NCBI GenBank assembly: GCA_937625935.1
Contig: OW569391.1
Location: 62,001 to 126,000, forward strand
DNA length: 64,000 bases
Source: Tetramitus jugosus
Lineage: Eukaryota > Protista > Heterolobosea
Direction: 5' to 3'
The position numbers and the translations under genes are program-made. This document shows, piece after piece, positions 1 to 64,000 of this stretch. The notes under the pieces were generated by a model. It had not been told where the DNA came from. It did no database searches and saw only the letters and a program-made list of their open reading frames with translations. Positions within the stretch are counted from its first letter, which is position 1. Every line of letters starts with the position of its first letter.

Positions 1-1
1 T

Positions 2-3000
2 CCATTTCCTTTTTGGAGAATGAGTTACACGGTTTCCGATAGTTGGGTATACTGTGACGCTGGTAGAGCACGAAATTCTATTGAAGAATCTAAGGGAGCG
101 TATCACTCACTCAGACCAGAGTTTTATAGAATTTTTGAGGTGTACTCTCTGAAGCCCCCTACAGTGGATCATCGGTTCATTCTTGACATACATCACGGAG
201 TTTTCAATCAAGGATTTACTATTAATCAGGGAGATGTAGAGATATCCAACATTGTTGTTAGGTATCACGATAGAGATGTTTATCAAGATGGTTTAGAAAA
301 GTATGCCATGGCATTCACAGCACGTCAGTACGATGCTGAGTTGGATGTGAATTCGATTAGTTTTGTTCCTCTACAGTATGCTGATCCTGTCAATACTTAC
401 AATACTATTTACATGACTCCTGAGTACTTTAAGAATGTAGTGTCTTGCGATCAACGACCCTATACTGGTCTCGAGCATTCAATGACATTTTACACAAGAA
501 ATATTTCTCATTCAGTTCAGAAACTCGCGGGATACGCAAACAGACTTCAACAGAGTAATAGTATTCGCTTGGAAGGATCGAATCTTGTACTAACTTATGA
601 TGACGTCAGTATTAACGAGTTGACAGTGGAGATCAGCTCGTCGGTGTTGAACTTTAAAGAAGCCTATATTGGCGAAGTCTCATACGCATTACTCCCTAAT
701 CGAAGTGCTCACTATGAGAAAAACGCTGACTATGTTTTATCCTTCATGAATAGTGGAGAAACCAATGCCACTTTTTCCCTAGAATTGACATGCATCGCTC
801 AAGTGTTTATCCATGGAGCCAGCAAGCATGAAGTTTCACTGAGCGCCAAGGAGAGTGTCACATACACCTTTTCCTTGAAATCTACAGTGACAGATGAATT
901 TATTTTATCAAAAGTTTGCAACTCTTCCATCGTAGTACATAAACTTCCGCTATGGACAAATACTAACAAAACAGTGGTACATTCTGACATTCAGTTGGAT
1001 CACGGATATTTCATTCCACGATGTGAGGTGTATTTTGTGGAACCATTCTTACAGTACTCCAAAGGAGAGTTTACTATTGATCCTTCGATAATGTTGGATA
1101 CCCCAAATCCATTTAATTTCACAATCCTCAGTGACTGGATTCTGGATGGTTCTCAACTGAAGAATAATGCCAGTATCATAGTTAAAAATGGTGCCGAGGA
1201 ACCTATTCAAGCCAATATCTCTGTGGCCCTAAGTTGCAAAGAATTCGATGTTTTACCGATGTATTATCAGAGTCTAGTACTGTCCGATGGAGACGTTTCG
1301 CTTCTCTCGTTTGAAATATTGACTAAACCTATCAGCACGGAATATGTCTTCAACAATCGGAAATCGATGAACTATTCCTGCTTTCTCAATGTAACTATTG
1401 ATATCCAAGATGATTGTTGGAGTACGATAGGTAAGGCTTTTTATGGGACTATTGATATTTTCGTTGACTTTGAGTGCCCCAATGGGTACACAGGTACTCT
1501 TTGCACAGTACCAATCTGCTCGAAGAATACGGACAATGGTTTGGCATGCTCTGGTCATGGAAACTGTACTGCACCAGACACCTGTCAATGTTCCGATGGA
1601 TACTCAGGAAGAGATTGTGAAATATTTTCTTGTTATGGAGTCGATAGCGCAAACAAGAGTGCTTGTTCTGGATATGGTAACTGTACTACTCCAGATACAT
1701 GTACATGTGACAGTGAACACTCTGGCGAAGAGTGTCAGTACCCTATCTGTTATGGTGTATCATCAAATCATTCCAGTGTCTGTTCTGGATCAGGTGTTTG
1801 TTCCTATCCCAACAATTGTACATGCTATGATACTTTCTCTGGAGTTGAATGTCAATATCACAGCTGTTATGGCTATGAAGAAACCAACTCGAGTGTATGC
1901 TCAGGGAACGGAACTTGTACTCAACCGAACATTTGTGAATGTAACATTGGGTACACTGGTCCTCAGTGTGATATTCCAAAATGTTTTACAATCAACGCCA
2001 CAAGTGAAGATGCTTGTAACTCTCAGGGTTCTTGTATCGGAGTAGATCATTGTATTTGCAATTCAAATTACACTGGACTGGAATGTAGTATTCCAATTTG
2101 CTTCTTAATAGCTGCAACTGATTCAAATGCATGCAGCTCGCATGGAACTTGTGTATCTCCAAATCGATGTCTGTGTGCTAGCAATTTCGATGGTGAGAGA
2201 TGCGAAACAAAGATAGTTCATAGTTGCGCTGGCATTTTAGCAGACAACATAACACATGTTTGCTCAGGAAGAGGGAATTGCACGGAGCCTGAGAAATGTG
2301 AATGTATGAATGGATATACAGGATTGGAATGCGAAACCCCTCTTTGTTTTTCTATTCCTGCAACTCATTTCAATGTGTGTAGCTCTCATGGGCAGTGTAT
2401 GGATAAGGATCAATGTGCTTGCCACGGAGGATATACAGGATCAAATTGCTCTTTATCAATTTGTTTTAATCGAACAGAAAATGATCCTTCTGTTTGTTCG
2501 AATCAAGGAACTTGTACTGGACCTGACGAGTGTGAGTGCTATGCTGGATTCAATGGAACGGAGTGTCAGGAAAAGATACAACCTAGTAGTGCGAATTGCT
2601 TTGGATTTGATCGATCAAACAAAAGTGTGTGCTCATCACATGGCGATTGTATCAGAGATGATGTTTGCATCTGTCACGATGGATTTGTTGGCTCTCGTTG
2701 TGAATTTGTTGTGTGTTTTGGTGATAATACCTATTGGCCAAGCTCGGTATGTTCCGGACATGGTCAATGTGTGGCTCCGGACACTTGTGTTTGTTCACCA
2801 GGTTATCACGATGTGAGGTGTCAGAATATTACCTGCTTTGGTGTCGATTCTTCTAATGTGTCAGTTTGTAGCGGTAATGGATATTGTTCTGGTCCGAACC
2901 AGTGTAGCTGTGAACCCTCCTATTCGGGTGACTTGTGTACTATCCCTGTATGTTATGGTGTTAGTTCTTCTAACATTAGTGTTTGCTCAGGACATGGTAA

Positions 3001-5047
3001 GTGCAGTCAACCTAATGAATGCGTCTGTTCAACTGGATACACGGGCTTGAAATGTGATATTCCGATATGTCATTCCATCAACAGTTCTAATTTAACTGTA
3101 TGCAGCTCAAATGGTTACTGTGTTGGTCCTGATCAATGTAGATGCTATAATGGGTTCATAGGAGATGCCTGTGATACCTTGGCTAATATCTCCCAGATAT
3201 GCCACTCATCGTTTAATATTTCGGTTATGGGTACTCACTTGAGTAGCTCTACCTCTGTTCAAGCATCTACTTTGAAATGGATATGGAGTGATGGTAAATA
3301 CCAAGCAATGCTTAATGTTACCTCTGTTAACAGTGGTCCAAGAACATTGAGCTACAATATGACTGTGCAATGTATGAATCAAGATCTCATATCATCTGAA
3401 GAGTTGCAAGTAAATGGGTCAGTACTCCTGAGTGGTCACTCTGAATCATTGTCAATGAACGTATCATATATACCTCTGATTGTTCCTGGTCAAAGAATGT
3501 TAGCATTGAACTGCTCTATTACAGCCACGATGGCTCTACACCATATGGATCAATGTGAAAAATTCGATACTGGCAATCCTCCTCAGGATATTCATCATTC
3601 AGTATCACTCGTCAATATCGACATTTGTCCATTAATACTTGAACAAAATATCAACTCAACATTCTCCGAAATTGAAACAGATGTTGAAGACTCGAAAGAT
3701 TGTTACAGTTGCTCAAGGATCAATGTTGGATCCTGGATTACAGAAGCGGGTTCAAACTATTCTATCTCTGGATCAGACGTAAATACAACGGCATACAACG
3801 AAGTATCTGTTAGGATCACAAACGATCAATCGTTCCAATCAAAGTTTAGTGGATATCTGGAATGTAAGTTGGGTGATAACGTCGTTTTCTCCATGTTCCA
3901 GGTATCTCCTCTTTTGAAAAGCATGGATCTTCATACATTCCTATACAATGTCTCTGTACCCAATGTTACATGCTTCGTGATGAATAATAATGCACCAGGA
4001 GAAAGAAGACCAATGACAGAAGATCGTCAGAGGAGAGTGAAATGTGATTTAACTCTATTTACCTGCAAATTTAGAGTCGGTATTGAGCCTAGTATCTGCT
4101 GGTCAGGACGCTACTCTCGATATGCACGAGATCTCTCTTTCGATAATATCGATTCTACCCATACATTTAAAAGACTAGTAACAAAGCAAGATATTCTACT
4201 TGTGATCATATCTGCTGTTGTGTTGGTGGTTGGTTCTGCCTTGATTCTGATCTTAACTAGACATCCTAGAGATCCCAAGTACATGATCTACTATTGCTTA
4301 GTGATCATATGCCCTAGTTTGAAAGACAATCCCGAAGGATTGACTGATCCACTAACAGCACAGACGACTGAACAAACTATTCAATGCTCTGTATGTCAAG
4401 TTCCAGCTCGTTACAGCGTTCTTGTTCCAAGTTTCTCGTCCAGAGACTCCCAATTTGATGTGTGTGATAATGAAAGATGTTTCAATCACTTAAATGATGA
4501 ATTTAATGCTGATGAACTCGAGAATGTTAGATCAGTGTACGACTACCACCTCAATCGATATTTGACTGACAGAGAGAAAATGATACTCGTTCGTCAGAGA
4601 GTACCAAAGCAAGAACCAATGTTGTTAGAACAAGCAGGTTTAAGTGATGGAGACTCCAAGATGCAAACTCCGATCAGTAAGTTACCAAAATCGCAGCAAA
4701 TTCGAATTCATCAAGTGGAACATAGCCCAAGTATTCTAGAAGAAAAAGCAATACTTCAATATGAAGACATGGTGAGTCACACGAACTTTGCTACCAATCC
4801 TTCACCTGGCAACGTAGCCAATTTTGTTCAGCTTGATGAAGAAGATTGGAGAGAGCACAGAGCTTACGAAGAGAGACATTATGTTCCTACGTTGATTGAG
4901 CCACTGGGAGATGACATCCTATTCAAGTCCAACATTTCACTGCTCAAAGGAAGACCTTTGATCAAACGGCCACCACCACCCAGACCCAACGCTGTCAAGG
5001 TGACCTCTAAAAGTGACAATCAACCATCCAACGATAACCATCAATAG
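2..5047 (+). CDS. HAP2/GCS1-like class II fusogen-related type I membrane protein with extra Ig-like modules and 14 EGF-like repeats (5' end probably outside window)
   Basis: Frame is open from base 2 (PFPFWR precedes M at 20) and no signal peptide is visible. N-terminal motifs resemble HAP2 (NTIYMTPEYFKNVVSCDQRPYTG; ELTVEISS..; NSGETNATFSLELTC..F.L..C). 14 CxxxxxxxxxxCSxxGxCxxxxxCxCxxxxxGxxC repeats at ~1510-3180. TM helix ILLVIISAVVLVVGSALILIL. EGF/TM calls are firm; the HAP2 call is moderate. Confidence 0.6.
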   Translation, partial: PFPFWRMSYTVSDSWVYCDAGRARNSIEESKGAYHSLRPEFYRIFEVYSLKPPTVDHRFILDIHHGVFNQGFTINQGDVEISNIVVRYHDRDVYQDGLEKYAMAFTARQYDAELDVNSISFVPLQYADPVNTYNTIYMTPEYFKNVVSCDQRPYTGLEHSMTFYTRNISHSVQKLAGYANRLQQSNSIRLEGSNLVLTYDDVSINELTVEISSSVLNFKEAYIGEVSYALLPNRSAHYEKNADYVLSFMNSGETNATFSLELTCIAQVFIHGASKHEVSLSAKESVTYTFSLKSTVTDEFILSKVCNSSIVVHKLPLWTNTNKTVVHSDIQLDHGYFIPRCEVYFVEPFLQYSKGEFTIDPSIMLDTPNPFNFTILSDWILDGSQLKNNASIIVKNGAEEPIQANISVALSCKEFDVLPMYYQSLVLSDGDVSLLSFEILTKPISTEYVFNNRKSMNYSCFLNVTIDIQDDCWSTIGKAFYGTIDIFVDFECPNGYTGTLCTVPICSKNTDNGLACSGHGNCTAPDTCQCSDGYSGRDCEIFSCYGVDSANKSACSGYGNCTTPDTCTCDSEHSGEECQYPICYGVSSNHSSVCSGSGVCSYPNNCTCYDTFSGVECQYHSCYGYEETNSSVCSGNGTCTQPNICECNIGYTGPQCDIPKCFTINATSEDACNSQGSCIGVDHCICNSNYTGLECSIPICFLIAATDSNACSSHGTCVSPNRCLCASNFDGERCETKIVHSCAGILADNITHVCSGRGNCTEPEKCECMNGYTGLECETPLCFSIPATHFNVCSSHGQCMDKDQCACHGGYTGSNCSLSICFNRTENDPSVCSNQGTCTGPDECECYAGFNGTECQEKIQPSSANCFGFDRSNKSVCSSHGDCIRDDVCICHDGFVGSRCEFVVCFGDNTYWPSSVCSGHGQCVAPDTCVCSPGYHDVRCQNITCFGVDSSNVSVCSGNGYCSGPNQCSCEPSYSGDLCTIPVCYGVSSSNISVCSGHGKCSQPNECVCSTGYTGLKCDIPICHSINSSNLTVCSSNGYCVGPDQCRCYNGFIGDACDTLANISQICHSSFNISVMGTHLSSSTSVQASTLKWIWSDGKYQAMLNVTSVNSGPRTLSYNMTVQCMNQDLISSEELQVNGSVLLSGHSESLSMNVSYIPLIVPGQRMLALNCSITATMALHHMDQCEKFDTGNPPQDIHHSVSLVNIDICPLILEQNINSTFSEIETDVEDSKDCYSCSRINVGSWITEAGSNYSISGSDVNTTAYNEVSVRITNDQSFQSKFSGYLECKLGDNVVFSMFQVSPLLKSMDLHTFLYNVSVPNVTCFVMNNNAPGERRPMTEDRQRRVKCDLTLFTCKFRVGIEPSICWSGRYSRYARDLSFDNIDSTHTFKRLVTKQDILLVIISAVVLVVGSALILILTRHPRDPKYMIYYCLVIICPSLKDNPEGLTDPLTAQTTEQTIQCSVCQVPARYSVLVPSFSSRDSQFDVCDNERCFNHLNDEFNADELENVRSVYDYHLNRYLTDREKMILVRQRVPKQEPMLLEQAGLSDGDSKMQTPISKLPKSQQIRIHQVEHSPSILEEKAILQYEDMVSHTNFATNPSPGNVANFVQLDEEDWREHRAYEERHYVPTLIEPLGDDILFKSNISLLKGRPLIKRPPPPRPNAVKVTSKSDNQPSNDNHQ

Positions 5048-5252
5048 ACTAAATAGAACCATTCTTGGAACACACCAATAAACCAAAAAAACGTAAAGAG
5101 CCGTTTTTTTGATCATCTGGAATCGTATCAAAAAAAAGAACTTGCAACCAAACCTTCGCATCTCATAAAAAGGAATTCAACTCAATCACACCGAACAACA
5201 CTAAGAGAAGGACACTTTTAGATAACGACCACAACAACAAAAAACACAGAAT

Positions 5253-6092
5253 ATGGATCCTACATTACTGCCTACTTCACTGCTCGTACTGAGAGATGCA
5301 CTCAGTCTTCTCGGCGTATGCTTCAATGTTGTGCGGTATATTTCTCCGATGAAATTGTTGAGTGAATCGCGAGACACTGCACAAAAATACCGGAGTAGCA
5401 CCGGTTCGCGCCATTCCCCCACCGATGCTTCACCTACGGCGGCCCACCCCATTCCAACTTCCCCTTCAGTAGATCGACCATCCATAGGTCTTTTGCCTCC
5501 ATCGAAAGCTCAATACAAGGCAACTCAACAGCTGAGTGGTATGCCCTACGTGTGTCAAAATGCTTCGAGCTTCTTCTGGTTGACCTATGCTTTCATGAAC
5601 CATATTACTTCTCTGTTGTTGATCAACATGTTTGGTGCCGTCATGTCTGCCTATTACATGTACCTCTACTATCAAATTACAAAGAACAAGAGAGGTTATC
5701 TGGTGAGAGTCTTGTTGGGTCAAGCTCTATTCATTAGCTCCATCTTTCTATTGAGATATCAAATCAATGTGAATCAGATGGAGCTAGACACGGCACTCAA
5801 GTGGTGGGGCTTTGCTGCGACGTGCATCACCATTATCAACTTTGGCAGTCCATTGTCTACGCTGAAAACAGTGTTGAAAACAAAGGACTCTGAGTCTATT
5901 CCACTGCACTTGACTCTGGCCAACTTGTGTGGTGCGCTCACGTGGACACTGTATGGAATTTTGCGTTTTGATCGGTTCATTGTCATGCCGAATTGTATTG
6001 GAGCCATGTTGTCCATTCTGAACGTGACGGTCAAGTATGTGTACAGACAGGAAAAGATGGCAGACTATGGTCATACAGTCACACTGTTGTAA
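5253..6092 (+). CDS. SWEET/MtN3-family sugar transporter
   Basis: Two MtN3 repeats: ISPM...MPY...FWLTYA and FGSPLSTLKTVLKTKDSESIP...WTLYG...FIVMPNCIG. Confidence 0.9.
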   Translation: MDPTLLPTSLLVLRDALSLLGVCFNVVRYISPMKLLSESRDTAQKYRSSTGSRHSPTDASPTAAHPIPTSPSVDRPSIGLLPPSKAQYKATQQLSGMPYVCQNASSFFWLTYAFMNHITSLLLINMFGAVMSAYYMYLYYQITKNKRGYLVRVLLGQALFISSIFLLRYQINVNQMELDTALKWWGFAATCITIINFGSPLSTLKTVLKTKDSESIPLHLTLANLCGALTWTLYGILRFDRFIVMPNCIGAMLSILNVTVKYVYRQEKMADYGHTVTLL

Positions 6093-6408
6093 ATCTACAG
6101 CAAGTGAACGATATCCCAACAGCGGGCATGTGATACAAACACATGCATTTCTCTCGCAAACTCGGCGAAAAATTGTACAGATCATCACATATTGATTATT
6201 TATTGGTTGTTGTTTTGTTGTTGTCTGATCAAAGGATATAAAAACCCGTTCAAAAGCATTTTGCAGACAATACATTGGTGTTTTGTAGAAAAGTATAGAT
6301 TGTTTAGAAAGACTCGTCGTGTCTATTCCTCTCATATGGTTGTTGTTATTCACGTGGTCGTCGTTTCCCTCCAATTCTTGTTGTTGTTGTTCACTGCTTG
6401 TACAAAAT

Positions 6409-7536
6409 TTAGAACTCACGATCAATACGCCAGAATGGAGTGTTGGTATTATTACCCATCTTTTTCCATTGACCGAATCCAGGTTCTCTATCATCGACAT
6501 CCTCTGGCAACACCTCCTCCACATCGCGCACCAATTCTTCCACTTGACAAAACACGTTGCCTGTTGTTGTAAATTCCAAATCGTGACCCACAGCCAGTGC
6601 ATAGTATGCTTCGGCACCAATCTTGGCCACTTCGGCATCATGCTCATCCAATTGACGAATCAATCGAGCAGGCTTTCCGGCCCACAATTCACCTGCAGGC
6701 ACTCTTCTTCCAGGTGGTACAAGTGCACCGGCAGCCACTACTGCACCATCTTCAATGACAGCACCCTCCAGAATGGTTGCATTCATTCCAATGAGGCAAT
6801 TGTTACCAATGGTACAGGATTGAAGGTAGGCAGAGTGACCAATGGTAGTGTGAGAGCCAATGCTCACTTCTCCAGTCTTTCCAGATTCATTTGGTCGATC
6901 ACTCACCGTAATCACCACACCATCTTGAATATTAGTGAAACCACCAATGCTAATCTCATTCAAATCACCTCTCACAACAGCATTGTACCACACACTGGCA
7001 CAATCACCCAACCACACATTACCAATGACAGTGGCACTTGGTGCGATCCATGAACCAGCACCCATTTGATGCTTTGGATCAATGTAGTTGAACCAGACAG
7101 TGTTACGATGTCTGTTGTAAGCCTCTCTGAATTGAGAATAAAGATAATTGAGGGCATTTCTGCCTCTGGTGTCTGGCACTTCAGGCTCAGGCACTGGCAC
7201 ATGGGTTCTAGGGTATTCTGCAGGGTATGTCGAATTGTCTAATATTTCGCGATCAGGCTTAAAAATGAGTCTGTGTTTTCTCTGTGATTCGAGAATGTGT
7301 CGCTTGTGTGGGTCAACTCCCAAACCACGACGTGGATGATAACGAGAGGAAGTAGTGGTACCAATGACGCTTCCACCTGCACCCACAACGTCTTCACCCT
7401 CCATCTCAGTGCTCTTGGCAGCGTTGGAACGGTGGATGATGGTGGTGTGATAGGAGGAAGCTCTTGATGATGATGAAGAGGTGAGTTGGCGGATGCATTG
7501 TCTCGTGACGAGCTTTTGTGATTGATGAATCATCAT
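6409..7536 (-). CDS. Mitochondrial gamma-carbonic anhydrase-like complex I subunit (hexapeptide left-handed beta-helix)
   Basis: WIAPSATVIGNV..SVWYNAVVRGDLNEISIGGFTNIQDG..IGMNATILEGAVIE..ELWAGKPA; Arg/Ser-rich N-terminal transit-like peptide from the first ATG at 7536. Confidence 0.9.
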   Translation of the reverse strand: MMIHQSQKLVTRQCIRQLTSSSSSRASSYHTTIIHRSNAAKSTEMEGEDVVGAGGSVIGTTTSSRYHPRRGLGVDPHKRHILESQRKHRLIFKPDREILDNSTYPAEYPRTHVPVPEPEVPDTRGRNALNYLYSQFREAYNRHRNTVWFNYIDPKHQMGAGSWIAPSATVIGNVWLGDCASVWYNAVVRGDLNEISIGGFTNIQDGVVITVSDRPNESGKTGEVSIGSHTTIGHSAYLQSCTIGNNCLIGMNATILEGAVIEDGAVVAAGALVPPGRRVPAGELWAGKPARLIRQLDEHDAEVAKIGAEAYYALAVGHDLEFTTTGNVFCQVEELVRDVEEVLPEDVDDREPGFGQWKKMGNNTNTPFWRIDREF

Positions 7537-8006
7537 TGCAAGTGGTCGTTGTTGATAAAAAAGAGTTTTTTTGGAGGGTGTTTTATTGATGCTGTGGGAG
7601 AAAAAAGCTTTTGTGATGTTGGTGGAGGACAATCCCAGGAGAGCGGCGAAAACAAAATAATTTCCGCTCCGATAGAAGAATTGTGTTGTAAATTGGTCAA
7701 CTTCAATGAACTGATTGAAGGCGCGAAGGATTTTCTTCAGCCGGCTCGAAAGTACTTATGAGGATCACAGTTCTGAGTTCTGGCTCTCACTTCCAGAAGG
7801 ATATCGAGACTGTTTTCATGCACAACACAAGAATGCAATCATTATCATTTCCATCTTTTTGACCAAGGAGATACTGCCTAAAATTAGCAGTTCACTAACT
7901 TCTTGAGTTTCTTTTCTGAGATCAAGAGAATAAAGCACGTCGCAGGGAAGAATATGACCTTGAGAAAGCAACACCACCAACAAACTCAAGATAGAGCGAC
8001 AATACA

Positions 8007-9416
8007 ATGAACAATATGTTGGTTTATCGCCCCTTTACGAAAAGAAAACATGCAAAAATTTTTCTGATTGCAGTTGCCCTTGTGCTGATCATGTTGCCTT
8101 CTCTGTTCTTCAATGGTTTCTTTGTGGGGAAAACAACCATTTCAAAACGATCTGACAATCTATTGGCAGATGAAAAACCAATACTATCTGTTCCTTCGTT
8201 ATCGCCAATAGCAAACTCAGGTTTGGACCCTAATCAAGATGAGGAAACACTTGTTCTTTCTCCTCAAGAACTTGAAATGACAAGGAATTCCACGATTGTT
8301 AAGGCGATAGAAATGCCTCGGTTGACCGTGGCTGAAAAATTGAATATCATTTCCAAGAATCATACGAGAGAAATTATTATAACAACTGCAACAAAGGGAT
8401 TTACTTCACTTCTCTTCAATTGGATGTGCAGCCTTCGGAATCTGAACCTAATTGACCAGGTACTCATATTTACGATGGATGAGTCGTTTGTGAAAGAATT
8501 GGTGGAAGAGTATGGCATACCGAGTCATCAGGTGATCACCTACACTGAGAGTATGGACTTTTCAACTTCATCGTTTGATGAACACCGCGATCAAGTCCAG
8601 AGTTCAGACACTGTACAATACCGAACACTAGATTACCAAATTTTGATGGTGCGGCGGACACAGTTCATCCACAAGGTTCTGAACTGTGATTATACAATAC
8701 TGTTGGCTGACAATGATGCTGTCTGGTGGAAGAACCCTCTCAGTTTCATTCATAGGCAATATGCAAAAAAGCGTTATGATTTTCTTGCACAAAACGATGG
8801 TCCTATTCCGGGCAGGGATGGCGTATGTGGTGGATTCATCTACATGAAACCAACGATGCGAATGAAGAAGTTGTGGGATATGGTTACAAGGAACCACACT
8901 CATGCAGTGATGGATCTGGGTCAGTATAAGTTAACGGAGCAAGATTTACTAAACTTGTTACTGCCAGATTCAGGTGCAATAGGCCTTCTCTTACCTAGAG
9001 TGCTCTATCCATCAGGTTATTACATGTTCAAGTATCTGATACTTAAACCAAAATTAAAACCATTGGTGCATGTAGTTCATAACAATTGGATTGTAGGGTC
9101 ACTGAATAAGATTGTCAGATTCAAGTACAACAAGATGTGGTACCTCGGAAGGAATGATCCGAACCGGACCAACAAGGATGAAAGGTACCGGTTTACTTGT
9201 GATTTCTCTGGAAGAGAATGGGCTCCACCCAATGTTGCACCTGATACTGTGCCTGTCATTTTTGGTAACCTTCCCACAGTCGGTGGTGAGCAAGTGCACA
9301 ATGGAACCAACTTACCAGAGCCTTCGGTCTCTCAGGACACTGCCCTTCAACTCAACAACTCGACCAAACACGAGGCAGTGGAACAACATATTATCGAGGA
9401 CTTAAACTTGCAATGA
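8007..9416 (+). CDS. Nucleotide-diphospho-sugar transferase (GT77-like), type II membrane protein
   Basis: N-terminal TM; LFNWMCSL; LADNDAVWWKNP (DxD); CGGFIYM; EQDLLN; HNNWIVG..KIVRFK..MWY. Confidence 0.85.
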   Translation: MNNMLVYRPFTKRKHAKIFLIAVALVLIMLPSLFFNGFFVGKTTISKRSDNLLADEKPILSVPSLSPIANSGLDPNQDEETLVLSPQELEMTRNSTIVKAIEMPRLTVAEKLNIISKNHTREIIITTATKGFTSLLFNWMCSLRNLNLIDQVLIFTMDESFVKELVEEYGIPSHQVITYTESMDFSTSSFDEHRDQVQSSDTVQYRTLDYQILMVRRTQFIHKVLNCDYTILLADNDAVWWKNPLSFIHRQYAKKRYDFLAQNDGPIPGRDGVCGGFIYMKPTMRMKKLWDMVTRNHTHAVMDLGQYKLTEQDLLNLLLPDSGAIGLLLPRVLYPSGYYMFKYLILKPKLKPLVHVVHNNWIVGSLNKIVRFKYNKMWYLGRNDPNRTNKDERYRFTCDFSGREWAPPNVAPDTVPVIFGNLPTVGGEQVHNGTNLPEPSVSQDTALQLNNSTKHEAVEQHIIEDLNLQ

Positions 9417-9736
9417 AAAAAATCATAACTTCCTTTGGATGACTGCTTCATTGGTTTGTCTTGCGTGTGGCAGCTTGGAATTCCTATCCCCCGAAAGTCC
9501 TTCCATGACCTGTTTGGATTATTCCAAGGAGGTTTGGGACAGACGGGAAATTCCACTGTCGCGATCTCCTTTGGTGTCAAACAAACACCTGAAACACAAA
9601 AAAAATCTCACACAAAAAGCTTCCACTTCACCAAGCACAACATAAAGCTCTAGCTTGCCACACTTTTGGTCGAAAGAAAAAAATTGGACTTGAGACTACA
9701 ACACCAACCAACACCAATCATTTAAATAAAACAACC

Positions 9737-12700
9737 ATGTCGTCGTCATCATCATCACATCAACAAACAACACCAACGACACCAACACCAATCACACCAA
9801 CAACAACAACACACATTCATGACAATATTCGGCAACAAAACAATGAAATGATCAAACAATACAAATGGAAGTACTTTCGAGATGCCATCCAATCAGCCAT
9901 TCAACTATTTGACAAATCGAGAGAGTGGGCCGATCTCATCAAATGCCTCAAACAACTTGTTCAAGTACTAGACCGCTATCAACAATATCCTCTCATACCA
10001 GAGAGTCTCACAGTGAGTAAACGACTCTCACAGTGTCTCAATCCGAATTTGCCTACAGGTGTCCATATCAAAGTACTCGAAGTGTATGATCAAGTGCTCA
10101 AACAAGTGGGTCATCAGAGATTGGCACTCGATTTGAGTGTTTGGAGTGGTGGATTGTTTGCTTTTTTGCCATATGCCAGTTTACAAGCAAAACCGTTGGT
10201 CATGGACCTGTTGGAACGCTATTATTTGCCATTGCCTGTCCCTGCGCTTGTTCCGTGCATGACTGCTCTCATATTGTCCGTGTTGAGCGTGTTGGAGGAG
10301 GAGTCTGGTGGTGAAGTGTCGAATCGTGCACGAGTCTTCTTGGATCGAATGCTGGGAAAGATGAGTGCGGTAGAAGAGTTGGAAACAACAAATTATTTGA
10401 ACATGTTTTATCAGTGCTTGTGGAAGTGTGTTTTGTTGACGCCTCAGTACAGAGTCGCAGCAATCGGATACTTGACTCATGTGATCAAGAAGAGAAAATT
10501 GGAGAATGCTGACCAGTTTCCATTGGAAGTGTTTGCTCAGAACACACAATTGGTTGTCTCCAGTGTGGTGGCATCACTTCACGATCCTTCTATATTGGCT
10601 CAGAGAGCAGCACTCGAACTGTTGTCGACACAGATTACATTTGATGCAAACATTCTTGACAAGCAGTGTTATCAGGTGCTGTTGAGAAATAGTTTGTTGT
10701 TGCTGTGCAAGCGTGATTTATCGATAAATCGAAGACTGTTTCAATGGTTGTTTGGCAACACGGCATCACAATTCGATCCAGACTACTTTTCAAAGCATTC
10801 ACTGGCCGTGCTCATTGATTCTATTCGGGCATTGATGAAGTCGGAGGACTCTGAACGATATGGTGATGCATCACAACCGCTGACTGTTGTTTTACTGTTG
10901 TTGCAGGCTGATTTTCCTATAACTATACAGTCTCAAATATCGTGCAGTGTGATTGAGAGTATGCTCTATTATTTGCACAGTCATTTGGAGGGAGCAGATT
11001 CACAGAATGTTGTCGATTCTTTCTTGCAACTGTTTCCATTGATGGAACCAAAGTCAATCGTGTGGGATTGTCTAATATCTATATTGAAGGAGGCAAACAA
11101 TTGTTCCAATATCACAACCAGCGACAATGACGCCCAATATCTACAACTCATTGATTTAGTCGGAGGTGTGTTCAGTATTTTGTACTCTGAGAAGTTGGAT
11201 CATATTTTATTGATTGGATTAGAAGTGGAGTTGTTAAAGTTCTTGCATGATCGTACTCGATCTCAGAGACCTAATGTAGAGATTATTGAGACTTCACTGT
11301 TGTTGTGTATCAATATTTTTACCAAGATACCATGCACAGATGAGAATAAGTCTATTATCGAGCAGATTTATACCAAGGTGGAGCGAATATTCGGCCTCTT
11401 TGTCACAAAGATTATTTTCAACAAGGAAGATGAACACCAGTCAGCAAGTGCAGTCATTGAACACTCTTTGTTCAATGATGTCTTTAAGAGCGCTTGCACA
11501 TTTATGACAATCCTGTTGTCCAAGACCTGTCAAGAGTGTTCCGAGTCCGTCAGTCCTCCAACTATCACAAATATCCCTAAATTCGTGAGTTACATATTCA
11601 AATGTTGTATGGAACATGAGGACTTGCATGTTGTGGTATTCAGTATCGAAACATTTTTGGGATTGGTCACGAAACAAGAATGTGGACTCGATGCACGAAT
11701 CCAACAATATATTGTTCGAAATACGAACAACTTTAACCACTTGGAGCATATTATTCGACGATTATGGAGCTTGTTAACTCCTGAAACTGCTTTGGTTCAC
11801 TTTGAAGCTGTTAAGCTCCTTGTCGAGATTCATGGATTGAATCGCAAGTTGTGCAACTCAATTCTATCTGATTACATGTTGGACTCCAACATAGATGTCA
11901 AGGTTGAAGCACACAGAAGATTTGCACTCATTTGGCGATTGATTGATGAGTTAGGTATTGAAACGAGAGTGTTTGACGAAGGAATGTTCCTCATGCTTGA
12001 TTCGATCAAATCTGATGATTCAAACTTGAGATTGGCTGGCCGCTCTTGGTTGATATCTTCATTCAGGAAGATGTATAGAATACTGGATCCATTATTCCAG
12101 ACACTCATCGATCAGGAATTCGTTCGCATAGGTGCCTTGATAGATTCAAATGGCTCTGAGTCAACAATCAGTAAGAGGAAGTCATTAGCTGTTGCTCATT
12201 CTCCTTACGATCAAGAGCGTTGTAAATATGTGCTAAGCATCTGGAATGCAATGTTGCAAGTTGCACCTAGAAACTTTATTCAACGTGCTATGGAGCTCCA
12301 GTTAACGGAAGATGTTCAAACAAATTTCAAGAAGCACACCCGAAAGAACTTTTATCCTTTGGTGCCAGATCAAGCAGAGCTTGCACCGTCATCACTCTTC
12401 AATTTCGACTCCAAAGATTACTTCTCTCTTATTGTCACAACCTGTGTACAATTTATGGAATGTGGTGTAATATTCGAACCAAATCGTCCCTCCAAGGAGC
12501 AAAATTTCACTCTATCTGACAAAACTGTTCTCGAGGAGTCCATTAGAACAAAAAGTATTGTTTTTCTAAGAGACATACTAATTAACGGAAAGATGTTTAA
12601 CCGAACTACAGATTTTGCCCAAGCATTAGTAGAGGTTGTGCTTTTGCATTTGAGGAACTCTGTGGAAACGAACGATGCTGTATTCCAGGTTGAAATTTTG

Positions 12701-15682
12701 GGAATATTGCATACGCTGCTCGCCCATCTACATGCTCATTCATCTACAAACGGATCCACTACCGTCAATTATCAGAGCCGCTCACTATTGATGGATAGTA
12801 CCTCGACACCAATTGTGGTTCTTGTGCATTCACCAAACTTTTTACCAACACTTCTTCAGGGAATATTGGTCGCGAATGAGTCACAAATCAATCCTGCATT
12901 CTATTCGTACTCTCTTCTGAACTATTGGGTTGATTATGTGAGCTCTTTTCTGCCATTCTTAGAGACTGCTTTGCCATTTGTCGTTACGTCAGTTGTGCCT
13001 CATTTCTGTAATATTATCAGAGATAATGCTCAATCTGGAATCGATAGTTTAAGATCTCAGGCTATTCAGAAGCTCCTAGAAGGCTTAAAGAAGATTCTTA
13101 CCTACTGTGTCTTGGAATACAATGGCGCAGAGCTACAAAACAGTATGGATGGTATGACTGTCGATGAGATACCATCGTCCTCAGTGCTGAGTTCAGCCAC
13201 CTCCACTGTGGCAATGCCATTTAGGATGATAACTGATCTAGTGAAAGATGTGTTTACGCATGAAGAGGTTGTAATCAAGAACGAAATTGTTTCTCCTGCC
13301 TCTGAAGCTCAACAATTTATGCTTTCTGAGCTACCTGTCGTGTTAGAAACCATGGCAGTAGTATGGAAAGCTCTACGTGCTCCTTACACAACTGACAAAT
13401 CAGTTACTAGCCTCAATAGAAAGGGAGGTAGCAGCTTAGGATTAGTACAGTATGGATCCTTGCACACAAAGTATGTTATTGAACAGGGCATTGTGAACTT
13501 TATTGATCCATTGATAGATCGCTACAGATCACAATTAGCTGCTTCTTTGGTCGTTCTATGGAGCAATCTTCACCCAGAGATAGAAAAATCAATTGAATTT
13601 GTAGCTCACGATTTGGACTCTCATCTGATTGACATCTTGAATAATGTCGACTCAGCAACACCTGAAACAATAATGACATCGATTGTCGAAGTCATCTCCA
13701 ATATTCGCCAGAATAGAACTCTAAAGCTGTCGACAACAACCGACGATGACACATCTGCTGCACACGACAATTCAAGATTGGACTACCAATTCAAAATGCG
13801 TGAGCATGTAGCGTTGGGATTCCTGCAAGTATACCTGAGAAGATGTATTTTGACAGATAAGGCATCCTTTATTCTAACTAAATTATTGCAGTTGGTTCGT
13901 GAATATGTCTCCGTACCTAACTCATCCGCCTCATCACTCAACAATATGGATCTCATGGTAATCTCGATGCTTTTGAAAACGCTACATGCTTTCCTTGCTC
14001 GTTGGAACATGCAAAGTGAAGATAAAAAGATCAGATTGAGATTGATGGAATCGTTCCATCAACTTTTTGGTACGGGTCTACAGGTTTGTGTTCGTGAGAT
14101 GAATTTACGCAAGAATCAATTCATCAAGAACTCAAAGAATCCAAAACTTGGTATTGCTGAAAAGGAGAAACTTCTTCGAGCTGAATTGCATGATGAAACC
14201 GATCCATCTCTACAATTTCTGAAGATGATGGCTGATCATTTAGTCAGCTTTATGGACAAGATTCCACACGACTATACTGCCACTAGCAATCTCATCAACA
14301 TAGTGTTGAACCCCATCATGATTATTTTGAAGAATAATGCGATTGTGAATCTTCAACGAACTCATTACATGGTTCAATTGCTGTCAAAGTTCAACTCTCC
14401 CATGTTGAATATGAAGCCTCTGCGCAAGGAACTGTGGGATCTCTTCTATACCCCAACATTCTTCAAAGTTCAAAAAGATACTATCGAATTATGGAAAGTA
14501 GTGTTCCACACGTTGCTCAATGGAGGAGAAACGATTGAACAAAGTTCAGTTCAAAATGAAGAGGAAGTGCTTTTGTTCGAGCAACAACAACTGATCCAAA
14601 AGGAAAACAAGGTGCTCTTCTCTGACTTACTGAACAGGTTTAATGCTACTCAATCAATCTTCACTTCTCGAGACTCCGAAGCCCTACAAAGAGCTAATCT
14701 CTTGAAGAGACTAGGTTTCATCCTGTATACGGCCGGTGTGGATGACTATCACTCCTTCCTCCAGAGTATTCTGGAGAAGATGGTAGAGAGCTTAAAGTTA
14801 AATCCTTCAACTTCTAGCAATAACGTCCTGGTAACGAACATTCTGTTTTGTCTCAGAATTTTGATTACTCGCGTCTCTCCTATGAATCTATCACCTATTT
14901 GGCCAATGGTGATCACTGAATTATTGAAAATATTCTCGAACTTGGAGACTTTGAACGAAGCAAAAGGGGAGACTCTTGTGGTGATGGAAGCTGTCAAGTT
15001 TATCGATTTTGCTCTGGTTGCTCTACCACAAGAATTCCATTTATTCAAATGGATGTTTTGTACGCAAACCAGTTATGATTCGTCTGTGAAAGTCGTATTC
15101 GAACCATACTTGTCTCAAATCGTACACAAGCACTTGTCGCAAGACAGCCAAGCATCGCTACTATCCAAGCAACAGAACCATTTCGATAGTGGCAAGATGA
15201 GAAGGCCTATTGACTCTGATATTTATTCTCAAGACTGGGAGGGTATTGCCAAATTCTCTTCACTACTCATGTCTCAAAAGAGAGAGCAAGAATTGTATTC
15301 AATCTCTCGACCCGATGTTGACCTGGAATACATTAATCAACTATTGGCCAGTGACTTTTCAGAAATCTCATTTGAGGATCAAGCGAGACTTCTCACTGTG
15401 AATTTCGATCCAAACTCACTGGAGAAGAAGGAAGCATGGGTCGTCGTTTCTGTGAAGACCCCATCACTCGACACACCACAAAAGGAAGTCAAGGAAGAAT
15501 CACAAGAGACAACTGCTGATACGGAGGATAACTCTCAACCACAACTATTTGAATCTCAACCCTCTTTGTCAGCCGAGCCAGAAAACAACCAACAACACAC
15601 GATACCACGCGAAGAGGAAGAACATGAAGAAGAAAAAGGTACAAATGACATGGACCATACAAGCGGGACAACAGAACTGTAA
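9737..15682 (+). CDS. DOP1: Dopey/DOP1 endosome-Golgi trafficking protein
   Basis: Dopey_N motifs EWADLI..L, KRLSQCLNPNLPTGVHIKVLEVY, RDLSINRRLFQWL; C-terminal LKRLGF and LSPIWPMVITEL. Confidence 0.95.
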   Translation: MSSSSSSHQQTTPTTPTPITPTTTTHIHDNIRQQNNEMIKQYKWKYFRDAIQSAIQLFDKSREWADLIKCLKQLVQVLDRYQQYPLIPESLTVSKRLSQCLNPNLPTGVHIKVLEVYDQVLKQVGHQRLALDLSVWSGGLFAFLPYASLQAKPLVMDLLERYYLPLPVPALVPCMTALILSVLSVLEEESGGEVSNRARVFLDRMLGKMSAVEELETTNYLNMFYQCLWKCVLLTPQYRVAAIGYLTHVIKKRKLENADQFPLEVFAQNTQLVVSSVVASLHDPSILAQRAALELLSTQITFDANILDKQCYQVLLRNSLLLLCKRDLSINRRLFQWLFGNTASQFDPDYFSKHSLAVLIDSIRALMKSEDSERYGDASQPLTVVLLLLQADFPITIQSQISCSVIESMLYYLHSHLEGADSQNVVDSFLQLFPLMEPKSIVWDCLISILKEANNCSNITTSDNDAQYLQLIDLVGGVFSILYSEKLDHILLIGLEVELLKFLHDRTRSQRPNVEIIETSLLLCINIFTKIPCTDENKSIIEQIYTKVERIFGLFVTKIIFNKEDEHQSASAVIEHSLFNDVFKSACTFMTILLSKTCQECSESVSPPTITNIPKFVSYIFKCCMEHEDLHVVVFSIETFLGLVTKQECGLDARIQQYIVRNTNNFNHLEHIIRRLWSLLTPETALVHFEAVKLLVEIHGLNRKLCNSILSDYMLDSNIDVKVEAHRRFALIWRLIDELGIETRVFDEGMFLMLDSIKSDDSNLRLAGRSWLISSFRKMYRILDPLFQTLIDQEFVRIGALIDSNGSESTISKRKSLAVAHSPYDQERCKYVLSIWNAMLQVAPRNFIQRAMELQLTEDVQTNFKKHTRKNFYPLVPDQAELAPSSLFNFDSKDYFSLIVTTCVQFMECGVIFEPNRPSKEQNFTLSDKTVLEESIRTKSIVFLRDILINGKMFNRTTDFAQALVEVVLLHLRNSVETNDAVFQVEILGILHTLLAHLHAHSSTNGSTTVNYQSRSLLMDSTSTPIVVLVHSPNFLPTLLQGILVANESQINPAFYSYSLLNYWVDYVSSFLPFLETALPFVVTSVVPHFCNIIRDNAQSGIDSLRSQAIQKLLEGLKKILTYCVLEYNGAELQNSMDGMTVDEIPSSSVLSSATSTVAMPFRMITDLVKDVFTHEEVVIKNEIVSPASEAQQFMLSELPVVLETMAVVWKALRAPYTTDKSVTSLNRKGGSSLGLVQYGSLHTKYVIEQGIVNFIDPLIDRYRSQLAASLVVLWSNLHPEIEKSIEFVAHDLDSHLIDILNNVDSATPETIMTSIVEVISNIRQNRTLKLSTTTDDDTSAAHDNSRLDYQFKMREHVALGFLQVYLRRCILTDKASFILTKLLQLVREYVSVPNSSASSLNNMDLMVISMLLKTLHAFLARWNMQSEDKKIRLRLMESFHQLFGTGLQVCVREMNLRKNQFIKNSKNPKLGIAEKEKLLRAELHDETDPSLQFLKMMADHLVSFMDKIPHDYTATSNLINIVLNPIMIILKNNAIVNLQRTHYMVQLLSKFNSPMLNMKPLRKELWDLFYTPTFFKVQKDTIELWKVVFHTLLNGGETIEQSSVQNEEEVLLFEQQQLIQKENKVLFSDLLNRFNATQSIFTSRDSEALQRANLLKRLGFILYTAGVDDYHSFLQSILEKMVESLKLNPSTSSNNVLVTNILFCLRILITRVSPMNLSPIWPMVITELLKIFSNLETLNEAKGETLVVMEAVKFIDFALVALPQEFHLFKWMFCTQTSYDSSVKVVFEPYLSQIVHKHLSQDSQASLLSKQQNHFDSGKMRRPIDSDIYSQDWEGIAKFSSLLMSQKREQELYSISRPDVDLEYINQLLASDFSEISFEDQARLLTVNFDPNSLEKKEAWVVVSVKTPSLDTPQKEVKEESQETTADTEDNSQPQLFESQPSLSAEPENNQQHTIPREEEEHEEEKGTNDMDHTSGTTEL

Positions 15683-15976
15683 ATAGTTATAAAAAGGATT
15701 CATTTCTCCTCCGATTGAATTTTTGAAGTTCAAAAAAAGGTGGCTGTTCGTAGATCGTGGACACGACAACGGCTCATTACGACAAAAAAAGCTGCGAGCT
15801 TCCTCCAAAACAACTTCACAAAACCACAAAGTCGAGTCTACCACCACCACTACCACAAACCTTACTCTAGAGCAACTGCTACCACAGCTCTAAAACGTTC
15901 TCACTCAACACTCGTCCGGACAACCTTGTTTTTCGAGCTTTGACAACATTGAACAATTAATTGTTAATCGTTGAAT

Positions 15977-17212
15977 ATGTTGACTCATCATCACTTTCTT
16001 CAACCACCTCTACAATACTCACCACAATATCATCATCATCAACAACAACAGCAGCAACTACAACATCATCAACAGTTTTACAATCATAACTATACTTCTT
16101 TTCCTCCTCCATCGATTTCTCTTCCAACAGCATCGATTAGTTCTGTGAGCAACAATACCATGACTGCTAACCCTTTAAAATCACCTCAAAAACAAAAACA
16201 GCGTCAAGTCAAGAAAAAGGAACACTCTTACAAGCTAATCGATTCACAACCATTGTCAGACTATAGCTCTTCTGATGATAGCTGTAGCAATAGCAGTGAC
16301 AATAGCAGCTATTCTACAAATAGTAGTGTTCAGAGTCAATCTTCACCTCGAAACCAGAAACAAATTCTCAATGGATCCTCTGTAGAACATGGTTCTACAA
16401 CCAAAATTACAGGACAGCAAATTATTGTTGGTAACGATGGTCCGTACGGTGTGTTCATGAACCGTTCTGGTGTCATTAAATTAGATAGTGATCAGTTTGA
16501 TGATATTGTGGTTCATCACACGAACACCATTGACAATAGTACTACTTTTACCAGTAGTGGAAAAGATCGATACAAGACTGAAATGTGTCGTTCTTGGGAT
16601 GAGTATGGCTATTGTAGATATGGAGACAAGTGCCAGTTTGCTCATGGAGAACATGAATTGAGAGAAGTTTCAAGACATCACAAGTACAAGAGTGAATTGT
16701 GCAATAATTATCACTATGAAGGTACTTGCATGTATGGAATTCGTTGTTGCTTCATCCATAAGGTATCTCCTGAAGATATGGGAAGAGCGTTGAGTCAGAA
16801 TATTGATGTCGTATCCCTCAAGTGTCTCTCCCATCGACTGAGCGTTTTCAAGGATGTGTGCGCACTTTGTTCAAGAAATGATCATCCAAACACTCATGTT
16901 ACAGAGCAACCACATGTTTTTGATCCCTATGCTGTGGTCAATCAAGACAACAACAATAACTTTGTCTATCACGACAATAGCAATCAGTCTTACTTTCCAA
17001 TGAACGTCAGTAATCAACCATTAATTGATAACGGTAACTATAGAGTTGCTCCTGCTTCTGTAGCTGCTCCTGAATATATGGAGCACGGTAATCATCCGTT
17101 GATGTTTCCACCACATCCCCAATATTATTTATACCCGAGTATGCCCTCAAATAATCAAGTCCCTCCACAGTATCAAGTACTTCAGACCCATTATGAACCA
17201 ATTCTAAACTAG
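15977..17212 (+). CDS. Tandem CCCH zinc-finger RNA-binding protein (tristetraprolin/ZFP36 family)
   Basis: RYKTEMC-x8-C-x5-C-x3-H and KYKSELC-x8-C-x5-C-x3-H; downstream RLSVF motif. Confidence 0.92.
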
Positions 17213-17523
17213 ATGAGTGGTCAACGATGAACTCTCATCTTGTACGTTCGAAAACCATCCCCATAATTTATCATCCTCCAAGAAGTCCTATACCAAAGTA
17301 TTGAACCTATTTATTTTTAAGTTATAATGGATCTACATTGCAAATGTTGAACAAACCCCATAAAACACAATTCAGTTTGTTTGTATTCAAGAAGAGTCTT
17401 GGCCAATCAGTAAACACTCATCGGAAAATAATTAGTTGACCGCCGCTTACAAAAAATTTTATGTCGCAAAAACTCAGCATTCACGCAAACAAACTGTGAA
17501 ATTCAAACACCACACAAGGAAAA

Positions 17524-19578
17524 ATGTTGCCTGCAAGAAGAGTGATCATGCAAGGCGCAGCCCGTGCTGCCTTGAAACAACAACAACGAGGCGCACTTCA
17601 AAAGATTATACCTACAACATCATCAGCAGCAACATCAATCAACAACAATAAGACACAATGCCGATATTTTTCACAACCAAAATCCTTATTTGATGACGCC
17701 ACCACCACCAAAACCACAACACAAAAAACCGAGACGACACAAGATGCATTCACACCACAATCCATTGAAGACCACAAGGTAATGAATACTACTATACTAT
17801 ATATTGTTTTATGACTCTCCACCACGAATCTTCGACGAGTGATTCTATAGTTGTCATTTCCTTACCTATACTCACACATATTTGTTTTTTTCAAATGATT
17901 TTTTTTCTTGAAAATGCATGGATGACGAACCATAATCATAATAATAACAACATGTACTACACACATACAGTGGACAGACTTTTTCAATCAAGACTTGGAC
18001 CTTGTCATTTTAAAGAGACTACAGGAACACTACAAGAGTCAGAGAGAACAAGCAGTGTTACCACCACCACCTTCCAATATGCCAAGAGACAGCGACGGAA
18101 ACGAAGTCTTGTACTTTTTTGATGATTTGGTTCAGTACTTGTTTGCACTAGAGTCACCTCGTCGTAAACAATTCATGAAATGGCTCCTCGCAACAAAGAA
18201 TAGAGAATCTCTCGCGAGAAAGATTCATTTTGCATTTGTGAGAACAAAGTTGGCTGCTGCAAACATCAAGGTCGAAGTACCAAGAGAATTGAAGCGTGAA
18301 CAAGTCTATGTCGATCGTTTGATTCGTGCAGGTGAAGATGAATCAGAGCTCTTGGCTGCATTTGGTAGAAAGAGATTGGCAGAGTCAATGGGACTGTCCA
18401 TGAGCCCTGAAGATGCGAGATTGATCCAAAAGTACACATCCAACGATCCATTGGACGAAATTCCAGCCTATTTTGATGAATGGTCCGATTTGAATTTTGA
18501 GGACAAGCACCGACGCACAAACAAACAACACAGTATTTTGAATGCAAAGAAGAGCACTCCAAAACAGACATCTCCTTTCCCTAGCTCATGGAACGAACTT
18601 GCTCTGGAGTTGACTGGTGAAATGCCCCAGTTTGATCATGCATTGAACAATAGTGTTTCCACTGATTCTCAAGAGTTTTTGGACAAGGCATTCCGTGCTG
18701 AGAAGGCTCTCTACTCTGGATTCAACTTTAAGGAAGACGAATTCCAAAAGTACAACATGTTCTTGGATGAGGTCGAAGATGGTACAATGACATCTGAGCG
18801 TATTGAGGGATTGCCTTCCGGAGGTGCCATTGGTGCTGAAGATGAAGAAGCATTGGCATTGGAGTATCCAGAGGAGTCTTATGAGAGACACGGTGCTCGA
18901 GGAACATTCCCAGAGGGTTACTATGGCGACAAGTTTGATCCATTTGAAATCAAGATGAGAAATCCAAAGGGCAAGGCAGTATTGAGTTACCATGCTTTGA
19001 ACAGTGTTCGCTCCTTGTTGCCTGGAACCTTTTTCGATGATGCACATGGTTATGAAGAGTTTGTGCTCAAGAAGAAGCGTACTACTGTGAACAAGAGTCG
19101 TGGTCGTATTGAATCTTACAACAGTTATGTGTTGATTGTCAGTCCTAGTGGCTTTATTGGAGCTGGCTTTGGTGAGGCACAGAGCTCACTCTCTGCTGGA
19201 AAGCAAGCCCGTAAGAATGCAATCTTAAACTTGAGAGCTGTTCCAAGATCTGCCTTCCCATTGATCCGACAGGAAATTCGTGCCAAGTTTATGAAGTCTG
19301 AAGTTTGTTTCTTCCCAAGTACTCACAGAAACCCTGTTGCTCGTCCATTGTTCATGCACATTTTGAGAACTCTTGGTATTGAGTATGTGGCTGTCAAGTG
19401 CTACGGAAGCAGCAATATCATCAACGTTATCCCTGCATTCTTTAGATGCTTGGACAAGCTAAAGACTTTGGAAAAGGAAGCCATGGAACGTGGTATGCTT
19501 CCAACTCACCTATACACGAGAACAGAGGATATGTTGGAGCGAGTGCGACACAACCGTGGTATCTATGGATGGCATTAA
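17524..19578 (+). CDS. MRPS5: Mitochondrial ribosomal protein uS5m; two exons 17524-17778 and 17971-19578
   Basis: Intron GTAATG..CATACAG (17779-17970) joins the frames. Transit-peptide-like exon 1. C-terminal S5 motifs KKRTTVNKSRGRIESYNSYVLI..G.G.GEA..ARKNA and KCYGSSNIINVI. Confidence 0.8.
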
Positions 19579-19837
19579 ATCAAAGGTATTGTTGTCATCT
19601 TGTCACGCATTTATCAAATTGATACGTGGATTTGAACTGACAACACCACCTTAAAACACAATAAAACAGTTTCATATATCAACAACAACAAGCTCCTGAT
19701 GACCTGGAACGATTGGACAAGTTGCATGCCAGCTTTTGATCTGTAGAATCCGTTATCGCTCCGCGGAGCAAATTTCGGTTACAGAAACAATCGTCCATAT
19801 TGTTCTATCCAAAGAGAGAATTTGTTCAATAACAACA

Positions 19838-21226
19838 ATGGCATCTCGGTACGACAATGACAACCAGTACAACAACAACAAAGGAATATTAGTGAGTAAT
19901 CGACCCGAATCACAGCTCCAGTTAACGGAGGAAACCTTTACACATATTCCTTTTCGGATGCCATTCCTTCCCTGTGGTAAAGCACCCATCGATGTGAGTC
20001 ATATCGGGTTGCCACCTGCTAAGGAGGATAGGGAAGGTCATTTCTTTGCTCGGAATCTAATGATGGACAAACAAAGAGAACAGTTCGAGTCCAATGTACA
20101 CATTAAACATAAACGATGGTTGAGAGACTTTGGAGAAGCAAAAGTCGAAGGAAGATTGAATGAAATCGAGGACCAATTAAATAGGCAAGAGCGAAGATCT
20201 AAGTTTGCAGACACACAAGCGAGGTTGAGACAGGCTTTGATGAAGTGCGAAGCGCCTGGGCGTATCCTACAGAGTTCAACCCTAGTAACAGATCCACTAA
20301 CCTCTCAAAAGAGTATCTCATTGACAAAAACGTTGGAGCAAGTAGTGAGAGAGCAGGAGAAGATGGAAAGAGAAAAACTCGAGGGTCAGAAACCGAAGGT
20401 GACAACAAAGTTGAGGAGACCCAAATGGGCAATGAGCGAACAGGAGGCAGAGAAGGCATTAGACGAGGAAGCAGAGGATTTAATTAAATTTGCAAATTCG
20501 TTAAACTTTGAAGAGTTTATAGATGACTATGAAGTAAAGGAAGCTTTAAGTGTGATTCAAACAAAAGTAAAAGCGAAACGAGAGGCTGATGAGAACAATG
20601 AAACAACTAATGAGGAAGGTCAAACTCGAAAAGGTATAACTGTCACTTGGGAGTCCCCACTCGAGAATTTTGCTACGAGTCGGTCTTCGTACTTGGTAGG
20701 GAATGAAGAAACTCAAGCAAAGAAAATGAGCCGACCAACCTCATCTATACAGCATGAACGAGACTGGAATGGCTCGACCAAAGCTGCAGATGGAGAAGCT
20801 ACCTCCCTTCCCATTGTTCCTCCATCACTGAAAGGAATTCACTCGAAAGCATCAGTCAATACGCTGCTGGACAGTCACCTTCGGGTCCGAGATGTCGAGC
20901 GAGAGAAAGATGAAGAAAAGATTGACAGTCTCTTGAAGGATATCTCCACGACAGTGAAGGAATTACAACGAGCCAATCAAACAGTACCTCTTATTGTAAC
21001 CCACGACAAGCACCACATTGGATTACCACAAGTCGTGCGAACACAACAAGATGCAGGCCAACCTAAGGCATTCACCACATCGTCGCAAAACAATTTCATT
21101 GCCAGCAGTTCATACAACATCAATCATGATACATCGGACCAACATGCAAGAGTGTTGCTAAAGCTTCGAAGAGATCCCAACTACGTTCAGAATTTGCCCT
21201 ACTTGTACAGATGTCCCTCCATATAA
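19838..21226 (+). CDS. Hypothetical coiled-coil protein (possibly a conserved flagellar-associated family)
   Basis: Long ORF with conserved-looking blocks PKWAMSE..EAEDLIKFANSLNFEEFIDDYEV and C-terminal NLPYLYRCPSI; function not assigned. Confidence 0.65.
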   Translation: MASRYDNDNQYNNNKGILVSNRPESQLQLTEETFTHIPFRMPFLPCGKAPIDVSHIGLPPAKEDREGHFFARNLMMDKQREQFESNVHIKHKRWLRDFGEAKVEGRLNEIEDQLNRQERRSKFADTQARLRQALMKCEAPGRILQSSTLVTDPLTSQKSISLTKTLEQVVREQEKMEREKLEGQKPKVTTKLRRPKWAMSEQEAEKALDEEAEDLIKFANSLNFEEFIDDYEVKEALSVIQTKVKAKREADENNETTNEEGQTRKGITVTWESPLENFATSRSSYLVGNEETQAKKMSRPTSSIQHERDWNGSTKAADGEATSLPIVPPSLKGIHSKASVNTLLDSHLRVRDVEREKDEEKIDSLLKDISTTVKELQRANQTVPLIVTHDKHHIGLPQVVRTQQDAGQPKAFTTSSQNNFIASSSYNINHDTSDQHARVLLKLRRDPNYVQNLPYLYRCPSI

Positions 21227-21359
21227 TAACTAAGCATTGTAATACTTAGTATCATAACAGGTAATAAAACTTAGCAACAACCATCTTCACAACACAAAAA
21301 CAACAATCAAAACAACAGAACACATCCATATGAAGATTCATTTTTAAATTCTTATTATT

Positions 21360-21830
21360 TTATTCTTCGTCGTCATCTTCTTCGTCATTTGTGCTGTTGT
21401 TCATTGCACTGGACAAATCAAGTTCATCCTTCTTGTTGTTGGATGATGATGTAGATGACTTCTTCTTCTCCAACACCTCATCTTCTCTCAACACCATATT
21501 CGGTATCTTGTTCTTCACAGGATAAATTCTCTGACAGTTCGGACAAACTAATTCTCCGTCAACGACCACAACTTCCATTAAAAGCTTGTGCAATGATTGA
21601 AGGGCAGCAGTGTTCTCAAATACATTGTCAGGTAGAGTATCAGGCAGACCTGCAATCTCCAAATCATTTGCAGCTGATTTCAGAGCACTATAATCCAATT
21701 TTGAGAGCATGTGTTTGATAAAATCAAGGTTTTCTTCTTGTTCGTTTTCAGATTTGTTTGTTGCTTTGATGGTGAGTGGAAAGTGGTCGCACTTGAGGCA
21801 GACCATCATGTTGTGTGTCAAAATTCTCAT
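21360..21830 (-). CDS. TRM112: Methyltransferase activator subunit Trm112
   Basis: MRILTHNMMVC..FPL..LHKLLMEVVVVDGELVCPNCQRIYPVKNKIPNMVL. Confidence 0.95.
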   Translation of the reverse strand: MRILTHNMMVCLKCDHFPLTIKATNKSENEQEENLDFIKHMLSKLDYSALKSAANDLEIAGLPDTLPDNVFENTAALQSLHKLLMEVVVVDGELVCPNCQRIYPVKNKIPNMVLREDEVLEKKKSSTSSSNNKKDELDLSSAMNNSTNDEEDDDEE

Positions 21831-21901
21831 TTTTTTGTGTTGTTTCTCCTCTGTTTGTTGTTTGCTTTTTTGTTGTGTCGGTGAAAGTGGGTGTTTTTTT
21901 T

Positions 21902-23314
21902 TCACATTTGGTGTTTGAAGTTCAATTTCATTGGTGAACATGCAGCGAGAAGGCCAGTAATTTCGTCAAACATTCTCCGATATACGGCACGCTCATTCTC
22001 TCGTTGTTGTTTGATGAGTTGGTTGGTGCGTTCTAGCTCTTGTTGGAGTTGAATATGCTGAGGGTCAATCTCTATTGCTCTCTCGAGGTCCTGTATTGCC
22101 TTTTCGTGCTCTCCCAGAGCGTTGTATGCTGTGGCACGTCGGTAATATACTTTGACATCCAAAGCTTTGGATTCACAGTCCAGTGTCTTGGTACACATGT
22201 CAACAACGTGATTGTATTCCTTTGTTTGCAAAAGAGCTGCAGCGGCATTGCTGAACGCTACGGCTTTGAAATTGATTTCGAGCTCTCGTTTCTGATCCTC
22301 TGTCAGTTTGTGTTCACTCGATTCTACTGCGTCTACCAGCTGGTTGTATCGCTTCAGTGCCATATTGAATCTACTTGTTGCAAAGTATTGATTTCCCTCA
22401 TGCTTTAACGTGTTACATAGCGCTACTTTGTCACTGAATCCCATATTCCATATCGGTGGAGGTCTAACAAAGTCAATCAACTCGATTTCAAAGCAAAGAG
22501 TCTCAATCGTACCGTTCCGTACCTCTTCCAATGCACTCTTTACTCGTTCAGAATGCATCCAATAGCGTTTCTCTACATCTGATATCCCTTCGAGTTCAGA
22601 TGAATTCTTGTGGATGAAAAACAGCGACTTTTCACCTCGCTTCATATCACTGATCACACGTTCCAGTGTTGGATGAATCATTTCATCTCCATAGATGAAA
22701 CGCAATTCAGATGTCCGTTCAATCAATTCCATTGGCGAATCGCGACTGCTATTCTCATCAACAGAAACAGTAAATGTATCGTTGGGAACAACACGAGTCT
22801 GCCTAGATGCATAGACACCTACATTTACCGTCACAGTCATTCTTTCTTCTGCAGCCTTCTCCCATCCATCGCCCGATTTCACAATTTGCTTAATCATTGA
22901 CATGTCCTGCTTTTGAGACACGTCAGGATACGTCCAACCCATCAATTGCACATGAAAAATCAAATCGGCATTCGGTGGAATGTCCTTGCCAGCCCCTTTG
23001 AAACCATAGGCCCACTCAGAGTCAATCTCCAACACACATTCCTCATTCTTGTGCATGGTTGCAATGGCAACATCCCATCCCTTGATGACATCACCCTGCC
23101 CAAGGCAAAAGCTAAAGGGAACACCACGATCGATACTGCTATCGAATTGAACTCCAGTGCTCTTGATCTTTCCAGTGTAATGAACGGTGACTTTGCAGCC
23201 AGGTTGAGGGGTCAACAAGGAATGTTGTTGACTGTCGCTCTTTGTAATGGTTTTGAACAATTTTTGGGTACCATTGGATAGATCTTGCTTGACCTGTGCG
23301 ATGGTATCGTTCAT
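21902..23314 (-). CDS. FKBP-type peptidyl-prolyl isomerase with TPR repeats (FKBP4/5/ROF1-like Hsp90 co-chaperone)
   Basis: VTVHYTGK..FDSS.DRG.PF.F.LGQG.VIKGWD..AYG..IPPNADLIF; TPR motifs K.EGN.YF, KVYYRRA, DLERAIEIDP. Confidence 0.93.
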   Translation of the reverse strand: MNDTIAQVKQDLSNGTQKLFKTITKSDSQQHSLLTPQPGCKVTVHYTGKIKSTGVQFDSSIDRGVPFSFCLGQGDVIKGWDVAIATMHKNEECVLEIDSEWAYGFKGAGKDIPPNADLIFHVQLMGWTYPDVSQKQDMSMIKQIVKSGDGWEKAAEERMTVTVNVGVYASRQTRVVPNDTFTVSVDENSSRDSPMELIERTSELRFIYGDEMIHPTLERVISDMKRGEKSLFFIHKNSSELEGISDVEKRYWMHSERVKSALEEVRNGTIETLCFEIELIDFVRPPPIWNMGFSDKVALCNTLKHEGNQYFATSRFNMALKRYNQLVDAVESSEHKLTEDQKRELEINFKAVAFSNAAAALLQTKEYNHVVDMCTKTLDCESKALDVKVYYRRATAYNALGEHEKAIQDLERAIEIDPQHIQLQQELERTNQLIKQQRENERAVYRRMFDEITGLLAACSPMKLNFKHQM

Positions 23315-23444
23315 TCTGCTTGGTGTTGGATCTTTTTTTTTGGGCCGAGGAAAAAGATTTTCATGAACTTCAACGACGGCTTCTTTCGATTTAGAATTTT
23401 AAGAAAAAAGGGAACCTTTCATCGGAATAATATCACCCAAGAAA

Positions 23445-24191
23445 ATGCAGCAAGAAAACAATAGTGTTGGTGACAACAAACAAGCACAAGTGGTTCAAGA
23501 GCAAGTGCTAGAGAAATGGGTCGTCAAGTCCAGTCAACCTCTTGTTACGTCTCCTTGGATTTCTGTCTTCTCCGAAGTTATTCAAATTCCGACTCCTTCA
23601 AAAAATGACAATGGCTCACCGTCTGTAAAGATTATCGATCCATTCTATTACATCAAGGAACCAGATTGGGTGAGTATTGTTGCTTTGACTCCATCCAATC
23701 AAATCGTTCTCGTTCGACAATATCGTCGTGGTTGCGAAAAAGTGTTGCTAGAGCTGCCTGGTGGCTGTATCGATGAGAATGAAAAGCTACAACATTCATC
23801 GAATCAAGACTGTGCTCTGAATAGTGAAGAAACTGTGCCTAGTCACATCAAAATTCCAGTTAGAGCTGGATTGAGAGAACTAGAGGAAGAAACAGGGTTT
23901 CAAGTCGATTGGAGTCATCCTATTGTCGACTTGGGAAGCACATTGCCCGACTGCAATCGAAACTCGAGTATTGCATATGGTTACATGTGTCATGTGAAGA
24001 GTGAGTGCGCCACTGTGGAGCAACAATTGGATGAGAATGAGAATATTCATGTTGTTCTGATGGATGCCTCACAAGTGTACCAACAAATTTGTTTGAACAT
24101 ACAAGAGGCCATGTCACCTGTTCATATCATGTTTCTTTTTCGAGCTTTTGTACATTTAGGACAATTGCCTAGCACTATCCAACTGAATTAA
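23445..24191 (+). CDS. Nudix hydrolase (ADP-ribose pyrophosphatase-like)
   Basis: VLVRQYR..LELPGG..RELEEETG; QQLDENENIHV. Confidence 0.85.
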   Translation: MQQENNSVGDNKQAQVVQEQVLEKWVVKSSQPLVTSPWISVFSEVIQIPTPSKNDNGSPSVKIIDPFYYIKEPDWVSIVALTPSNQIVLVRQYRRGCEKVLLELPGGCIDENEKLQHSSNQDCALNSEETVPSHIKIPVRAGLRELEEETGFQVDWSHPIVDLGSTLPDCNRNSSIAYGYMCHVKSECATVEQQLDENENIHVVLMDASQVYQQICLNIQEAMSPVHIMFLFRAFVHLGQLPSTIQLN

Positions 24192-24328
24192 GTAAAAACG
24201 CCATTAACATTGGTTGTCATATTTCGCTGGACAGAGATGCTGATCAAGACAAAATTTCACAACGAGAAGATACCCAGATATTTTGAAGAAAGACGAAAGT
24301 ATCACGACCGATTTATTTTTCTGAACAA

Positions 24329-24853
24329 TTAAGTCTGTCCAACAATATTGCCATCAGCCCAAATTTCTTGGACAGTCTGGGCAAAGAAGGTAACTTCTTC
24401 ACTCAGTGGAATCTTTGGTGACACTCTGTTGTCTAGACTTATCTGGTGAATGGAAATAATCTTTGCGTTGATCAACTTCACAGTGTAGTAAATTTCTTCT
24501 GCCCCAGTTGCAGAAACTCTCCAGAAATTCAAGATGAAAGTGGTCAACAACTCATTTTGCACAAGTGCAGTCAACAATCTTGGTGATGATTTGTCAACAG
24601 GTTTGACAATATTGAGTGGTCTGACTTGAATTTTACCACTAGGTTGACCTGTAGCTGAATCTATTGGTGAGATGACGCTCCAATCATAAGCAACCACTTG
24701 AATTTGACCTTCTCTTCCCTTTTGTGTCACACTTCCTTGGATGTCACCCTGTTTGGCTCCTTTGAGTGTCAGAAAGGCGTTCAATTCAGAATGGCAGAAA
24801 GAGAGGAGTGTGAGGAGTAAGCAGAATGAAAGTAGAACAAGAGGTTTGTTCAT
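24329..24853 (-). CDS. hcp: Hcp/TssD-family (type VI secretion tube) protein with N-terminal signal peptide, copy 1
   Basis: AFLTLKGAKQGDIQGSVTQKGREGQI..SPIDSATGQPSGK..PLNIVKPVDKSSPRL..NE.L..YYTVKLINAKI..EEVTF; signal-like MNKPLVLLSFCLLLTLLSFCHS; AATAAA just downstream (minus strand, 24312-24317). Confidence 0.92.
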   Translation of the reverse strand: MNKPLVLLSFCLLLTLLSFCHSELNAFLTLKGAKQGDIQGSVTQKGREGQIQVVAYDWSVISPIDSATGQPSGKIQVRPLNIVKPVDKSSPRLLTALVQNELLTTFILNFWRVSATGAEEIYYTVKLINAKIISIHQISLDNRVSPKIPLSEEVTFFAQTVQEIWADGNIVGQT

Positions 24854-24938
24854 GGTTTGTTGTTTGGATTTAAGGTGATGGAGGGATGATAGAACATAGG
24901 GCACTTCTGGACTTCTGTCGTCTTCTGATCTAAATTAT

Positions 24939-25074
24939 TATTTGCGGACTCCCACAGCATCATTTGTGTAGCTGAATCGAGACAAGAACGATCTTCCGAA
25001 CGCTTGCAGAGATTGTATTGTTGAATTGGAATGCGCGAAATCTTGTGAGAGCGTTGTAAATATTTCAGGACATA
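24939..25074 (-). promoter_or_regulatory. Conserved upstream block of Hcp copy 1 (shared with 26042-26177)
   Basis: Near-identical ~90 bp core gaacgatcttccgaac...tatttcaggacata lies upstream of both Hcp genes while the intervening leaders differ. Confidence 0.55.
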
Positions 25075-25448
25075 CAGTAGGATATCGTATCGTGATTGGA
25101 GTTTCTGATATTGAAGGGAGAATCGGCAGTGAGGCAACAATTGATTCTCGTAGAATGTACCTGTCCAACAAATTGCCAAATTGCGAGAAAAATGGGCAAA
25201 GAGGACCGCAGAAGGGGAAGAACAAATGGAGCACTCAAGGCCAACCATACTTGGGGTTTGAGAGTATTTGCTGCATTTTAGATTACCGTACATTGACAAC
25301 AGGGTGTGGGTGAAGAGCAATAAGGACGATTGAAGGAACCGTTGAAAGAAGAGCGAAGAGATTGCTCGATACAATAGAATCAGGCTCAACTTCAAACCCA
25401 TTGCTAACAAAAACAAAGATATCAAGAGAAACTTATTTATATGAATAA

Positions 25449-25973
25449 TTAAGTTTGTCCAACAATATTACCATCAGCCCAAATTTCTTGGACAGTCTGG
25501 GCAATGAAGTTAACTTCCTCACTCAATGGGATCTTTGGTGACACTCTGTTGTCACGACTAATTTGATGAATGGAAATAATCTTTGCGTTAATCAACTTCA
25601 CAGTGTAGTAAATTTCTTCTGCCCCAGTTGCAGAAACTCTCCAGAAATTCAAGATGAAAGTGGTCAACAACTCATTTTGCACAAGTGCAGTCAACAATCT
25701 GGGCGATGATTTGTCAACTGGTTTGACAATCTGAAGTGGTCTGACTTGAATTTTACCACTAGGTTGACCTGTAGCTGAATCTATTGGTGAGATGACGCTC
25801 CAATCATAAGCAACCACTTGAATTTGACCTTCTCTTCCCTTTTGTGTCACACTTCCTTGGATGTCACCTTGTTTGGCTCCTTTGAGTGTCAGAAAGGCGT
25901 TCAATTCAGAATGGCAGAAAGAGAGGAGTGTGAGCAGCAAGAAAAATGAAAGTAACACAAGAGGTTTGTTCAT
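25449..25973 (-). CDS. hcp: Hcp/TssD-family protein with N-terminal signal peptide, copy 2
   Basis: Same length as copy 1, offset 1120 bp; 5 amino-acid differences plus several synonymous changes. Confidence 0.92.
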   Translation of the reverse strand: MNKPLVLLSFFLLLTLLSFCHSELNAFLTLKGAKQGDIQGSVTQKGREGQIQVVAYDWSVISPIDSATGQPSGKIQVRPLQIVKPVDKSSPRLLTALVQNELLTTFILNFWRVSATGAEEIYYTVKLINAKIISIHQISRDNRVSPKIPLSEEVNFIAQTVQEIWADGNIVGQT

Positions 25974-26041
25974 TGTTGTTGTGCTAGAAAGAAGATAATG
26001 AAAAGTCGACTCCTTTTCATTGTTCATCTAATCTTTTGTAG

Positions 26042-26177
26042 TATTTGTGGATACCCACAGCGTCGTTTGTGGTGCCACATTGAGATAAGAACGATCTTCC
26101 GAACACTTGCAGAGATTGTATTGTTGAATTGGAATGCGCGAAATCTTGTGAGAGCGTTGTAAATATTTCAGGACATA
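26042..26177 (-). promoter_or_regulatory. Conserved upstream block of Hcp copy 2, in the divergent intergenic region before 26302
   Basis: Direct repeat of 24939-25074. Confidence 0.55.
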
Positions 26178-26301
26178 TGATGGTCGGAATTTCTTTTCGC
26201 GATCGTTCAAGAATTCAAAAAAAGAAAGCACCCAACCAGAATGCCAGATAATACTGGATATTTGATGATTTTGGAGTTGACAAAACAAGAAACAAGCACA
26301 C

Positions 26302-27216
26302 ATGCCAAAGCAACAAAAGCTAAAGTATCACGTGGAGTGTGGCAAGCTACCCGGTAGGTTTTCCAAAGACGCAAATGGTAACTATATGAAGTGGCCACAC
26401 AAGGATGGTTACACACGAGTCAATGTCTGTTCCAGTGCCAGGAACAATTACAAAAACCTGAGTCCAATGATTCTTGGTCCTTATACCTACTACTGCACTG
26501 AAGTGGAGATCAAGGAAGGAAAACAAGAACCGACCATTCAAGTTTACAATCTGGAGAATTTATGGCAATTTTCAAAGATTTGGTCAACGAGTGAGATGGA
26601 TCTCTCCTATTTCAAGAAGCACGGGATTGAATTCGATGCCAAGAATGATGAACATTTGTCTCACGTGAAACCAAGTGCACTGTTTTACAAGAATCGACTC
26701 AAGGGATGGAAGGACAAGAAAGCTCACAGATTTGCACCACAAGCAAAGCTAATAACCAATGGAAATAGGCATGTTCCATTGTGTTCTTGGTGGAGAGGTA
26801 AATGCTATCGATATATTGAGTCAAGAAAGTCTGTTTATTGCCCAATCTATGAGCAATTGGCACGAAAGACAAGTGCATGGAAGGAATTGCAAGCATTGTC
26901 AGAAAAGGGTAATGTTTTGGTGATTGGATTTGATGGATACGAAGTTGGTGACAAGAGTTTGACTGATTACATGGAAAATGGACGTCGACCATTTGGACAT
27001 GAACTCGTGTTGGTGTCTATGCTGCGTGGAGAAAGGCACTGGAAAACTCTTGACAAGTTCGGTGATCCAATTGATGAAAAACACAATGAAGACTCTTCTA
27101 ATGACAACGAGAGTGATAGTGAGAGCAGCGATAGTGATGACGACAATGTAAATAATGACATCGGCAGCAGTGAGGATGACGAAAATGAAGGTGATTCTGT
27201 TGATAATGAACAATAA
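26302..27216 (+). CDS. DUF6939-like protein (bacterial/giant-virus-type family) with acidic tail
   Basis: VNVCSS..LSPM..LENLWQFSK..YIESRKSVYCPIY..VLVIGFDG..PFGHELVL resembles the DUF6939 pattern (DVTS..FSPF..VEGIWQ.LK..YIEARR.IY.P.Y..PLSH) as I recall it. Confidence 0.6.
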   Translation: MPKQQKLKYHVECGKLPGRFSKDANGNYMKWPHKDGYTRVNVCSSARNNYKNLSPMILGPYTYYCTEVEIKEGKQEPTIQVYNLENLWQFSKIWSTSEMDLSYFKKHGIEFDAKNDEHLSHVKPSALFYKNRLKGWKDKKAHRFAPQAKLITNGNRHVPLCSWWRGKCYRYIESRKSVYCPIYEQLARKTSAWKELQALSEKGNVLVIGFDGYEVGDKSLTDYMENGRRPFGHELVLVSMLRGERHWKTLDKFGDPIDEKHNEDSSNDNESDSESSDSDDDNVNNDIGSSEDDENEGDSVDNEQ

Positions 27217-27383
27217 AATGGAATCCCTTGTATATCAGGCTGTAATGCGCGATCTTCAACCTGATGCGCTGACTTTTCGGAGCCTCAGAAATTCGTCAAT
27301 TTTTTGCTCGAATCCGTTACGCATTCTCGAAAATAAAACACATAACACAGAATTTGATTGTTGCTGCATTCATTGATTGGACC

Positions 27384-30300
27384 ATGGTCACCTCAACCTT
27401 ACTAAAGCGAACTTCGACAAGCAACACCCCTCCCAAATCATCATCATCGGCAACCACTAGCAGCACTTCACCTCCCACTGCACAACGACCAACAAAATCC
27501 CGACCACCACTCAAACGATCACACCAACAATCTCAAAATGATGATCATTCAACCAATTATTATTGTAATACGAGTCATGCACCACCACCATCATCATCAT
27601 CACCATCACTACCGGTAACATCATCCACCACCATCACAACACCATTATTTAACAGCAACACAGCAGGAGCACAATCATCATGGATTCATTCATCTCCATT
27701 TTCATCATCAACATCATCATCACCGTCTACATCAACATCTTCTCCATCATCATTGTTTTCATCCTTATCCATACCAACGAGACATGTTCAATCAACTACA
27801 ACAACTTCAACAACAAGCACAAGCACTCCATCATTGAACAATAAGAAGAATAATAATAGTAAAAATCATGTGAGAAGGAAAATTGATCAGAAACATCTAA
27901 AGAAGAATAAGAAGGATCAAAACAAGGTTGTTGTTGCGAATACAACAACCACTGTCCCTAATACAACCAATAGTAATCATCATCGTCTCAACAATAACAA
28001 CAATAGCAGTAATAAGAAGAAGAGAAAGAGTAGTGTCATGGTGAATCAATACTATGATGAGGAGAGTGAAGAAGAAGAAGATGCAGAAGACACGGATGAC
28101 GAGAGTGATGAGAGTGATGACGACGATGATAGCGACGATGAAGATTATGTCGTTGAAAACAATGATAGTCAACAACGCACGACAACAACTGATGAAAATG
28201 ATGGCGCATCGGCGACACTTGCCAAACGGAAACGAAAACGTAAAAATCATACCGCCCCTGTCCATGCGGACACCACCGCCACTCCCCTCACAACCAATAC
28301 TTTGAATATTACTCCGCCTCCGATGATTTTTTGTAACAAGACCTTTACAACCAATACAAAATCATCTGTTGCTGCTAGTTCTGCTACCAATCAAAAACAG
28401 CAATGTGTATTCATCATGTATGATCCAGTAGAATACAAGGAAAATATTTATGAACGTCAAGAATTGATTCTGAATGATCATCAATTGTATCAACGACTCA
28501 ATGAGAAACAAGTACAAAAAATTCAACAAGGTCAACAACAACAACAACAATTATTCTCATCATCATCAACAACGAGTAGTAAAAATACGAAACAGCAACA
28601 AGAAAAACATGTGGCAACCACAAGTATGATACCCTTATGGGCACTTGAAATTTCAACTTCCAATATTAATAATGTGAATGATAATAATATTAATCATATT
28701 AATAATAATAATAGTGGTAGTAATGGTAGTAATGGTAGTGGCGGTGATTGTCAAGAAATTAAATCGAGAAGTGATTTGAGAGGAGTGATATTTGATTATG
28801 TGTCGAAAAATCGAATGAAAATTTTGGATATGTATCACGTACCGACTTATATGATCTCTCACATTTTATTCCCCATGGTTCATTCATCAAACTTGATTGA
28901 TTTTCATATGACAACTAGTAGTAGTAGTAGTAGTAGTAATACTGGTACTAGTAATACAAGTGCTAGTGGTGGTGGTAGTAGTAGTGTGAGTAATCCTCCA
29001 CCAAAACAAAAATTGACCGCAAATCAATCAATTTTGCTGAAAATTTTGAAGGAGAATATGGAATTGTTGTTTATTCATGTGCCCATCGCATCACTGTTGC
29101 CTCAATTGTTGGGCACTAATCATAATAATACTACTACTACTGATTACCATAACCATAATAGTCATAATGAGCATGATAAAATGAAAATGATCAATTTGTT
29201 CGAGTATGCATGTCAATATGGAACACCAGTGTTCTTTACGTCTCTGTTCACCATGATTGAAAAGTATTGTAGACAACAGATTAAACAAGAGAAAGGAACA
29301 ACAACGACTCATGAAAAGAAGAAGAGGAAAAAGAATGATTATGGAAAGAAACTGAATTCTAATACTGATAGTACTGTTGATGATGAGCATAGTCATAATG
29401 AACATGATGAAAATGAGGAACACTTGTGGCTCACGTATTTCAAGTCAAAATGGGATCAAGCGTTCAAGAGAGATAGTGAATCATTGATGAACTGTTCAAT
29501 GACTCAATCGTACATGCATGATTTAATGTCTGTTGTTTCTGTGGAGTTCAAGCAGAGGGACGAATGGCTGAAACAAGTACTTTCTCGATCTATACTGACC
29601 GTTCATCATGTCAATCCCATTGTCTCATCCAAATCTCCTTCGAAATCACCATCTCTGTCCTCATCCAAGTCTCCATCCAAGGTCACAACTACAGAATTAG
29701 TATTTCGAAAGGATTTGGTCCAGTTGGATCAACATGTCATTTCTCTCATTCAATCAAAGGACATTTCTGTTAATTTATTGGATGACTATGTCAAATTAGG
29801 ATTCAATGTGAATTCAATGAGTCAATCCGATTCAATTTATCTCAGGGATTGGGCTGTTAACTGGGCTGCTGAATCTGGTAGTTTAGAGATTGTGAAGAGA
29901 TTGGTGACGCATGGTGCTGTTATTACGCATGACTCCTCATCCATCTCCAGTCTTTTAGCGAATGAAAACTTGTGGAATCATCAGCAAATGCCCATTACAA
30001 GAACACTGAAGAAGCACATTTCATCGCAGAAGCAACAGGAACAAGAATCACACGTAAAGGCTCACTCAACGTTCTTGCATGCAGCTGTGTTAGGTAACAA
30101 TTTAGACATTGTCAAGTATGCAGTGAAAGAGTGTGGCTTCAATGTTTGTGATACGACAGATGCGGATGGGGACACTGCACTGGCCTACTGCTGTCACAAT
30201 AATAAGAGTCGGGAGATTGCAAAGTATCTAATGAAGAAGGGAGCGAGCGTGAATAGCGTTAACAATCAAGGCATGACACCAATGCACTTGGCAGCACAGG

Positions 30301-30767
30301 AAGCTCATCTGAATCAAGTCAAATTTTTAGTTCTTCACGGAGCATCGATCGACGAGAGAGCAAAAAACGGTAAAACGCCCTATCATCTCGCAGTGGAAGC
30401 CAAGAAACCTGACATTGAACTCATTCGTTTTCTGATTACTTCTGGTGTTAATGTCTACACCAGGGATAATCATAATAGCCCACCAGAAAAGGATGCCAAG
30501 GAAAGCGTGAAGCAAATGATCCGAAACACTCATGATCAAGTGAATAGCATTATTGCCATGACTGCCAAGAAATGTGAGGTGCAACAGGAGATTCTCCAAT
30601 CAGAAAATGACACTCTTAGGAAGGAATTGAATGATATAAAGGAGCGGTTGAAAAAACTGGAATGTATGGTCTCGCAACTTCAAGAGTCCTCGACTTCCTC
30701 TGCATCGATGAAAACGGACGATGACGAAGAGGAAGAGGAAGATGGAGTCATTGACCTCAATTTATAG
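27384..30767 (+). CDS. Ankyrin-repeat protein with long low-complexity N-terminus and C-terminal coiled coil
   Basis: WAAESGSLEIVKRLV, FLHAAVLGNNLDIVKY, GDTALAYCC, GMTPMHLAAQ, GKTPYHLAVE. Confidence 0.9.
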   Translation: MVTSTLLKRTSTSNTPPKSSSSATTSSTSPPTAQRPTKSRPPLKRSHQQSQNDDHSTNYYCNTSHAPPPSSSSPSLPVTSSTTITTPLFNSNTAGAQSSWIHSSPFSSSTSSSPSTSTSSPSSLFSSLSIPTRHVQSTTTTSTTSTSTPSLNNKKNNNSKNHVRRKIDQKHLKKNKKDQNKVVVANTTTTVPNTTNSNHHRLNNNNNSSNKKKRKSSVMVNQYYDEESEEEEDAEDTDDESDESDDDDDSDDEDYVVENNDSQQRTTTTDENDGASATLAKRKRKRKNHTAPVHADTTATPLTTNTLNITPPPMIFCNKTFTTNTKSSVAASSATNQKQQCVFIMYDPVEYKENIYERQELILNDHQLYQRLNEKQVQKIQQGQQQQQQLFSSSSTTSSKNTKQQQEKHVATTSMIPLWALEISTSNINNVNDNNINHINNNNSGSNGSNGSGGDCQEIKSRSDLRGVIFDYVSKNRMKILDMYHVPTYMISHILFPMVHSSNLIDFHMTTSSSSSSSNTGTSNTSASGGGSSSVSNPPPKQKLTANQSILLKILKENMELLFIHVPIASLLPQLLGTNHNNTTTTDYHNHNSHNEHDKMKMINLFEYACQYGTPVFFTSLFTMIEKYCRQQIKQEKGTTTTHEKKKRKKNDYGKKLNSNTDSTVDDEHSHNEHDENEEHLWLTYFKSKWDQAFKRDSESLMNCSMTQSYMHDLMSVVSVEFKQRDEWLKQVLSRSILTVHHVNPIVSSKSPSKSPSLSSSKSPSKVTTTELVFRKDLVQLDQHVISLIQSKDISVNLLDDYVKLGFNVNSMSQSDSIYLRDWAVNWAAESGSLEIVKRLVTHGAVITHDSSSISSLLANENLWNHQQMPITRTLKKHISSQKQQEQESHVKAHSTFLHAAVLGNNLDIVKYAVKECGFNVCDTTDADGDTALAYCCHNNKSREIAKYLMKKGASVNSVNNQGMTPMHLAAQEAHLNQVKFLVLHGASIDERAKNGKTPYHLAVEAKKPDIELIRFLITSGVNVYTRDNHNSPPEKDAKESVKQMIRNTHDQVNSIIAMTAKKCEVQQEILQSENDTLRKELNDIKERLKKLECMVSQLQESSTSSASMKTDDDEEEEEDGVIDLNL

Positions 30768-32484
30768 TTTATTCAATCGAGAACGCCGTGGTTTCAATAA
30801 ATTCGGAGAATTTTTGAAAAAGCTTAAGTCACCTAAGACTTAAAAAAAACCTGGTTGTCTTGATGCACTAGATGGGTGTGGCCGTAAAGTTAATGAATAG
30901 AAACGATAAGCTCTTTCTTTTCAAAACGTACATCCTGATTGCTTTTCAAGATAAAAGAAAAAGCAATCTTCCTTTCTAAAGGAAGAACCGATCTGATCCG
31001 CATTGGAAAGACCGTTGATTAACTTGAATTGAGGGAGTTGCGAACCTTGTTGTAACTTGGCCCATTGCGCAGGGAGTTCATGAAAGTTCTTTAGCATAAC
31101 CAGAGCATCATGTAGTTAGGCTTTTGGATTCTCTCGAGATTCGGAAATACATTGTAAATATCCAAAATTGAATGTACCACTTTTCTATTGAGATCTGATA
31201 AGTTGGCTGATGTGGTTCCATGTATTTCATTCGACCTACGATGAATCGTACGCTTGTGGGTAGATTGTGAGTCCAAGTTGGATATGCATTAAAGAGTTTT
31301 TGACCAATGGCATCCCACAGATAAAGTCTTTCTACTTGGATTGTGCTTCTCAGTCCGTCGAGTTCCAACGACAGATGAACAACGGATTTGACGTTTGGAG
31401 GCACTGAAGCATCCGATGTCGATAATGGCATCTATAGGTTATGTGGAATTTGTCGGTCACTAAATTGCGTTTTCAACAGTGTGGGTTATGATTATCTTGA
31501 AAATCTCATTCGCATGTGAAAAAATCTCTTCATTCGAGTTGCCCGATACAAAAAATACGACGAATTCATCAAGCATAAGTCTGTTCCACTTCTCACTATT
31601 TTTCTCAGTGCGTAGTCACCACCGTTCATAACCTTCTACTCTTCTATTTCTCTGTCGAATGATATCATAATTCTTTGGCAAAAGCACAAACATAGAATGC
31701 CTAAGTTGTTCCAAACATAAAGTGTCATCAAGAAGCACGTTAAAGCAAAACACAAGATCGAAACCTCATTTGTTTGAGTTCAAATACCAGACCATTACAA
31801 ATCAACTATCAACTCAGTCCAATACACAAGACTCACCCCAATCATCTCTATCCTCCACTTCAAAAGAGAGCATTCCAGTATCAAGCAAAAGGAAAGAAAG
31901 GTATTGACTCCAACTGCTGCGGGGTAATGAAACGAAAATTAGGAAGAAGCCTATCCGTCTACTGATGATGAAACTCCTCAGGTGGCGTATGTTAGAAACA
32001 AAGATAGCTTCATTGATGTACTGAATGTAGGAGAATCTACCATTGGGCGCAAGGCCCAAACTCCCTACAGTTTTTTAACACGAACAAAAAATTGTTTGGC
32101 TTTCCTCCACTGTTGGCATTAATAAAAATGGTATAAGAATGTTTTGGTTGTTTTTAAGAAATTCGACGAGTGATTCCCACAGAGGCGGTGTATGGACGAT
32201 TTAAATATTGATGGCCTGCAAAGACATCTTAAGTCATGAAGGTGTTGGTAGTGCGTTATCTTCATTGTATGTTTTTTCCAAAAAAATTTACTGATCGGTC
32301 CTTTAAAAAATTTACTTGATCAAACATGCCGAAAATATTTAAAAAGAGAGTTCGAAGCACAGCACCCCGAACAGATTCATCATGGTAATAGTAACAGTCA
32401 CTATCAATCTTGGTGTTTGATGTGGGCGGAGGGAATAAAAGATCAAGGAATGACAATCCAGATGAAAGTAGGAATGAAATCAGA

Positions 32485-32703
32485 GCCATGTTGAATGTGA
32501 ATGGAAGCATCTATGACAAAGCAGATGAGTTAAAAGGACTCATATACTCCAATCAGTGCGATGTTCTCCTGATCCAGGAAGCTAAAGCTACAAAAGCTGA
32601 AGCCAAAACAATACGTACTTGTTTCAAACCATTCAAAACAGTAATGGCATTGGATGATCAAAGAAGACACGGAATTATCATAGTGATTCTAAGTACCGCA
32701 TAA
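32485..32703 (+). mobile_element. Remnant of an APE-type endonuclease N-terminus (non-LTR retrotransposon ORF2-like)
   Basis: MLNVNGSIYDKADELKGLIYSNQCDVLLIQEAK..RRHGIIIVI matches the xNVNG..K..L..DV.L.QE.K..G+.++ pattern; truncated by a stop; no RT seen. Confidence 0.6.
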
Positions 32704-34469
32704 ATACGGTCGGCTGGTTGTAATTAGAGATCGAGATGCCGGTGCAATACAACAAGGCGATAGTGCTGTCACCTATCAAGGAAGAATTCTATGATATGGG
32801 TTCTCAAGGGTCACAATTGTGGATCAGAACGCTGTTTTATTCAATAATTGACATAATAAAAAACATGAATGTATTCTTTCGATGGAAAAAAGTTGTTGTG
32901 GTAGATCAATCGTTCAATATTTCCGAGTGTAATGATATGCACCAGTGATTATCGTTGAAAAGAATAGGTGTAAGCTAAATAAACGATCTTGCCAATTCTT
33001 GTGGATGAGAAAAGTTTTTGAGGGCCTACTCGTCTCCATTCTCCAAGTTATCAAGAATGTTGTTCCAATGAACAAATGTCCTCCATCAGCTTTCGAAGAA
33101 TTCTAATCTCTTCCTTCAAATCCCCGAAGAGAACATGAAATTACACATTCTGCAAAGTACTGTTAGGTGGATAGTAGTCAGAAAGGCCAAAAACCTTTGG
33201 CTGACAGTCCTGCACCAAAAAGTGGACAGATGAAACAATGACGCATTAAGAAACATGATGTACTTGCTGGTCGGTTCAGATTTAGTTTCTCACTACTACC
33301 CATGACTTTTGTTGTCTGTGGTCTTCTTGCTAATTTTACAAAATCAAACATCCCATACGAACAAAGGAATCAATCGAGCAGAGGAACAAGACCTTCTTCT
33401 GATCAGAGACACTGTCACAACAATCATCACTACTCAACATTATTATTAATTAATGAAGATTCCGATTTATCATCTCAAGGGATCTGTCTCCTTTATGGTC
33501 AGGGCCTGTAGAGATAGCTCCCAAAGTTGTTGAGCTTGAAGCCATCGATACGATGCTCCCACGCATTGTAGTCATTGAAGAGGCAACCGACCGTCACTTC
33601 AACCATTCTTCCCATAATCTCGACTCTCTCATCGACATAATACTTAACGCTGGTTTTGAGGATGCTGGGAGATAGACTTTTGAGCTTCTCTTGGACAGCA
33701 ATTGTCCTGGAACGTGAATGATGGTTGAGTATGCACAACAAACTCTTTTTGGACAACGCAAAATCGGTTTCTTCTGAACCTTCTGAATGGTCTGTATAGG
33801 TCAGGATGAGCAGACAAGAAGTGATGTTATATCGATTGATTCAAATAAAATTCAATTTCTACTTGATTTTTCATTTTGTGTAACGAAAAGTCATATCTGT
33901 ATCACATTCTACTACTCTCCCTCCATGCGATAACCTTCACTTGGGTATAAAATGGTCTACTCCCGTAATGTGGACTTCAATCAACGCTGTGATGTCTAAT
34001 GTGTCATTCATTTCCTAGATCAGATAAATACTCTTGAGTAGTAATAATGTTTAATCTCGTTGTCCATCAACAAGCTGATTCTCTGGACTGGGGAGTTGCA
34101 CAACACCATTTTAGCAGAGTCTCTCTGTAACACTGGAGAAGGTATAATATCAATGTCAAACTGCTCCTCTGCATCCTCCATATTATACATATCATCATCC
34201 TTCATTTCATGTACTTCTTCGTTGTCGTCATCCGTGCAGCTTATATTAATCTCGGAAGGAACTTTTGGTTGTAACTGAGATAGTTGTATTTCTTGCTCTG
34301 TAATTCTCTCTTGTCCGTATCACTCCTTGTCGAGTCAATGAATCGATCATTCCTGATGGTGAGAAAATGATCCAACTCACTATTTATTCAATGCAAAATT
34401 TGGTCGAATAATTGGGAATAAGACGAGAAAAAGAAATTCATAACTATATTCAGTTCATAACGACAATAC

Positions 34470-35135
34470 TTCACTCACTCGACGTGTTTTCCTGGAGAAG
34501 TTTCAAGAGATTGGATCTTGAAGCGCTTTGGGCAAGGTTGAGTATCTATAGTCGAGAAAAGTACAACTCAATTCCATGGAAATTGATATTTCCAGGGGCA
34601 AGAATCAGTGACAGCCTCCAAGATATTTATCTGACACTTCCCAATCTTGATCGAGGAGATCATATCATGCTGAAGAGGGATCATGAGAAATTTCTTTCTC
34701 CAATAATGGAATATAGAAAGCGTGTTGGAACCCATTGCAATCCAACACTAGCGAGTAGTGACATAGAAGCAGAGAGATCGACTATTGTCTTGGTGCTATG
34801 AAGGAACAGAGTTGATTGATGCTAGATGGACAACAACTCAGAAGAACTCTGACGCCAAAGTAATGATAGTTATACAATACAAGTACACAAGCAAGAAAAA
34901 GAGAGATGACATTAGAGCAGAAGGTTGGGCGAAGCGAATCATTGGAGAACTGTCCCCACACTTCGAGGACTACCTGATCATTCCTGTTTTGATTACCAAT
35001 TGTAGCATTTCGGAGAACGAACAACTGACAAACAGTACACTTTTGTGTTCGTATCAAGAGAAACAGCAGGTGAATACTTTTCACCCAACATCCTTCCATT
35101 GTATCTCTTGGCGACGAAGAGTGGAAGATCACGAG
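34470..35135 (+). pseudogene. Frameshifted 3' fragment of a paralog of the CRN-like gene at 47794-50173
   Basis: FSWRSFKRLDLEAL..REKYNSIPW.LIFPGA..KRVGTHC, then WCYEGTELIDARWTTTQ..KVMIVIQYKYT..DYLIIPVLITN in a shifted frame; frameshifts near 34790 and 35040. Confidence 0.9.
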
Positions 35136-35285
35136 TCAGACGTTCTATTGATAAACTGTTAGAATGCTGAAATCCAGCGAGGAACATTTTGCCTCAACCT
35201 CTCTTGTTGTTGCAGTCGTTGATGATTTGGGATGAATAAACTGTCCAACAGAGCAATTACCGCCTTATTAGCTTTTTAAGTTTTA

Positions 35286-36287
35286 CTAGGTTCGCTCTTC
35301 GAGAAGAAACAAATTATACTGTCCCAATAAATAACAAATGTAGAGGAATTGGAACAGTGTTTGAGAAGAAGAAAAGAAGTGAGTCTTCCATGCCTCTGCA
35401 TCCACGATTCCAATGACTCTTGATCCATCACGTGACCATACAGGTATACACAGCTCTGATTCCACCCTTGTATCACACACATAGTATGGCTCATCATCCT
35501 TCTTCTCTTCGACTTGTTTCAATAATGAGGAACCACTATCATTATCATCAATATCGTTTGTGAGTGGCTGCATCGATGCAGTAGCAGCAGTAGTAGTAGC
35601 AGCAGTAGTGGTAGTTGTGATCCCATAGACATCATGGATCACACGCACCTTTCCACTCATGGCAACAGTAGAATTACTGCTATGCTTTGCAAATTGTTCA
35701 TTGAGTGGAAAATCAGGACGACTGTAATCACCAATGTAAGCCTCCTTGACCAACACAGAGAAGCCATCATCATCATCATCAGTTGGGTGGTAGTTCAGAA
35801 AATTTGGTTGATCAATGACTCGATAGACACCAAACCACTCACATTCAATCACTCTTTCCTTTTGAAGACTTGATATCAAATCATTCAATTGTTTCAGTCG
35901 AACACTGTGCGGGCAATTATTTTTCATAAACGATTCATTGTAAAAATCATTTGGCGCCACACCAAACACTTGGGTCGCCAAGTTGAACGGTGTGTCGTTT
36001 GGGATTTTTTTGGCGCAAGAACCAATGGGCGAATCTGGTGGTGAAGGCTTCGGATAAATATACGTAAACAAGGATTGAATGTCTGAGAGGGTCATTGTTT
36101 GGAGAGAGGAAGATGATGAATATTGGGAGATGACCTCAAAAACATTCTGAATGAGCAATGCATGTGATTGATGATATTGTAACTTGATGTCATCCTTCTT
36201 GTTTGTTGTTTGATCATCAGATAAGACACGATCCACATATTGATCAAATGTGAATGTCGTTGTTGTCGTACGTGTAGTTGCTGCCAT
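35286..36287 (-). CDS. GAF-domain protein (fRMsr/MsrC-related, bacterial-type subfamily)
   Basis: WFGVYR..LVKEAYIG..SRPDFPL...FAKHSSNSTVAMSG..IHDV..YYVCDTRVESELCIPV..VIGIVDAEAW. Confidence 0.8.
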   Translation of the reverse strand: MAATTRTTTTTFTFDQYVDRVLSDDQTTNKKDDIKLQYHQSHALLIQNVFEVISQYSSSSSLQTMTLSDIQSLFTYIYPKPSPPDSPIGSCAKKIPNDTPFNLATQVFGVAPNDFYNESFMKNNCPHSVRLKQLNDLISSLQKERVIECEWFGVYRVIDQPNFLNYHPTDDDDDGFSVLVKEAYIGDYSRPDFPLNEQFAKHSSNSTVAMSGKVRVIHDVYGITTTTTAATTTAATASMQPLTNDIDDNDSGSSLLKQVEEKKDDEPYYVCDTRVESELCIPVWSRDGSRVIGIVDAEAWKTHFFSSSQTLFQFLYICYLLGQYNLFLLEERT

Positions 36288-37001
36288 TTTTTTGCTGAGG
36301 AATGTGTTTTTTTGTTTGATGATGAAGATTACATGCACGTAGGTATCTAGTTGCAATGTACGCCAAAGTGGAAGGATGATGTGGCAAGCTGTTGGGTGTG
36401 AAAAATGGTGCGCGCAAGTCCTCACTTTTGCTTGGAGATGTCATGGGAAATACCAAAGGCATCGAAACGGTGGACAGAAATTTCAATGCCCGCGAAAATG
36501 TCCTCGATTCTCAAGTGTCAGAGTTACAGGAGTTGTTATTTTTGGCAATACTATTTGTTTTGGTTGACTGGTCAACGCCATTTGGGAATGGATATTGTAT
36601 CTATCATCTATCGCTTATTTTAGAGGATGGAGGAACAGCTTCCAACAAGAATAGTCAACCTGCAAAGTAACATTGTCTCTTCAGAGAGTTTCACCCCCAA
36701 GAAATAGAAATTGAACTCGGCTTGGCCAGGAGTGAGAATTAGTGATTCGCTCGCCTATCTCGATGACTATTTCTAAAAGCATATGTTTTTCTTAGCGTGG
36801 CGGTTAGGATGACCTTAGCTCACGTATTCTTAAAATATTTAAGTTGTTCATCAACAGTTGCTGGTGCTACAAAGATTTTATAGAACACAATCAAACCAAC
36901 CAACAAGCCTTACCCAGAACACGCTCAAGTCACCACTTTCTACCCCCAACAAACACAAGAATTGTAAATACAGAACAACAAGAGAAGAAGAGACAAGAAC
37001 A

Positions 37002-39947
37002 ATGGTAGAGACTTCAGCACAATTCATATCCCCGATGGGTCCCAACATGCAACAACCAATGCCTCCAACCACTGTCATGGATCTGTCCAAGAATATTGTA
37101 CAAGTTCCAACGACAATGGTCATGCCAACAACTACCACCATGGCCCCAACTACAGATGCTAGTCTACTGAACCCGCTACAGCTTGACATTCAACAACAAC
37201 AACAACAACAACAGTTACAATATCAGTTGCAACAGCAACAAATGCAACAACTACCACATCAACAAAGAGTCAACTTTAGACCTGGTCCACCTACAGTGTT
37301 CGTTCAACCCACTCCCAATCCAATGGCGTCAACATTCCGATTAGACACTCAAAAAATGGCACTAATCAAGGAGGATCAAAACGGAATTCTAGCAATCGGT
37401 GTGGATCCCACGGCCAGAAACTCTACACTGTTCCAAGCAAGTAACATGCTCGTCAATGGTGTTGCACCATCTAATCAATTGATTGACCAATCCATTAACA
37501 ATGTCAAGGTTACTCTCGCACAAAATTCGGGCATGTTGTCTGAGCAGGGCATGCGTGTAGTGGGTGATGTATACCAAGTGCTAGAATCTTTGCAAAAGTT
37601 CATTCATGCAAAGAATGGAGATGAGAAGTGGCAGAGAATGTACCGTGATTCGAGGCTAGCTGGTCGATCTGCGGCACTCAAGGGAAAACAACAAGCTCAA
37701 CTATTGAAGACGTCTGTACTGCCACAGCTACAGCAACCACAACAGTACATGGTTGAGAAGGCCAGGCTAGAGTCTAAACAAATGATGATCAACATGAGAG
37801 ACATCATCTTCTTCATTTTCAAGAGTGGAGAATTCCGTGAGTTGTTGATTGACTTTGTGAAACTGTTCCAGAGCTTTGCTCGAAGAATGGATGAGAAGCA
37901 TGGAGATCGCCTCACCGATTCACTGAGAAGTGATTTGTTGACCACTGGCTCGACTACAATGGCCCCTCCATCTGCCACCGTTATTCAAACAACTCAGACA
38001 AGTGAATATATCAATATCGTTGGACCTGCCTCCTCAGCTACTTCTGAAACAATTTTCATTCAGAATCCTCCATCATCCCAACCGTCTTCATCCCAATTGA
38101 AGACCGAATTGACTACTGCTGCAAAGGACACCAAGAATATCTTGAAACAGGAGTCCGAGAGAACAAGAATGATGGAGATAAGATTGGATACTCTGCTGGA
38201 AAAGTTAAGGAGTCAACCGCAGTACAGAGACGTGGTTCAAAAGTTGTTTGTCATGTACGATCAGTTTGAACTCCAATTCCAAAAGCATAGGACAATGGCA
38301 GCACAGCAGATGCAAGAAACTGCACAACAAAATGAATGGAATATTGTGTTCAACGATGCAAAGTTGATCATGGGAGATTTTGTCGGTCACCAACCATTGG
38401 AAGTGTTCATTAATCAGTGTTATCAATTGTACATGACCATTAAGAACGACCCTGCTGCCAATCAATACTTTAGAGACTTGAGAATCTTTATACTAAATAT
38501 GATGCAAGAGACAAGGAGTGATGTTCTTCCAAGCCAAGCCACCATTGTTCAACCAACGACTTTTGGTGCACAGGACTCCTCCATTCGTTTACAACAACAC
38601 AAACAACAAATCAGTGCATTTGTTGAACGAGGAAAACAATTGTTCCAAGCCGAAAAGTCACAATACTATGTCTACTTTAAGAACATGGCATCAACAATGA
38701 AAGAAATGTTCATTTCGTTGAGAAATGACCGAGATCGATTGGATGTCAGCTCAAAGGTTAACAAACTGTTCAAAGACATGTTCATGGATGGACATGGAAG
38801 ACCAGACTTGTTCATTATGCAGGAGAGCATCGTACAATTGAATGCATTGTTTGGTACATTGCTTAGACAACAGTTGGTATCAGTTCAATTGCCATTTGTT
38901 GAGGGTCAAACAAGACGTTATGCCTTTGCTCTTCATAACATGGTTCTGGACATCAATAGAATATTGCCTGATCATTTCAATCTTCAATTTATGAACAACC
39001 TTGATCATCAATCGTACAGTATGACCAGAGAGGCTACGAAGAATATGACCAAGCTTCACTTTGAAGCAGACTCCATTCAATTTGCCATCCGTAATGTTCA
39101 CTTTGATGTGAGACAACTCTCAGGACTCAAGTATCATGATTATGGAGTGGCTGATATTGAAGTGTTGGGCAACAGAGGTCTGTCTCTTGAGGCCAATTGG
39201 GATATTGTGTCAACTAGTGCCAAGATTCCTCATCTCAGACTTGGTCGAGTGAACTGCAACATTGACAAGTTGAATATTCGTATTCTAGCAGCTCATCACA
39301 AAGCCCTGGACAGAATAGTGACCAAATTGTTCAAGGGAATCATTAGAAGACGTGTGTCAGCCATGATTAGACAAAGAATGCAAGAACAGTTGGAGTACAT
39401 TACTACTCGTCTCAACATTCTCTTGTTGGAAAGACAGAGAGAATGGAAAAAAATCTCTGGCAACAGTCTTGTTCGCAAATCCAAGATCAATGAGAAGTTA
39501 AAGATGGGATACGATAAGACAAAGTTGGGCAAAAAGAAGGGTCTGTTGTTGGACGAAACGACTGGTATGCGTCAGGAGACTCAATGGACACAACAACCAC
39601 AACAATTGCAACCTCAACTTGAACAACAACCACTGCAGATGCAACCACAAATGATGATGCAACCATCTGCCATGACGACAACAAGTGCAACAGTCATTGA
39701 AACAGTCATGCCAACTGTTGTGATGCCCACCACAAATATTGAGCAAATGCCATCTGTTGCAATGAGTACCGAGGGATATGCCAATTCACAAGAAGCTGTT
39801 GTTGCTTCCACCAAGATTGGTATTGTCAAAACAGACATGACATCAGCCGTTACGACCATGGCACCACCGCCACCACGACCCCTGGAAACAACCATGATTG
39901 AACAAGCCTCTGTTCGATCCAGTACCCCAGACACGATCCTCGCTTGA
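37002..39947 (+). CDS. HAM1-like (DUF4449/DUF5923-type) protein with C-terminal BPI/TULIP-like region
   Basis: PSNQLIDQ..LSEQG..KNGDEKWQ..SGEFRELLIDF..LPFVEG..DYGVADI..V.C.IDKLNIRI..HKALDRIVTKLFKGIIRRRV. Confidence 0.65.
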   Translation: MVETSAQFISPMGPNMQQPMPPTTVMDLSKNIVQVPTTMVMPTTTTMAPTTDASLLNPLQLDIQQQQQQQQLQYQLQQQQMQQLPHQQRVNFRPGPPTVFVQPTPNPMASTFRLDTQKMALIKEDQNGILAIGVDPTARNSTLFQASNMLVNGVAPSNQLIDQSINNVKVTLAQNSGMLSEQGMRVVGDVYQVLESLQKFIHAKNGDEKWQRMYRDSRLAGRSAALKGKQQAQLLKTSVLPQLQQPQQYMVEKARLESKQMMINMRDIIFFIFKSGEFRELLIDFVKLFQSFARRMDEKHGDRLTDSLRSDLLTTGSTTMAPPSATVIQTTQTSEYINIVGPASSATSETIFIQNPPSSQPSSSQLKTELTTAAKDTKNILKQESERTRMMEIRLDTLLEKLRSQPQYRDVVQKLFVMYDQFELQFQKHRTMAAQQMQETAQQNEWNIVFNDAKLIMGDFVGHQPLEVFINQCYQLYMTIKNDPAANQYFRDLRIFILNMMQETRSDVLPSQATIVQPTTFGAQDSSIRLQQHKQQISAFVERGKQLFQAEKSQYYVYFKNMASTMKEMFISLRNDRDRLDVSSKVNKLFKDMFMDGHGRPDLFIMQESIVQLNALFGTLLRQQLVSVQLPFVEGQTRRYAFALHNMVLDINRILPDHFNLQFMNNLDHQSYSMTREATKNMTKLHFEADSIQFAIRNVHFDVRQLSGLKYHDYGVADIEVLGNRGLSLEANWDIVSTSAKIPHLRLGRVNCNIDKLNIRILAAHHKALDRIVTKLFKGIIRRRVSAMIRQRMQEQLEYITTRLNILLLERQREWKKISGNSLVRKSKINEKLKMGYDKTKLGKKKGLLLDETTGMRQETQWTQQPQQLQPQLEQQPLQMQPQMMMQPSAMTTTSATVIETVMPTVVMPTTNIEQMPSVAMSTEGYANSQEAVVASTKIGIVKTDMTSAVTTMAPPPPRPLETTMIEQASVRSSTPDTILA

Positions 39948-40208
39948 AGACACGACCGATGAATCTCAGCGAAAAACCAGCGAAAAACAAAAGAATAACA
40001 ACAACAAATACAATCAAAACCTTTTTTCCCATGTAACGTTCTTCTTTTTCGTGTCAAAACTCCGCCTTCATTCCTCCGATTCAATCAAACTTTGCCCTCC
40101 ACCAATTTGTTGAATCATCAATTCTTGTGAATTCACACGGCACACCATTCAGAGGAGCGACGTCTCTGAAAAACAACGACACAGACACACCAATTTTCCT
40201 TGCTCACA

Positions 40209-40293
40209 CCAACAACAACCAACAACCAACTAGTCAACAAACAAACAAACAAACAAACAACTAGTCAACAGTCAACAACCAACAAACAACAAA
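40209..40293 (+). repeat. CAAC/CAAA simple repeat with duplicated AACTAGTCAACA in the 5' leader of pescadillo
   Basis: caaccaacaaccaactagtcaacaaacaaacaaacaaacaaacaactagtcaaca. Confidence 0.8.
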
Positions 40294-42807
40294 ATGGGAA
40301 AAGCAACAAGAAACATTGGAAAACACAATTGGGGTGGTAAAAAAACAAAAAAGAGCAAGTACATGACACGTAATGAAGCAGTGAGGTACTTGCAACTGTC
40401 ATTGGGTGATTTCCGTCGATTGTGCATCTTGAAGGGCATCCATCCTAAGCAACCCACCAAATCTCAATTGAGCAACAAGTCAAAACTCACCATTGGTAAA
40501 CCATTGAAGAAGGGAGTGCTCTACTATTATGTCAAGGACATTAAATTTATGAATCATGATCCATTGATTGTCAAGTTTAGAGAACACAAGATTTTCCTGA
40601 GGCGATTGAGCAAGGCCAATTCAAAGCTTGATTTTTCACATGCCAAGGCACTCGAGTCCAATGCAAAGCCACACTTTACCTATGATCACTTGGTCAAGGA
40701 GAGATACCCTACCTTTCAATCCGCACTCTACGATTTGGATGACTGCCTGACACTCATGTTCATGTTTCATCACTTGCCCAGTGGATATGGTGGAATTGAA
40801 CCACAGAGACTATCATTGGTCAAAAAGTTGTGTGATGAGTTTTGTAGTCACGTTGTGAGCACTCGTTCACTCAAAAAGTGCTTTGTGTCATTCAAGGGCA
40901 TCTACTATCAGGCTCAACTCTATGGTCAAAAGATTACATGGATTGTACCTCATGGATTCACTCAACAGATTCCACAGGAGGCAGACTTTAAGGTGTTTAA
41001 GACTTTTCTCACTTTTTATACCACGTTGATGACATTTGTCAATTTCAAGTTGTATCACGACAGAGAAGAACAGTATCCACCAGTGTGTCCTCACTGGAGA
41101 CACTCTCTTGCATCCTATCTATTGGATACCAATAATCAAATGATGGCTGCTGCTACTCTTGCTATTGGTGGTGGTGCTACTATTGGTGGTACTACTATTG
41201 GTACTGCTGCTACTGCTACTACTGATGGTACAATGCAACAAGAATTGAATGAATTGATTGCCAAGAGCAACAATCAAATGTATGCCAATGATTCAGCAAC
41301 TACAAGAGAGGATGATGATGAATCACATGCCATGCTATTGAATGAAGAAATGGAAGAGAGTAGAGCCAACAAGACTGTGGATCAATTGTTTGAAGAAAAG
41401 TTTTTGAATCTGTACAAGAATATGACTTTTTATCTGAGTAGAGAAACACCGATTGCATCACTTGAATTTGTGATTCGCAGTTTTGGTGGTAGAGTCATTA
41501 CAGATGCGCTTCTCAATCACAATAGCAACAATGTCAAGACGACCATTACTCACTATGTCATTGATAGACCAGTGATCCCAAGTGTCGATGATTTGAAGAC
41601 TAGTGGTTTCTTGAGTCAAAAGAGCACCTCTGCAGATGCCATTGAATTCATTCAACCTCAATGGGTGTATGACTGTGTGAATGCCAAGGTTCTCATCCCA
41701 GCAGAAAAGTATCAACCAGGTCAGAAATTGCCACCTCATCTCTCTCCATTTGAACAGGACATGTATGGTCAACAACAAGGTCAACAACAACAACAACAGG
41801 ATGGCAATGCCGCACCAACATTTGTCTATGAACCAAAGTATGCTCAAGAATTGAGAAACATTTTGGAACAGGAGATGGATGCTCTGAGAAGAATCAAGAG
41901 AAGACAAGGTGCCTCTGCTGCCTCTGTTGACTATGATGACGATGATGATGATGAAGAAGAAGAAGGCAGAGGACTGTTGGCCACATTGGCACGTGGTCTC
42001 CCTCGAGCCACTGGTGACAATCAAGAAGAAACAGTGTCTGACGATGAAGAATTGGAGGATGTTCACGTCACTGCTGCCGACACTGATTCCGAAGCGGAAG
42101 AAGAAGAAGAACAGAGATATACCAGAGAGTTGGAAATGGAAAAGACTGGTATGAAGTACTCTGACTTTAGCAAGCAGTTGGAAAAGGAGGGACGAGAGAA
42201 GCAAATCAAGTCAATTCGGGCCACTGGTGCACAAGTCAAATCAAAGGATCAATTGAAGCACGAACAAGACTTGGAATTGAGAAAGAGTATGATGTCCAGA
42301 AGAAAGGCCAAACTGTACGAACAGGAGATGAAAAAGTTGAATAAGCAAAAGAAGCGTGTCAATGAACTCATGAAGAAGAGACTTGAACTGGAGGAACAAG
42401 AGGAGGAACAGAGAGAAAAGGGTTCTTCCGTAGCAGCATCTGAACCAAGGACTATTGTGACGGCAGAAGACGACTCGGACAATGAGTACGATGCAGAAGA
42501 GAAGCCAACCAAATCGTTTGATATGGACAAGGATGAGTTGGATGACTATGACTTGTCTCATTTTGAACCTATTGATGATGATGAGGAAGACTTGTTGGGT
42601 GATGTCGAATTGCCAGACGAGGAAGCCGAGAGCAGTGATGATGAGGAGCCAGCTCCAGTCGTTTCTGCCAAGAAGACCAACAACAAGAAGCAACCAATAC
42701 AGCAAAAGAAGAACAACAACAGTGACAAGAAGAGAAAGGAAGCACCAACATCGACCAAGAACAACAACACATCAAACAAGAAGAATAAGAAGCAACGAAC
42801 CAAGTAA
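40294..42807 (+). CDS. PES1: Pescadillo (Nop7) ribosome biogenesis protein
   Basis: YMTRNEAVRYLQLSLGDFRRLCILKGIHPKQP; DHLVKERYPTF; BRCT region IQPQWVYDCVN..PG.KLPPHLSPF. Confidence 0.97.
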   Translation: MGKATRNIGKHNWGGKKTKKSKYMTRNEAVRYLQLSLGDFRRLCILKGIHPKQPTKSQLSNKSKLTIGKPLKKGVLYYYVKDIKFMNHDPLIVKFREHKIFLRRLSKANSKLDFSHAKALESNAKPHFTYDHLVKERYPTFQSALYDLDDCLTLMFMFHHLPSGYGGIEPQRLSLVKKLCDEFCSHVVSTRSLKKCFVSFKGIYYQAQLYGQKITWIVPHGFTQQIPQEADFKVFKTFLTFYTTLMTFVNFKLYHDREEQYPPVCPHWRHSLASYLLDTNNQMMAAATLAIGGGATIGGTTIGTAATATTDGTMQQELNELIAKSNNQMYANDSATTREDDDESHAMLLNEEMEESRANKTVDQLFEEKFLNLYKNMTFYLSRETPIASLEFVIRSFGGRVITDALLNHNSNNVKTTITHYVIDRPVIPSVDDLKTSGFLSQKSTSADAIEFIQPQWVYDCVNAKVLIPAEKYQPGQKLPPHLSPFEQDMYGQQQGQQQQQQDGNAAPTFVYEPKYAQELRNILEQEMDALRRIKRRQGASAASVDYDDDDDDEEEEGRGLLATLARGLPRATGDNQEETVSDDEELEDVHVTAADTDSEAEEEEEQRYTRELEMEKTGMKYSDFSKQLEKEGREKQIKSIRATGAQVKSKDQLKHEQDLELRKSMMSRRKAKLYEQEMKKLNKQKKRVNELMKKRLELEEQEEEQREKGSSVAASEPRTIVTAEDDSDNEYDAEEKPTKSFDMDKDELDDYDLSHFEPIDDDEEDLLGDVELPDEEAESSDDEEPAPVVSAKKTNNKKQPIQQKKNNNSDKKRKEAPTSTKNNNTSNKKNKKQRTK

Positions 42808-42893
42808 ATTTCTTTTTCTCGAGACGAACAAAATCTGTTTCACCCTTCTTCTTATACTTTATACGCGAGTTTACAACTGGTCTGATGGGAATC

Positions 42894-44540
42894 TTAAGGT
42901 CCACCACTTGTTACGAATGGTTTGAACATCGGAGAGGTTGTGATGCTCCTTGAAGGTCGATGGTCCAAGTCAAATTCCTCTAGCAAGTCACTCTCATTGG
43001 AGTCTGGTAACAAGGAACTAGTGCTTCTCTTGTTTGACCCAGCCACCAAGAGTGCATCCATTCTTAAGGGAGGAAGCTTTTGACTTCCTTCTCCGCTTTG
43101 GTCCTCTTCCCCTCCCTCTGAAAGCTCTTTCTTCTTCTTTTTCTTTCTCTTCTTCTTTGTATTGCCACTAGTCACAATACCGTTATTGGTCCCAGGATCG
43201 TCATACTCTCTTTTCTTCTTCTTCCTGTTCTTCTTGTGATTCCTCACCTTCAGTGAAGCTTCAGGATTCTCTAAGAGGTCTGAGAGTGTGCTCTCATGCG
43301 TGCTTGAAGCTCGCAGAGCTAAGGACGGAGGAGACGATGAGGAATGATTGTTTTCAAAGGAGGGAGTTGCATGCACAGGCTCGAGGGTAGTCGGTCTTCT
43401 TGAATGATGACTTTCATTCTTTACATATGAGCTTAGTATGAGTTCGGTTTTTGAGATTGCTGGTGTTCCTTTCTGGGAATATCCAAGATAGTTGTGTAGT
43501 TGCTGTTGTAGTTGTTGGTTAGATATTGTGTTGATTGAGTGTCTCGGAGGTTGATGTGATGGTTGTTGTTGCTCCAAGGGAAGTTCAGACTTCTTCACAG
43601 GAGAAGAAGAGAGAGGAGCAGGAGATTTGGAGTTGGAGTGGGTATTGGGCGTAGGGGTTGACTTGGCTGGGGAGAGCTTTTTCTCGGAAGCTGCTCGAGT
43701 GTACTGATAGGTCTCCAACTGATTACTCAGAGTACACCAAAGATCAGTATTGAATAAGTTGTGGATAATCGTATCTACACCATCTGATTCGGGAGGTGAT
43801 TGATAGGAGGAAGAGTTGGAGTCTATTTGAATCGTAACGAAACCAATCTTCTTTGCTTCGCTAAACAACATTCGATTCTGTTCATTTTGGGATGATACTT
43901 CCTCTACATTCTCATTGGTCGTTCCAGATCCACCTCGCACCGTTGCACTGCCTGTAACACCAATCATAAGGATGCATATTGAGTTTTTATCACCTGATCC
44001 TGTCGAGGTTGTACTCATTAAGTGTTCTTTTAACCGAAGGAGACTGCCAGGCACTTGAATTACACCTTCAAAGTAAGGAGAGAGACCCAAACTCTGTAAC
44101 AATCTCATGCACGGTTGAATACGACTGCTATTTCTTGTAATGACCCATTTTTGTTGAGGAAGTGACTTCAGTATAGCTCTAAAGTTGTCAATGGGGTCGT
44201 GAACATTGTTACTGGAGGATTTGGGAGAGGAGAGAGCTGCCTGTAGAGATGACACGTAGAACAACACTTGATCCATGAGGAGTAAATTGGAGCATCTCCT
44301 TAATCTTTGGTTCCATTTCTCCATGATTCTGTATAGGGGTTTCTTGAGAGAGGAAGTTGAAGAGAGGTTGATTTCTAGGTCACTCACTTTGTTTTGTCGC
44401 TCCCTTTTCCGTAGATTGTCGATGGATAAACTCCGAGTGTACTCGCTGCGCTGAGCTTCCCTGAGCTTAAGAATCAACGACGAAGAATGGAGCAACCTGC
44501 AGGGGGAAGCCAGAGAAGAAGTAAATTTACTCTTGCTCAA
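42894..44540 (-). CDS. Hypothetical protein with a degenerate HAD-like segment and basic NLS-like tail; true 5' end probably in upstream exon(s)
   Basis: Long ORF starting at a non-ATG codon just after a plausible acceptor near 44553; KWVITRNS..LLQSLGLSPYFEGVI..LMIG..AKKIGFVTIQI. Confidence 0.55.
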   Translation of the reverse strand: MSKSKFTSSLASPCRLLHSSSLILKLREAQRSEYTRSLSIDNLRKRERQNKVSDLEINLSSTSSLKKPLYRIMEKWNQRLRRCSNLLLMDQVLFYVSSLQAALSSPKSSSNNVHDPIDNFRAILKSLPQQKWVITRNSSRIQPCMRLLQSLGLSPYFEGVIQVPGSLLRLKEHLMSTTSTGSGDKNSICILMIGVTGSATVRGGSGTTNENVEEVSSQNEQNRMLFSEAKKIGFVTIQIDSNSSSYQSPPESDGVDTIIHNLFNTDLWCTLSNQLETYQYTRAASEKKLSPAKSTPTPNTHSNSKSPAPLSSSPVKKSELPLEQQQPSHQPPRHSINTISNQQLQQQLHNYLGYSQKGTPAISKTELILSSYVKNESHHSRRPTTLEPVHATPSFENNHSSSSPPSLALRASSTHESTLSDLLENPEASLKVRNHKKNRKKKKREYDDPGTNNGIVTSGNTKKKRKKKKKKELSEGGEEDQSGEGSQKLPPLRMDALLVAGSNKRSTSSLLPDSNESDLLEEFDLDHRPSRSITTSPMFKPFVTSGGP

Positions 44541-45056
44541 TGCCTATACACCTGAACAAAAACACAAACTTCAATAAACTGTAATTAATAAAGAGTTTTG
44601 AAATTTTTTTTGGCAACTTGAGGGAAAACAATCACCAGACAACAAGATGAGGAGTAGTTGTTTGGTGGTTGTTTAATGACCTGACGTTAACATAAGTGCG
44701 ACACTCGATGCTGCCAAAGTATGGAGCATTATCCTCATTAGTTAGATACTAAAAAACTTACATATTTACCCTCATCTAAACTGAAATAAATATTTAATGC
44801 ATTAAAATTTAAGTATCACTGATATATTACATTTTTGATTAAAAACTATTTTAAATTTTAACTCAACATCTTATTTTATCTTGATTAAACTTTTACAATT
44901 ACCGGAAAATATGAAGGTGCACATGCACTTATTGTCAGTTCGTTTTTGTTGAGCAATTTTTTCAAGAAGACTGCCACGGCAGTTCGAATTGTTACCAAGG
45001 GAAGGCTGGGTGAGTTGTTTTGCCAAGGCTCCATCCAGTCCAAGTCGAGTAAAACG

Positions 45057-45150
45057 TTCCAATCAATGGAAGTTGTTTTGGAAAGACCTCGAACGCTTGC
45101 ATGTTCAGTGCAGGCGGTTAAATATGCGTTTCATTGGACGGAGATGTGCA
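45057..45150 (+). pseudogene. Short decayed fragment similar to the middle of the CRN-like gene (49040-49140)
   Basis: ccaatcaatggaagttgttttgg (NQWKLFW) occurs identically at 45059 and 49041, followed by weaker similarity (aggc.gt.aa....tttcatt..ac). Confidence 0.6.
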
Positions 45151-45703
45151 ACACTGCGAGAACAATTGTTGGTTGACATACCAGTCAGTGAAATTTATCG
45201 CTCCTCGTTCATTAACCATATCCATTTGAAAATGATACTCATTGCTGGCAGATCGAAAGAACGGAACATTCTCAATTGTTTACTGAGTCTTCAAACTCAC
45301 GTCCAAGTCTATCATCATGCAACATGGCACTGAATCTCTAACTTGATAGAGTCACAGTGAAGAAAGACGAAAAACAGTTCATTGACTCATGTGGAGATCA
45401 ATAACAGTCAATTTACTGCCGAAATGAACTTGAAAACGTGAGACAACATGTTGTATTGAGAACTTTCGTTGAAACGATATCCTATGAAAGGTTGGTGCGG
45501 ATCCCGACCATGTGACCGCAAAAAAAAATAAGCCCGAACCCTCTCTCCACCATCACAACCAGCAACAAACAACAACAACAACTAACTGTTGGATCACACT
45601 CGCACTTACACTCTATAGCTGATCCATATGGATTCATGAGAGAGATTAAGAATCAATCTGTAAACAACAACCGAAAATACATTTCCAAAAAGATCCTACT
45701 ATA

Positions 45704-47509
45704 ATGATGATAACAACAACAACAACCGAAACAGTTGCTTCTGGTCCGACAATAACAAGTCAACTGGTTCAGCAGCATCAACAAGATGGCAACCAACAAC
45801 AACAACATACCACTCACCTGTCCCCAGTCAAAAATCATAATCATAATAGTCATAGTAGTCATAGTAGTTATCAACAAGTATTGGAACAAATCAAACAATT
45901 GGAACGTGCCATATCCAATGTTCAACAATCATCATCATCACACAACAACCACAACTGTGATGATGATCACATTCAAATGCAAAAATCATTGAGTAGACTA
46001 TTGAATCAACTGCAACAAAAGTCAATGGACAACAATAATAATAATAATAATAACAACAACAACAACAATACGGCCGTAACAACAGCATTCATGGACTATT
46101 CATCTCTCTCATGCAGCAGTATATTTGATGATGATGATGATGATGTTAGTAGTAGTAATAGTAGTAATAGTAGTCACAGCAGTAGTAGTAGTACAATAGA
46201 AACCATATCGACATCAAGTGACACTTCTACCAACAACAACAACAACAATTCAATGCTCCTGTCCATGTCAACCATTGTTGCCATGCATCATCATCATCAG
46301 AATGAACAACAACTAGAACCCTACAACAATGATAACAACAACAATGATAACAATCATGACATGTTATGGTTTGACATGAATGATATTAAACAATTTTTTG
46401 ATCAATTGAAACATGATTTGGATGAGAAGAATAATCAGATAACAACAATAGCAACAACAACAACAAGTGTAGAATGGGAACAACAACAACAACAACAAGA
46501 AGAAGAATTGTGGAAGAATAGCATCAATGATTTTCATTATTCCCTATTTGAACAGTGCTTGAAATCCAATCAACAGACACTACACAACAACAACAACAGC
46601 AACAACAACAAGAATAGTAGTAATAGTAGTAATAATCAACAAGTGTCTATTCAAGTGTGGATCGATGGATTGTTCAGTGTGTTACATCGCATCAAGTCTA
46701 TTCTATCAGACACTGTTCATTCCATGATTGAATCATCTCAACAATTGATTCATCACTACTTGTTGCCAATGACTACTGTTGGTTGTCATCATCATCATCA
46801 TTATGAGAATGAATACAATAATGATGATGATGATGAAAACAAATCCATGTTGTCCTCTCTCTTGTTACAATCCAAGAAACAACAACAATTATTTCACAAG
46901 AACAATAGTAATAGTAATAGTAATAGTAATCGTAAGAGTAGTATGATGAGTAGAAATCTGAAGAAACAACCAGAACAACAACAACAACAACAACAGACAA
47001 TCATAAATGATCAAAAGAGTCAATGTTATCTCGATATGAAGAAACGTGAACAAATAGACAGTGTACTAGAGGATGCACTGTGTGAATTGGATGAGTACAT
47101 GAGCAGAGAGTTGAGAATAGATGATCATGACTTTTCATGGACTGGTGTCAATTACTCACTCATCATGAATAACACAACAACTGCTGATGAAACGTCTTCG
47201 AATATGCCAACATCAACTCCCACATTTGTAAATAATAACAGAAATCATCATGATGATGAGAATGGTGGTGGTGGTGGTGTTGGTGGTGGCGCAACAGATA
47301 TCATTGCTTCTCGTCGTCGCTCAACCTACGTGGATGAATTTGATGAGGAAGATGATTCAACACAACGGAAAGGCTTCTTCTCATCTCTGTTCCACAACAT
47401 TGTAGGTGGTTTCAGTGAGGCAAGCATGGTGGGAGACAGCGTATCAACCACTAGCGAGTTTATGCTGCGCTCCAAAGACAGCTACATGCTCAATACTTTT
47501 TATTTGTAA
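45704..47509 (+). CDS. Low-complexity (N/Q/S/H-rich) hypothetical protein
   Basis: 601-codon ORF made largely of trinucleotide repeats; no recognisable domain. Confidence 0.6.
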   Translation: MMITTTTTETVASGPTITSQLVQQHQQDGNQQQQHTTHLSPVKNHNHNSHSSHSSYQQVLEQIKQLERAISNVQQSSSSHNNHNCDDDHIQMQKSLSRLLNQLQQKSMDNNNNNNNNNNNNNTAVTTAFMDYSSLSCSSIFDDDDDDVSSSNSSNSSHSSSSSTIETISTSSDTSTNNNNNNSMLLSMSTIVAMHHHHQNEQQLEPYNNDNNNNDNNHDMLWFDMNDIKQFFDQLKHDLDEKNNQITTIATTTTSVEWEQQQQQQEEELWKNSINDFHYSLFEQCLKSNQQTLHNNNNSNNNKNSSNSSNNQQVSIQVWIDGLFSVLHRIKSILSDTVHSMIESSQQLIHHYLLPMTTVGCHHHHHYENEYNNDDDDENKSMLSSLLLQSKKQQQLFHKNNSNSNSNSNRKSSMMSRNLKKQPEQQQQQQQTIINDQKSQCYLDMKKREQIDSVLEDALCELDEYMSRELRIDDHDFSWTGVNYSLIMNNTTTADETSSNMPTSTPTFVNNNRNHHDDENGGGGGVGGGATDIIASRRRSTYVDEFDEEDDSTQRKGFFSSLFHNIVGGFSEASMVGDSVSTTSEFMLRSKDSYMLNTFYL

Positions 47510-47793
47510 GTAACGCACACAAATTTTGTAACATACCCCTGTAATTAAAAAATGAACAACTGGAACAACAACCTGGTTTTTCTCTTCAGAAATTTACTTT
47601 TGAAGTTCGTGCTGCCACCTTCGTTGAGATGGGTGACGACAAGAAAGAGGCTATTGTGACGAGTTTTCGGTAACAACCGAGGGTTCTGACCTGCTACCGC
47701 CTCCCCCCGTAATTTTTTTCCCAACTTCTTCAAACTAAGCATGGGGCAGTTAGAAATCTACAGGTAGACAAAGAACAAAACATTCCGAAATAA

Positions 47794-50173
47794 ATGAAAA
47801 GAAGAAGGTATGGATTTTTGTTCTGGGTGTAACTGTTACGAGATGTTTTTAACTATTAACTTCCATAGAGTATTCGATGAATCCATTCTGCCATCTGCGA
47901 AATGGACACTTGACTCCCTTGTGAGTGATGTTGTTCGCGAGGAGTACATCAAAAAGAACAAGGAACGGTTTATTGAGCAGAATTTGACCCTTTTGGAGCA
48001 GAATGAGATTGAAACATTGCGTGATTGGAGTGAGGTGTCTAAGGATCATAAGTTTCGATTTTCGTTGATGTTGGTGATGTTGCTCGATGAAACATGCCTT
48101 GCACTTAATGTACAACATAAACTAGATACTCCTATTGGTTTCCCCGAGGAACTTAAAAGGTTGCTGAATGGGCAAGATGGGAAACAAAAAGCATTAAAGT
48201 TTTTGATACGGAGTGAGTTTCCTGAAGAGGAACAATTCTTGGAGCGACTAAAGCAACTCCGAGAGAAATTCTTTGCAACTCATTTTCCAACTTTCTCCCA
48301 GCGCGAAGCTTACAAAGGAGAACTAGTATCGTTTGCCAAAGGCGCTCTCAAAACATTCCAAAATAATCAAGAGAAGGAGTTGACGAAGCAAGATGGCCTA
48401 GTTGGATGTTTAATGGGCGGTAGTGGTAGTGGGAAAAGTAGGGCTGCTAGAGAAGCCATCAACATCATCTCTGAACAAATTCCAGAGCTAGATTGCTTCG
48501 TTTTCTACTGGGATTTTGCCAATGGATTGCGCCTGTCAGATCTTGATATGACCGAAACTAGTTTTACAGATGCTAGATCCGTTTTTGGTTATCGTATCTT
48601 TATGAGGGCCATTGGTAAAAATCAACTCAAATGGGATGGAAACTTGCTGTACAGGAGTAAGATATTTGATATTGACCTTGTTATGAGTGTTTTGGCAAGT
48701 TACTTGAACCAAATAGTGACACCAAACAAGACAGCAGCCTTACTTGTTGTTGCAGATGAGTATCAAGTGTTGTATCAACGCAGTCCTTCTGGATGGAAAG
48801 AACCGCTCTACTCATTACTCCAATATTCAATGAATACTGTGGGTCCAAATATCGGCCTACAAAGAGACAAGATCTGTGTTTTACCCATTGTAGTTGGAAC
48901 ACTTCCGAAGGACATGACTCAATTTCAAACGACAGAGTATAAGGCTCTTCATTTTTCTCTTGAGGTGTTTCATTTAGAGACAATATTGGAGTTGGTGAAA
49001 ACCCATCTGACCGATGAACAGTACAATAAGGTTACGAGCACCAATCAATGGAAGTTGTTTTGGCATGAATCAGGTCTTGTGCCAAGGATGCTCCAGTATG
49101 CAGTTGAGGCAGTGAAGGAAACCTTTCATTCTACAGATGCTCGAATTGAAGAAGAGTTTATTGACAAGATGCAGTCTCGTTTGACAGAGGATTTGAATCA
49201 AAAGAAACCATTTCCTTTTGAATCTGCTGATTTAAATGTGAGGACACTTAAGGAATTGATATTTTCTGGTGTTCCCTTGCACATCCTGTCAGAGGATTCT
49301 CCACCTCAACGCACAAAGACTGGTGCTATTCAAAGATACCATTGGTTTAGAAAAACAAAATTCAGTGGAGACATTTATCAGACAAGAAATGGGAGAGTCC
49401 TTCTTCCACGTCATCACTTGAGACAACTTTTAAGGGAATTACGCTGCAATGAACTTCTCGATTATTTACCTCGACTTGAAAACCATTTTACTTGGAGAAG
49501 TCTCAAGATATTGGATATTGAAGCGTTACGAGCGAGGTTGAACCTCTATTGCAGAGAGAAGTACGAGTCAATTCCATTGGAATGGATTTTTCCTGGAGCA
49601 ACCATCTGTGAGAGTCTGAGAAATATCCAGCTCATACTTCCTCAACTTCCACACCATGGTACCAATGATTTTATCATGCTGAAGGGAGACATTAAGAAAT
49701 TTCTTTATCCACTTATGGAGGGTAAGAAGCGTGTGGGAACTCATTGCGACACTACACTCGTGAGCAATGACAGAGAAGAAGTAAAACAGAATATTGTTTG
49801 GTGCTATGAAGGCACAGAGTTGATTGATGCACGATGGACTACGACTCAAAATGATACTGATAGGACGAAAGTGATGATTGTAATTCAATACAAATACACA
49901 AGAAAAGAGAAGATAAGTGACATTGAAGCTGAAGATTGGGGAAAGCAAGTGATTGAAGAAGTATCGCCACACTACAAAGACTACTTGATCATTCCAGTGC
50001 TCATCACCAATAGCATAGCTTCAAAGGAGAAAAGGCCAAACTCACGCACCAACAGCACACCATTTGTGCTCTTAACAAGAGACACAGCTGCCCAATACTT
50101 CTCACCGAACATTCTTCCTTTTTACTTGTTGGTGGAAGAAACTCATGACCAAGAGATTAAGCATGGAATATAA
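47794..50173 (+). CDS. Crinkler-like P-loop NTPase + PD-(D/E)XK-type nuclease protein; probable 5' intron 47808-47868
   Basis: Walker A GGSGSGKSR, Walker B LLVVADEYQ, GLVPRML, C-terminal LIDARW..IVIQYKYT. GTATGG..TTAAC..CATAG intron gives in-frame MKRRRVFDES. Confidence 0.75.
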
Positions 50174-50347
50174 CAACCATCATCAGAATCATAGCATGAG
50201 TCATGGCATCTCATTGTTGCTGATGATCACCATCATCAACGCTTTATCAACACCACCACCAGTGTACTACTATCCTATCAATCTTTGATGTCCAGCGCAT
50301 TGAGTGGAAAATGATGAATTACTTTTTATATAAAACTTTGAAAGATT

Positions 50348-53300
50348 TTATTCTGGTTGTTGAGAGTGTCTTGAAGATTTAGTACCATTGAAGCACGAGT
50401 GGAAGGCATAGTGATCCCGATTGAGAGCAGCCTGTATCAACGCATTATTTCTCTCCTGTTCGACAGAAATTTTGTCATATTCTGCAGCCAACAGCTCCTC
50501 ATGCTCCTGCATCACATCAGCATCAACAATCCGTTGGGCTAGCATGTTCTGTTGTTCGTTCAACATGTTGATCATGTCTTCAATCTTCTTTCTAAACTTC
50601 TTTACACTCGTCTCCAGTTCCATAATGGTCTTATTGGTTTGTTCTCTCTTTGCCTTGACAGTCTTGAGTGTGTTGTTCGCCATTGGCACAGCATGCTTCA
50701 AGTCTAGATATGAGTTACAAATATTGAGCCATTCGTTCTCTGATGTTACACCAACGTCATTGTACCGGTTGTTGAACACTTGATGTTTCCTAGTTTGTTC
50801 AATCGTGGTTGCAATCTGATCTCTGAGTTGCATTTGATCTTGATTGGTGCTCATGACAGAGGCACCGTGCGATGGTATCCTGATACCGAGAGAACTCGTT
50901 GTGGAATAGATGGTAATTTGAATGGCTTCACCCTTGAAAATACCATTGAGTACGATGGGAGGAGCAGGTGGTACGGCATCATCCAATGAGTGCTGTTGTT
51001 GATGTTGTTGCTGCAACTCACTTGAACCATTGTCACTACCACCACTACTGTTCAACTTGGAAAACAAGAGATAGACAAGGTAGACACCATCGTCCTCACT
51101 TGAAAATCTTTGATCGGGAGCAGTGGCTGGGTCATCCACCAAGATTACCAAATCGCTAAACAAGAAAATCTTGAACAATTGTTTCTGTCGCATCATATTG
51201 AGCTTATTTCTGGCAGTGGAGAACAACTCGAGTGGTGAAGGAATAATGGGTGATATGATACTACCACTGCTCGTTATCTCAATATTATATGACGAAGATG
51301 ATTGCTTGTGTTGTTGCTGTTGCTGCTGTGAATGAGCATCCAATGAGGAACTAATCTCCGAGATTTCAATCTTTGCGTTCACAGTTCCAGCAAACACACA
51401 TCTCCTGTGAGGCAACAAGATGCCAGAGTGCAATCGATGCTGAATTTGTAGCAACTCCTTGGAATGATCATTCTGTCTCTTGTGCTCATTGATAAAGGTG
51501 GCAGTCTGCAAAATAGTGCTCAACCCCTTGTCAATGTTGGCATAGTCGACATGATCCACTGGTGTCCTGTTCTTCAAATCCTCCAATAGCATACGAATAC
51601 GGGGTATGCGCTGAATAGGTTGAATCAGGTAGGCAGGCAACGGCAGTCCGCCATGTTCTGGATTAGAGACCTTGTCCACAAATTGACTAAACTTTCGATT
51701 CTTGGAGATGAGTCGTTCGTAGAGATCATTGGCCGCATCAAAATTGTTCACATATTCAGTGTACATTTTCAAAAAGGGTGCAAATCGAACAAACAACTTG
51801 CCCATTTGAGGCACTGGTGCATCACCTGCCTTCAATTGACTCAGATCCAATCGAGCGATATAATCGTACTCCAACTTTTTCAACTCTTGTTTCATGAACG
51901 ACAACAACTCTACATGCACGTTCAACACTTGTTCAATACTGCCAAACAGTACGTTGACCTCCTCAGTCTTGATCAACTTTTTCTCCACAATCGGCAGCAG
52001 AAATCGTTCACGCACTGTTTGCAAGCTCTGAACATAGGTGCTCTCTGTCGAGTACAACTCTGCAACAATGTTCTTTCTCAGTCTAGCACTCTTCAATGAT
52101 TCATCTCTCTGTATGAAATGACTGAGTCGATTTCGTCTCAATCGATTCAATGCACACACTTGCAACTGTTGAATGAATCGCGTGTTCTCACCATAGATTT
52201 GTTCAAATTCCTGAGGTGTGAGCTTCACCACGACTGCTGCTGCTGCACCATCTCTATTCTCATTATCATGAGCTTCATTGTCACTCGTATGATGATGATG
52301 ATGATGACCATAATCAATGACTTCAAAATCATGATCCACAAAATGAGAGGAAGAGGACAATGATGACGATGAATCATTCAAGTGATGATGATGATGATGA
52401 TGATGAGTAGAAGTGTCATTCTCACTCCAATCATCACCGAGATGAATAATGGGTTGCGTCACAGATCGAGTTCTCTTATTGAATGAATCAGATCGACTTG
52501 TTGTTGTTGTTGTTGTTGTAGTGGATGGATGAGGTGAAACTGGTGTCGTAGGTTGTTGTTGTTGTTGTTGAGACAAGAGTGAATTGGAACGACCAGTTCT
52601 GTTGAGAAGAGTAGACGATAACATTTCACTCAACGATAGTACCTTACCATTGCTAGTGGTAGTAGCAGAGTTGGTGGTACTAGTAGTAGTAGTTGTATTA
52701 TTGTTATTGTTATGGTTATTGTTGTTATTATAGTTATTGGATGGTACCATGTTGGGAGGTACGGGTGTATAGGATTGTTGAGATTGAACAAATGAAGAGA
52801 TGGGTGATGAGGTGAGTGGTGATGGTACGGGAGGTGATGATGATGATGATGATGATGATGATGGTACATTACTATTGTTGTTATTGTTATTGACCAATTT
52901 GTTGAAAAAGACTTTGGAATAGTGACGAACACTTCCACTATTATTGTTATTTGTGTTATTTGTGTTGTTGGTATTATTGGTGTTATTAGTTGTATTGTTG
53001 AATGGTAGTACATTGGATTCTTGATTGGTGGGTGATGATGATGTTGAGTTGGGATAGGGTGATGCATTATTGTTATTACTGTGGTTGTTGTTATTATGAG
53101 TGTTCACTGGTGAAGAGGAATCAACTGTAATGTGAATCGATGATGAATCATTGGTGGTGTTGTTGTTGGGCATGTTCTTCTTCTTGAGAGCATTGGCAAT
53201 TCGACTCAATTTATCGCTTGTGTCTCTCGGTGATGCCAACACACCATTATTACCACTACTACTATTAGTACTAGTATTACCAGTACCACTAGTGCTATTA

Positions 53301-54316
53301 GTACTACTAGTATTACTATTGTTCAATTGTTGAGAAAATTGTTGTTCCAATAATAATCTACGTGCTTCAATAGAATTGGTCTTGTTTGTTGTTGATGATG
53401 ATGATGATGGCTGTGTGCTCGATGTAGGAGTTGAAGAAGAAGCAGCCAAAGTTGTTGTTGTTGTTGTTGGACTACTACCACCACCATTCAATACTGCTGC
53501 ATAGGCATTTTGTTGCTGTTGCTGTGCATTGATTTCAATAAACGATTTTCGTAGTTGAGCTACTTTTCCACTCTGAATACCCTTCAACTCTTCTCCACTG
53601 CTCGTTGTTCTATAGTGTCCCCCTCTCTTGTTGTTGGTAGTACTACTATTATTGTTACTATTATCATTATTACTACTACTACTACTACTATTGTTGTTGT
53701 TGGTGGTGGAGTTGTTGTTCTTGATGGGTGAAGCAGATGATGTACTAGTAGTAGTAGTAGTAGATGCAGTTGTAGTAGTAGTGAATGTAGGTGATGCGTG
53801 CTGTTTGAGATTGTTCGCACTGCCCAACTTTCTAGGCTCACTCGATGGTGATGGAGATGATGATTGAGTACTTTCACTACTACTATTACTCTTATTATTA
53901 TTGCCACTACTACCACTACCACTACTACTGTTACTATTATTATTGTTATTGTTATTAGCAACTGATCGATGAGGTCTGTTGGGTGGTAGTGGTGGAGGTA
54001 CACGAGTCGGTTGCTTGACAATCATTTCCTTGATGTAATCACGTGGAATGTATCCAATGTGGGCACATGATGTTTTTTTGACATGTTCCACCAGTACCCA
54101 TTCATCATCGGATACGTCGTCCTTGATCATGACAATCTCACCTACTGATGCATCAATTTCATTCTGAGAAGATGATTCATAGTCGTACAATACAGTTGCA
54201 TATCTCTTGGTTGTTGTTGTTGTTGTTGTTGAATTGGTGTTGTTTGTATTGATATTGTTGGTATTCTTAATGTTCTTGTTGGTGTTGTTGTTATTCTTGA
54301 GATTATTATTGCTCAT
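50348..54316 (-). CDS. SH3-DH-PH Rho guanine nucleotide exchange factor
   Basis: SH3 ATVLYDY..EWV..GYIPRDY; DH ELYSTESTYVQSL, FLKMYTEYVNNF, LIQPIQRIPR; PH IFLFSDLVI. Confidence 0.95.
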   Translation of the reverse strand: MSNNNLKNNNNTNKNIKNTNNINTNNTNSTTTTTTTKRYATVLYDYESSSQNEIDASVGEIVMIKDDVSDDEWVLVEHVKKTSCAHIGYIPRDYIKEMIVKQPTRVPPPLPPNRPHRSVANNNNNNNSNSSSGSGSSGNNNKSNSSSESTQSSSPSPSSEPRKLGSANNLKQHASPTFTTTTTASTTTTTSTSSASPIKNNNSTTNNNNSSSSSSNNDNSNNNSSTTNNKRGGHYRTTSSGEELKGIQSGKVAQLRKSFIEINAQQQQQNAYAAVLNGGGSSPTTTTTTLAASSSTPTSSTQPSSSSSTTNKTNSIEARRLLLEQQFSQQLNNSNTSSTNSTSGTGNTSTNSSSGNNGVLASPRDTSDKLSRIANALKKKNMPNNNTTNDSSSIHITVDSSSPVNTHNNNNHSNNNNASPYPNSTSSSPTNQESNVLPFNNTTNNTNNTNNTNNTNNNNSGSVRHYSKVFFNKLVNNNNNNSNVPSSSSSSSSSPPVPSPLTSSPISSFVQSQQSYTPVPPNMVPSNNYNNNNNHNNNNNTTTTTSTTNSATTTSNGKVLSLSEMLSSTLLNRTGRSNSLLSQQQQQQPTTPVSPHPSTTTTTTTTSRSDSFNKRTRSVTQPIIHLGDDWSENDTSTHHHHHHHHLNDSSSSLSSSSHFVDHDFEVIDYGHHHHHHTSDNEAHDNENRDGAAAAVVVKLTPQEFEQIYGENTRFIQQLQVCALNRLRRNRLSHFIQRDESLKSARLRKNIVAELYSTESTYVQSLQTVRERFLLPIVEKKLIKTEEVNVLFGSIEQVLNVHVELLSFMKQELKKLEYDYIARLDLSQLKAGDAPVPQMGKLFVRFAPFLKMYTEYVNNFDAANDLYERLISKNRKFSQFVDKVSNPEHGGLPLPAYLIQPIQRIPRIRMLLEDLKNRTPVDHVDYANIDKGLSTILQTATFINEHKRQNDHSKELLQIQHRLHSGILLPHRRCVFAGTVNAKIEISEISSSLDAHSQQQQQQHKQSSSSYNIEITSSGSIISPIIPSPLELFSTARNKLNMMRQKQLFKIFLFSDLVILVDDPATAPDQRFSSEDDGVYLVYLLFSKLNSSGGSDNGSSELQQQHQQQHSLDDAVPPAPPIVLNGIFKGEAIQITIYSTTSSLGIRIPSHGASVMSTNQDQMQLRDQIATTIEQTRKHQVFNNRYNDVGVTSENEWLNICNSYLDLKHAVPMANNTLKTVKAKREQTNKTIMELETSVKKFRKKIEDMINMLNEQQNMLAQRIVDADVMQEHEELLAAEYDKISVEQERNNALIQAALNRDHYAFHSCFNGTKSSRHSQQPE

Positions 54317-54796
54317 GGTCAACAGTATTCAAGATGTTGTTTGTTGAGTTTGGTGAGTGTGTTTTTTTGTGTTTTTGTATTTGAACAAGGGTCAAATGTT
54401 GTTTGTTGTTTGTTGTTCTTTTTGTTCACAAAAAAAAAATGGTATAACTCGCAACAATTGGATTGGGATGACCAACGACTGGAATTTTTGATTTTTTGTT
54501 GTTCGTGGTTGTGATGTTTGTGCTTGTTGTGTTTTGATAGAGAAACGCGTGTGGCGATTTCCTCTTGTGTTCGTCGTGGTAAATGTCTGTCGTAAGGGAT
54601 TTTGGGCTTCCGGAGTAAAAGACGAAACAAAAAAATACCTGACAGGCGATTGACGTTTCGCCTGCTTGTCCAGAAGAATACAAGAAACAATGGCCCAGGA
54701 TGGATATCGACACACACGGCAACCATATCTCAGATGGTGGTACACATCTAACAACTAACAGCTCACACACAAATAAAGATCTACATGTTTCTTCTT

Positions 54797-56284
54797 TTAT
54801 AGCTTATAAGACAATTTCAACAAGAGAGCTCTCTTCATAAATTGCTCTCTGCCCAGTTGTCTCACCCGATTCAAATACGTATCACAGTCCATGTGAGTCT
54901 TCTTGTGCAGTGCCTCTCCCAACACCCACACCAAATCATCAATTGCATTGTCCTCTGCCAACAACTCCAATACTTGTCTACTGTGCATGTCTTCTGGTTC
55001 AATCATTCGATCAACGTCCATCTCCTTTTTTTCATGTGAATCAATCCATCGATTCAATGAACTCTCACGGTCCACGAATGCGTTGCGTTCTCTCATGATA
55101 TTGGGTGATTCGGCATCCAATTTCATCTCTTGTTCAGACAATTCTCTGGCTCTCATGGTCAATTTGGTGCACACTTGAGTGTCATTGTCAATCTTTTCTT
55201 GCAAGTCCTTGACAATTATTGAACAAGAGTCTCTCACTTTGTTAATCAATTGATTCTTTTCATTCGTATTGCTACTATTGAATTGATTAGGATTGGTGGT
55301 TGAAGTGGCTTGCATTGTGGCATAAGGGTCATAGGATGGTGGTTGTGTTGTTGTTGATGTTGTTGATGTTGTTGATGATGATGTTGGTGGTTGGTTGTAC
55401 ATGGAATAATTGTTCATCATGGAGGATGTCATGTTGAGTGTTGAGGCTGTAGTGGTGGGTAGTGTAGGAGTGGTGGCAGTAGTTGCTGGAGTAGGTGTTG
55501 TTGACGATGAAGAAGCAGTACCCGTGTTTGGTGTCTGTGGTTTCTGATAGACTGGTGGATCCTGGTTGAACAATTCTGACAAATCATTCAACAGTCCCAA
55601 TAGATTACATGAAACGGAATTCCACTGTAGTATACGTATACGTATGCGTATGCGTGTTAGGATAGGAGGATGGATCAATTGAATAGCGACAGTACATATT
55701 GTTCAATTCAATTGATTCATGATTGAAAAAAAAGAGACACTTGTCAACATATACATGACATTTCACAGAACAATCACACACACACACACAAATATATCTA
55801 TATAGATAACAACATACTCTGCTCAAATAAGGAGAATAACATCTACCCTGTGAATCAACATGTCTGTGCTTTGGTTTAATAATCATTGTTTCAGTTGGAC
55901 TGACAAATGAAATGGGTGCACTCTGAGGGTACGTCTCAGGGATCCAAAAACTCATTGGAATATTGTATTTGGTGCCTCGGAACATCATTGGTATCGTACC
56001 ATACAAGTTCAATAATTGTTTTTTTGTTCCATTGGTAAAGTCTAAAAAAATCATGAACATTCAGCAGCAAAAAAAACAACAACTTGTGTGTTAGAATGAG
56101 TACATCACAAAAATCGATTGTTACCCTATTGGATCATATACGTACTGATACTGCCCACTTTTGGATACAATGTCTGTAATTTGTTCATGGCTTCCAATAC
56201 GTCTGATCGTACTTTTGACTGATTTTTGTATGCCACCTGTTTGAGACAGTCATTCAATAGGTTCATATTCTGATTGCTCACCAT
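54797..56284 (-). CDS. TSG101: ESCRT-I subunit TSG101/Vps23; exons 56284-56146, 56041-55818, 55624-54797
   Basis: UEV LLNLYGTIP..YNIP..W.PETYP..P..HVDSQGRCYSPYLSR|WN; Vps23 core AEDNAIDD..YL..VRQLGREQF; both GT-AG introns keep the frame. Confidence 0.93.
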
Positions 56285-56954
56285 ATTTCACGCGTGCTAT
56301 TAATGATGGATAATTGTTTTTGGGTATCGCCAGGATATGTGTGAGTGATGATGGTGTGGTGGTAGTCGCCTGTGAGGATATGATGGGATGTGTCTTCACT
56401 CTCTCTGTGCTGTGCTTCCTTTCGACGTTTTTTGTGTTCGGTCGGGTTGTTGAGTTTTATTTTAGATGGCGTCGGAAAAGTTGGTGTAAGAATGGTTCAA
56501 TCTGTTGTTGGAAGGGAGCTGTTCATGAGTTTTCTCCGATTTTTTTGGAGGGAATATTGACGGAGGATTAGGTCGGTGTTTCAGGATTGTTATGGTCATT
56601 GCTAGAATTCCGACTTCCTTGCAATGTATTATTCTGGAGACACACTTCGAGTTTACCTTCCTCTCCTCTGCAAAGAAAAGAGACAACAAGGGCTGTAACT
56701 CCAACAACACCATCACTCATCACTGTTGCTCCATAGACCATCATTTGTGCGCGGAAAAATATTCAACCCCGCGTATTTCCACATCAATATCCGTAATCAT
56801 CTTGCCGAAGCTGCGCACCGATTGACATTTTTATCATTTACATCACCTTGTGGAGTGAAACAATCAACAACGAAAAAAGCAACCAATAGTAATCTCAATC
56901 AACAAACAAAGTCTTAATTGTTGTCTGGTCTAGTATACAACAACAACAACAACA

Positions 56955-58913
56955 ATGAGCCCACAATCATCACATCATCAGGGAATGTCAACCAAGAAGC
57001 TGTCCTTTCTTCTCGTGTTTGTCGTCATTTTCATCACAGTCATCAACTTTATCTACTACAGTCGGACAACTGTTTCTCTGAGTCGTGCGGATCCCAACAA
57101 TATCAATATCAAGAACAACAACAACAACAACAATAATCATGAGATAATTTCATCTCACATTAACAGCAATGACAATCAGCGTCCTGTTCCCAGCATTCGA
57201 CCACCCAATGACTTGAACAACCATCAAGCAGCATCCCCTACACCACAGCCACCACCACCAGTTGAAGCAACACCACCACCAGCACCAGCACCACCAGTCG
57301 TTGTGATTCCTCCACAACTACCATTCAGAATTGAAATCAAAATCTTGACATTTGATCGATTGAGTTCATTCAAGCGATGTGTTCAATCGTTTCAAGATGC
57401 GTACTATGACCATGATGAATACAATGTTGACTTGTTTATCATTATTGATCATTATGCCAATCCAAAATTCAAGAAATCTGACACGCACAGTGGTGCTGAC
57501 AATAGCAACAATTCTACATTGAACGATGAAAGAATCAAGAATGAAAAAATCAAGATTGCCAAGCATAGAGAAGTGCTCGAATATGCCTATTCCATTGATT
57601 GGAAATTTGGTCGAAAGTTGATTCACTACAGACAAGAGAACTCTCATTTGCAGCAGCAGTGGATTGAGAGTTGGTACCCAACGGACAATGACACGTATGC
57701 CTACGTTGCAGAAGATGACATTGTCGTGTCGCCCTTCTGGTACCAGTACATTAAGAAATTGTTGCTCAGGTATCGCTACTCGTTCCACAAGGAACTCAAT
57801 GCCTATGTTCGATTGAGCACACCGTACATGTATGGCATATCGTTGCAGAAACAGAGACTCGTGCCAGCAAAGACCTCAAAGGTACGTACTGTGTCGGCCA
57901 ACACCAAGGGACAACCCTATCTCTATCAGTTGATTGGTACGTGGGGTCAATTGTTGTTCCCCGAGGCATGGATCGAGTTTAGAAAGTACTATGATCAGTT
58001 CAAGTATCTGCCAACCGATCATTTCAAGCCACGCATTTCAAACATGATTACAGATGATTGGTATGTGGGAAAAGGTGAGAAGATTTGGACTCCATGGATC
58101 ATTCGTTGGGCAATGGCCAACGGCATGTACAACATGTATCACAACTTTGATCGAACACTGTCTGCCAGTTTTAGAGATCCTGGTGTCAACTACAAGAATT
58201 CATTGGGACCAGATTTCAAACTGCTTACCAAGGAAACAGATCCCACATTTGCCGAGCTAATCATTGGCAAGCAAGTGTTGGATCCACTGCCCAGCGTTCA
58301 AATGTATGACTACTGTTTCAGGAGAATCGGTTTGGGATCGATTATTGACACGAGTGATCCAACATTCAGATCTGTTGGTGTTCGTTCCATTCTTGTGGCC
58401 AGTGATATTCAATACCTGTACAATCAGTTGTGTTTCTGTGAACAACAGAGCGATTCGCAAGTGGTTGCTGCATGCAAGTCCAGCATCTTTTTCTTTGCTG
58501 GTAAGAATAAGCAGTTTGCCACTCTGGTGAAGAGTCGAGGTTTCAATGCCATCTATACACCTGACATGGGGCTATCAGGCTTCTTGTTGAGTCAAGATGC
58601 CAAATCTGTGGCCTTGTACAACATGGACGGCAAGTTGATGGCGCCAAAGGATATGGACAACACTTTCAAATCTCCATTGGGTGTTTCAAAGGATGATTCC
58701 TTGTTGTTGATTGATCCGTTGAATGTTTATTTGCAGGAGTCATTAGCCAACAATATTGACAGTTTTGCTGAAATTGCCAAGCTTGTGAAAAAGTTTTTCC
58801 CTGAAGGTGAGCCTGTTGTACCCGTGGGTCTTTTGCGAGATGCTGATCCAAACTCCAAAGACTTTTTGATCAAGCAGTATGATTATGGTTGCAAGGCAGT
58901 CGTTTGTACTTAG
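56955..58913 (+). CDS. Type II membrane GT-A fold glycosyltransferase
   Basis: N-terminal TM and Pro-rich stem; IKILTFDRLSS..HYRQEN..QQWIESWYP..YVAEDDIVVSP..YQLIGTWGQLLFP..IWTPWIIRW. Confidence 0.85.
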   Translation: MSPQSSHHQGMSTKKLSFLLVFVVIFITVINFIYYSRTTVSLSRADPNNINIKNNNNNNNNHEIISSHINSNDNQRPVPSIRPPNDLNNHQAASPTPQPPPPVEATPPPAPAPPVVVIPPQLPFRIEIKILTFDRLSSFKRCVQSFQDAYYDHDEYNVDLFIIIDHYANPKFKKSDTHSGADNSNNSTLNDERIKNEKIKIAKHREVLEYAYSIDWKFGRKLIHYRQENSHLQQQWIESWYPTDNDTYAYVAEDDIVVSPFWYQYIKKLLLRYRYSFHKELNAYVRLSTPYMYGISLQKQRLVPAKTSKVRTVSANTKGQPYLYQLIGTWGQLLFPEAWIEFRKYYDQFKYLPTDHFKPRISNMITDDWYVGKGEKIWTPWIIRWAMANGMYNMYHNFDRTLSASFRDPGVNYKNSLGPDFKLLTKETDPTFAELIIGKQVLDPLPSVQMYDYCFRRIGLGSIIDTSDPTFRSVGVRSILVASDIQYLYNQLCFCEQQSDSQVVAACKSSIFFFAGKNKQFATLVKSRGFNAIYTPDMGLSGFLLSQDAKSVALYNMDGKLMAPKDMDNTFKSPLGVSKDDSLLLIDPLNVYLQESLANNIDSFAEIAKLVKKFFPEGEPVVPVGLLRDADPNSKDFLIKQYDYGCKAVVCT

Positions 58914-58980
58914 GTTGAATAGCCGAATGCATGGCCAAAAACAATGAAATCTCCACAATAACAGTAAATAAAACCTAGAG

Positions 58981-61900
58981 CTAAAAGTACCGACTAGACT
59001 TGAGTGTGCTTGACGTCACTCCTTCAATTTCGTTCCTTGTCGGATCGATCTGTGCTTTGCTCAACTGATCAAAGTCTATCTTGTTCACATATTCAAATGC
59101 TATCCTGAGACCGGGTGAAGGCTCTACGGAACCATCGTGTAAGTCAGGATGGCAAGAAGGTTGGCATCTGAGACCGAGATCAATCTTTTCACAAGATTTA
59201 CACTGAGTCCAGGCCATGGGCTCAATTTGTTGTCCATTCGACAAAAACTCTATTGCCTTTGCCCCTTCATAATGCTTTCGCACAAACGGAGGATAAACGC
59301 TGCCATAGATGAGTAAAACCCTGTGCCCTTGAATCGAAGACTCCCTTGCGAGAAGCTGTGCTTTCTCTCTTTCTTCCTCTGTTGGATATGTAGGCTTGAT
59401 TTCGAACCAAATCTTTCGACTTGGCAAGTAGAAATCCGGGGTATACTTGTGACCATTTGGTAAATGGAATGTTCTCGGTTCGTAAACATAGTCAATTTTC
59501 ATATACTCGAGAAATATAGACCATCTTGCTTCCAATCGTGATCGAAAGCAGTACCCGGCCCACAATACACGCTTGGGTGCAATTAACGGAGAGGAGACAG
59601 TGCCATTCAAATATTGTTCCATAATGCTATCTAAATCGTACTTATTTTGAGAACCATCATCCTGCAGCGCACTTAAAAAGTTCTTAGGAACTACACACTT
59701 CCGGCTGATGACATGATAGTTCTCAATTACAATAGCATAGTTCCGCCTATCGCTGGAGTCAGTAACCATACCAATGCCATCGTACAACTCATCTCTCCTC
59801 CATAATCCATGCTTCCAAGATGTCTTGGTTCGATATTCACCCATTCCCCAACGTTCCTCGTTCTTCCATAATCCACGATACCAGGCGTTAAACAACTTAC
59901 CATCATCCCAGCGAACCAAGTCTACTTCTGGAGTACCAATCTGCTTGTAGAATTGCATTCCATGACCATTCTTCCTTCCTTCTCCGAATTGTCCCCTGTA
60001 AACACTGCCTGCAATCTCACCACTTGTAAACAAGAGTTCTCCCTCTCCGTGAAATAAATTATGCATCCACTCTCCATTGTACTTGAATTCGTCAGTGGTA
60101 TAGGTTCCTTCACCACATTTTTCTCCATTGACCCAGAAACCATCGTATCGAGCAGTTTTGGCCTCTGAAATCCAGGATCCAAATCCTTCTGGGAGTCCGG
60201 TTCGACAATTGACATCACCATTAAATGTACCCTCGTCATAAGGAAACGAAAGAATGGAGAGCGAGTCGATGCATGCATTGATAATGTCAGAATGAGGATA
60301 GTTGAATACATCATCGTAGATTGGAAACTGTTCGACTTCCAAGACGATGACCTTGTCCTTTGGCTTGCAGCGAAGTAATTTTTTCATAACGGCACCACTT
60401 TCTCTACATTCATAACTTCCAGGCTGTTTGATAAAATTTGGTATTCGCTGAGGTTTTTCTTCGAACCAATGCTTATAGTGTTGAATATACTGCAGGATCA
60501 AGAAGGATAGATTCCCGAGCTTCAACACAGAGTCCTCTTTTGGATATAAAATCGCATCAACCTGCGATATAAAATACTCCACTTCTCGCTCTGAGGAAAA
60601 GAATACGCTGGTAAATGGCTTCAATTTGGGAAATAGATCATCCAATGATGGAATTTTGCTACACATGAGCTTTGAGGGATTACTTTGAAAGAATCGTAAG
60701 ATTTTCAAAAAGTTATTGACTGAGAAGATGGGCTTACTAGGATCTAACACATAACCAGCGCTCCTATCAATGATACGCAGCATCCAAAAAGGTTCAGTTA
60801 ATTCAATTTCAAACTCCCCGTTAAACCGCAAGACAAGAACACTCGAGCGTATTATTCGTATGTGATCATCAGATAAATGTTCCACGTTTTTCTGCTTTTG
60901 TGGAGTAGTATCGGCAATGTGGTCTGCTATTTCATCATCATCACTCAACAGATTCGTATCATCGTTCATCTCTAGCGATACATCAATGACAGCATTCGAG
61001 TTGTTGTGCTCTTCACATGCATCGTGACACGTAGTTTTGTCCAAGTGCATTGAGTCTTTCCTATCCCACTTCTCATCGCCTTCCGATCCCTCAATATTCC
61101 TCTCGTCATCATCATCACTCATGATAATGATATCGAGATCCTCTTCCACTGCTCGCTCTCCATCAACATCACCTAGACAAGTATCGATCGCTTTTTTGTT
61201 TGTTGCTTCCACAGTCTCATCCATGTTCACTACTACTGCTGACGGCTCTTTTTCAGCATCGCCATCGCTAACATCTTCCTCGGTGAGATCAATAATCGAA
61301 CAATCATTAATTAAACTGCTTATAGAGCTAGCATTCGTTGACCGTTGACTATACCGTCTCAAGAATGATCGATTTCCCATTGTTCTATATACGTTATGCT
61401 GTCTAGCGATCCTTCTTTTCTTACCGGGACTCGTATCATCCTTGCTATCACTCCCATGATCATTCTTGTCACTTGTTTCAACAATATCCTCTTGATCAAC
61501 ATGACGCATCATCATGTTATTCCTATTATCACTATCATTAACATTAACATCATTATCATCATGAAGCATCATTACCGCTCTCCCTTCGACACTATTCTTA
61601 TCACAGTTGCTTAAATGATACTTCTTGATCATTCGATCCATGTTGAACAAACAAATTTCTTCAGTGTCGGTCCATTGGAACGGACTCAATGACTCGTACC
61701 AATGCCTGTTCAACAATTTGAGATGAAGAAGAATAGTGATGCACTCTTGGTCTTTATCGTCATTCATATTCATTGTCATCACCATTACATTTTCTTCTTG
61801 TTGTTGTTGTTGCGTTTCTTCATCGTCAATCAAATAGGAACAAATGTGCAGTATGAGATGACATGGCAAATGATTCATGTTGCACACGTGTGATGATGAG

Positions 61901-62133
61901 CCATTGTGTGTGCAATGTTGTTGTTGTTGTTGTGCAAGTGTTGGACATGATGAACATGATGATTCAGAATCACAATGTCGTTGTGAATGACTGATCGGAT
62001 GATGGTGGTGATGAAGCAATTGTTCAAAATCAGATTCGAAACGATAACTACTGATCATTGAATGGTTGATGGCCGATGATGGATCATCAATCATGCGCTT
62101 TCTTTTCAACGATTGGATAAAAGACTTGTTCAT
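58981..62133 (-). CDS. F-box-like + MORN-repeat + C-terminal PD-(D/E)XK nuclease fusion protein
   Basis: MNHLPCHLILHICSYL..LKLLNRHWY (split F-box-like); MORN YDGFWVNGEKCGEG, YNGEWMHNLFHGEG, YRGQFGEGRKNGHG, YRGLWKNEERWGMG; FRSRLEARW..YEP..YTPDFYLP..WFEIKP. Confidence 0.8.
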   Translation of the reverse strand: MNKSFIQSLKRKRMIDDPSSAINHSMISSYRFESDFEQLLHHHHHPISHSQRHCDSESSCSSCPTLAQQQQQHCTHNGSSSHVCNMNHLPCHLILHICSYLIDDEETQQQQQEENVMVMTMNMNDDKDQECITILLHLKLLNRHWYESLSPFQWTDTEEICLFNMDRMIKKYHLSNCDKNSVEGRAVMMLHDDNDVNVNDSDNRNNMMMRHVDQEDIVETSDKNDHGSDSKDDTSPGKKRRIARQHNVYRTMGNRSFLRRYSQRSTNASSISSLINDCSIIDLTEEDVSDGDAEKEPSAVVVNMDETVEATNKKAIDTCLGDVDGERAVEEDLDIIIMSDDDDERNIEGSEGDEKWDRKDSMHLDKTTCHDACEEHNNSNAVIDVSLEMNDDTNLLSDDDEIADHIADTTPQKQKNVEHLSDDHIRIIRSSVLVLRFNGEFEIELTEPFWMLRIIDRSAGYVLDPSKPIFSVNNFLKILRFFQSNPSKLMCSKIPSLDDLFPKLKPFTSVFFSSEREVEYFISQVDAILYPKEDSVLKLGNLSFLILQYIQHYKHWFEEKPQRIPNFIKQPGSYECRESGAVMKKLLRCKPKDKVIVLEVEQFPIYDDVFNYPHSDIINACIDSLSILSFPYDEGTFNGDVNCRTGLPEGFGSWISEAKTARYDGFWVNGEKCGEGTYTTDEFKYNGEWMHNLFHGEGELLFTSGEIAGSVYRGQFGEGRKNGHGMQFYKQIGTPEVDLVRWDDGKLFNAWYRGLWKNEERWGMGEYRTKTSWKHGLWRRDELYDGIGMVTDSSDRRNYAIVIENYHVISRKCVVPKNFLSALQDDGSQNKYDLDSIMEQYLNGTVSSPLIAPKRVLWAGYCFRSRLEARWSIFLEYMKIDYVYEPRTFHLPNGHKYTPDFYLPSRKIWFEIKPTYPTEEEREKAQLLARESSIQGHRVLLIYGSVYPPFVRKHYEGAKAIEFLSNGQQIEPMAWTQCKSCEKIDLGLRCQPSCHPDLHDGSVEPSPGLRIAFEYVNKIDFDQLSKAQIDPTRNEIEGVTSSTLKSSRYF

Positions 62134-62236
62134 TTGTGACACGTGCAATCCGTGCACATGGAATTTTTTAGTGAGGATGTTGTTGATGTGTTTTTCAGGT
62201 GTTGTAAAATTCAAATTTTTTCTGGAAAGGAAGGTT

Positions 62237-63265
62237 TTATTGGTCGACCAACTCTTCTCTCAAGAATTCATATTCTCTGATCAACAAGAGCATGACCGAG
62301 TTGACACGATAGAAGTCCAGATTGACAGAAGTTCCATCATCTTCTGGATCTTTCAAGATATTCATCCCCAATATAAAGCTGAGGTTAGTGTCAGTCATGA
62401 GTGATGTATTTACATTGGGTGGAGTGCTAATGTCGTGAAGCAGCTCCAAAAGCCTCATGAGCAAAATTTTATGGTACAGTGGCAATCTATGGTAAAGGGT
62501 GAGTAATTTTTGTCTCCTGTGCCGAAAATCTTCCTCAGAGATCGGCTTAGTGAGGGTCAACGCGATCCATTCCCTGAATCGATTCTTCGGTATCAACGGC
62601 TCAGGCAATTCTCGTAAGTATCGTTTCAAAAGTGAAGCTACTGTGTGAATTGATATCGTATCAAACATATGGGGATTGAACGAGTTCTTATGTATCATGG
62701 ATATTACATTGTCGACCTCCAAAATGTTGCCTGGTATCCGAAAGACACCTTCCACATGAGCAAAAAAATGGAGCTTCTTGAAGCACAAATCCACAAAGAA
62801 TGGCACACCAGTTGTGTTTTGTGGGAGTTCTTTCTGCATTCTATCTGATAAATCTATCCCAAACAACAAGAATTTCTCCTCATTGTGGTCACCTATCGCT
62901 TTCCTAAAACCCTTGCGATAATTTCTCCTCGGGGTAAGTGTGAAATGGTGATTCGGCCCCCATCTCTTCTTCTCGGAAGTAAAAGCAGGCGATTTTTCAC
63001 ATGAAATTTTCAAGGGACCATCACCATCTTCCAATTCTTTGCTGGAAAACCTCACAAGAGACATATGCTTGCTCTTTGAGACGATCGTTGGACCGTCATG
63101 ATCGTTCTCTCCTCTTGGCGGAAATTCTCTTTGGTTGTTTGAATCTTGTTGGTTTTCGTATTTGTTCCTCACCAGCTCACGTGAGGAATGTCTTCGCCTG
63201 CTCGTTCTCGAAGGTGGTTGTTGGTTATCCCGTCCCTTAAATATCCTATGTATAATGTTTAACAT
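62237..63265 (-). CDS. Rho GTPase-activating protein
   Basis: FGIDL..VPFFVDLC..EGVFRIPG..HTVASLLKRYLRELPEPLIP..MTDTNL. Confidence 0.95.
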   Translation of the reverse strand: MLNIIHRIFKGRDNQQPPSRTSRRRHSSRELVRNKYENQQDSNNQREFPPRGENDHDGPTIVSKSKHMSLVRFSSKELEDGDGPLKISCEKSPAFTSEKKRWGPNHHFTLTPRRNYRKGFRKAIGDHNEEKFLLFGIDLSDRMQKELPQNTTGVPFFVDLCFKKLHFFAHVEGVFRIPGNILEVDNVISMIHKNSFNPHMFDTISIHTVASLLKRYLRELPEPLIPKNRFREWIALTLTKPISEEDFRHRRQKLLTLYHRLPLYHKILLMRLLELLHDISTPPNVNTSLMTDTNLSFILGMNILKDPEDDGTSVNLDFYRVNSVMLLLIREYEFLREELVDQ

Positions 63266-63550
63266 TCCGGGTTAGATGTTATCTGTTGAGACCAGCTTGG
63301 AATCGATGTTGGAGCGAACTCACACAGTAGAGATTGATCGTTCGCACGCGCAGAATAATCAATTACAGTAGACTCTTGAGCGCCATGGAGACGTTGCCAA
63401 AATCGGCGGGATTATTTTTTCGAAGAAGCGAAGAAGGTGCCTTGAGCATCGAAGTGTGTGGCCGAAAACTCTCAGTACGCCATCACAAAAAAAGTAAAAA
63501 CAAAGGTACACCAACCCAACCCCAACAACAATCACAAACAAACAAACAGC

Positions 63551-63932
63551 ATGTCCACCACAACAACAGACAAACCAAAGGTTGCTCTCGTCACTGGTAT
63601 CACAGGTCAAGATGGATCCTACCTTTCTGAATTCTTGCTAGAGAAGGGATACACCGTTTATGGTATCATTAGAAGAAGCTCTTCATTCAACACTGGTAGA
63701 ATTGAGCACTTGTACAAGGACCCTCATATTCCTGAGGCCAGATATAGACTTTTGTATGGAGATTTGACTGACTCTGCCAACTTGATCGCCATTATCAATC
63801 AGATTAAGCCTGATGAGATTTACAATTTGGGTGCTCAATCCCATGTCAAGGTTTCCTTTGAACTTCCAGAGTACACTGCCAATGTGGATGCCATGGGTAC
63901 TCTTAGAATTTTGGAGGCAATCCGATCAGCTG
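63551..63932 (+). CDS. GMDS: GDP-mannose 4,6-dehydratase, first exon (gene continues beyond window; absent from the ORF track)
   Basis: My translation: [69 protein letters not shown]; probable GT donor at 63933. Confidence 0.95.
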
Positions 63933-64000
63933 GTATGACGATCCATTTTTATTGTGGTGATCAAATTCTCTTGATCTCAAAGCTTTTTTGGTTGTTGTTT

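Follow-up and report, generated by a model that had tools for sequence, protein, structure and literature searches.

How a eukaryote comes to carry, side by side, two genes for Hcp, the protein of the inner tube of the bacterial type VI secretion system (T6SS), and what it might do with the products, is the question raised by a 64,000-nucleotide stretch of Tetramitus jugosus DNA (contig OW569391.1, positions 62,001 to 126,000), called the window below. The reading that we prefer, and to which we give a probability of about 0.5, is that the gene derives by transfer and duplication from a class of exported, T6SS-independent Hcp, and that its product would be a stand-alone ring, used not as an injection tube but as a scaffold secreted to the surface or the outside of the cell. 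An earlier note, made from the letters of this DNA, had described two intact 174-codon Hcp genes, and both reading frames were found where it had placed them, on the minus strand (Table 1).

Table 1. Positions in the window of the two Hcp genes and of the elements that accompany them
Feature	Position	Strand	Remarks
Hcp copy 1	24329..24853	-	174 aa, intron-free; ATG at 24853
Hcp copy 2	25449..25973	-	174 aa, intron-free; ATG at 25973
Predicted signal peptide, copy 1	24788..24853	-	residues 1-22; presumed cleavage after Ser22; hydropathy heuristic
Predicted signal peptide, copy 2	25908..25973	-	hydropathy heuristic
Upstream element of copy 1	24991..25074	.	84-nt non-coding, 138-221 nt upstream of gene
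Upstream element of copy 2	26094..26177	.	second copy, 121-204 nt upstream of gene

The products had been called full Hcp/TssD proteins, and the profile search proposed at that time places both copies well above the cut-off of Pfam T6SS_HCP (PF05638; 92.4 and 92.0 bits against 23.5). Copy 1 also exceeds the TIGR03344 TssD cut-off (108.9 bits against 58.9) and matches 13 solved Hcp-containing sequences. The mature part of copy 1 was modelled on 106 sequences with a pLDDT of 92.1 and a pTM of 0.85, and the top structural matches of this model were all Hcp (4HKH, 6A2V and 5MXN; TM 0.89-0.92). The model has the Hcp beta-barrel fold with one helix, the fold that the earlier note had asked to see confirmed; the ring-forming helix and strands are present, and the overhanging hairpin keeps its length and is predicted with high confidence. 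By sequence and by predicted fold, the amoeba proteins are true members of the Hcp/TssD family.

The two proteins are 97% identical in alignment, and their coding DNA differs at 26 of 525 nt; 19 codons are changed synonymously and 5 non-synonymously. This synonymous excess indicates that selection acts between the two copies. The duplication takes in an 84-nt upstream element as well as the Hcp gene, and the two copies of this element are 98.8% identical to each other, above the coding DNA. The element was rejected as a known or structured RNA, as it had neither a match in Rfam nor a stable fold in RNA folding, and for the same reasons it is read as likely cis-regulatory DNA.

The surroundings of the pair are eukaryotic. 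A Pfam scan of 26 ORFs of the window found Dopey, Pescadillo, Vps23, RhoGEF and RhoGAP genes, together with the FKBP-TPR, TRM112 and ankyrin genes recognized earlier. The Pescadillo neighbour has its best named match in Acrasis kona (390 bits, 66% identity), with Naegleria matches at 284-289 bits. Two metagenome proteins and one low-identity bat-labelled record outscore Acrasis kona; the latter record (P0132) comes second in score, ahead of every protist, although its identity is only 42%, and this is probably an artefact of scoring or annotation. By this one gene, which does not settle the genus, the host is a heterolobosean amoeba closer to Acrasis than to Naegleria. The 26 ORFs yielded no further T6SS family, and when 818 ORFs that adjoin Hcp in bacteria, T6SS core genes included, were compared with the window, they matched it at the FKBP gene only. 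Both results uphold the earlier statement that the window holds no vgrG, sheath or baseplate gene, and the sheath, baseplate, spike and membrane-complex genes that accompany a T6SS component are accordingly absent within the window. Codon adaptation (0.74 and 0.77) and GC3 (0.37) of the Hcp copies lie inside the host range, and the context of their ATGs is similar to that of host genes. The AATAAA that had been pointed out downstream of copy 1 is present and is not diagnostic; we rejected it as evidence, as 4 of the 26 window genes have AATAAA within 50 nt of the stop.

Parts of a 9-kb region occur in 20 public runs, and the DNA was checked in contigs of four runs of DNA or unknown type, one of which may be the window's own source. 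A contig of run X8 (24265-24857) spans copy 1, and run X2 supplies contigs at 23472-24349, 24785-25032, 25041-25500, 25905-26135 and 26144-27209. Public DNA contigs thus join the Hcp genes to their flanks, with gene-flank junctions bridged in runs from three studies. It is very improbable that the two genes stem from bacterial contamination or a mis-join, or that they are relics in decay. Their lack of introns would suit such an explanation, as would the fact that no single piece and no long read crosses the entire locus in the runs examined, one DNA run being perhaps the source of the window; against it stand the bridged junctions, the host-like codons and start context, the excess of synonymous changes (19 against 5), a 79% identical relative (P0001) that retains the leader and the same substitutions, and the closest prokaryotic proteins, which are only about 50% identical. 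A genuine eukaryotic locus with an Hcp gene of bacterial origin, as the earlier note had it, is supported, and as a gene-transfer finding the pair is solid.

Other features of the window and its runs may be recorded here. The gene beside copy 2 (26302-27216, plus strand) resembles DUF6939 clusters, mostly phage or bacterial (Atlas score 0.95-0.96), had no match in Pfam, NCBIfam or PHROG, and is possibly a second transferred gene adjoining the Hcp pair. At 58981-62214, on the minus strand, lies a MORN-repeat protein whose C-terminal domain is phage endonuclease I- or resolvase-like. A 131-nt direct repeat with 74% identity occupies 34658-34788 and 49667-49797, 15 kb apart. A piece of the spacer between the Hcp genes (25281-25368) occurs in a different sequence context in runs X2, X7 and X8, and the joint of this alternative context was also found in X12.

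Expression, which the earlier note had wished to see checked, was sought in contigs of four RNA or probable RNA runs (X9, X10, X12 and X14). Two soil metatranscriptomes contain copy-2-like contigs, about 94% identical to copy 2: one of 519 nt over 25447-25965 with 30 differences (X9), the other of 279 nt with 15 differences (X10). These contigs are a hint that a copy-2-like gene is expressed; the oligo-dT run X12 and run X14 contain no Hcp contig, and in none of the four runs was an RNA contig placed on copy 1. In run X7, contig depth is 5000-7000 at 24494-24647 and 25572-25725, against 20-300 nearby, which perhaps reflects a very abundant paralogue; contig depth being no guide to the ranking of genes, this excess was set aside as evidence.

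Close relatives of the amoeba proteins are few. The only one in two databases is P0001, encoded on a 761-nt contig, which is 79% identical and has the same leader. Proteins beyond it reach at most about 55-58% identity, higher values being over partial matches, and the nearest prokaryotic proteins are about 50% identical. Hand translation of loose contig ends gave P0001-type sequence in X2 and, at 25513 in X1, X7 and X10, a further variant. There are thus at least two further related genes in runs that contain the amoeba, and these additional genes presumably lie in the same genome. No named eukaryote appears among the Hcp matches listed (in one case the best 120 of 5311), from a collection that does include Acrasis and Naegleria proteins. 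A metagenome search for amoeba-type relatives returned a single bacterial-type locus (one of 270 pattern matches), and a viral search returned distant Hcps only (43 loci, 30-45% identity).

In both copies an intact Hcp domain is preceded by a predicted export leader. As described earlier, the leader is a signal-like peptide of 22 residues: a short basic M-N-K is followed by a hydrophobic core, whose best 9-residue hydropathy is 3.1 by our own heuristic, and by a small-residue C-H-S end, and the mature start that comes after it aligns with the start of bacterial Hcp. By the same hydropathy heuristic the mature protein is free of hydrophobic stretches long enough to cross a membrane; it contains no cysteine and no N-glycosylation site, and it ends at residue 174 with neither a second domain nor a membrane segment or surface anchor. 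Judged from these features, the products are likely secreted.

On the points tested, the amoeba Hcp does not look like a working part of a T6SS. A T6SS tube subunit is cytoplasmic and has no export leader, and T6SS-encoded Hcps share invariant residues; both amoeba copies have the hydrophobic leader, and R64, R75, H77, Y158 and W163, invariant in 27 of 27 rows from T6SS loci, are all changed in the amoeba proteins. An acidic-Trp tail, found in 26 of the 27 rows, is missing, the amoeba proteins stopping in the alignment short of the position equivalent to Ser158 of E. coli Hcp1. The residue changes are fixed and no errors, because P0001 has them too. Two of them, W163E and Y158A, affect sites that count among the core positions of E. 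coli Hcp1 (PMC3925092, accessible text) and could disturb or weaken the ring. A compensating R92-E163 pair was considered and found unsupported among other rows (1, 21, 3, 158; p 0.40). According to the same text, the C-terminus and loop 4-5 of E. coli Hcp1 make the stacking face, about 1150 square angstroms are buried per face within the ring and about 350 between rings, and no tube is made without other T6SS parts (PMC3925092). We infer from the residue changes that the amoeba ring stacks weakly, or not at all, in the T6SS manner.

Exported Hcp is also found in prokaryotes. The nearest prokaryotic subfamily (best 80 of 462 kept) comes from Chitinophagaceae, Fibrobacteria, Myxococcota, planctomycetes and Acidobacteria, and T6SS core genes are neighbours at 25 of 81 loci and absent at 56, some of these on short contigs. 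A signal-like leader is present in 5 of the 80 nearest genome loci, none of the five having T6SS core neighbours, and also on P0002, P0010, P0014, P0019, P0062 and P0096; a profile-free search found a hydrophobic N-terminus in 74 of 148 other matches, a share inflated by a query that included the leader. In four planctomycete genomes with leader-bearing Hcp, no match to the T6SS sheath, the VgrG fold, the Bacteroidota sheath or the phage sheath was found; these genomes have 1-4 Hcp genes each, with one tandem pair. A fifth genome with leader-bearing Hcp (G014) has a T6SS elsewhere. When 121 genomes of one planctomycete class were searched as an unselected set, Hcp was found in 21 and TssC in 16. 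The leader is present on 8 of 8 Hcps of the five TssC-less genomes, or on 6 of 6 if the centre genome is set aside, which had been chosen for having leader-bearing Hcp; it is present on 0 of 17 Hcps of the 16 TssC-bearing genomes, all of which start at the domain. The other four TssC-less genomes gave no VgrG-fold, phage-sheath or TssF match, and a T6SS-bearing control genome gave both VgrG and TssF. Bacterial signal-bearing Hcp exists, then, in genomes with no detectable T6SS, most of them metagenome-assembled and without stated completeness values. Leaderless orphan Hcps of Bacteroidota and Acidobacteria cannot clearly be called machine-free: of ten genomes without TssC of the common type (G001-G010), eight have a phage-type sheath gene.

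Some exported Hcps carry PEP-CTERM, some have dockerin-like tails scoring below the Pfam cut-off, and some have PKD, Ig or SdrD domains. Among 30 chosen proteins, 9 of the 16 with multiple Hcp domains have exactly six (P0254, P0263, P0271, P0275, P0276, P0280, P0293, P0317 and P0343), some of them with a planctomycete export motif or with PKD, Ig or SdrD domains. One such chain was modelled, with a pTM of 0.76 over 1068 residues, and would fit a single-chain ring; the six-domain chains are likely covalent rings on the cell surface. The neighbours of orphan and signal-bearing bacterial Hcps showed no recurring partner among 43 ORFs at 17 loci. Seven planctomycete Hcps (L141, L149, L150, L152, L168, L169 and L176) combine a hydrophobic leader with a common proline-rich linker motif, several per genome and with one tandem pair in G013. 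P0344, P0297 and P0389 have a C-terminal Hcp domain on acidic, leaderless proteins, the first with amidase and peptidoglycan-binding domains besides.

The earlier note had presented the Hcp as fitted with its signal peptide by the eukaryote. This claim is weakened: P0062, the best mature-domain match, and many other prokaryotic relatives already bear a leader, so that the observation for which the note itself would have given up retargeting has largely been made. Whichever origin of the leader holds, Hcp export is not the amoeba's own invention. Where the amoeba clade belongs was examined in trees built on mature domains throughout. FastTree on 204 rows (16 of 220 dropped, 15 without the anchor motif and one short) left the clade unplaced. 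A 58-row tree, from which L007 was left out and in which the first two mature residues were kept, grouped it with the signal-bearing P0062 (99/92) and P0019 (97/92). In a repeat with these two residues removed and three outgroup rows and P0011 dropped, 678 of 1000 bootstraps favoured P0062 as the sister and 276 a leaderless protein, and the AU test did not reject the four-row clade (p 0.46). When P0014 and L154 were added and 11 further near-redundant rows dropped, these two signal-bearing proteins became the sister (905 of 1000), with long branches. A quick tree of 161 rows, with L149 dropped, did not fix the amoeba's placement and has the leader state changing at least 29 times. A signal-bearing sister is found in three of the five trees, never stably.

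On balance, it is slightly more likely than not that the export route was inherited from the donor. P0062 is the best mature-domain match for both amoeba-type proteins, and signal-bearing proteins are the sisters in those three trees. At position 163, Glu or Gln is found in 7 of 76 signal-bearing rows and in 0 of 107 leaderless ones, and the Glu with which the mature amoeba Hcp starts is also present in P0062, P0019 and L068, both observations being post hoc and from non-independent rows. These same points argue against a capture of a cytoplasmic Hcp, whether orphan or T6SS, to which the amoeba would have added its own ER signal peptide; the product would still be a secreted ring, and the account differs in origin only. 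Such an independent gain is quite possible, because the 20 best mature-domain matches include only 4 with a leader, as compared with 77 among all 160, and because the leader state changes so often on the 161-row tree. It also draws on the unstable sister group, on leaderless orphan Hcps of Chitinophagaceae and Acidobacteria that score nearly as well as P0062, on a C-H-S cleavage site unlike the A-x-A sites of bacterial leaders, and on a precedent in Acrasis kona, for which the available text of the genome paper describes a signal peptide gained after transfer (PMC11589745).

Under the reading of a transferred, exported Hcp, the gene likely came from a bacterial class exporting T6SS-independent Hcp. 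By general signal-peptide rules the leader would send the chain to the ER, where its 22 residues would be removed, and the mature chains would assemble as stand-alone six-membered rings, in which paralogues could be mixed. That the amoeba Hcp forms a ring is probable, the bacterial chains of exactly six domains pointing to the ring as the unit. Having no anchor, the rings might adhere to the cell or cyst coat by non-covalent contacts, or else pass into food vacuoles or the medium. That they act at the surface or outside the cell is our best guess by analogy, because the bacterial exported class is often surface-tethered. It is a bolder and somewhat unlikely proposal that the amoeba has turned the tube protein into a family of secreted subunits, from which it builds an extracellular Hcp nanostructure of its own, be it a lattice of rings on its cell or cyst coat or a ring that holds cargo and is released onto prey. 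Two other roles seem improbable. The secreted ring could act in the food vacuole as a decoy, capturing T6SS effectors or blocking parts of the T6SS of prey bacteria. Solved Hcps are hexameric rings with a 4 nm lumen that chaperone small effectors (PMC4632598, in the part available), the host is likely a bacterivore and several paralogues apparently exist, all of which would suit a decoy; T6SS effectors are, however, thrust across membranes (PMC4632598), so that a ring in the lumen or outside the cell would presumably seldom meet them, the exported relatives are found in bacteria that lack a T6SS, with unrelated genes as neighbours, and the T6SS-invariant residues are lost. As to Hcp stacked into extracellular tubes or filaments, such as cyst-wall fibres, an extrusome-like rod or a eukaryotic device with parts elsewhere, the stacking-face C-terminal tail and the basic residues of the hairpin are gone, neither a tail gene nor a T6SS gene was found within the window, and Hcp by itself makes no tubes (PMC3925092, accessible text), while the retained and confidently predicted hairpin length, a search for other parts that covered the window only, and a paralogue expansion that would suit a polymer speak for it. 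Neither the effector sponge nor the tube entertained in the earlier note finds direct support, and a T6SS-like tube is made less likely by the lost T6SS-invariant residues.

The secreted-ring reading bears on how parts of injection machines are used outside them. T6SS-related genes known to reach eukaryotes are toxin enzymes (Dae); here a structural tube subunit has moved, has been duplicated and kept under selection, and is apparently retained in the secretory route, so that Hcp lives outside injection machines in prokaryotes and in one eukaryote. Being anchor-free, small and single-domain, the amoeba protein is an easy object for studying exported Hcp rings, and if its ring has stopped stacking, it is a natural experiment on the residues that make Hcp a tube. 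Should the amoeba indeed build an Hcp nanostructure of its own, a eukaryote would for the first time be seen to make active use of a structural component of such machines, here contractile ones, and there would be a eukaryotic handle on an undescribed class of exported prokaryotic Hcp. A literature search by title and abstract start, with subscription journals mostly uncovered, found nothing on eukaryotic or signal-bearing Hcp, in agreement with the earlier note, to which no described eukaryotic secreted Hcp system was known. Two papers treat Hcp, in the portions available, in a bacterial context only (PMC4431377; bioRxiv 10.1101/2024.11.06.622250), and the Acrasis kona genome paper mentions neither Hcp nor type VI secretion in its main text, as far as that was accessible (PMC11589745).

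Among known systems, the Dae family is similar in that T6SS tae amidase toxins were domesticated and are secreted by eukaryotes by way of a signal peptide, as in tick Dae2 (bioRxiv 10.1101/2020.04.10.036376, available part). Dae proteins are, however, enzymes derived from cell-wall-cutting toxins, whereas Hcp is a structural ring protein without known catalysis; the amoeba proteins match the tube-protein family only, with no sign of an origin from an antibacterial effector enzyme, and their export signal may predate the transfer. Dae genes occur in Naegleria too. The secreted genes of Acrasis kona, which according to the available text has many transferred genes, some with signal peptides, are alike in transfer from bacteria to a heterolobosean, in the signal peptide and in later duplication, and the described case differs in having introns and in belonging to another protein family (PMC11589745). 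The T6SS inner-tube Hcp/TssD (PF05638, TIGR03344; 4HKH, 3HE1, 5MXN, 1Y12) shares sequence family and fold with the amoeba proteins, which, unlike it, add an export leader, sit in a eukaryote, have no T6SS genes nearby in the window, and lack the T6SS-invariant residues and the C-terminal tail. From the exported prokaryotic Hcps (P0062, P0019, P0002, L017, L069, L167 and L171, and the six-domain chains such as P0254) the amoeba proteins differ in having a eukaryotic host, no anchor domain, an identity of about 50% and a long branch, and in having lost both the hairpin arginines and the tail Trp that most bacterial members keep; with them they share a leader ahead of one Hcp domain, the absence of T6SS context, several paralogues per genome and tandem pairs.
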